Shown one piece after another: positions 1 through 24,203 of a stretch of DNA of 24,203 nucleotides. The notes beneath the pieces are model-generated. The model did no database searches. It was given only the letters and a program-made list of their open reading frames with translations, and was not told where the DNA came from. This DNA comes from a virus (taxonomy: Duplodnaviria; Caudoviricetes): IMG/VR virus record IMGVR_UViG_3300047476_001212, positions 1 through 24,203 of that record. One strand, written 5' to 3'. Both the position numbers and the translations under genes were made by a program. Numbering within the stretch: the stretch's first letter is position 1; every line of letters begins with the position of its first letter.

Positions 1-752
1 GGCAAGGTCGGCGTGGTCATGTAGACTGCCGACACGTTGTTGGCGTTATAGATCTCATGGCAGGTGTAATTCTTGCCGTTAAAATTAACTCCGAACCTAA
101 CCCGGCCAACTCCCAGCCACTGGAAGTCCATGGTGAAGATCTGGGCCTTCGATGCGTCAATGACCATGCCGCTCGATCCCGTACCGTCGAGCCTATCGAC
201 GTTCCAGTTAGCTTGCGGGATGACGGTATCAACTACAGAGCCGGTAACCCTTGAGCGAAGAACCAGAGCCAATCCCGAGCCGCTATTCTGAAAGAATAAG
301 CCGTTATCGTCATCGAAGTAGCCGATGCGGGTAACAAGGTTTGCCTTGGCTGCTCCGAGCACCCCGGTCATGTTAATGACCTGAGAGCGCCCCGGAGAAT
401 AAGGGATGCGCTTCACTGATTGCCTAATTGCGTAGGCTCCGGAAGTAGTCCCTACCGCGAGAGAGACTGCCGATTCGTTTGGGAGATAGGTAATTGAGCC
501 ACCCGAGGCCGTGAGCTCAAAGAAGTCGTACTCGTTGCGGTCAAGGACGTTCTTATTATCGAAGAGCCCGAACGGGGGGGCAACCCTCAGGCGACCGAAG
601 GCATCTCCTGCCGTTCCGCCAAGGTCTCCAAGCGCTACGTCGAGACCTTCCTTACCATTTCCGAACGGGGTGCGGGTGATAGCATTCGATGAGCCATCAA
701 CCATGTTCGTTGCTACGTTGCTTTGGTATGCTTCGATATTGTTTCGCGCCAT
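1..752 (-). CDS. Putative virion structural protein (DAFGRLRV family), 3' end runs off the window
   Basis: Absent from the ORF track because it has no stop in the window. Manual translation from ATG 752 is open to position 1: MARNNIEAYQ...GDAFGRLRVAPPFGLFD...RIGYFDDDNGLFF...WNVDRLDGTGSSG...AQIFTMDFQWLGVGRVRFG. I recall these motifs from a conserved phage virion protein family. Confidence 0.75.
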   Translation of the reverse strand, partial: MARNNIEAYQSNVATNMVDGSSNAITRTPFGNGKEGLDVALGDLGGTAGDAFGRLRVAPPFGLFDNKNVLDRNEYDFFELTASGGSITYLPNESAVSLAVGTTSGAYAIRQSVKRIPYSPGRSQVINMTGVLGAAKANLVTRIGYFDDDNGLFFQNSGSGLALVLRSRVTGSVVDTVIPQANWNVDRLDGTGSSGMVIDASKAQIFTMDFQWLGVGRVRFGVNFNGKNYTCHEIYNANNVSAVYMTTPTL

Positions 753-772
753 AGCAAGAACCTAATAGTTAA

Positions 773-1048
773 TTAACTGCTTGGGAAGTGTCTCCCCATA
801 TCATTCAGAAAAGCCTTAACCCTAAGATACAGGCAATCTGGCGCGTGCGCTACCCACTCGCGCTCGCAATACTGACATCCAAGGCGCCTAGAGTGAGGAA
901 ATGGGGCTTGGGTCCACCTTCCGGTGCCTTCGTGGTCTATGAGGCGACTGAGGGCCTTATAGAGGCGAAAAGCAATGGCCCGATAGTCCTCTTCGGAAGC
1001 TACCGGGCCACTGTTCTGCTTAATTAAATCAAGCAGGGTTTCGTTCAT
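773..1048 (-). CDS. Hypothetical protein with C-terminal CxxC..H..C putative Zn-binding motif
   Basis: 91 aa; CQYCEREWVAHAPDC; ATGA overlap with the upstream SSB-like gene. Confidence 0.65.
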   Translation of the reverse strand: MNETLLDLIKQNSGPVASEEDYRAIAFRLYKALSRLIDHEGTGRWTQAPFPHSRRLGCQYCEREWVAHAPDCLYLRVKAFLNDMGRHFPSS

Positions 1049-1512
1049 ACGTCGAAGTCGTCGTTAAACGCTGGTGCGGGGGTTTCCTTCATGTTCCCGC
1101 TCAGGGTCGATGCCACTTCGTTTGCTTCGAAATAGGGATAAACCTTTTCGATGCGAGGCCAGAGCGCTCCGTCCTTGCCAGCCTTAAGCTCGATGTCAGC
1201 CTCTAACTTCCTTTTAATAAAGGAATTAGTGTCAAAGGACTTACCGTCGTAGCTTGCGTCAAGAGTCTTCAGGCAGCGCCAGAGAACCCTTGCTCCCGGG
1301 CCACCAAGAGGAAACCACTTCGTGAGCGTCTTACCGACGAGAGAAGGATTCGGTGCCTTGATGACCTTGAACTTAAAGACAAGCGCGTTGTGACCTTGTT
1401 TGTCAGCGCTTGCGCCTTCCTTAATTTCCGTCACTTCAAGAGCCATGCGGCCCGGCACCCAAGGGGTTCCCGGTTCACGTCCACTTCCAAAATCTGGTCT
1501 TACAAGAGCCAT
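1045..1512 (-). CDS. ssDNA-binding protein (DUF669-like OB fold)
   Basis: 155 aa, beta-rich, acidic C-tail (FNDDFDV), GGAG RBS, directly downstream of the Sak4-like ATPase as is typical. Confidence 0.7.
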   Translation of the reverse strand: MALVRPDFGSGREPGTPWVPGRMALEVTEIKEGASADKQGHNALVFKFKVIKAPNPSLVGKTLTKWFPLGGPGARVLWRCLKTLDASYDGKSFDTNSFIKRKLEADIELKAGKDGALWPRIEKVYPYFEANEVASTLSGNMKETPAPAFNDDFDV

Positions 1513-1514
1513 CT

Positions 1515-2318
1515 TTAATTCTCCTTCTTCTCTTCGTTAGCTTCTGCTGCTGGCTTTTCCTGCGTTGGCTTCCTTGCGAGCTTCTTTGCCATGAAAGTAG
1601 CAATGCGCTTGAAGTCAGACGGAACAACCTGCGGGAGTCCGGGGATCTGAGTGCGGCAGACGTAATCGCCGTCAGAGCTAGTCTGGCAGAGGTACTCAAC
1701 CTGACCCTTCTGATGGACAACGTAAGCCCGGTAAACCTCCGTAAACACCTGCGGCAGACGATCTGCGAGCTTGCCCGGAACGAGGGGCTTCCAGTAAATG
1801 CGGCCCGTCTCCTGATTGGTCTCGCTCGTAATGTGACCGATTACGATCACATGACAAGGGAGCCCAAGAAGCTGGCTCATGGCATCCTTAAATTGGATGT
1901 TCATGATCTGGAAGTCCTGAAGCGCAGGCACTCCGTTGACGCGCTTAACTCCGGGGTTTTCAGCAATGATGTCAGCCATGAGCGAGTCGATGAAGAGCGT
2001 CAGAGAGTCGACGATAATCGTCTCGTGCTTGAGCTTTCCTTCGGCTGCGTCCTTTTGAAGCTGGGCAAGAATTGCCTTGAAGCGACGAAATGGGCGGGGC
2101 TGTCCCGGCACTTCCGTCATGTCCTCGTAACTAATTTCCTTGAGCTTGTCAGGATCGTTGACTGAGTAATAAGAAGCCGCGCTCGAAACTTTGCCGTCAA
2201 AGTCAAGAACGAGGGGCTTTGGCGCTCCGGTAGCAAATACGGTTTTACCCGCACCCGACTGGCCGTAAACCAAGAGCTTCATCTTCTGCGTAGATACCAA
2301 CTGGTCTAGTGTTTTCAT
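1515..2318 (-). CDS. Sak4-like ssDNA-annealing ATPase (AAA_24 family)
   Basis: Walker A LLVYGQSGAGKT, LVLDFDG, Walker B IIVDSLT, HVIVIGH. Confidence 0.85.
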   Translation of the reverse strand: MKTLDQLVSTQKMKLLVYGQSGAGKTVFATGAPKPLVLDFDGKVSSAASYYSVNDPDKLKEISYEDMTEVPGQPRPFRRFKAILAQLQKDAAEGKLKHETIIVDSLTLFIDSLMADIIAENPGVKRVNGVPALQDFQIMNIQFKDAMSQLLGLPCHVIVIGHITSETNQETGRIYWKPLVPGKLADRLPQVFTEVYRAYVVHQKGQVEYLCQTSSDGDYVCRTQIPGLPQVVPSDFKRIATFMAKKLARKPTQEKPAAEANEEKKEN

Positions 2319-2363
2319 GTCTAGGCAACTCCTTGTTTGCCTTTTAATTGACGGTTTAGTCCG

Positions 2364-3215
2364 TCAAATCTTTCCGTAAATTTGTTCGATGGCAATAGGG
2401 CGAAGATTCTTATTTAGCGAGCAGACTTCCAAATACTGGCAGCCGCCGTAATGCGAGCAGCTTGACGTATTCATAGGCCACTTGCCGGCAACATAGCAGG
2501 ACGAATAATCCTGAATCGCGGCATGTACCGAATCAAACATCTCTTCGAAGTCCTGATAATTACGCTCCGTAAAGATACGCACCAGATCAGACTTCGTTTT
2601 AGCTACTTGGATGCCGTTAATCATCGCCCGCTTAACAGGGATATTCATTCTTTGCAGCGCCCAAATATAAATCGAGAACTGCAAATTAGGATTAACCCTG
2701 TTTGCCAGATCAGACAGGCTTGTTGCCGTCTTGTGGTCGCAAAGCACAAGCTCGTCCGTTTCCGTATTCCTGAGAACAGCGTCAACCGTTCCGTGAATGA
2801 AGTGGTCCATGAATGGAACCTCGAACGAGCGCTCCACAAAGGCACCCTTCTCATCTCGGTACGCTACCCAAGGGTCGTTTTCATAGACCTCGAAATAGCG
2901 CTTGAGAATCTTTACGCCGTTATCAATGCTTCGCTTATCCGTTGCCGGAACATGGGCAAGCGGGGCAGCAGCAATCATGAAGGCGTCAAGAATAGGTGCC
3001 AGTTGCCTGTCCGTCGTCTTGTAGAACTCTTCTAAGGCCGCATGGATTGCCTTACCAAAGGTAAGCGCCTCGGACTCGTCTTCGCTCCTGTAGCCATCGA
3101 GAAGCGCGTATTGGGCCTTGCGCTTACACGTCTGAATCAGGTCAACGCTGGAAGAATTAATATAGAACTTGCCGTCCTTAACTTCGAGCATCCGCTTCAT
3201 TACTCGACTCTCCAT
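2364..3215 (-). CDS. PD-(D/E)XK exonuclease (RecB/Cas4-like, probable Fe-S cluster)
   Basis: N-terminal Cys (QTCKRK), FGKAIHAALE, catalytic GTVDAV...CDHKT, Q.S.Y motif, C-terminal CSHYGGCQYLEVC. Confidence 0.85.
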   Translation of the reverse strand: MESRVMKRMLEVKDGKFYINSSSVDLIQTCKRKAQYALLDGYRSEDESEALTFGKAIHAALEEFYKTTDRQLAPILDAFMIAAAPLAHVPATDKRSIDNGVKILKRYFEVYENDPWVAYRDEKGAFVERSFEVPFMDHFIHGTVDAVLRNTETDELVLCDHKTATSLSDLANRVNPNLQFSIYIWALQRMNIPVKRAMINGIQVAKTKSDLVRIFTERNYQDFEEMFDSVHAAIQDYSSCYVAGKWPMNTSSCSHYGGCQYLEVCSLNKNLRPIAIEQIYGKI

Positions 3216-3421
3216 ACGCGAACGCCACCCTCAACCTGCTTGCAGGAGAAGACGACGTTATTCTTCTTGCCATAGGCAGAAGCGCAGGCACGAATTGACG
3301 AGGCTTTGGACGGCTCTTGGACTGGGACGAAAAAGGAATCGCCTACTTCCATTTCTGCGAACGGGTAAACCGTTCCTTGGCGAATCTTCGGGATAGGTAC
3401 TGACTTATCAACTGTATACAT
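3200..3421 (-). CDS. Small conserved phage DNA-binding-like protein (YPF.EMEVGDSF family)
   Basis: VPIP...YPFAEMEVGDSFFVP...GVRVWRV signature; AAGGAG RBS. Confidence 0.75.
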   Translation of the reverse strand: MYTVDKSVPIPKIRQGTVYPFAEMEVGDSFFVPVQEPSKASSIRACASAYGKKNNVVFSCKQVEGGVRVWRVE

Positions 3422-3462
3422 GGATCACTCCTTTAGTGCCTGCATCATTGTCAGGCACCATA

Positions 3463-3492
3463 TGTGTAACAGTGTTTCAGATATCAGGTCAA
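3463..3492 (-). promoter_or_regulatory. Putative sigma70-type promoter
   Basis: Minus strand TTGACC-N18-TACACA with TG at the extended -10 position (TGtTACACA). Confidence 0.4.
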
Positions 3493-3683
3493 GGCATTTT
3501 TAACAGGCGAGCAAGAACGTCGTTAAACGATTCTCCGAACGTGCCGGACTTCATAATGTGGTCGTAAATGTCCCAGCTAATTCGGATGGTAGTACCCCAG
3601 CGGGCCTTATCCCTTGAAATCGGAGAAGTCTTGGCCTTCGAGGCTTTCTTTTTCTTGGTGGCCATAGTGCTTTCTTGCGGCAT
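3489..3683 (-). CDS. Ribbon-helix-helix-type DNA-binding protein
   Basis: TTIRISWDIYDHI...GESFNDVLARLL resembles the RHH pattern; basic N-terminus; AAGGAG RBS. Confidence 0.65.
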   Translation of the reverse strand: MPQESTMATKKKKASKAKTSPISRDKARWGTTIRISWDIYDHIMKSGTFGESFNDVLARLLKMP

Positions 3684-3939
3684 GAATTAGCTCCTTGACT
3701 GCAACCCACGCCTGCGGACTTGAGATATCCGCATCAACGTGAATCTGGGACTTTAGAACCATGTCGAGCTTGCCGTTCACTTCGTAAATATGAACAGCGA
3801 GCGAGCCTTTGTACTTGGTTCCTTCCGGGTGCAGACAGGCGGCGACTTCTTGCAAAAGCATTGCTGGCTCTTCCCAGCTTTCACGGTCCCCAAATTGCTC
3901 TCGCTTGATTTCTACTTTTTTATTAGGATCGTGAATCAT
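3607..3939 (-). CDS. Hypothetical protein, probably leaderless
   Basis: Likely start ATG 3939 (MIHDPNKK), 9 nt downstream of an extended -10 TGtTATATT (3949-3957). Confidence 0.6.
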   Translation of the reverse strand: MIHDPNKKVEIKREQFGDRESWEEPAMLLQEVAACLHPEGTKYKGSLAVHIYEVNGKLDMVLKSQIHVDADISSPQAWVAVKELIHAARKHYGHQEKESLEGQDFSDFKG

Positions 3940-3967
3940 TACGGAAACAATATAACAGAAAGTTAAA

Positions 3968-4399
3968 ATGAAAATAGAAAAATTAACTTTTAAGGAAAAG
4001 GGCAAGACTTATTCTGGCGAGATCGCTTGGCCCGACAACCTAGAAATGGCCATCGGTTTCCTTGGCGAGCGCTCGGTGTGGGAGGCGTTTAAAATAGGCT
4101 ATAAGCTAATGATTAAGGCCCAAATTAAGGGCAAGCCTATTCTTCCTCGTAAACGCGTCGTGAAGATCGACCTTTCGGTTTTGGACGAGCAGACCCGGAT
4201 TGCAATTGAGGGGCTTCTGGAGTCACTGGCTGTCCAGCAACAGCCGCAGCAAGTCGCAGAAAGTGCTCCGCCCGAACAGCCACATACAGATCACAACGAT
4301 TACGCCGAAATGCTAACAGAGGCTGAAGCCCAGTCTTCTGGGCATGACTCATCGTTTGAAGAAGACTTTGCCAAATATTTAGCTTCTCTTGGTTCTTAA
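3968..4399 (+). CDS. Hypothetical protein overlapping the resolvase gene antisense
   Basis: 143-aa ORF starting in an AT-rich divergent gap. Its non-overlapping N-terminal ~56 aa look protein-like and fill otherwise empty space. Confidence 0.5.
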   Translation: MKIEKLTFKEKGKTYSGEIAWPDNLEMAIGFLGERSVWEAFKIGYKLMIKAQIKGKPILPRKRVVKIDLSVLDEQTRIAIEGLLESLAVQQQPQQVAESAPPEQPHTDHNDYAEMLTEAEAQSSGHDSSFEEDFAKYLASLGS

Positions 4400-4580
4400 C
4401 TTCAACGGCATAGGGGAAGAGTTCAGCGCCCGCAAAGGACAACTGAATATCTTCCCCATTACTGCCTGACGGCGTAACTCGAACGTCGCGCTCGGTGAGC
4501 TCGGGGAACTTCTCAAGAATTAACTTTTGGAATTCCTGACAAGCTCTCCGACCTTTAGCCTTGGCGCTGGACGTTCTCAT
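4137..4580 (-). CDS. Phage Holliday-junction resolvase (PD-(D/E)XK, Hjc-like)
   Basis: SAKAKGR...G.NGEDI...FPYAVEVKNQEKLNIW...PLLAFRRNR signature. Confidence 0.8.
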   Translation of the reverse strand: MRTSSAKAKGRRACQEFQKLILEKFPELTERDVRVTPSGSNGEDIQLSFAGAELFPYAVEVKNQEKLNIWQSLLQTMSHAQKTGLQPLLAFRRNRCDLYVAVRAEHFLRLAAAVAGQPVTPEAPQLQSGSARPKPKGRSSRRVYEEE

Positions 4581-4782
4581 TTTTTAGCCGTTTATCCCTT
4601 CGTGCTTGTTTGACTTCGATGCTCTTACTTTCGCACCGCGAACATACCGGGGTCCTAAGTTGACTGGTCGTCGAATTACCGCACCAATGGCACGGCGAAC
4701 TCCGGCAAGTCTTACAGATTCCGGTGGAATTGAGATTAGACATCTTCTTGCACTTAATGCAAGGAACTCGCAAATCACTCAC
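4555..4782 (-). CDS. Cys-rich zinc-finger protein (four CxxC pairs)
   Basis: GTG start at 4782 after GGAGG; CIKC, CKTC, CHWC, CSRC. Confidence 0.65.
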   Translation of the reverse strand: MSDLRVPCIKCKKMSNLNSTGICKTCRSSPCHWCGNSTTSQLRTPVCSRCESKSIEVKQARRDKRLKNENVQRQG

Positions 4783-4783
4783 T

Positions 4784-4957
4784 TTAGACAACCTCCGGCT
4801 CCTTTGGCAGCTTGGCTTCAAGCTCTTCGACTTTCTTTCTAAGCAAATAAATCTCGTCGAGATTCAAAGTCACAGTCTGCTCAACCGCAGAGATAATTCT
4901 TGCCCAGTGTTTTGCAATATCTTCAACCGTATGAACGTGCGGCTTATTATTTTCCAT
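4784..4957 (-). CDS. Small hypothetical protein (57 aa, short coiled coil)
   Basis: Manual translation MENNKPHVHTVEDIAKHWARIISAVEQTVTLNLDEIYLLRKKVEELEAKLPKEPEVV; GGAG RBS; fills the gap exactly. Confidence 0.6.
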   Translation of the reverse strand: MENNKPHVHTVEDIAKHWARIISAVEQTVTLNLDEIYLLRKKVEELEAKLPKEPEVV

Positions 4958-4959
4958 GA

Positions 4960-5070
4960 TTACTCCATCAACATGAGAAGATAGTTAATTAACGTGATGC
5001 CAACTATTGCCCCAACGGCATAACAGGCGCCCTTAAGAGTTGCGACAAAAAGAGAAGCAATTAACTTCAT
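4960..5070 (-). CDS. Small membrane peptide (36 aa)
   Basis: MKLIASLFVATLKGACYAVGAIVGITLINYLLMLME; ATGA overlap with the upstream gene's stop. Confidence 0.55.
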   Translation of the reverse strand: MKLIASLFVATLKGACYAVGAIVGITLINYLLMLME

Positions 5071-5462
5071 ACAGCAAGCTCCGTCGGAAAGAGGGTCTCA
5101 TAGGCCGCATCAAGGGAGATGCTCTTCAGAAAGGAAAGCATCTCGTCTAGCTGGTCCTCGTAGAAATAATAAAACCCACAATTCATCGTGAACTCGCCCA
5201 AGAAGCCGTGAAGCTCTTCGGTGTAGCGCTCGGGGTCGACCTTCTTTAGTGCCTCGCCAGCGTCATAGGTAACGCCGACAATTACCGGAGCATCGTAATT
5301 CATGCCCAAGAATTCCGAAAACATCTCTTCGTGGTCTTTCTCGTCAATCTCGGTGACGCACATTGCGCGCACGGCGTAGTGGAATTCCCGGTCAAGTTTG
5401 ACTCCAAACCTGCCGGCCAAAAACCGTTCAATCTCGTGGAATTTTTCTTCTGCTCTGTTCAT
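5067..5462 (-). CDS. Hypothetical acidic phage protein
   Basis: 131 aa with AAGGA RBS; contains a YDAGEALKKVDP motif. Confidence 0.7.
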   Translation of the reverse strand: MNRAEEKFHEIERFLAGRFGVKLDREFHYAVRAMCVTEIDEKDHEEMFSEFLGMNYDAPVIVGVTYDAGEALKKVDPERYTEELHGFLGEFTMNCGFYYFYEDQLDEMLSFLKSISLDAAYETLFPTELAV

Positions 5463-5508
5463 GACTAGGTTCCTTCCCTTTATTTAAAGATTCAAACCGA
5501 CTGCAAAC

Positions 5509-5536
5509 AACGTAACACAACTCGTGCAACGATCAA
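5509..5536 (-). promoter_or_regulatory. Putative sigma70-type promoter
   Basis: TTGATC-N16-TACGTT with extended -10 TG. Confidence 0.45.
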
Positions 5537-5646
5537 CAGCAAAGCTACAACGATGGTTTTTTCCATATACGCGCGCGCGATGCATCGCCCCCATGCAATT
5601 TTTGGAATTTCCAAAAATGCACGAGGACTATGCTGGTCTTCTATTT

Positions 5647-6003
5647 TTAAAACGCAAAAAACTCGAATCGCGGCTCCGGGTATTCTTCGAGTTCTATAAA
5701 ACGAACCTCTCTCTCCACCATCTCGATAGTCAACCGCTCGTCGACGTCAACCGAGTCGCCGTCCTGAGTCGTCGAAAGAATTACGGCAATGCCGGCGAGT
5801 GGATCGGGGTACTTCCCAAGCTCGAAAAACTTCTGGCTCTCTTTGAATAATCCTTCATCGTCGAGCCAGAGAGTAAGCCCAGCACCTACGTCAAGCGCCG
5901 TCACGGTATCGCATCGCATGGTCTCATAAAGGCCCTCTAGGCCATCTGGGATAGCTTGCTTGGTGACCGTGCGGGTATGGGGGTTGATGATGATAGCTTG
6001 CAT
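5647..6003 (-). CDS. DUF3846-like protein
   Basis: MQAIIINP...LEGLYETMRCDTV...LWLDDEGL...LAGIAVI pattern. Confidence 0.7.
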   Translation of the reverse strand: MQAIIINPHTRTVTKQAIPDGLEGLYETMRCDTVTALDVGAGLTLWLDDEGLFKESQKFFELGKYPDPLAGIAVILSTTQDGDSVDVDERLTIEMVEREVRFIELEEYPEPRFEFFAF

Positions 6004-6071
6004 GGGTTCATTCCTTTCGGTGTTGATGGGGGGCAGGGCACAATTACCCCGCCCCAGAATCGGTTATAGGC

Positions 6072-6338
6072 TCAAGACTCGGGCAGGATAAGGGTAACCC
6101 CTAGGGCAACTGAAAGATTGCGTCCTAGGCCAATTGCGCGCGTTATAGCTTGGGCGGCATCATCGCCAGCCCGTGCCGTCTCAGTCCAGACAGCCTGCCA
6201 GCGCTTGCCCTTGGGCTTTAGCCACACTCCGGCCCATTGCACGGCATCAGGCGAGGGGTCAGGGTGGCGCTCGTAATTACCGGATCGGAAGTACCCGACC
6301 CGGACTGCTTCAATTCCAATTCCTAATTGGTCAATCAT
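6072..6338 (-). CDS. Hypothetical protein
   Basis: 88-aa ORF with AGGA RBS, co-oriented with its neighbours. Confidence 0.6.
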   Translation of the reverse strand: MIDQLGIGIEAVRVGYFRSGNYERHPDPSPDAVQWAGVWLKPKGKRWQAVWTETARAGDDAAQAITRAIGLGRNLSVALGVTLILPES

Positions 6339-6357
6339 TTTAGTTTAATTCCTGGGT

Positions 6358-6390
6358 AATAAAAAACCGAGGGCGCCTGGCACCCCCGGC
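6358..6390 (-). terminator. Rho-independent terminator
   Basis: Minus strand CCGGGGGTGC-CAG-GCGCCCTCGG followed by TTTTTTATT, 7 nt after the stop of 6397..7443. Confidence 0.75.
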
Positions 6391-6396
6391 TAACAA

Positions 6397-7443
6397 TTAA
6401 GCGGCAATGTCCTTGCCTGCTTCAATGAATTCCAAAAGCGCTGGCAGGAGTCGAGACGCATCCTCGCCGAATGTATGGGTTAGGGTAAGCACTCCGTTTG
6501 AGTAGCTTACAGCATCACGCGATACGCTCCGACCATAGTGCGCGCCTACTACCTTTCCCGAGATATCGGCAGAAGCAGTGAAGGCGAGCCACACGACACG
6601 GCGCCAGAAGTTGGGCGTCATGAAGCCAGCAATGAAGGTCGGTGACAGGTACTCTCCGGCCTCCTTCATTTCTACGTCGAACGTGCCATCTTCATTGCCT
6701 GAAAACAGGTCGATGCTGTGAAAGCGCTGGGTAAACTTCACGCTCACGCCGAAAGATTCCAGAGTGTCAACAATCGCCCACACGCTAGCACCGTATGCTG
6801 CAAGGTCCTTGGCAGTGCAGTAGCAGGGCGCGTTCGAGATAGCGACTATCTCGATTTGCTTACAGGGGACTTTCACAACGGGGTTGTCTTCGAAGGCGTC
6901 TCCATCCCAACGGCGAGCCTCAACCCATTGCCCTTCATCGCCATAGACGCGCCTTCGCTTTGGGTAGGCCGACTCAAGCGTCCGCCTGATGTCTTGCATC
7001 CAGTCGGTTGACTCAATCCGGTCCTTGGCAGCGTAAAAGAGTTCCATGTCACCCTCGCCCCGGAAGTAGCGAGAAACGTCTTCAGAGGTGCCGCCAGTGA
7101 AGCGCACGCGCTCGGAGTCGTTTCTAAGCAAGTGCTCTCGGCTTCCCTTATTGAGGTCAGACAGGGCAAGCGACCCGTCGCGCATCCCGTGCCAAAACTT
7201 TACCCAAGCGTCAGGGCGTCCAGTCCACGTCACGTTTTTAGAGGGCTTGCCGCCAATCGTGCGGGTGACTTCCTTTTTGATCGTGGGAGTCCATCCTTTG
7301 GGCGGGTAGCGTCCGGGGGGGCGCTTGACAGGGTTTTGAACTTCGATTGTCTCGGTGATCGTCTTGACTTCCGTCGGATCAAAGCCCTTGAGAGTAAGGC
7401 CGAGGTTTTCAATATCTTTTAAGAGTGCCATGGTTCCATCCAT
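6397..7443 (-). CDS. Putative VWA-like/CobT-like partner of the MoxR-type ATPase
   Basis: Directly downstream of the AAA+ gene; AIVDTLESFGVSV...EMKEAGEYL...P.FWRR...YG resembles phage AAA-partner proteins; no intact DxSxS MIDAS motif seen. Confidence 0.55.
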   Translation of the reverse strand: MDGTMALLKDIENLGLTLKGFDPTEVKTITETIEVQNPVKRPPGRYPPKGWTPTIKKEVTRTIGGKPSKNVTWTGRPDAWVKFWHGMRDGSLALSDLNKGSREHLLRNDSERVRFTGGTSEDVSRYFRGEGDMELFYAAKDRIESTDWMQDIRRTLESAYPKRRRVYGDEGQWVEARRWDGDAFEDNPVVKVPCKQIEIVAISNAPCYCTAKDLAAYGASVWAIVDTLESFGVSVKFTQRFHSIDLFSGNEDGTFDVEMKEAGEYLSPTFIAGFMTPNFWRRVVWLAFTASADISGKVVGAHYGRSVSRDAVSYSNGVLTLTHTFGEDASRLLPALLEFIEAGKDIAA

Positions 7444-7474
7444 TTCTAATTAATTATTATTGACTAACGCGCAA

Positions 7475-7503
7475 CTAATAACAGCCACGCCTGGGTATAG
7501 CAA
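7475..7503 (-). promoter_or_regulatory. Putative sigma70-type promoter
   Basis: TTGCTA-N17-TATTAG with extended -10 TG. Confidence 0.4.
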
Positions 7504-7505
7504 GG

Positions 7506-7536
7506 AAAAAATAAGCGCCACCTTCCGTGGCAGCGC
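7506..7536 (-). terminator. Probable terminator after the AAA+ gene
   Basis: Minus strand TGCCAC-GGAAG-GTGGCG followed by CTTATTTTTT. Confidence 0.5.
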
Positions 7537-7548
7537 TTTCCCCATGAA

Positions 7549-8583
7549 TTAAGCGAAGGCCGCCATGCGCACCGAGTTCTGGTCCCAGCCTTCGAAGATG
7601 CGTGCGGCAATCTTGGGAATGTCATAGCCGGCACGGTGATAAGCGGCAGCGCGCTGAATCGTGCGAGTTCCGACGCACTCCTTAGCCTTGCCCTTTTCGA
7701 GATTCTCGCGAGCCGTGTGGAGCTTGCCGAGGAGTTCAGGAAAGGGGCAAAGCTCGGCTTCAAGCTCGCGGTCATACTCAACCCGGAGCATGGCAAAGCG
7801 GTCAAGGGTTGAAGCGTCGAGACGCTCGGCAGAATTGTAATCAGCAGTAGCGCCACGCCCCGTGGTATTCATGGCGGCAAGGATGACGAACTCCGGATGC
7901 CGGCGCTTGGTTTCGCCAGTGTAGGGGTTGACTGCGATACCGTTAGCCGTCAGGGCATTGATTGCGCACATGGTGTTAGAATCGCCCCGGTCGAACTCGT
8001 CGAGGAGATAGACGCCTGGCTTATCGAGCATAGACCAGAGGGGGGCCGACACGAAGGGGTTTTTAGTGTCCGGCGTCCAGCGACCAAAGAACTCGGCAGG
8101 GCTCATGCCACGCTGTACTGACACGAACGAAAATGGGACCTTGCGAGCCTCGGCAAGCTGTTTTGCAAGCGTTGTCTTACCCGAGCCACGGGGGCCAGTC
8201 AGGGCAAAGTTAAGTTGAAGGCCCGCCTGAGAGTAAATCTCAACCTCGGTAGCGAGCTCGGAAAATGCCTTGTGCGGCCTATCTTTGAGCACCACGGGAG
8301 CCTGCTCATTGATCTTGATACCTACAACCTTGGGCTTCATGGAGCCCATGAGAGAGAGAATCTTGCCCGCAGTAGCTTCAGCAGAATCGAGCACAGCTTG
8401 GGCTCTAGCCTCGAAACCGGACGCTTGAGCGGCAATCTCGGCCTTGACCATGGTACGCACAAGCGCCTCGGCTTCCTTGACGCGCTCAAGCTCAACTTGG
8501 GCGGGGGCCATCACTGCTTCAGGCAGCTCAACATCGATCAGGTCAATCGAGGGCTCGGTGTAGGGGACAACTTTTGGAGTCAT
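7549..8583 (-). CDS. MoxR/CbbQ/CobS-like AAA+ ATPase
   Basis: Walker A GPRGSGKTT, Walker B YLLDEFD, RHPEFVILAAMNT, LDASTLDRF arginine finger; likely start ATG 8583 with AAGGA RBS. Confidence 0.85.
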   Translation of the reverse strand: MTPKVVPYTEPSIDLIDVELPEAVMAPAQVELERVKEAEALVRTMVKAEIAAQASGFEARAQAVLDSAEATAGKILSLMGSMKPKVVGIKINEQAPVVLKDRPHKAFSELATEVEIYSQAGLQLNFALTGPRGSGKTTLAKQLAEARKVPFSFVSVQRGMSPAEFFGRWTPDTKNPFVSAPLWSMLDKPGVYLLDEFDRGDSNTMCAINALTANGIAVNPYTGETKRRHPEFVILAAMNTTGRGATADYNSAERLDASTLDRFAMLRVEYDRELEAELCPFPELLGKLHTARENLEKGKAKECVGTRTIQRAAAYHRAGYDIPKIAARIFEGWDQNSVRMAAFA

Positions 8584-8666
8584 GGGGAGAGTTCCTTCTT
8601 TATTAGTGGTTAGTGCCCGATTCCTTCGAGCGGTCATAGTGGGGGGCCGAAGCCCCCCGCAGTCAA

Positions 8667-8858
8667 TCAGATTTTATTACAGTGAGAGATTACCCAGTAG
8701 TCAATCTCTTGGCAGTCTTCCAACTCCTCTTCGGAGAGTTCGCTTAAGATCCCTCGGATGGCAGCCTTGGCCCAAGGGAGAGGAGAATAAACCGCCAAGG
8801 TGTGGAGGGCGGCGATAGTTCTTTCGGCTTTATTGAGATTTGAGATTTCTGAGTCCAT
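8667..8858 (-). CDS. Small hypothetical protein, first gene of the leftward unit
   Basis: 63 aa with GGAG RBS, downstream of the promoter-like site at 8899-8926. Confidence 0.6.
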   Translation of the reverse strand: MDSEISNLNKAERTIAALHTLAVYSPLPWAKAAIRGILSELSEEELEDCQEIDYWVISHCNKI

Positions 8859-8898
8859 TTGCTTTGCTCCGTCATTGCTTCAATCAACTTACAAACGA

Positions 8899-8926
8899 TT
8901 AATAACACACTTTCTTTCAGCTGCAA
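8899..8926 (-). promoter_or_regulatory. Putative early promoter
   Basis: TTGCAG-N16-TATTAA with extended -10 TG and an upstream A/T tract resembling an UP element. Confidence 0.45.
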
Positions 8927-8957
8927 TGCTTTTTTTTAAAAAAAAGAACTCCCTCTT

Positions 8958-8985
8958 CACTAGTGATCACTAGTGTACACTAGTG
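8958..8985. repeat. Three palindromic CACTAGTG boxes at 10-bp period
   Basis: Copies at 8958, 8968 and 8978, next to the perfect palindrome C-T8-A8-G (8929-8946). Confidence 0.9.
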
Positions 8986-9457
8986 GGATGCTTGTCCTTA
9001 TATATGTAATGGGTTGCGCTTGTGTAAGTGTTTGAAATGTCTATTGGTAGCTTGATTCCATGGCTCATGGGTGAGCCGCAGCGTAGCGATACCGGCTCAA
9101 TCCATGATGCCATCCGAACGAGTATGGGCGTAGTTCAGCCCAACGGAGTGAGGCATTCATCGAAGGATGGGGGGGTTAAAGGGGTTTAGGGCATAAGCGC
9201 AAGCGATGCCCGAGTGTGTAGGGGTATTAGGGGGGGGAAACGAAAGGGCTGTCAAGGAAAATCGTACTTAGCCAGCCAGAATTCTTGTCAAGTCGAATAT
9301 ATGCGAGATGAGGTGAAATAGTCGTTGCATACCGGAAAACGCCTGCGCCGCCCAAAGCGCCCACGAAGCCCCCCAGAGGGGCGAGAAAGTGAGCTTCCCC
9401 ACGCTCCCAAAACCCCCCAAAAAAGATCGTTCGTTCATCATCGTCTCTTTGCCCCAC

Positions 9458-9618
9458 GAGTTCGTTCGATCATGCGAACGATGCCTGGGCGATTAGTTCG
9501 TTGTGTCGTTGTGAGATCGTTGAAACGAACCATGCACAATCGTTTGAGTTCGTTCGATCATGCGTTCGTGTAACAGAACTCTAATCATGTGCAGTGAATT
9601 AAGTTCGTGGCAAAGAAC
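9458..9618. repeat. 19-bp direct repeat and three GTTC-N8-GAAC sites
   Basis: GAGTTCGTTCGATCATGCG at 9458-9476 and 9546-9564; GTTC-N8-GAAC at 9464, 9564 and 9603. Confidence 0.85.
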
Positions 9619-9776
9619 CACGCATGATGTGAGGACGTGGCAGGAGGAAGGACGAGAATTAAAAGGGGGGTGGGTACGGTGGGGGTACCTGATCCGAGTG
9701 GGCCTGTTCCATATAGCACTCCCCCACCTGTGCCAGTCGGTTCTATATGTTACTTTGCAACACGCCCCAACCAGAC

Positions 9777-9806
9777 TAAACTAGGATAAACTGGGATAAA
9801 CTTGCT
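9777..9806 (+). repeat. Imperfect 10-bp tandem repeat (TAAACTnGGA x3)
   Basis: taaactagga taaactggga taaacttgct. Confidence 0.8.
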
Positions 9807-9814
9807 ATAAATGG

Positions 9815-9990
9815 ACGAGGCAGCTCAGATTTGAGCCACCCCTATCAGTGAAGCATACGGGGGTCTGGAACGTCCGTGGTTGCGCTGTAGCCGCAGAGTG
9901 AGCACTTAGCCCATCCCCTGAGCTCCGGATGCGGTATAAGGGTTCCTGAGTGGCAATTAGGGCAAATGTACTGCGCTAATGCCTCTTCGT
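9815..9990 (+). ncRNA. Candidate structured ncRNA (~175 nt, multibranch)
   Basis: Closing stem GAGGCA/TGCCTC encloses seven further helices; G-U wobbles favour the plus strand; extended -10 TGcTATAAA just upstream. Manual fold only. Confidence 0.5.
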
Positions 9991-9996
9991 ATTCCC

Positions 9997-10941
9997 TCAT
10001 AGTGGGATAAATCTTGGACCCCATTGGTCAATTACTCCAAATCCTACCGTCCAGTGGACGGTTTTGGTTGCCGTGTAGCTGAGGGGTCTGGAGTTAGGGT
10101 CACCAAGATATCCTGCGTTTAATTCAAAGATGATCTTACCTGACTCTAATTGTCCGTAATATACCCCGCCTGTATGAGTGTGCCCGCAAATGACGTTCTT
10201 AGTAAAGCGCTTTGCATGGCTCCCAAGCCCTGACAGGTGTCCGTGGGTGAAGTGGTAATTTTCTATAGTTAGCCACTCTCTGGGGTCTGTTACAGTGTGT
10301 ACTGAATCAAACTGATACCAGCGGTTAATTTCTATGAAGATCTCTATTTCTGGAGCAAGCTCCATGACCTTCTTAAGTGGGCGTACATCGTGGTTGCCCA
10401 TGATCTGGTAAAGGGCTGCCTTGGGGAGCATGGCCCTAATCTTGCTCCACATCTCTTCGGCCATCTTCCTTCCAAGCTCTATTTCTGCCTTGGGAGTATA
10501 AAGCATGTGGCTTCTAGGAAACTTGGCCCATGAGTACATGTCATATAAGTCGCCCACCTGTATGACGTGGGATATATCGGGATTTGCCTCAATAAACTGA
10601 TATACCGCCTCCAAGGCCCCCACATTCACCCATGGGAAGTGCGTGTCGCCTAAGATCAGGAACTTGCTCTTTATGCCTAAGGCTGGCTTTTTAATTGCCG
10701 TATCGTGCTGAATGGAGCCGATCGGGGCAATGAAGGCAGCATTCTTGTCTGTTTTTTCAGCGTAGGTCTTAAGCCCGGCAGCCATTAAAAAGGGGGTAAA
10801 CCCCCCGAATAAGCGCCTGTACGCTTTTTCCCCTATCTTTGTATGCTTTCTATATTCGTCTCTGGTGGGGGAGTGTCCTAACTCTGAAGCAATCTCTTTT
10901 AATTCAGCAATTAGCCTATGCTTAAGATCACTTTGCCCCAT
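9997..10941 (-). CDS. Calcineurin-like metallophosphoesterase with N-terminal homing-endonuclease-associated repeat
   Basis: GDTH, GDLYD, GNHD, THGH and GHTH motifs; N-terminal ELKEIASELGHSPTRDEY...YRRLFGGF...AAGL. Confidence 0.85.
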   Translation of the reverse strand: MGQSDLKHRLIAELKEIASELGHSPTRDEYRKHTKIGEKAYRRLFGGFTPFLMAAGLKTYAEKTDKNAAFIAPIGSIQHDTAIKKPALGIKSKFLILGDTHFPWVNVGALEAVYQFIEANPDISHVIQVGDLYDMYSWAKFPRSHMLYTPKAEIELGRKMAEEMWSKIRAMLPKAALYQIMGNHDVRPLKKVMELAPEIEIFIEINRWYQFDSVHTVTDPREWLTIENYHFTHGHLSGLGSHAKRFTKNVICGHTHTGGVYYGQLESGKIIFELNAGYLGDPNSRPLSYTATKTVHWTVGFGVIDQWGPRFIPL

Positions 10942-10947
10942 GACAAA

Positions 10948-10993
10948 ATGGTACAGGGCTTTGACAGTGCGTCAACCAGCCTAGTTTTATAAT
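10948..10993. promoter_or_regulatory. Back-to-back divergent promoters sharing the palindrome TTGAC-N5-GTCAA
   Basis: Minus: TTGACG-N16-TACCAT, with the ATG at 10941 starting 7 nt later (leaderless). Plus: TTGACA at 10961 with TAGTTT or TATAAT at non-optimal spacing. Confidence 0.45.
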
Positions 10994-11157
10994 CGGGTGC
11001 CAGTCGCGACTCTGGCCTGAACCTACTAGTTATGTAGCATTCTCGTCCCTGCTACCTTCAGTTTAAGGCACTGCGAGAAATGTGCCCTGCGTGTCTCCAG
11101 TGGCTTGTCCGAACGGTTTTATTGCACTCGCCACAGCCTGTCCCACGCCGACCCGAT
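10992..11157. ncRNA. Candidate structured ncRNA (~166 nt, five-way junction with loop-loop pairing)
   Basis: Closing stem ATCGGGT/ACCCGAT; arms GCCAG/CTGGC, CTGAA..GTAGCA/TGCTAC.TTCAG, GGCAC/GTGCC and GCGTG..GTGGC/GCCAC..CACGC; loops TTCTCG and CGAGAA are complementary. Strand uncertain. Confidence 0.55.
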
Positions 11158-11161
11158 ATCT

Positions 11162-11305
11162 TTAAAAACTGCTGCTAATTGCTTTCAATACAAAAGCTGA
11201 AAATTTTGTTGCGCCAATGGCAATTAGTTGAATTGTACTGAGCACAAAAATTAAAACCAAAATACCTAACAAAATACCCAATACGCACTTAAGAATGGCT
11301 TTCAC
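11162..11305 (-). CDS. Small membrane protein (47 aa)
   Basis: GTG start; MKAILKCVLGILLGILVLIFVLSTIQLIAIGATKFSAFVLKAISSSF; begins 3 nt after the upstream stop. Confidence 0.55.
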   Translation of the reverse strand: MKAILKCVLGILLGILVLIFVLSTIQLIAIGATKFSAFVLKAISSSF

Positions 11306-11308
11306 CTT

Positions 11309-11560
11309 CTATTTCTCCAGCGCAGCCTTTGCGCGTGACTTCGGAGTCCTGCCACGCTTTCCGTCAGAGAAAGTCGTGCCATTTGCAATGTCAGAAAGCA
11401 CTGCTCGCAACCTAGCGATTTCAAAAAACTGTAGGACGTAAATACGCTCGGCGCCCGGTGGGGTTTTCAGCATATCGTCCAGCGTCTTAACCTCCTGCTC
11501 TAGGCGATCAATCTCAGCCCGTAACTCGGCAGGAGTCATTTTGTCTTTCTTGGAAGCCAT
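11309..11560 (-). CDS. Hypothetical protein (N-terminal coiled coil)
   Basis: 83 aa; TAATG overlap with the CsrA-like gene. Confidence 0.65.
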   Translation of the reverse strand: MASKKDKMTPAELRAEIDRLEQEVKTLDDMLKTPPGAERIYVLQFFEIARLRAVLSDIANGTTFSDGKRGRTPKSRAKAALEK

Positions 11561-11742
11561 TAGTCTTCTCGCTTTTTCTCTAAAGCCTTTGACCTGTAGA
11601 CAGGAATAGACTTGTCGGCAAACACAATCAAAGAAGCGCTATAGCCGGAGGCGGAAATCTCTTCGAGCTTAATCTCGGTGTCTCCGACGTAAATAGATTC
11701 GCCTTCGTTAATTCTGAGCTTCAAGACGCCTTTAGCGGACAT
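11560..11742 (-). CDS. CsrA/RsmA-like carbon storage regulator (RNA-binding), divergent
   Basis: GVLKLRINEGESIYVGDTEIKL...ASLIVFADKSIPVYR aligns with CsrA ML.LTR..GESI.IGD.I.V...V.IGI.APK.V.V.R; start ATG 11742 with GAGGG RBS. Confidence 0.7.
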   Translation of the reverse strand: MSAKGVLKLRINEGESIYVGDTEIKLEEISASGYSASLIVFADKSIPVYRSKALEKKRED

Positions 11743-11862
11743 GGTGTTTCCCTCTATGACCATTTGTTACATTGTAATACATGTATGGTCCAGAGATAAA
11801 AAATTTTCTTGGGCTACCGCCGCCCTTACATATGCAAGGCTCTGAGAAGCAAATCAGGCAAT

Positions 11863-12126
11863 TCATTGTTTCTCGCAAGCCTTGAGGCGTTCCTTAAGGG
11901 CTGCGAAATCATTCCTCATGCGGTCGAACTCAGCCACCAGCATGACGGCGCACTTGCCCTTCTGAATGTCATCCGGGGCGCATACAGACAAAGGAAGGTC
12001 GTCCTTGGCAGTGTTGCCCAAGAGAAGCCCTGCTTCGGGGTCAATTCCGTACCACTTATAGGGGAAGGCAGACGCACATGCCGCCAGAAACAAAATGCCA
12101 AGAATAATAAATAGCGCCTTCTTCAT
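11863..12126 (-). CDS. Lipoprotein, o-spanin (Rz1)-like
   Basis: Signal peptide MKKALFIILGILFLAA-C with lipobox LAAC; further Cys residues; follows holin-like and i-spanin-like genes. Confidence 0.6.
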   Translation of the reverse strand: MKKALFIILGILFLAACASAFPYKWYGIDPEAGLLLGNTAKDDLPLSVCAPDDIQKGKCAVMLVAEFDRMRNDFAALKERLKACEKQ

Positions 12127-12293
12127 TTGCCCGGCCTCCCCGTTTCCTTGAACTTGTCGATCTCCTCGCGAAGATCCTCGACACTCTTGTCTACATTCTC
12201 TTGCGGAGTCTTCTTGAAGAACTTGATGATGTTATCAAGTGCAGGAAGCGCGTCCAGTAAACCCTTTAGAATGCCGAGGATCGTCGCAAGCAT
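12123..12293 (-). CDS. Small membrane-anchored coiled-coil protein, i-spanin-like (56 aa)
   Basis: Manual translation MLATILGILKGLLDALPALDNIIKFFKKTPQENVDKSVEDLREEIDKFKETGRPGK; ATGA overlap with the lipoprotein gene. Confidence 0.5.
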   Translation of the reverse strand: MLATILGILKGLLDALPALDNIIKFFKKTPQENVDKSVEDLREEIDKFKETGRPGK

Positions 12294-12295
12294 AA

Positions 12296-12484
12296 TTACT
12301 CCGAAATAGAGATCTTGTCCTTCGTCACAACGCGAAGAACGACGTTCACAATTGCGAACAGGCTCGAAACCTCAACCGGATGAGCCGCAATCCATTCTGC
12401 TGCCGGAGGATAAAACAGCGCGGTGGCTGCTGCGATAAAGTTAATAATGATCGTCTTTGACTGCCATGGCTTCTTCATAATCAC
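12296..12484 (-). CDS. Holin-like two-TM membrane protein
   Basis: KKPWQSKTIIINF...(TM)...(TM)VNVVLRVVTK pattern typical of small phage holins. Confidence 0.6.
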   Translation of the reverse strand: MIMKKPWQSKTIIINFIAAATALFYPPAAEWIAAHPVEVSSLFAIVNVVLRVVTKDKISISE

Positions 12485-12807
12485 CCCTTGATAAAACTAT
12501 TAATGAAATCCACTGATTCGTCTACACCTTTTGACCTACGATACTCTGGTAACTTATCAATGAGAGTTTTAAAATACCTCGCTCGTGCGCGGCGAAGTTG
12601 CAGGTCGGCATCCCTGCCTTTGTCGCTCTTTATGAACTCATCGCAAGCCCTATGGAGAAGCTCGGTTTCTTTCGTGAAGAGCCCGTCAAAGTTATCTTCG
12701 ACCCACTCGTAAAACTCGCCGTGCTTTTCCTGAGCAAGCTCGCGCTCGAATTCTTCAACAATCTGATAAGTATTAAGGCCCGTATAGTATTCCATCATCT
12801 TTGACAT
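12481..12807 (-). CDS. Hypothetical protein
   Basis: 108 aa, overlapping both neighbours. Confidence 0.65.
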   Translation of the reverse strand: MSKMMEYYTGLNTYQIVEEFERELAQEKHGEFYEWVEDNFDGLFTKETELLHRACDEFIKSDKGRDADLQLRRARARYFKTLIDKLPEYRRSKGVDESVDFINSFIKG

Positions 12808-13679
12808 ATTAGCTCACCTTCTCTGTAAGAAACTCCGTTCAAGGACTCAAAAACAAGCCTGCTTCCTACTGCAAGACCGCGCCTTCTCATCTTGGCAATC
12901 TTAAGCTCTCTATCGCCCTTCTCTGCCTTGCCGGCCTCGATGAGGTCATCTCCGGGCCTGTTCCAGAGCAGTACGTTTTGCGCCTCCTGCACGGCTCCTG
13001 AGGAGCCCTTCACGTCAAACTCCGACTCCACTCGCGCTCCATCCGTCTTTCTTGGATGCATCACCATGATGATATGAACGTCTGCCGTCTTACAGAAAAT
13101 AATTAACTCATGGATCACGCGGTCCATCTCGATGATCTGGTCGGCTGACTTCGTGACTTCGAGAAAGAAGTTAAGATTGTCAATAAACGCAACCTTAATG
13201 CCCTTCTCTTGGATCATGAACTTAATGTCTGAAATAAGCTGCTCAACGCTGAACCTATTTTCGTATAGCGAAAGATACATAGGCGCATTCTTAAGCCTTT
13301 GAATCTCCTGCTCTCCAAACATGGACTTCACTTTCTCGATGGCTACTGGGTCTCCCGTATTCCAGTCCTCGCCCACGCGAGCCGAGATGATTCGCCTCAC
13401 AAAGTCATGGCGACCCGTTTCGACAGAGGCAACGAAGTGCGGGATATTTTCCGTAATCAGGGCGTTTGACCAGTTTGCAAGCAGGGTCGTTTTCCCTGAG
13501 CCAGTAGCTCCGCAAAGGATCGTGAACTCCTTTGGCCTAAATCCCCCCGTCAGGTAGCTGAACTTTTTAAAGTCGTTCATCTTCACGCTGGGCGGCGGCT
13601 GGAGGATGTCCGTGAAGGTTTGCCCAAGGGCGTCTCCAGTTGACTCAAACTCAGTTGGCAGGACTCTTTTACTTTTCAT
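12795..13679 (-). CDS. SF4 (DnaB/T7 gp4-like) replicative helicase, helicase domain only
   Basis: GGFRPKEFTILCGATGSGKTT, SVE, FIDNL, MHPRK, KGS..VQEAQNVL, KIAKMRR.G. Confidence 0.85.
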   Translation of the reverse strand: MKSKRVLPTEFESTGDALGQTFTDILQPPPSVKMNDFKKFSYLTGGFRPKEFTILCGATGSGKTTLLANWSNALITENIPHFVASVETGRHDFVRRIISARVGEDWNTGDPVAIEKVKSMFGEQEIQRLKNAPMYLSLYENRFSVEQLISDIKFMIQEKGIKVAFIDNLNFFLEVTKSADQIIEMDRVIHELIIFCKTADVHIIMVMHPRKTDGARVESEFDVKGSSGAVQEAQNVLLWNRPGDDLIEAGKAEKGDRELKIAKMRRRGLAVGSRLVFESLNGVSYREGELICQR

Positions 13680-14406
13680 TGTCAATCACCTTCCATGTCT
13701 TTGGCTTATACAGTTCTAAAAGCTCCTCAGGCGTGCTTATGGACACGACTGAAGGGGTAGGTGGCTTGGAATCCACCCAATCGCGCCAGCGGCCAATGAA
13801 GGTGCTAAAATGAAGAATGAACTTTTCCTCCATTTTCTCCCTGCGGCAGTAGTCGGCATAGTTCTGAACGGCTGTGGCGAGATCGTTTACGTCTTTCCAT
13901 TTGAACTGGCGCTGGAAAAGCCGATCAATGGCAAGCTGCTTTCCAATTTTTCTTGGATAGCTCTTGTAGATCGGCTCAATCGCCTCGGTGAGCTCTGCGC
14001 GAGTCGGACGGTCTGACTTACCACTAGTGTCACTAGGTGTAGATACAAGTGTAGTACTAGTGTCTTGAATATATGGCTCAGATTTGAGCTGCCCCCCCTC
14101 CTGCTCATAAGCCCTAAAGGCAGTCATGGCTGAGTAGAGGAAGATCTTTCTTTGAACGAGATCTGTAGCCTTTCTGTCGAGATGAATCAGGATCAGGCGA
14201 GCGTCTACGAGCTCTTTCAGGTAGCGCTTTACTGACGCAATGCTGAGGCCGAGGCTTTCAGCATAGTAGGCGTTACTGGCGTATGCGTAGCCCTCTTCCC
14301 TTTGTAGGGAAAAGATCAATCCGTAAAGCACCATAGACGTGTGGCTAATGGGCTTTTTGGCAACAAAACCGGGAATAATGATTGGTGGAATCTGAGACTG
14401 TTCCAT
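13669..14406 (-). CDS. Replication initiator (N-terminal winged HTH, replisome-organiser type)
   Basis: LYGLIFSL...GYAYASNAYYAESLGLSIASVKRYLKELVDARLI; C-terminal YPRKIGKQLA...FILHFSTFIGRWRDW; upstream of the helicase; AGGAGG RBS. Confidence 0.8.
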   Translation of the reverse strand: MEQSQIPPIIIPGFVAKKPISHTSMVLYGLIFSLQREEGYAYASNAYYAESLGLSIASVKRYLKELVDARLILIHLDRKATDLVQRKIFLYSAMTAFRAYEQEGGQLKSEPYIQDTSTTLVSTPSDTSGKSDRPTRAELTEAIEPIYKSYPRKIGKQLAIDRLFQRQFKWKDVNDLATAVQNYADYCRREKMEEKFILHFSTFIGRWRDWVDSKPPTPSVVSISTPEELLELYKPKTWKVIDNEK

Positions 14407-14490
14407 AGGCTCCTCCTTAGGTGCAAAAACCTTAACACCGAAACGATGACCCGTGGCAAGAAGTTTTTCTTTTTGAGTAAACTGTCAGAC

Positions 14491-14575
14491 GGGGGCGTAG
14501 CTCAGTGGTTAGAGTAGTCGTGGCGACTGACGAGTATGCGACTGGACGGAGGTTCGATTCCTCTCGCCCCCTCCA
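14491..14575 (+). tRNA. tRNA-like gene with non-canonical anticodon arm (isotype undetermined)
   Basis: Acceptor GGGGGCG/CGCCCCC, U73, encoded CCA; D-arm GCTC-AGTGGTTA-GAGT; T-arm GGAGG-TTCGATT-CCTCT; no 7-nt U33-type anticodon loop; TAAACT -10 element 7 nt upstream. Confidence 0.8.
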
Positions 14576-14615
14576 TTTTGATTGACTGATAATTCTAAAC
14601 AGATATTTTGAAACA

Positions 14616-15191
14616 ATGCAGGACTCACAAGATAAGAAGCCAAAAACAAACCCTCTTGCTGAACACTTAGAAAGCAGAATCGACGAAGTAAAAAACCATG
14701 TAATCGAACACAAAAAGGTCGAGCCAATGGCTCCCATTTTGAACGCGTCTAACGATAAGTATAGGCGCAAGGTTATTTGCTACCTCAAGGCGATTGGCTT
14801 TAAGCATAAGGACATTAAGGCCACTATCAATTGCTCTTATTCTGAGATTAAGAAGGTTATTGAGTCACAAAGTGGACAAGAAGAGATCGAACGCATTCAG
14901 CGTGAGATATTTGTTAACGAACCAGCAAAGATGTTCGAGACCATTTTGCCTGAGGCCATCAAGGTTGCCGTAAATGCCATGATGAGCAAAAAGGTGAATA
15001 CTTCCATTAGAGTTGATGCTGCTTTTAAGTTCATGGACCGCGCTCTCGGTAAGCCCTCTCAGACTGTCGAGCATAAGACGAGTCTGGTTAGAGAGCTTAT
15101 CACTAAGATCTCTAATGAGGATAAAGCAGATCCAATACTTGATGCTGATTTCGTTGTAGTGCAGAATGATGGCAGCGAGCCTAAAAAATGA
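14616..15191 (+). CDS. Putative terminase small subunit
   Basis: HTH-like N-half; RVDAAFKFMDRALGKPSQTVEHK and the ILDADF tail are typical of TerS-like proteins; first gene of the structural unit. Confidence 0.55.
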   Translation: MQDSQDKKPKTNPLAEHLESRIDEVKNHVIEHKKVEPMAPILNASNDKYRRKVICYLKAIGFKHKDIKATINCSYSEIKKVIESQSGQEEIERIQREIFVNEPAKMFETILPEAIKVAVNAMMSKKVNTSIRVDAAFKFMDRALGKPSQTVEHKTSLVRELITKISNEDKADPILDADFVVVQNDGSEPKK

Positions 15192-15466
15192 CCACACTCA
15201 AGCAATTGCCGTCTGTTAGTGTATCGTTTGCCGCAGGTAGCACTTTCGACGTTCAGACGACCGCAGAGCCTCTGGCAACGCAGGTCGATGACGTTGGAGG
15301 TACGGTACTCTACATTGGGCAGGCTTTGCCAGAATCGGCCACCTCGGCAGCGGTATGGCGAATCAAGAAGGTCACTTTCACCGGATCTGACGTGTCGGTT
15401 CAGTGGGCTGGGGACGGCGAGTTTTCATTGGTTTGGGATAACCGACTAACCTACACTTACACCTAA
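15188..15466 (+). CDS. Conserved phage hypothetical/virion protein
   Basis: YIGQA.P.SATSAAVWRIKK...WDNRLTYTY signature. Confidence 0.7.
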   Translation: MTTLKQLPSVSVSFAAGSTFDVQTTAEPLATQVDDVGGTVLYIGQALPESATSAAVWRIKKVTFTGSDVSVQWAGDGEFSLVWDNRLTYTYT

Positions 15467-15467
15467 C

Positions 15468-18400
15468 ATGGCAAACCAGACAGTTACCGGAATTAACAAT
15501 TACGACGATGCCGCTATCTCCGGACTACTGAACGGTGAAACGATCACCATTACTGGTGGCGATCTCACGATCAATTCCGACGTGCGCTGGAATCAGCAGG
15601 CTGCGGTTTTCGGAAGCATCACCCTAACCGCCACAACTAAAGGCTCACTGCTCGTCGATGGACGCGACGTTTGGGAGATTCCTTTCGACGCATCGACAGG
15701 AAACGTCCCGACACAGACCGCAATTGGAACGAACGGGGTCATTGGTGGAACATCTGGAGCTACTGGCGAGCTTCTGCGCGTTTGGGCTACCGGATCGCTG
15801 ACACCTGCCAACGCTGGCGGTGCAATGCCTGCGACTGGATTCATCAAGCTGCGCACCAAGACCGGCACGTTTCAGGACAATGAAATTATCACTCTGCCCG
15901 GCGGCGCTACTGTTACCGTCAATTCGGCGACAGGCGGTAAGCGAAGCTGGATTCATGTCGTCGGAGCAGAACTTGGCACACTGACGGTCGGTGAGCTTCA
16001 TTCGTGTCAGTTCCTTGGCGACTGGTATGATCTCGGAACGACCAACGGCCTTGATGACCAGACGTTTCAATATCCGATTGCCGACCTTTGCCCAGCGTTT
16101 CAAATGGAAACATCTGCTGGAAGCGGAGTCTATGAATGGTGGCTGTATGGTGCTGAACGCTGGGGCACTGCGACTCAGTTCATCGGCACAGATGTTCGCG
16201 GTAAATACTTCGGGCAGGATCTTGCCACAGGCGTGATTACGATTGCTCGTCGTGCCACAAACGCCTGCGGTTATAAGCCGCCAAGCGGTTGCAAGATTCG
16301 CATTCCGAACATCTTCGTGTCTAATTCTACCAGCGCAAACTGGAATGCGAACACGATCAATACAACGATTGCGTCCCGTTATGAAACCAGCATGGGAAAT
16401 AACGGAACCGTAACAGTCAAATATGCTGGCGGTCCTTGGTATTGGAACGGACTAAACGGTAGCAAGTTCATTTTTGAAAACGTAACCACGAGCCGAGGCA
16501 TCAACCTTGTTGACATGTCGGGCCATTCAACTTTCGACGGCCTTGCCATTTCTCCCGATGCAGTTGCGGCTTCGCCGTTTGTTGGAACCCGAGTTCCAAA
16601 TGGTTATACTGTTACCAATGCTAGAGTTTGTAGTTCCATTGGTTCAACATCCGGCGCTTCATTTGCTGTCAACGAAAGCAATAATGTTTCCTTAACAAAT
16701 TGTTATGCAGAAACATTTGGAAGTGCTGGATTAGCTGACACCATTGCAATGGGCGGAATTTCTTTGAGCAATTCCGTGGATGTAACTGTCACGAACTGCG
16801 TTTGTATTGGAACATTTTTTCGTGCTTCGGTTTGTGAAAACGTCACGTTTACCGGCAGTCAATATGCTTCAACAATCAACGGTACAACGACGACGACAAG
16901 TACAAACGGAATCAACGTAACAAACGGTTCAACAAATGTTAGAATTACAGGATTCTCAAACTTTGCTGGAATTGCAAACGTACACCCTAGAAGTAACGTC
17001 GTTCTAATCAACCAAACTGCCAGAAATTGTATTGTTGAAGATATCGGAACGTATTCCGCTCCGTATGATTGCGGAACAATCAACGGAACAATAACATTTA
17101 TAAACTTTTCAACGGCATATGACAGCATCGCTCGCCGTTGTTATTCCATCAACAATACGTCTTCAAGCACGAGCATTGCCGCCGGATTTTCATCGAACAG
17201 AGTCTATTTCAGAAACTGCGGTGGAAGTTACACAAAGCCATCCGGTAACCAGTGGGGCATTCAAGGTAATGCTCGCGGGATTCAGCATTTAGCTATGCCG
17301 AGCACGACTGCGGGACTTGGCAACTTTCCCGGCCTTCATTTTGTTGACGGTTTCACGTCTGCAACTGTTGGCGGTATTTCATTTACTGGACAGGTTCCGA
17401 CCACTGAAACCGCATCGCAGGTGACCTACAGTTTTACCGGCAACTCAGGGTTTACCGGCGGCGGTGCATTCGTGTTGGCAAGCGTAAACGACTCGATTGA
17501 ATGGGAAATGCCGTATTTTGTACTGGGCCACAAGTCGCTGGTGTCTGTGGCTGGACTTAACGCCAATTTGACCACTACCTTTCAGTGGGATCTCGGGACA
17601 GGCTGGAACGGCACTTGGACTGCTCTGACAAACGCGAACCTAGTCGCTGTTGGGGCAATTAATCCTGCTGTTGGGATCAAACTTAAAATGCGGATGGTCT
17701 GTGCCGTTGCTGGCACTAACTCAGTCTTAAACGTGGTGATTACAACCTCATCAGATGCGGCCGCCCAGCAGATCCTGTATCCATATGACCCGGACGCTAC
17801 TGGCGTGATTGAAAACCTTGTGACGGGCTGTCGTGTTCAGATCTACAACGAAGACACGTCAACGGAACTTGATAATTTGATTGTGGCCGGTAGCAGCTAT
17901 CAATTCAATTACTTGAACGGAACCGACATTTCTGCCGGAGATCAGATCCGAATCCGAGTGACGAAACTCGGATGTCTGCCACAGACCCTGATCGCTATTG
18001 CTACTGACACAGGGTTTTCGGCAGCCGGTAACCAAGAACCAGACGTAATTTACAATTCCAATGGGATTGACGGTTCAACGGTTACCGAGTTTTCAGCCGA
18101 CTATCCCAACGTGCAGATCGACGTTTCAGACCCGGATAACCTGACCACGCCTCAGCGTATTTACGCATGGATGCGGTATGTGGAAACCACGGAAGATGGC
18201 ATTCGCTTTTGGTACAACTCGATTTCGGCAACTGACGACGTAAACTACGTTATCGACCAGTCATTGGCCGATATTAAGCTCGACAACCTGAGCGCAACGC
18301 CTGTTCAAATCGTCGGTGGACGCCTGTACCGCTTGGACGAATCAACCGTGATTGCTTCGGCTTCTAACTCGATTCAGATGGACCCGGCTCGCGTGTACAG

Positions 18401-18527
18401 CCTTGGCGGAAGTGCTGCGGATATCTGGTCCTATCCGACGTCGAGTGCTACCTCGGCAGGAAGCATGGGAGAGCAAGTAACCAAGAACCTGCTCACGACG
18501 AACAAGTTCCTAGCTCTCAAGGACTGA
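15468..18527 (+). CDS. Large virion protein, tailspike/fibre-like with central right-handed beta-helix
   Basis: 1019 aa, G/T/S/N-rich; repeated beta-helix-type rungs (NNVSLTNC, VDVTVTNC, ENVTFTGS, TNVRITGF, RNCIVEDI). Confidence 0.65.
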   Translation: MANQTVTGINNYDDAAISGLLNGETITITGGDLTINSDVRWNQQAAVFGSITLTATTKGSLLVDGRDVWEIPFDASTGNVPTQTAIGTNGVIGGTSGATGELLRVWATGSLTPANAGGAMPATGFIKLRTKTGTFQDNEIITLPGGATVTVNSATGGKRSWIHVVGAELGTLTVGELHSCQFLGDWYDLGTTNGLDDQTFQYPIADLCPAFQMETSAGSGVYEWWLYGAERWGTATQFIGTDVRGKYFGQDLATGVITIARRATNACGYKPPSGCKIRIPNIFVSNSTSANWNANTINTTIASRYETSMGNNGTVTVKYAGGPWYWNGLNGSKFIFENVTTSRGINLVDMSGHSTFDGLAISPDAVAASPFVGTRVPNGYTVTNARVCSSIGSTSGASFAVNESNNVSLTNCYAETFGSAGLADTIAMGGISLSNSVDVTVTNCVCIGTFFRASVCENVTFTGSQYASTINGTTTTTSTNGINVTNGSTNVRITGFSNFAGIANVHPRSNVVLINQTARNCIVEDIGTYSAPYDCGTINGTITFINFSTAYDSIARRCYSINNTSSSTSIAAGFSSNRVYFRNCGGSYTKPSGNQWGIQGNARGIQHLAMPSTTAGLGNFPGLHFVDGFTSATVGGISFTGQVPTTETASQVTYSFTGNSGFTGGGAFVLASVNDSIEWEMPYFVLGHKSLVSVAGLNANLTTTFQWDLGTGWNGTWTALTNANLVAVGAINPAVGIKLKMRMVCAVAGTNSVLNVVITTSSDAAAQQILYPYDPDATGVIENLVTGCRVQIYNEDTSTELDNLIVAGSSYQFNYLNGTDISAGDQIRIRVTKLGCLPQTLIAIATDTGFSAAGNQEPDVIYNSNGIDGSTVTEFSADYPNVQIDVSDPDNLTTPQRIYAWMRYVETTEDGIRFWYNSISATDDVNYVIDQSLADIKLDNLSATPVQIVGGRLYRLDESTVIASASNSIQMDPARVYSLGGSAADIWSYPTSSATSAGSMGEQVTKNLLTTNKFLALKD

Positions 18528-18570
18528 TTATTTCGTTGATTATTTTAGATCTTGGAATCAGGGTGAAGAT

Positions 18571-18906
18571 ATGGCCGGTAACTTTAGCGTAGTCAGTCCT
18601 TGGTTCTCATCGGGGACTATTTCGGCAAGCTACACGAGCATCCCGTTTAATGTCGGGATGTTTGACCGTTTTGCATTCCAGTACAACATGACTGGAAGCC
18701 TAGCCGGCGTATTTAAACTCGAAGCCTCGATTGACGGCCTGAATTACGTCGACGTTCCTGACAGCGAAATTACGATCACGTCTCCGAACGTGTACCTCAT
18801 CTCGGTGACTTCGTTCGCCTACAGGTACATTAGGTCGGTGTTTACCAGAGCCTCTGGCACTGGCGAGATCGAGGCAACAATCAGCACGACAAACGAGCAG
18901 AAGTGA
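18571..18906 (+). CDS. Small beta-sandwich virion protein (paralog of 19195..19533)
   Basis: GVFKLEASIDGLNYVDV...YRYIRSVFTRASGTG. Confidence 0.7.
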   Translation: MAGNFSVVSPWFSSGTISASYTSIPFNVGMFDRFAFQYNMTGSLAGVFKLEASIDGLNYVDVPDSEITITSPNVYLISVTSFAYRYIRSVFTRASGTGEIEATISTTNEQK

Positions 18907-19193
18907 TGATTCAATTCTTCAAGGGCCTCTTTCAAAAGAAAACCAAGGTCATCGAGACCCCAAAGATTCAGATTACGGCCACTAATAAGCCGCCAGTGAC
19001 CGACGAGATGCGGAAGAAGTATCTTGATGATCTTAAGCTCTGTACTGAGAGTAGAATTAAAGAATATCCCTCTTGGGAAGAGGTTGTCGAAGCTCTTATA
19101 GACGCAGAGTCTGGAGATAAGGCAAAATTAAATGTTGTACTTCGTAAGCGAAGACTAGTTAAACAGAAGTATCCAAAGCCTTTGGAGGTTTAA
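18903..19193 (+). CDS. Tail-fibre-associated/assembly-like small protein
   Basis: R..EYPSWEE...VKQKYPKP motif, commonly found next to tail fibre genes. Confidence 0.6.
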   Translation: MMIQFFKGLFQKKTKVIETPKIQITATNKPPVTDEMRKKYLDDLKLCTESRIKEYPSWEEVVEALIDAESGDKAKLNVVLRKRRLVKQKYPKPLEV

Positions 19194-19194
19194 G

Positions 19195-19533
19195 ATGGGT
19201 TATTATGCTGTATCGCCAGTCGAAACTGCCCGCGCTCTTGGCGCATCTTTTGACGGCAATTCTTTTACTGTTGGCGGAATTCACTCAGTAGGTATTTCTA
19301 ACGTCGTTTCTGACGCCTCGTCCTTGAACGGCACCCTGAAACTTCAGGGATCTGTTGACGGCACGAACTGGGCAGATGTTGCCTCTCAGACGGCAACGAT
19401 CACGACCAACGGCACCACAATCTTTATGATTGCAAATAATCCTTATCAGTTTATTCGTCTTGTCTGGACCAGAACGGCGGGTACAGGGACATTGAACACC
19501 AAAGCCGGCACTGTTATGACAGGGAAATTCTAA
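19195..19533 (+). CDS. Small beta-sandwich virion protein (paralog of 18571..18906)
   Basis: GTLKLQGSVDGTNWADV...YQFIRLVWTRTAGTG; GGAGG RBS. Confidence 0.7.
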   Translation: MGYYAVSPVETARALGASFDGNSFTVGGIHSVGISNVVSDASSLNGTLKLQGSVDGTNWADVASQTATITTNGTTIFMIANNPYQFIRLVWTRTAGTGTLNTKAGTVMTGKF

Positions 19534-19550
19534 AGAAAGGAGAAACACAC

Positions 19551-19622
19551 ATGAAAGGCGCAAAGAAGGCCCCTAAGGCCAAAAAGGCAGCTAAGAAAGT
19601 TGCTAAGAAGAAGATGAAGTAA
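19551..19622 (+). CDS. 23-aa Lys/Ala-rich histone-H1-like peptide
   Basis: MKGAKKAPKAKKAAKKVAKKKMK with strong AAGGAG RBS, followed by a hairpin. Confidence 0.7.
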   Translation: MKGAKKAPKAKKAAKKVAKKKMK

Positions 19623-19624
19623 AT

Positions 19625-19656
19625 CGAGGGGCCGAGAAATCGGCCCATCGTATTTT
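19625..19656 (+). terminator. Terminator/attenuator-like hairpin directly before terL
   Basis: GGGCCGA-GAAA-TCGGCCC followed by atcgTATTTT. Confidence 0.6.
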
Positions 19657-21210
19657 ATGCCCACAACACAAGAATACCTAGAGCGATACAAGGCAGTTAA
19701 GCGAGATCCTTGGGAGTTTGTCACCAAAATGGTGTTCACCAAGGACGAAGTTGATAGGAATAACCCTATCAAGCGCTTTCCCGCGTATCTTGCCTATCAG
19801 AAGCTCTACATGCGTCTTTGGCAGAAGTACCCAAAGATCATCGTTCCAAAGTCTCGTCGTATGATGATGTCTTGGACGAACATCGCCCTGTATGTCTGGG
19901 ACACGATGTTTAATGTCGGGCGCCAGCAGGCGTTCGTTTCCAAGAAAGAGACCGACTCCCACGAGCTTATTGAGCGCGCAAAGTTCATTGTCGAGCACCT
20001 CGACTATGATTGGATTCCAAAGGAACTCCTCCCGAAGCATACCTGCAAGTTTGGTGAGTTGAGCTTTCCAGAGATCGAGTCCCGAATTATGGGATTCCCG
20101 TCCGGTGCCGACCAGCTTCGTCAGTTTACCTTTTCCGGGATGCTATTTGACGAGGCCGCGTTCTGGGATAACGCCGAGGAGGCTTATTCTTCGTCCGTTC
20201 CGACGATTGAGGGTGGCGGTCGGATGACGCTCATTTCCTCGCCGGCTCCGGGGTTCTTTAAGCGCATCGTGTTTGACGAGCTTCAGGATTCCGACATCAA
20301 GTCCGAGCGCGAAGAGCTCCCCTGCGGCATGTTCCCCATGGAAGGGGTTGAGGTTTGGCAGAACGGCAAGAATAAGTTCGTGGTCTTTCAGCTACACTAT
20401 TCTGCCGACCCCAAAAAGCAGAACCCGGACTGGCTCGACGCTATTCGCTCTTCGATGAGCATATCAAAGTTTAGGCAAGAGTATGATCTTCAGTGGGATA
20501 CGTTCGTTGGCAAGCCTGTTTATCCTGAGTTTTCTGAAAATCTTCACACTTCTAAAGAGAGAGTTTACCCGGAGTTTGGGCTGCCGCTAATTCTTGGGAT
20601 CGACCAAGGGCTTCATGCCGCAGTTGTTATTTGCCAGCTTCAGGGCAGCAAGTTCGTGGTCATGGACGAGGTTCGCGCCGAAAACATGGGCGCAGAGCGG
20701 TTTGTCGAGAAAGTTAAGAACTATTTGTCTTTGAATTACCCGGAGTGGGGTAATTACGAGCGGGACTTTCTTTGCTACATGGACCCGTCGGGCTTTAATA
20801 AGCGCGATGTTGACGAGCGGACTTACGCCTCGGTTTGGCTAAAGGCCGGATTTAAAAAGATGTTTCCGGGCGAGATGCTTTGGGAGCCAAGAAGAAGCGC
20901 CGTTGAGCAGTATCTTGTTAAGCAGAACAAGGAAGGCCCCTGCTTTGTCATTGATAAGGCAAAGGCCCCTATTTTGGTTCGCGGCTTTGCTGGCGGCTAC
21001 AGGTATTCTGAAAAGGCTTTCGAGATTGAGCCAATGAAGGCTCGGCCAATCAAGGATGAGTACAGCGACGTTCACGACGCCCTTCAGTACGCTATGAGCG
21101 GATTTTTCAAGACCAAAAATCGTTCTGGCAAAGCTCCGATTCCAGACCTAAAATATAGCAACAATAACGGTGGATTAACAAATGGCAGAACCAATCTCAA
21201 AAGATATTGA
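19657..21210 (+). CDS. terL: Terminase large subunit
   Basis: Walker A-like PKSRRMMMS, Walker B MLFDEAAF, motif III ISSP, FRQEY, nuclease motifs GIDQG / DPSG / DVHDALQY. Confidence 0.9.
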   Translation: MPTTQEYLERYKAVKRDPWEFVTKMVFTKDEVDRNNPIKRFPAYLAYQKLYMRLWQKYPKIIVPKSRRMMMSWTNIALYVWDTMFNVGRQQAFVSKKETDSHELIERAKFIVEHLDYDWIPKELLPKHTCKFGELSFPEIESRIMGFPSGADQLRQFTFSGMLFDEAAFWDNAEEAYSSSVPTIEGGGRMTLISSPAPGFFKRIVFDELQDSDIKSEREELPCGMFPMEGVEVWQNGKNKFVVFQLHYSADPKKQNPDWLDAIRSSMSISKFRQEYDLQWDTFVGKPVYPEFSENLHTSKERVYPEFGLPLILGIDQGLHAAVVICQLQGSKFVVMDEVRAENMGAERFVEKVKNYLSLNYPEWGNYERDFLCYMDPSGFNKRDVDERTYASVWLKAGFKKMFPGEMLWEPRRSAVEQYLVKQNKEGPCFVIDKAKAPILVRGFAGGYRYSEKAFEIEPMKARPIKDEYSDVHDALQYAMSGFFKTKNRSGKAPIPDLKYSNNNGGLTNGRTNLKRY

Positions 21211-23086
21211 CTCGGTAATTGTTCGCACAACGCAGAACTACATCCGCGAAGCCTACGAGGCCAAGCGCGACCGTATGCGTTTGAACCGGGATAATTACGA
21301 CATCTTCCACCACAAGCAGGACTATTCGCACAAGCGACCGGGGCAGTCTCAGGAGTTCCTGCCTAAGCAGCAGATGGCTGTCGAGCAGATGAGTAATTTC
21401 GTTACTCAGGGCCTGATTGACATGGGCCAGTGGTTTAGCGTCGAGCAGCAGCCCGGTGCTAAGAATCAGGTCGTAAGCACGGACGATGTTTACTTCCTGC
21501 TTCAGAGGAGCCTTGAGCAGGCCAAATTCATGACCTTTGTCGGCGATTCAATTAAGACCGGAGCCCTTGCTTCGCTCATGATTGCCAAGGTTCATGGCCG
21601 TAATGTTCCGAAGCAGGAGTTTTACACCAAGACCGAAGTGAAGGATTTCGGACAGAAAGTTACCAAGCTCTTTAAGAGCGAGCAGAACGTCTGGAATCTT
21701 TGGATTGAGCTAATTCGCCCTGAGGACTTCTTTCCAGATCCAACCGGGTCAAATCTCTATGTCTGCCAGAACATGTGGGTCGACAAGGCTCAAGTAATGG
21801 CACTGGCAGAGGGTGATGACGCTATTTACGACATGGAGGCCGTAAAGAAGCTCTCTTCCTATCCGTTTGACCAGTATTACGACGAGCGCGATACGCGTGA
21901 CCGTGAAACCGACCAGTCGCGTACTTATTCGGACTACCGAGTTAGAATTAAGCTCACCGAGTGCTGGGGGGACATTATTGAGCCAGTCACGGGAGAGGTT
22001 CTTTACAAGAACGTGACTTGGACCATTGCAAACGACACGGTTCTTGTTAGCCGGCCAAAGCCTAATCCGTTCTGGCACGGAAAGAACCCGTTCGTTGTTG
22101 CGCCAATCACCAGAGTCCCGTTCTCGGTGTGGCATCGCGCACCAATGGATGGTGCAACTCGCCACAACATCGCCATGAATGAGCTTTACAACCTCATGGT
22201 CGATGCTGGTATGATGAGCGTATTCGGCATTAAGCAAATTCGCACTGACTGGCTTGAGGACGAGCGCGAAGTTGCAGATGGTGTGCGACCGGGCATGACC
22301 ATTCGCGCTTCTGCTGCTTGTCCTCCCGGTGCGGCTGTAATTCAGCGCGTGGACGAGGGAGCTCTTAGCCCCGAAGCCCTGCAAATGTTTAATCTAATTA
22401 ACTCCGAATTCGCTCAGACGGCCATGACCAATGACCTGCGCCTTGGCTCGATGCCAAGCCGTGCAGTTAAGGCAACCGAGGTCGTGGAGGCGTCTCAGAG
22501 CATTACTGCCATGTTCTCTGGCATTGCAAAGCAGATTGAGGCTGAGTTTATTCAGCCGATTCTTGAGCTTTCGTGGCAGACGATCATGCAGAATGCAAAC
22601 GATCTGGACTCCGATGATGTCTATGCAACGCTTGGAGATAGGGCTGCAAATACGCTTCTTGCACTGTCTCCTGAAGAGCGCTTTGCTCAGACCTCTAATG
22701 GCCTGAAGTTCAAGGTTTATGGCGTAACGCAGACCTTGAATAAGCAAAAGGACTTCAGGAAGCTCACCTCCCTGCTTCAGACAATTGGATCGAGCGAAGT
22801 TCTGGTTGAGGCGTTTATTAAGAAGTTCAGCTTCGAGAAGCTGCTTACTGAGATCGTCCGCTCGCTTGATATTGAGCCGGGACGCATTGAGCAGGATGAG
22901 CTTGACCAGATGCTTATGCAGCTTGGCCCTCAGCTTCAGGAGGCTGGCGGAATCCCTATGGGCGCAAGCCCGGACATGCAAAGCCAGATCCCTCAGGCAT
23001 CAACTGGTCCGCTTAATCCCGATGAGGTTCAGTCCGGAATTCCACGGTCTGAGTTTCCCGGAAGTAAGGCTCTCATGGGTCAATGA
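21182..23086 (+). CDS. Portal protein
   Basis: 634 aa after terL; PEDFFPDPT, NPFWHGKNPFV and KATEV motifs typical of podovirus-type portals. Confidence 0.85.
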   Translation: MAEPISKDIDSVIVRTTQNYIREAYEAKRDRMRLNRDNYDIFHHKQDYSHKRPGQSQEFLPKQQMAVEQMSNFVTQGLIDMGQWFSVEQQPGAKNQVVSTDDVYFLLQRSLEQAKFMTFVGDSIKTGALASLMIAKVHGRNVPKQEFYTKTEVKDFGQKVTKLFKSEQNVWNLWIELIRPEDFFPDPTGSNLYVCQNMWVDKAQVMALAEGDDAIYDMEAVKKLSSYPFDQYYDERDTRDRETDQSRTYSDYRVRIKLTECWGDIIEPVTGEVLYKNVTWTIANDTVLVSRPKPNPFWHGKNPFVVAPITRVPFSVWHRAPMDGATRHNIAMNELYNLMVDAGMMSVFGIKQIRTDWLEDEREVADGVRPGMTIRASAACPPGAAVIQRVDEGALSPEALQMFNLINSEFAQTAMTNDLRLGSMPSRAVKATEVVEASQSITAMFSGIAKQIEAEFIQPILELSWQTIMQNANDLDSDDVYATLGDRAANTLLALSPEERFAQTSNGLKFKVYGVTQTLNKQKDFRKLTSLLQTIGSSEVLVEAFIKKFSFEKLLTEIVRSLDIEPGRIEQDELDQMLMQLGPQLQEAGGIPMGASPDMQSQIPQASTGPLNPDEVQSGIPRSEFPGSKALMGQ

Positions 23087-23343
23087 TGGATAAGATATCA
23101 ATTCTAAATAACAGCCGTCTTGCTAGGATTGCTTACGACGCTGTTAGGGAATTCTTGGAAGACTCCAAGAAGAAACTGCTTGTTAGACTTCTGTCTGAGT
23201 CAAAGACTGGTCCGCTAGATCCGCAGGTATACGCAAAATATATCGGCGGCATTCAGGCGCTAGAGGACCTTGAGACTTTGATGAAGAAGGAGATCTTAAA
23301 GGGCGAGAAAGTAGAAACGGAGCTATTGCATGAACAAAAGTGA
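23083..23343 (+). CDS. Small head-module protein
   Basis: 86 aa between portal and scaffold; YIGGIQALEDL motif. Confidence 0.7.
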   Translation: MMDKISILNNSRLARIAYDAVREFLEDSKKKLLVRLLSESKTGPLDPQVYAKYIGGIQALEDLETLMKKEILKGEKVETELLHEQK

Positions 23344-23992
23344 TTCTCTTGAGGCGCAGTTTGACTTGAATAAGACCGAAGAGGCAACCGAGACCCAGCA
23401 GGAAAAGCCCGAGGGCGAAACCGAAAAGCAGCCAGAAACCGCTGGTGCCGTCTATCTTGGTAGCCGCAAGTTTCAGTCTGTTGACGAGCTCGTGAAGTAT
23501 ACCGAGGAGCTTGAGCGTCGCAGGGCCGCTGAAACTCAGCAGGCCACTACCGCTGAAAATAAGCGTAAGCGCGCTGCCGATCTTATTTATGAAGATCCTG
23601 CAAAGGCGTTTGAGATTCATGAGCAGGAAATCATCGAGAAGATTAAAGGCGAAGAGGCTGCAAAGCGCGCAGAGAAAGAGCTTTGGGATTCCTTCTACGC
23701 GAAGAATAAGGATCTTTCAGAAGATAAGGATCTTGTCGAGTTCGCCCTGAATAGAAACTGGAATGAGCTCCGAACGCTTCATCCGGATCAGGCAATGGAG
23801 AAGCTGGCTGACTATACCCGCAAGACTGCGAATCGCTTCCGTAAAGCCCCGACGCAAAAGCAGGAAATGCCTTCGGGACAAGCAAAGACTGGACCCGGAA
23901 CGAGTTACAGTGCGCCACAAATTACGGAAAAGAAGCCCGCTGCCATTGACTTTGTAACTCAGTTAAAGAAAATTCAAAGTAAGAGAAAGTAA
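23330..23992 (+). CDS. Putative capsid scaffolding protein
   Basis: Charged, helical, E/K-rich; KFQSVDELVKYTEELE motif; immediately upstream of the capsid gene. Confidence 0.7.
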   Translation: MNKSDSLEAQFDLNKTEEATETQQEKPEGETEKQPETAGAVYLGSRKFQSVDELVKYTEELERRRAAETQQATTAENKRKRAADLIYEDPAKAFEIHEQEIIEKIKGEEAAKRAEKELWDSFYAKNKDLSEDKDLVEFALNRNWNELRTLHPDQAMEKLADYTRKTANRFRKAPTQKQEMPSGQAKTGPGTSYSAPQITEKKPAAIDFVTQLKKIQSKRK

Positions 23993-24014
23993 TTTCTTAT
24001 TAATTGGAGGATAG

Positions 24015-24203
24015 ATGGCTAATTTCGAGTGGACGTTTGACGCCCCGTCAGGGGTGTATAAGAACCACGCTCTCTCCGCAGACCTCCGCTCGGCGGCTGT
24101 GGCAGAAAGCAAGTTCATGCAGTTTGTTCGCCCTGAGTCGGGCTACGGTCGCAAGACTGGTGAGTCGATCACCATTGCTCGCGTCTCGAACCTTGCAATT
24201 CCT
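24015..24203 (+). CDS. Major capsid protein, 5' part only
   Basis: GGAGG RBS; MANFEWTFDAPSGVYKNHALSADLRSAAVAESKFMQFVRPESGYGRKTGESITIARVSNL; position after the scaffold and the G..ITI motif; open to the window end. Confidence 0.75.
   Translation, partial: MANFEWTFDAPSGVYKNHALSADLRSAAVAESKFMQFVRPESGYGRKTGESITIARVSNLAIP

Follow-up and report, generated by a model that had tools for sequence, protein, structure and literature searches.

The stretch of DNA analysed here (the window, 24,203 nucleotides) is part of a tailed phage genome and sits in a 40.9-kb IMG/VR contig. Its phage genes include those for terminase, portal, DnaB-like helicase, replication initiator, RusA-like resolvase and CsrA-like proteins. 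Between a metallophosphoesterase gene and several small minus-strand ORFs lies a 166-nt RNA gene, the parts of which are listed here together with two features of its immediate context.

10992..11157, minus strand: whole tRNA-shaped RNA gene, 166 nt, extended-D-arm form, as judged by fold, homologues and covariation
11151..11157, minus strand: 5' strand of the acceptor-like end helix P1; 7/7 pairs compensatory among 36 aligned members
10992..10998, minus strand: 3' strand of P1, without CCA after it
11149..11150, minus strand: conserved 2-nt CG linker; CG in 76/78 and 113/114 members, counts that include a G fixed by the search patterns
11089..11148, minus strand: D-like arm; stem formed by 11144-48 with 11089-93
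11135-43 and 11094-99, minus strand: conserved purine-rich loop halves of the D-like arm
11100..11134, minus strand: insertion in the D-like loop, made up of a helix and a variable loop of 25 nt; missing from the minimal form
11017..11088, minus strand: 72-nt cargo occupying the position of the anticodon and variable arms, with two arms of its own; unlike any other member's cargo
11074..11079, minus strand: kissing loop 1, UUCUCG, in cargo hairpin 11067-11086
11040..11045, minus strand: kissing loop 2, CGAGAA, in cargo hairpin 11034-11055
10999..11016, minus strand: T-like arm of 5 bp with an 8-nt loop (11004-11011); 4/5 pairs compensatory; family consensus RGUMGCGN
Within the loop of the 10999..11016 arm, minus strand: the UCGCGA palindrome
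9997..10941, minus strand: metallophosphoesterase gene, downstream of the RNA; context, no conserved partner
10948..10975, minus strand: sigma70-type promoter serving the phosphoesterase gene downstream; context; by eye, a relative without the RNA has a comparable site

The phosphoesterase is fused to an N-terminal HNH_repeat domain (PF18780) and is kept in the related phages L002, L003 and L016. In L003, a syntenic relative whose phosphoesterase is 57% identical, the RNA is absent at the corresponding site. The closest relative with the RNA, L016, carries a homologue at a different genomic site, immediately upstream of which are three tandem TGTAAAG words with 11-nt spacing (L016:12040-12081). 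A hydrophobic ORF of 47 amino acids (11162-11305, minus strand) stops 4 nt before the RNA in the window and, because it is not found at that site in L003, may have come with the RNA. The CsrA-like gene (11560-11763, minus strand; Pfam PF02599, phrog_8397) lies about 400 nt upstream of the RNA, and a similar ORF can be recognized by eye in L003. Elsewhere in the window, another tRNA-shaped gene (14491-14575, plus strand) is located between divergent replication and packaging modules. It has canonical D and T loops, CCA and an Rfam score of 52 bits, and is called tRNA-Arg GCG by ARAGORN, with an insert of about 18 nt replacing the normal anticodon loop. The stretch 8860-9845 is poor in ORFs and may be an origin or the end of the genome; a direct repeat of 19 nt without mismatches occurs at 9458 and 9546, and three CACTAGTG-like palindromes lie near 8957-8985. 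Contigs of four DNA sequencing runs, three of them perhaps from the same source DNA as the window, held no variant letters.

An initial sequence-only reading had proposed a five-way junction at this locus, and every helix and both loop features are present in the places claimed for them, with five helices sharing one junction. The same reading had left the strand undecided, with a promoter cited in favor of plus. This part can now be settled, as the RNA gene is on the minus strand. On that strand the five-way fold has an energy of -53.5 kcal/mol against an optimum of -53.8, and most helices have pair probabilities of 0.6-1.0. On the plus strand the fold (-46.9 kcal/mol) is 2.3 above the optimum of -49.2, and two helices reach only 0.04-0.07. 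Both these energetics and the tRNA genes near family members favor minus: all 36 tRNA or tmRNA genes that ARAGORN calls within 1 kb of a member (12/192 members) are on the RNA strand. Some of these genes are only 3-4 nt from the RNA, and one ARAGORN call falls inside a member's cargo. The supposed plus-strand promoter elements, TTGACA (10961-66) and TATAAT (10988-93), have a 21-nt spacer, the latter runs into the RNA end, and a promoter scan called no plus-strand site. Folding energy of the whole sequence, which had been proposed as a check, does not beat shuffles on either strand (plus, z -1.38, 20/200 shuffles as good; minus, z -1.05, 30/200). The structural case thus rests on covariation in relatives.

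A covariance model built from this one sequence found the homologue in L016 (E 1.8e-10). A 15-mer common to the window and L016 occurs at 80 viral loci, 62 of which match the model at E up to 1, and further scans added 25 viral loci, 36 metagenome loci and, among the 185,579 genomes of GTDB, six places in four MAGs. The first parsed set comprises 78 distinct complete members, with nine core matches left unparsed. When only the terminal hairpin was searched, with the T-like arm fixed, 53 loci were recovered and the full frame was present in 38 of 48 distinct ones, including a shorter form. A scan for the minimal D-like arm only gave at least 121 loci, and among the matches listed 114 of 120 distinct loci had the full frame. 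An exact 20-mer of the short form is estimated to occur in about 390 stored viral stretches. In total at least 221 distinct members were parsed, nearly all of them from viral or metagenome contigs, and divergent members are undercounted in this figure because parsing was done by a script rather than by a family covariance model. The 192 members of the two main sets measure 97-323 nt, and among them are minimal members of 97-101 nt.

Several contigs carry two to four copies of the RNA, each with a different cargo. Cultured carriers include the Pseudomonas phages Persinger, PotUPM1 and Orimi01 and the Ochrobactrum phage POI1126; in the GenBank records of these four phages the RNA either has no annotation or overlaps an ORF listed as hypothetical. 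In Persinger (L227:1497-1597), the RNA begins 11 nt past the integrase stop codon. On another contig, a minimal member is preceded at a distance of about 200 nt by a Proteo-phage-1 RNA (RF03044; L250:899-979) in the same orientation. When the region was compared with cultured phages by BLAST, only chance hits came back, and the result was no different for an extended-form member. The RNA is rare in cellular genomes. The minimal pattern matched one of 401 genomes of one order, namely the centre genome itself, and E. coli genomes gave no match apart from one 22-nt plasmid match. Another scan matched 0/238 cellular genomes, which is weak evidence since the pattern used could not match its own centre genome. 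A mobile element was considered as an explanation and rejected, given the single copy in the 40.9-kb contig, ends that differ in every member and no target duplication visible by eye.

No member of the family, including the 80 loci searched at E up to 0.2-1, matched any Rfam family. The RNA region itself gave nothing at the gathering threshold and only two chance matches at E up to 10, which bears out the earlier suggestion of a compact, structured noncoding RNA belonging to no Rfam family. Considering these homologues and the covariation described next, the locus very probably contains a real RNA gene of the proposed shape, and one that belongs to a large uncatalogued family of tRNA-shaped phage RNAs.

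From 5' to 3', each member consists of P1 (6-9 bp), the CG linker, the D-like arm, the cargo, the 5-bp T-like arm, whose 8-nt loop reads RGUMGCGN, and directly thereafter the 3' strand of P1. The D-like arm has the stem GCGUG/CACGC and the loop GAAAGCAGA; in the extended form, to which the copy in the window belongs, an inserted helix splits this loop. Among the 36 aligned members, all seven P1 pairs and four of the five T-like stem pairs change on both sides. P1 and T-like positions are paired in 98% of 753 cells compared to 29-45% in slid controls, fractions that are inflated by a parser that selected for pairing in both helices and that ignore kinship. The D stem was fixed by the search pattern in this set, and its covariation was therefore taken from 11 distinct minimal members that had been found via the T-like arm, where three of five pairs are doubly changed (one misaligned row included, and again with no correction for kinship). 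P1 is not strictly 7 bp in length, as the paired fraction is 0.92, 0.70 and 0.53 at positions 7, 8 and 9 against about 0.43 beyond.

The unpaired parts of the frame are also informative. A GC dinucleotide is kept in both loops (33/37 and 111/111), and the GC of the D-like loop could pair with that of the T-like loop to close an elbow, a contact that lies beyond proof by covariation because both dinucleotides hardly vary. Bases next to the GCs shift jointly: of 33 cases, 11 combine A with A, 15 U with C and four U with A. This may be no more than a signature of the two subfamilies. The base of the linker is coupled to the 3' end of the D-like loop, with C accompanying AGA in 32/33 cases and A accompanying GAA in 3/4. 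We take the CG linker to correspond to tRNA positions 8-9, and the coupling presumably falls at the place of the tRNA 8-14-21 triple. Cargos begin with A in 128 and end with A in 157 of 192 members, again a tRNA-like layout. The end helix is inferred to stack on the T-like arm, and the GCs in both loops together with the linker coupling are consistent with a tRNA-like elbow in three dimensions.

As far as can be judged at the sequence level, then, the layout is that of a tRNA whose anticodon and variable arms have been replaced. A covarying P1 of 6-9 bp, a 5-bp stem, the CG linker and a D-like stem all agree with the tRNA model (RF00005). The family departs from it in other respects. An anticodon arm (5 bp with a 7-nt loop) occurs in only 5 of 192 members, neither a TΨC loop nor the GG of the D loop is found, the T-like loop being RGUMGCGN instead, and ARAGORN makes no call on the copy in the window. 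As to the 3' end, CCA is encoded in seven of 189 members. This frame is the conserved part of the RNA, and it went unrecognized in the sequence-only reading, which had stressed kissing loops and a palindrome that few members have.

The cargo ranges from 30 to 270 nt and is never absent. Clustering of 269 cargo segments gave 243 clusters, the largest with 11 members (L228, L244, L257, L282, L284, L285, L290, L324, L331, L342 and L346). This subfamily includes Pseudomonas phage PotUPM1 and is suited to covariation analysis of a cargo. Three inserts (L049:316-518, L166:1893-2074 and L337:194-328) hold a second, near-canonical tRNA-like module, and a strict TΨC-type loop pattern is matched in seven of 192 members. 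A twister-like insert in L086, seen by eye, was dismissed as it has no Rfam support.

The kissing pair is real in this copy, since none of 3000 dinucleotide shuffles of the 72-nt cargo reaches its 6-nt match. On the minus strand it comprises six Watson-Crick pairs with a duplex energy of -7.7 kcal/mol, while the plus strand would give seven pairs including one wobble. It is not conserved, however. Complementarity of at least 6 nt occurs in three of 192 cargos, with all sequences different, and a search with the kissing-hairpin pattern recovered the window contig plus six loci that lack the remaining fold. The UCGCGA palindrome is likewise present in this RNA, but it is one variant of the conserved T-like loop that arises when the two variable positions are C and A, and it is found in only 10 of 192 members. 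Across the family, complementarity between cargo hairpin loops is nevertheless enriched (39/192 with at least 4 nt, 13.4 expected; three with at least 6 nt, about 0.1 expected), which argues for selected compact folds. Enrichment in the face of ever-different sequences indicates that kissing recurs as a means of making a cargo compact and is not a trait of the family as a whole. Cargos fold just modestly better than shuffles do (mean z -1.0 and -0.4), so much of the cargo may be near neutral.

These findings bear directly on the proposal that the RNA oligomerizes or serves in packaging, held together by its kissing loops and palindromic loop. The model for such a role is phi29 pRNA, which has complementary loops and a length similar to that of the copy in the window. 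GOLLD and ROOL, phage RNAs of unknown function encoded near tRNA islands, provide further precedent because they multimerize through kissing loops, according to the available part of one report (10.1101/2024.12.08.627333). The beyond-chance match in this copy fits such an RNA. In the family at large the loop complementarity on which it depends is not conserved, an outcome that the sequence-only reading had itself named as refuting, the counts of three and 10 members given above offer the proposal no support, and the RNA of L016 has neither feature while syntenic L003 lacks the RNA at this site altogether. Both terminase subunits, small and large, were matched in this phage, and the RNA is distant from that module; unlike phi29 pRNA, the family is not tied to packaging genes and has no Rfam match. 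GOLLD often exceeds 800 nt and both GOLLD and ROOL keep their kissing bridges, whereas the present family spans 97-323 nt with no conserved kiss. Neither was detected in 20 flanks of 5 kb. A packaging or oligomerizing function is thus very improbable.

Among 613 ORFs near 117 members, no recurrent partner gene was found, the largest protein cluster being present at four of the 117 loci. PHROG matches to neighbors (88 and 84 scanned) are varied and include integrase, portal, terminase, endolysin, helicase and methyltransferase. For the copy in the window, a CsrA-like protein encoded nearby invites the idea that the RNA is a sponge for this protein, and four GGA words are present on the RNA strand. 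Two of these four belong to the conserved frame, L003 keeps a similar gene, as judged by eye, without the RNA, and no CsrA-like cluster appears among the best 22 neighbor clusters by size. Of all the explanations weighed here, this sponge is the one we consider least probable.

A cis-acting element in polycistronic phage transcripts, such as a host RNase P site or a self-cleaving ribozyme needed for processing or stability, has somewhat more in its favor. By simple ORF calls, 36 of 45 members are co-oriented with the upstream gene and 18 of 45 have an ORF within 60 nt behind them, and the RNA can be tightly placed between tRNA genes. Yet a sigma70-type promoter lies just upstream of 10/75 extended members compared to 0/75 on the opposite side (1/111 for minimal members), and U-rich tails follow 37/77 extended members against 23/77 on the opposite side. 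For minimal members the tail counts are 9/111 and 13/111, and such tails are weak evidence of strand. Moreover, no gene class recurs downstream, and Rfam models of self-cleaving ribozymes, like those of riboswitches, gave no match. A cis element is therefore improbable, albeit less so than packaging.

A variable insert on a fixed frame would also suit an antisense RNA that presents guide loops from a tRNA-like scaffold, for which the C4 RNA of phage P1 and the CI RNA of phage P4, both antisense RNAs, can be taken as models. C-rich words are over-represented in cargos, for example CCTTC with 19 occurrences compared to 5.9 expected from mononucleotide shuffles. Against this, 110 members with long flanks have no excess complementarity to either strand of the surrounding ±1.2 kb, and for the copy in the window the best antisense match anywhere in the 40.9-kb contig has a length of 10 nt, where shuffles reach a median of 11. 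A guide function is accordingly ranked below the cis element, at a level where we would be surprised to see it confirmed.

The explanation we prefer, with a probability of about 0.45, is that the RNA is a non-decoding, tRNA-shaped carrier, processed by the host and stable, whose cargo would serve in trans as a decoy that engages RNA-binding or defence proteins of the host. The gene is a stand-alone phage gene, and covarying stems give its RNA the layout of a tRNA frame that encloses a hypervariable insert. Under this hypothesis, host tRNA-maturation enzymes would cut out this RNA and keep it stable, probably through RNase P and 3' trimming, by analogy with YrlA. Recognition by RNase P is not assured, however, because the loop of the T-like arm is 8 nt long and differs from the TΨC type. 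The frame would stack its end helix on the T-like arm and close its elbow through the GCs of both loops, leaving the fast-changing cargo, here a predicted kissing-loop domain, to meet host proteins as a putative decoy.

The main rival to this carrier holds that the frame itself is active, as a noncanonical mimic of the tRNA elbow or a tRNA-binding platform directed at one conserved host factor, with the cargo as filler. The ribosome, RNase P or a tRNA-targeting nuclease would be candidates for that factor. In phages that differ greatly from one another, about 20 unpaired bases are nearly invariant even as stems and cargo change, some minimal members measure just 97-101 nt, and two separate insertion points accept any sequence, all of which could be expected if only the frame mattered. 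It is harder to explain on these grounds why at least 30 nt of cargo is always retained, why complementarity between cargo loops is enriched, and why contigs with two to four copies carry different cargos. An active frame is on balance unlikely, but it deserves more serious consideration than any other competitor of the carrier.

A bolder version of the carrier proposal, one that we regard as speculative and rather doubtful, is that the family constitutes a natural RNA display chassis in phages of many hosts, with its own noncanonical elbow and hundreds of swapped, unrelated folded modules. Such modules, among them kissing-loop domains and second tRNA-like modules, might be RNA effectors against host defence or regulation, and the family would then parallel, at the RNA level, the variable repertoire of anti-defence proteins. 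Whatever its role, the family offers hundreds of natural variants of a sharply split design in which a fixed frame holds a free cargo, and the two can be tested separately since the RNA occurs in cultured Pseudomonas and Ochrobactrum phages. If the cargo is an effector, the family would represent a class of phage RNA tools that has yet to be explored, and the engineered tRNA scaffold would have a counterpart in nature.

In this window the RNA is overlooked by both Rfam and ARAGORN, and several known RNAs were compared with it. The skipping-rope (RF02924), DUF2693-FD (RF02926) and salivarius-1 (RF03030) models matched neither this copy nor a 99-nt member at E up to 10, and they matched none of the 80 loci at E up to 0.2-1. 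Skipping-rope RNA associates with a nearby protein, as stated in the accessible part of its description (PMC5737381), and the present family differs in being without such a partner. PasD and STnc100, base-pairing sRNAs of E. coli prophages identified by RIL-seq (10.64898/2026.05.13.724894, in the portion available), were also set aside, as no member has an Rfam hit. Literature searches by motif and by description found no paper on the family, and the available portions of four further articles (PMC7609411, PMC10085705, PMC13085918 and PMC11662646) hold no description of it. The readable supplementary tables of Fremin et al. 2023 (PMC10690425) contain no match. That study, according to its accessible text, mined IMG/VR and lists 8,495 unnamed candidates from DNA viruses, and part of the family may therefore be among them.

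More instructive comparisons come from RNAs that resemble tRNAs. YrlA, a bacterial Y RNA (RF02553) also present in phages, is a non-decoding RNA with a tRNA-like module on which tRNA enzymes act, and the M. smegmatis representative, whose acceptor stem has 7 bp, is a substrate of RNase P and receives CCA (PMC4201824, in the part accessible). YrlA adjoins Ro60 and has canonical D and T loops, unlike the family described here. No member matched RF02553, and no Ro60 cluster was seen among neighbors in the PHROG scan. Small tRNA-like phage RNAs without an assigned function include RNAC and RNAD of phage T4 (species 1 and 2), RNAs of 119-139 nt in a tRNA cluster that are 'of yet unknown functions' in the available text of one account (PMC9697503). 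By eye, T4 RNAC resembles the family in its acceptor-plus-T-arm end, and it contains GAGUAGCGU twice, which matches the T-like loop of the family. It differs in having a canonical TΨC-type arm at its end and in lacking the conserved D-like arm. The single-sequence model (R1), an insensitive test, did not match T4 RNAC, with which the family shares the loop word only.

Individual tmRNA traits are scarce among members: G3:U70 in one of 189, CCA in 7/189 as noted, a tag-like ORF end in one cargo and no TΨC loop. In the tRNA-like domain of tmRNA, the acceptor and T arm close a large insert located at the anticodon position. It is in this general architecture, an acceptor and T-arm frame enclosing a large insert, that the phage RNA family resembles tmRNA.
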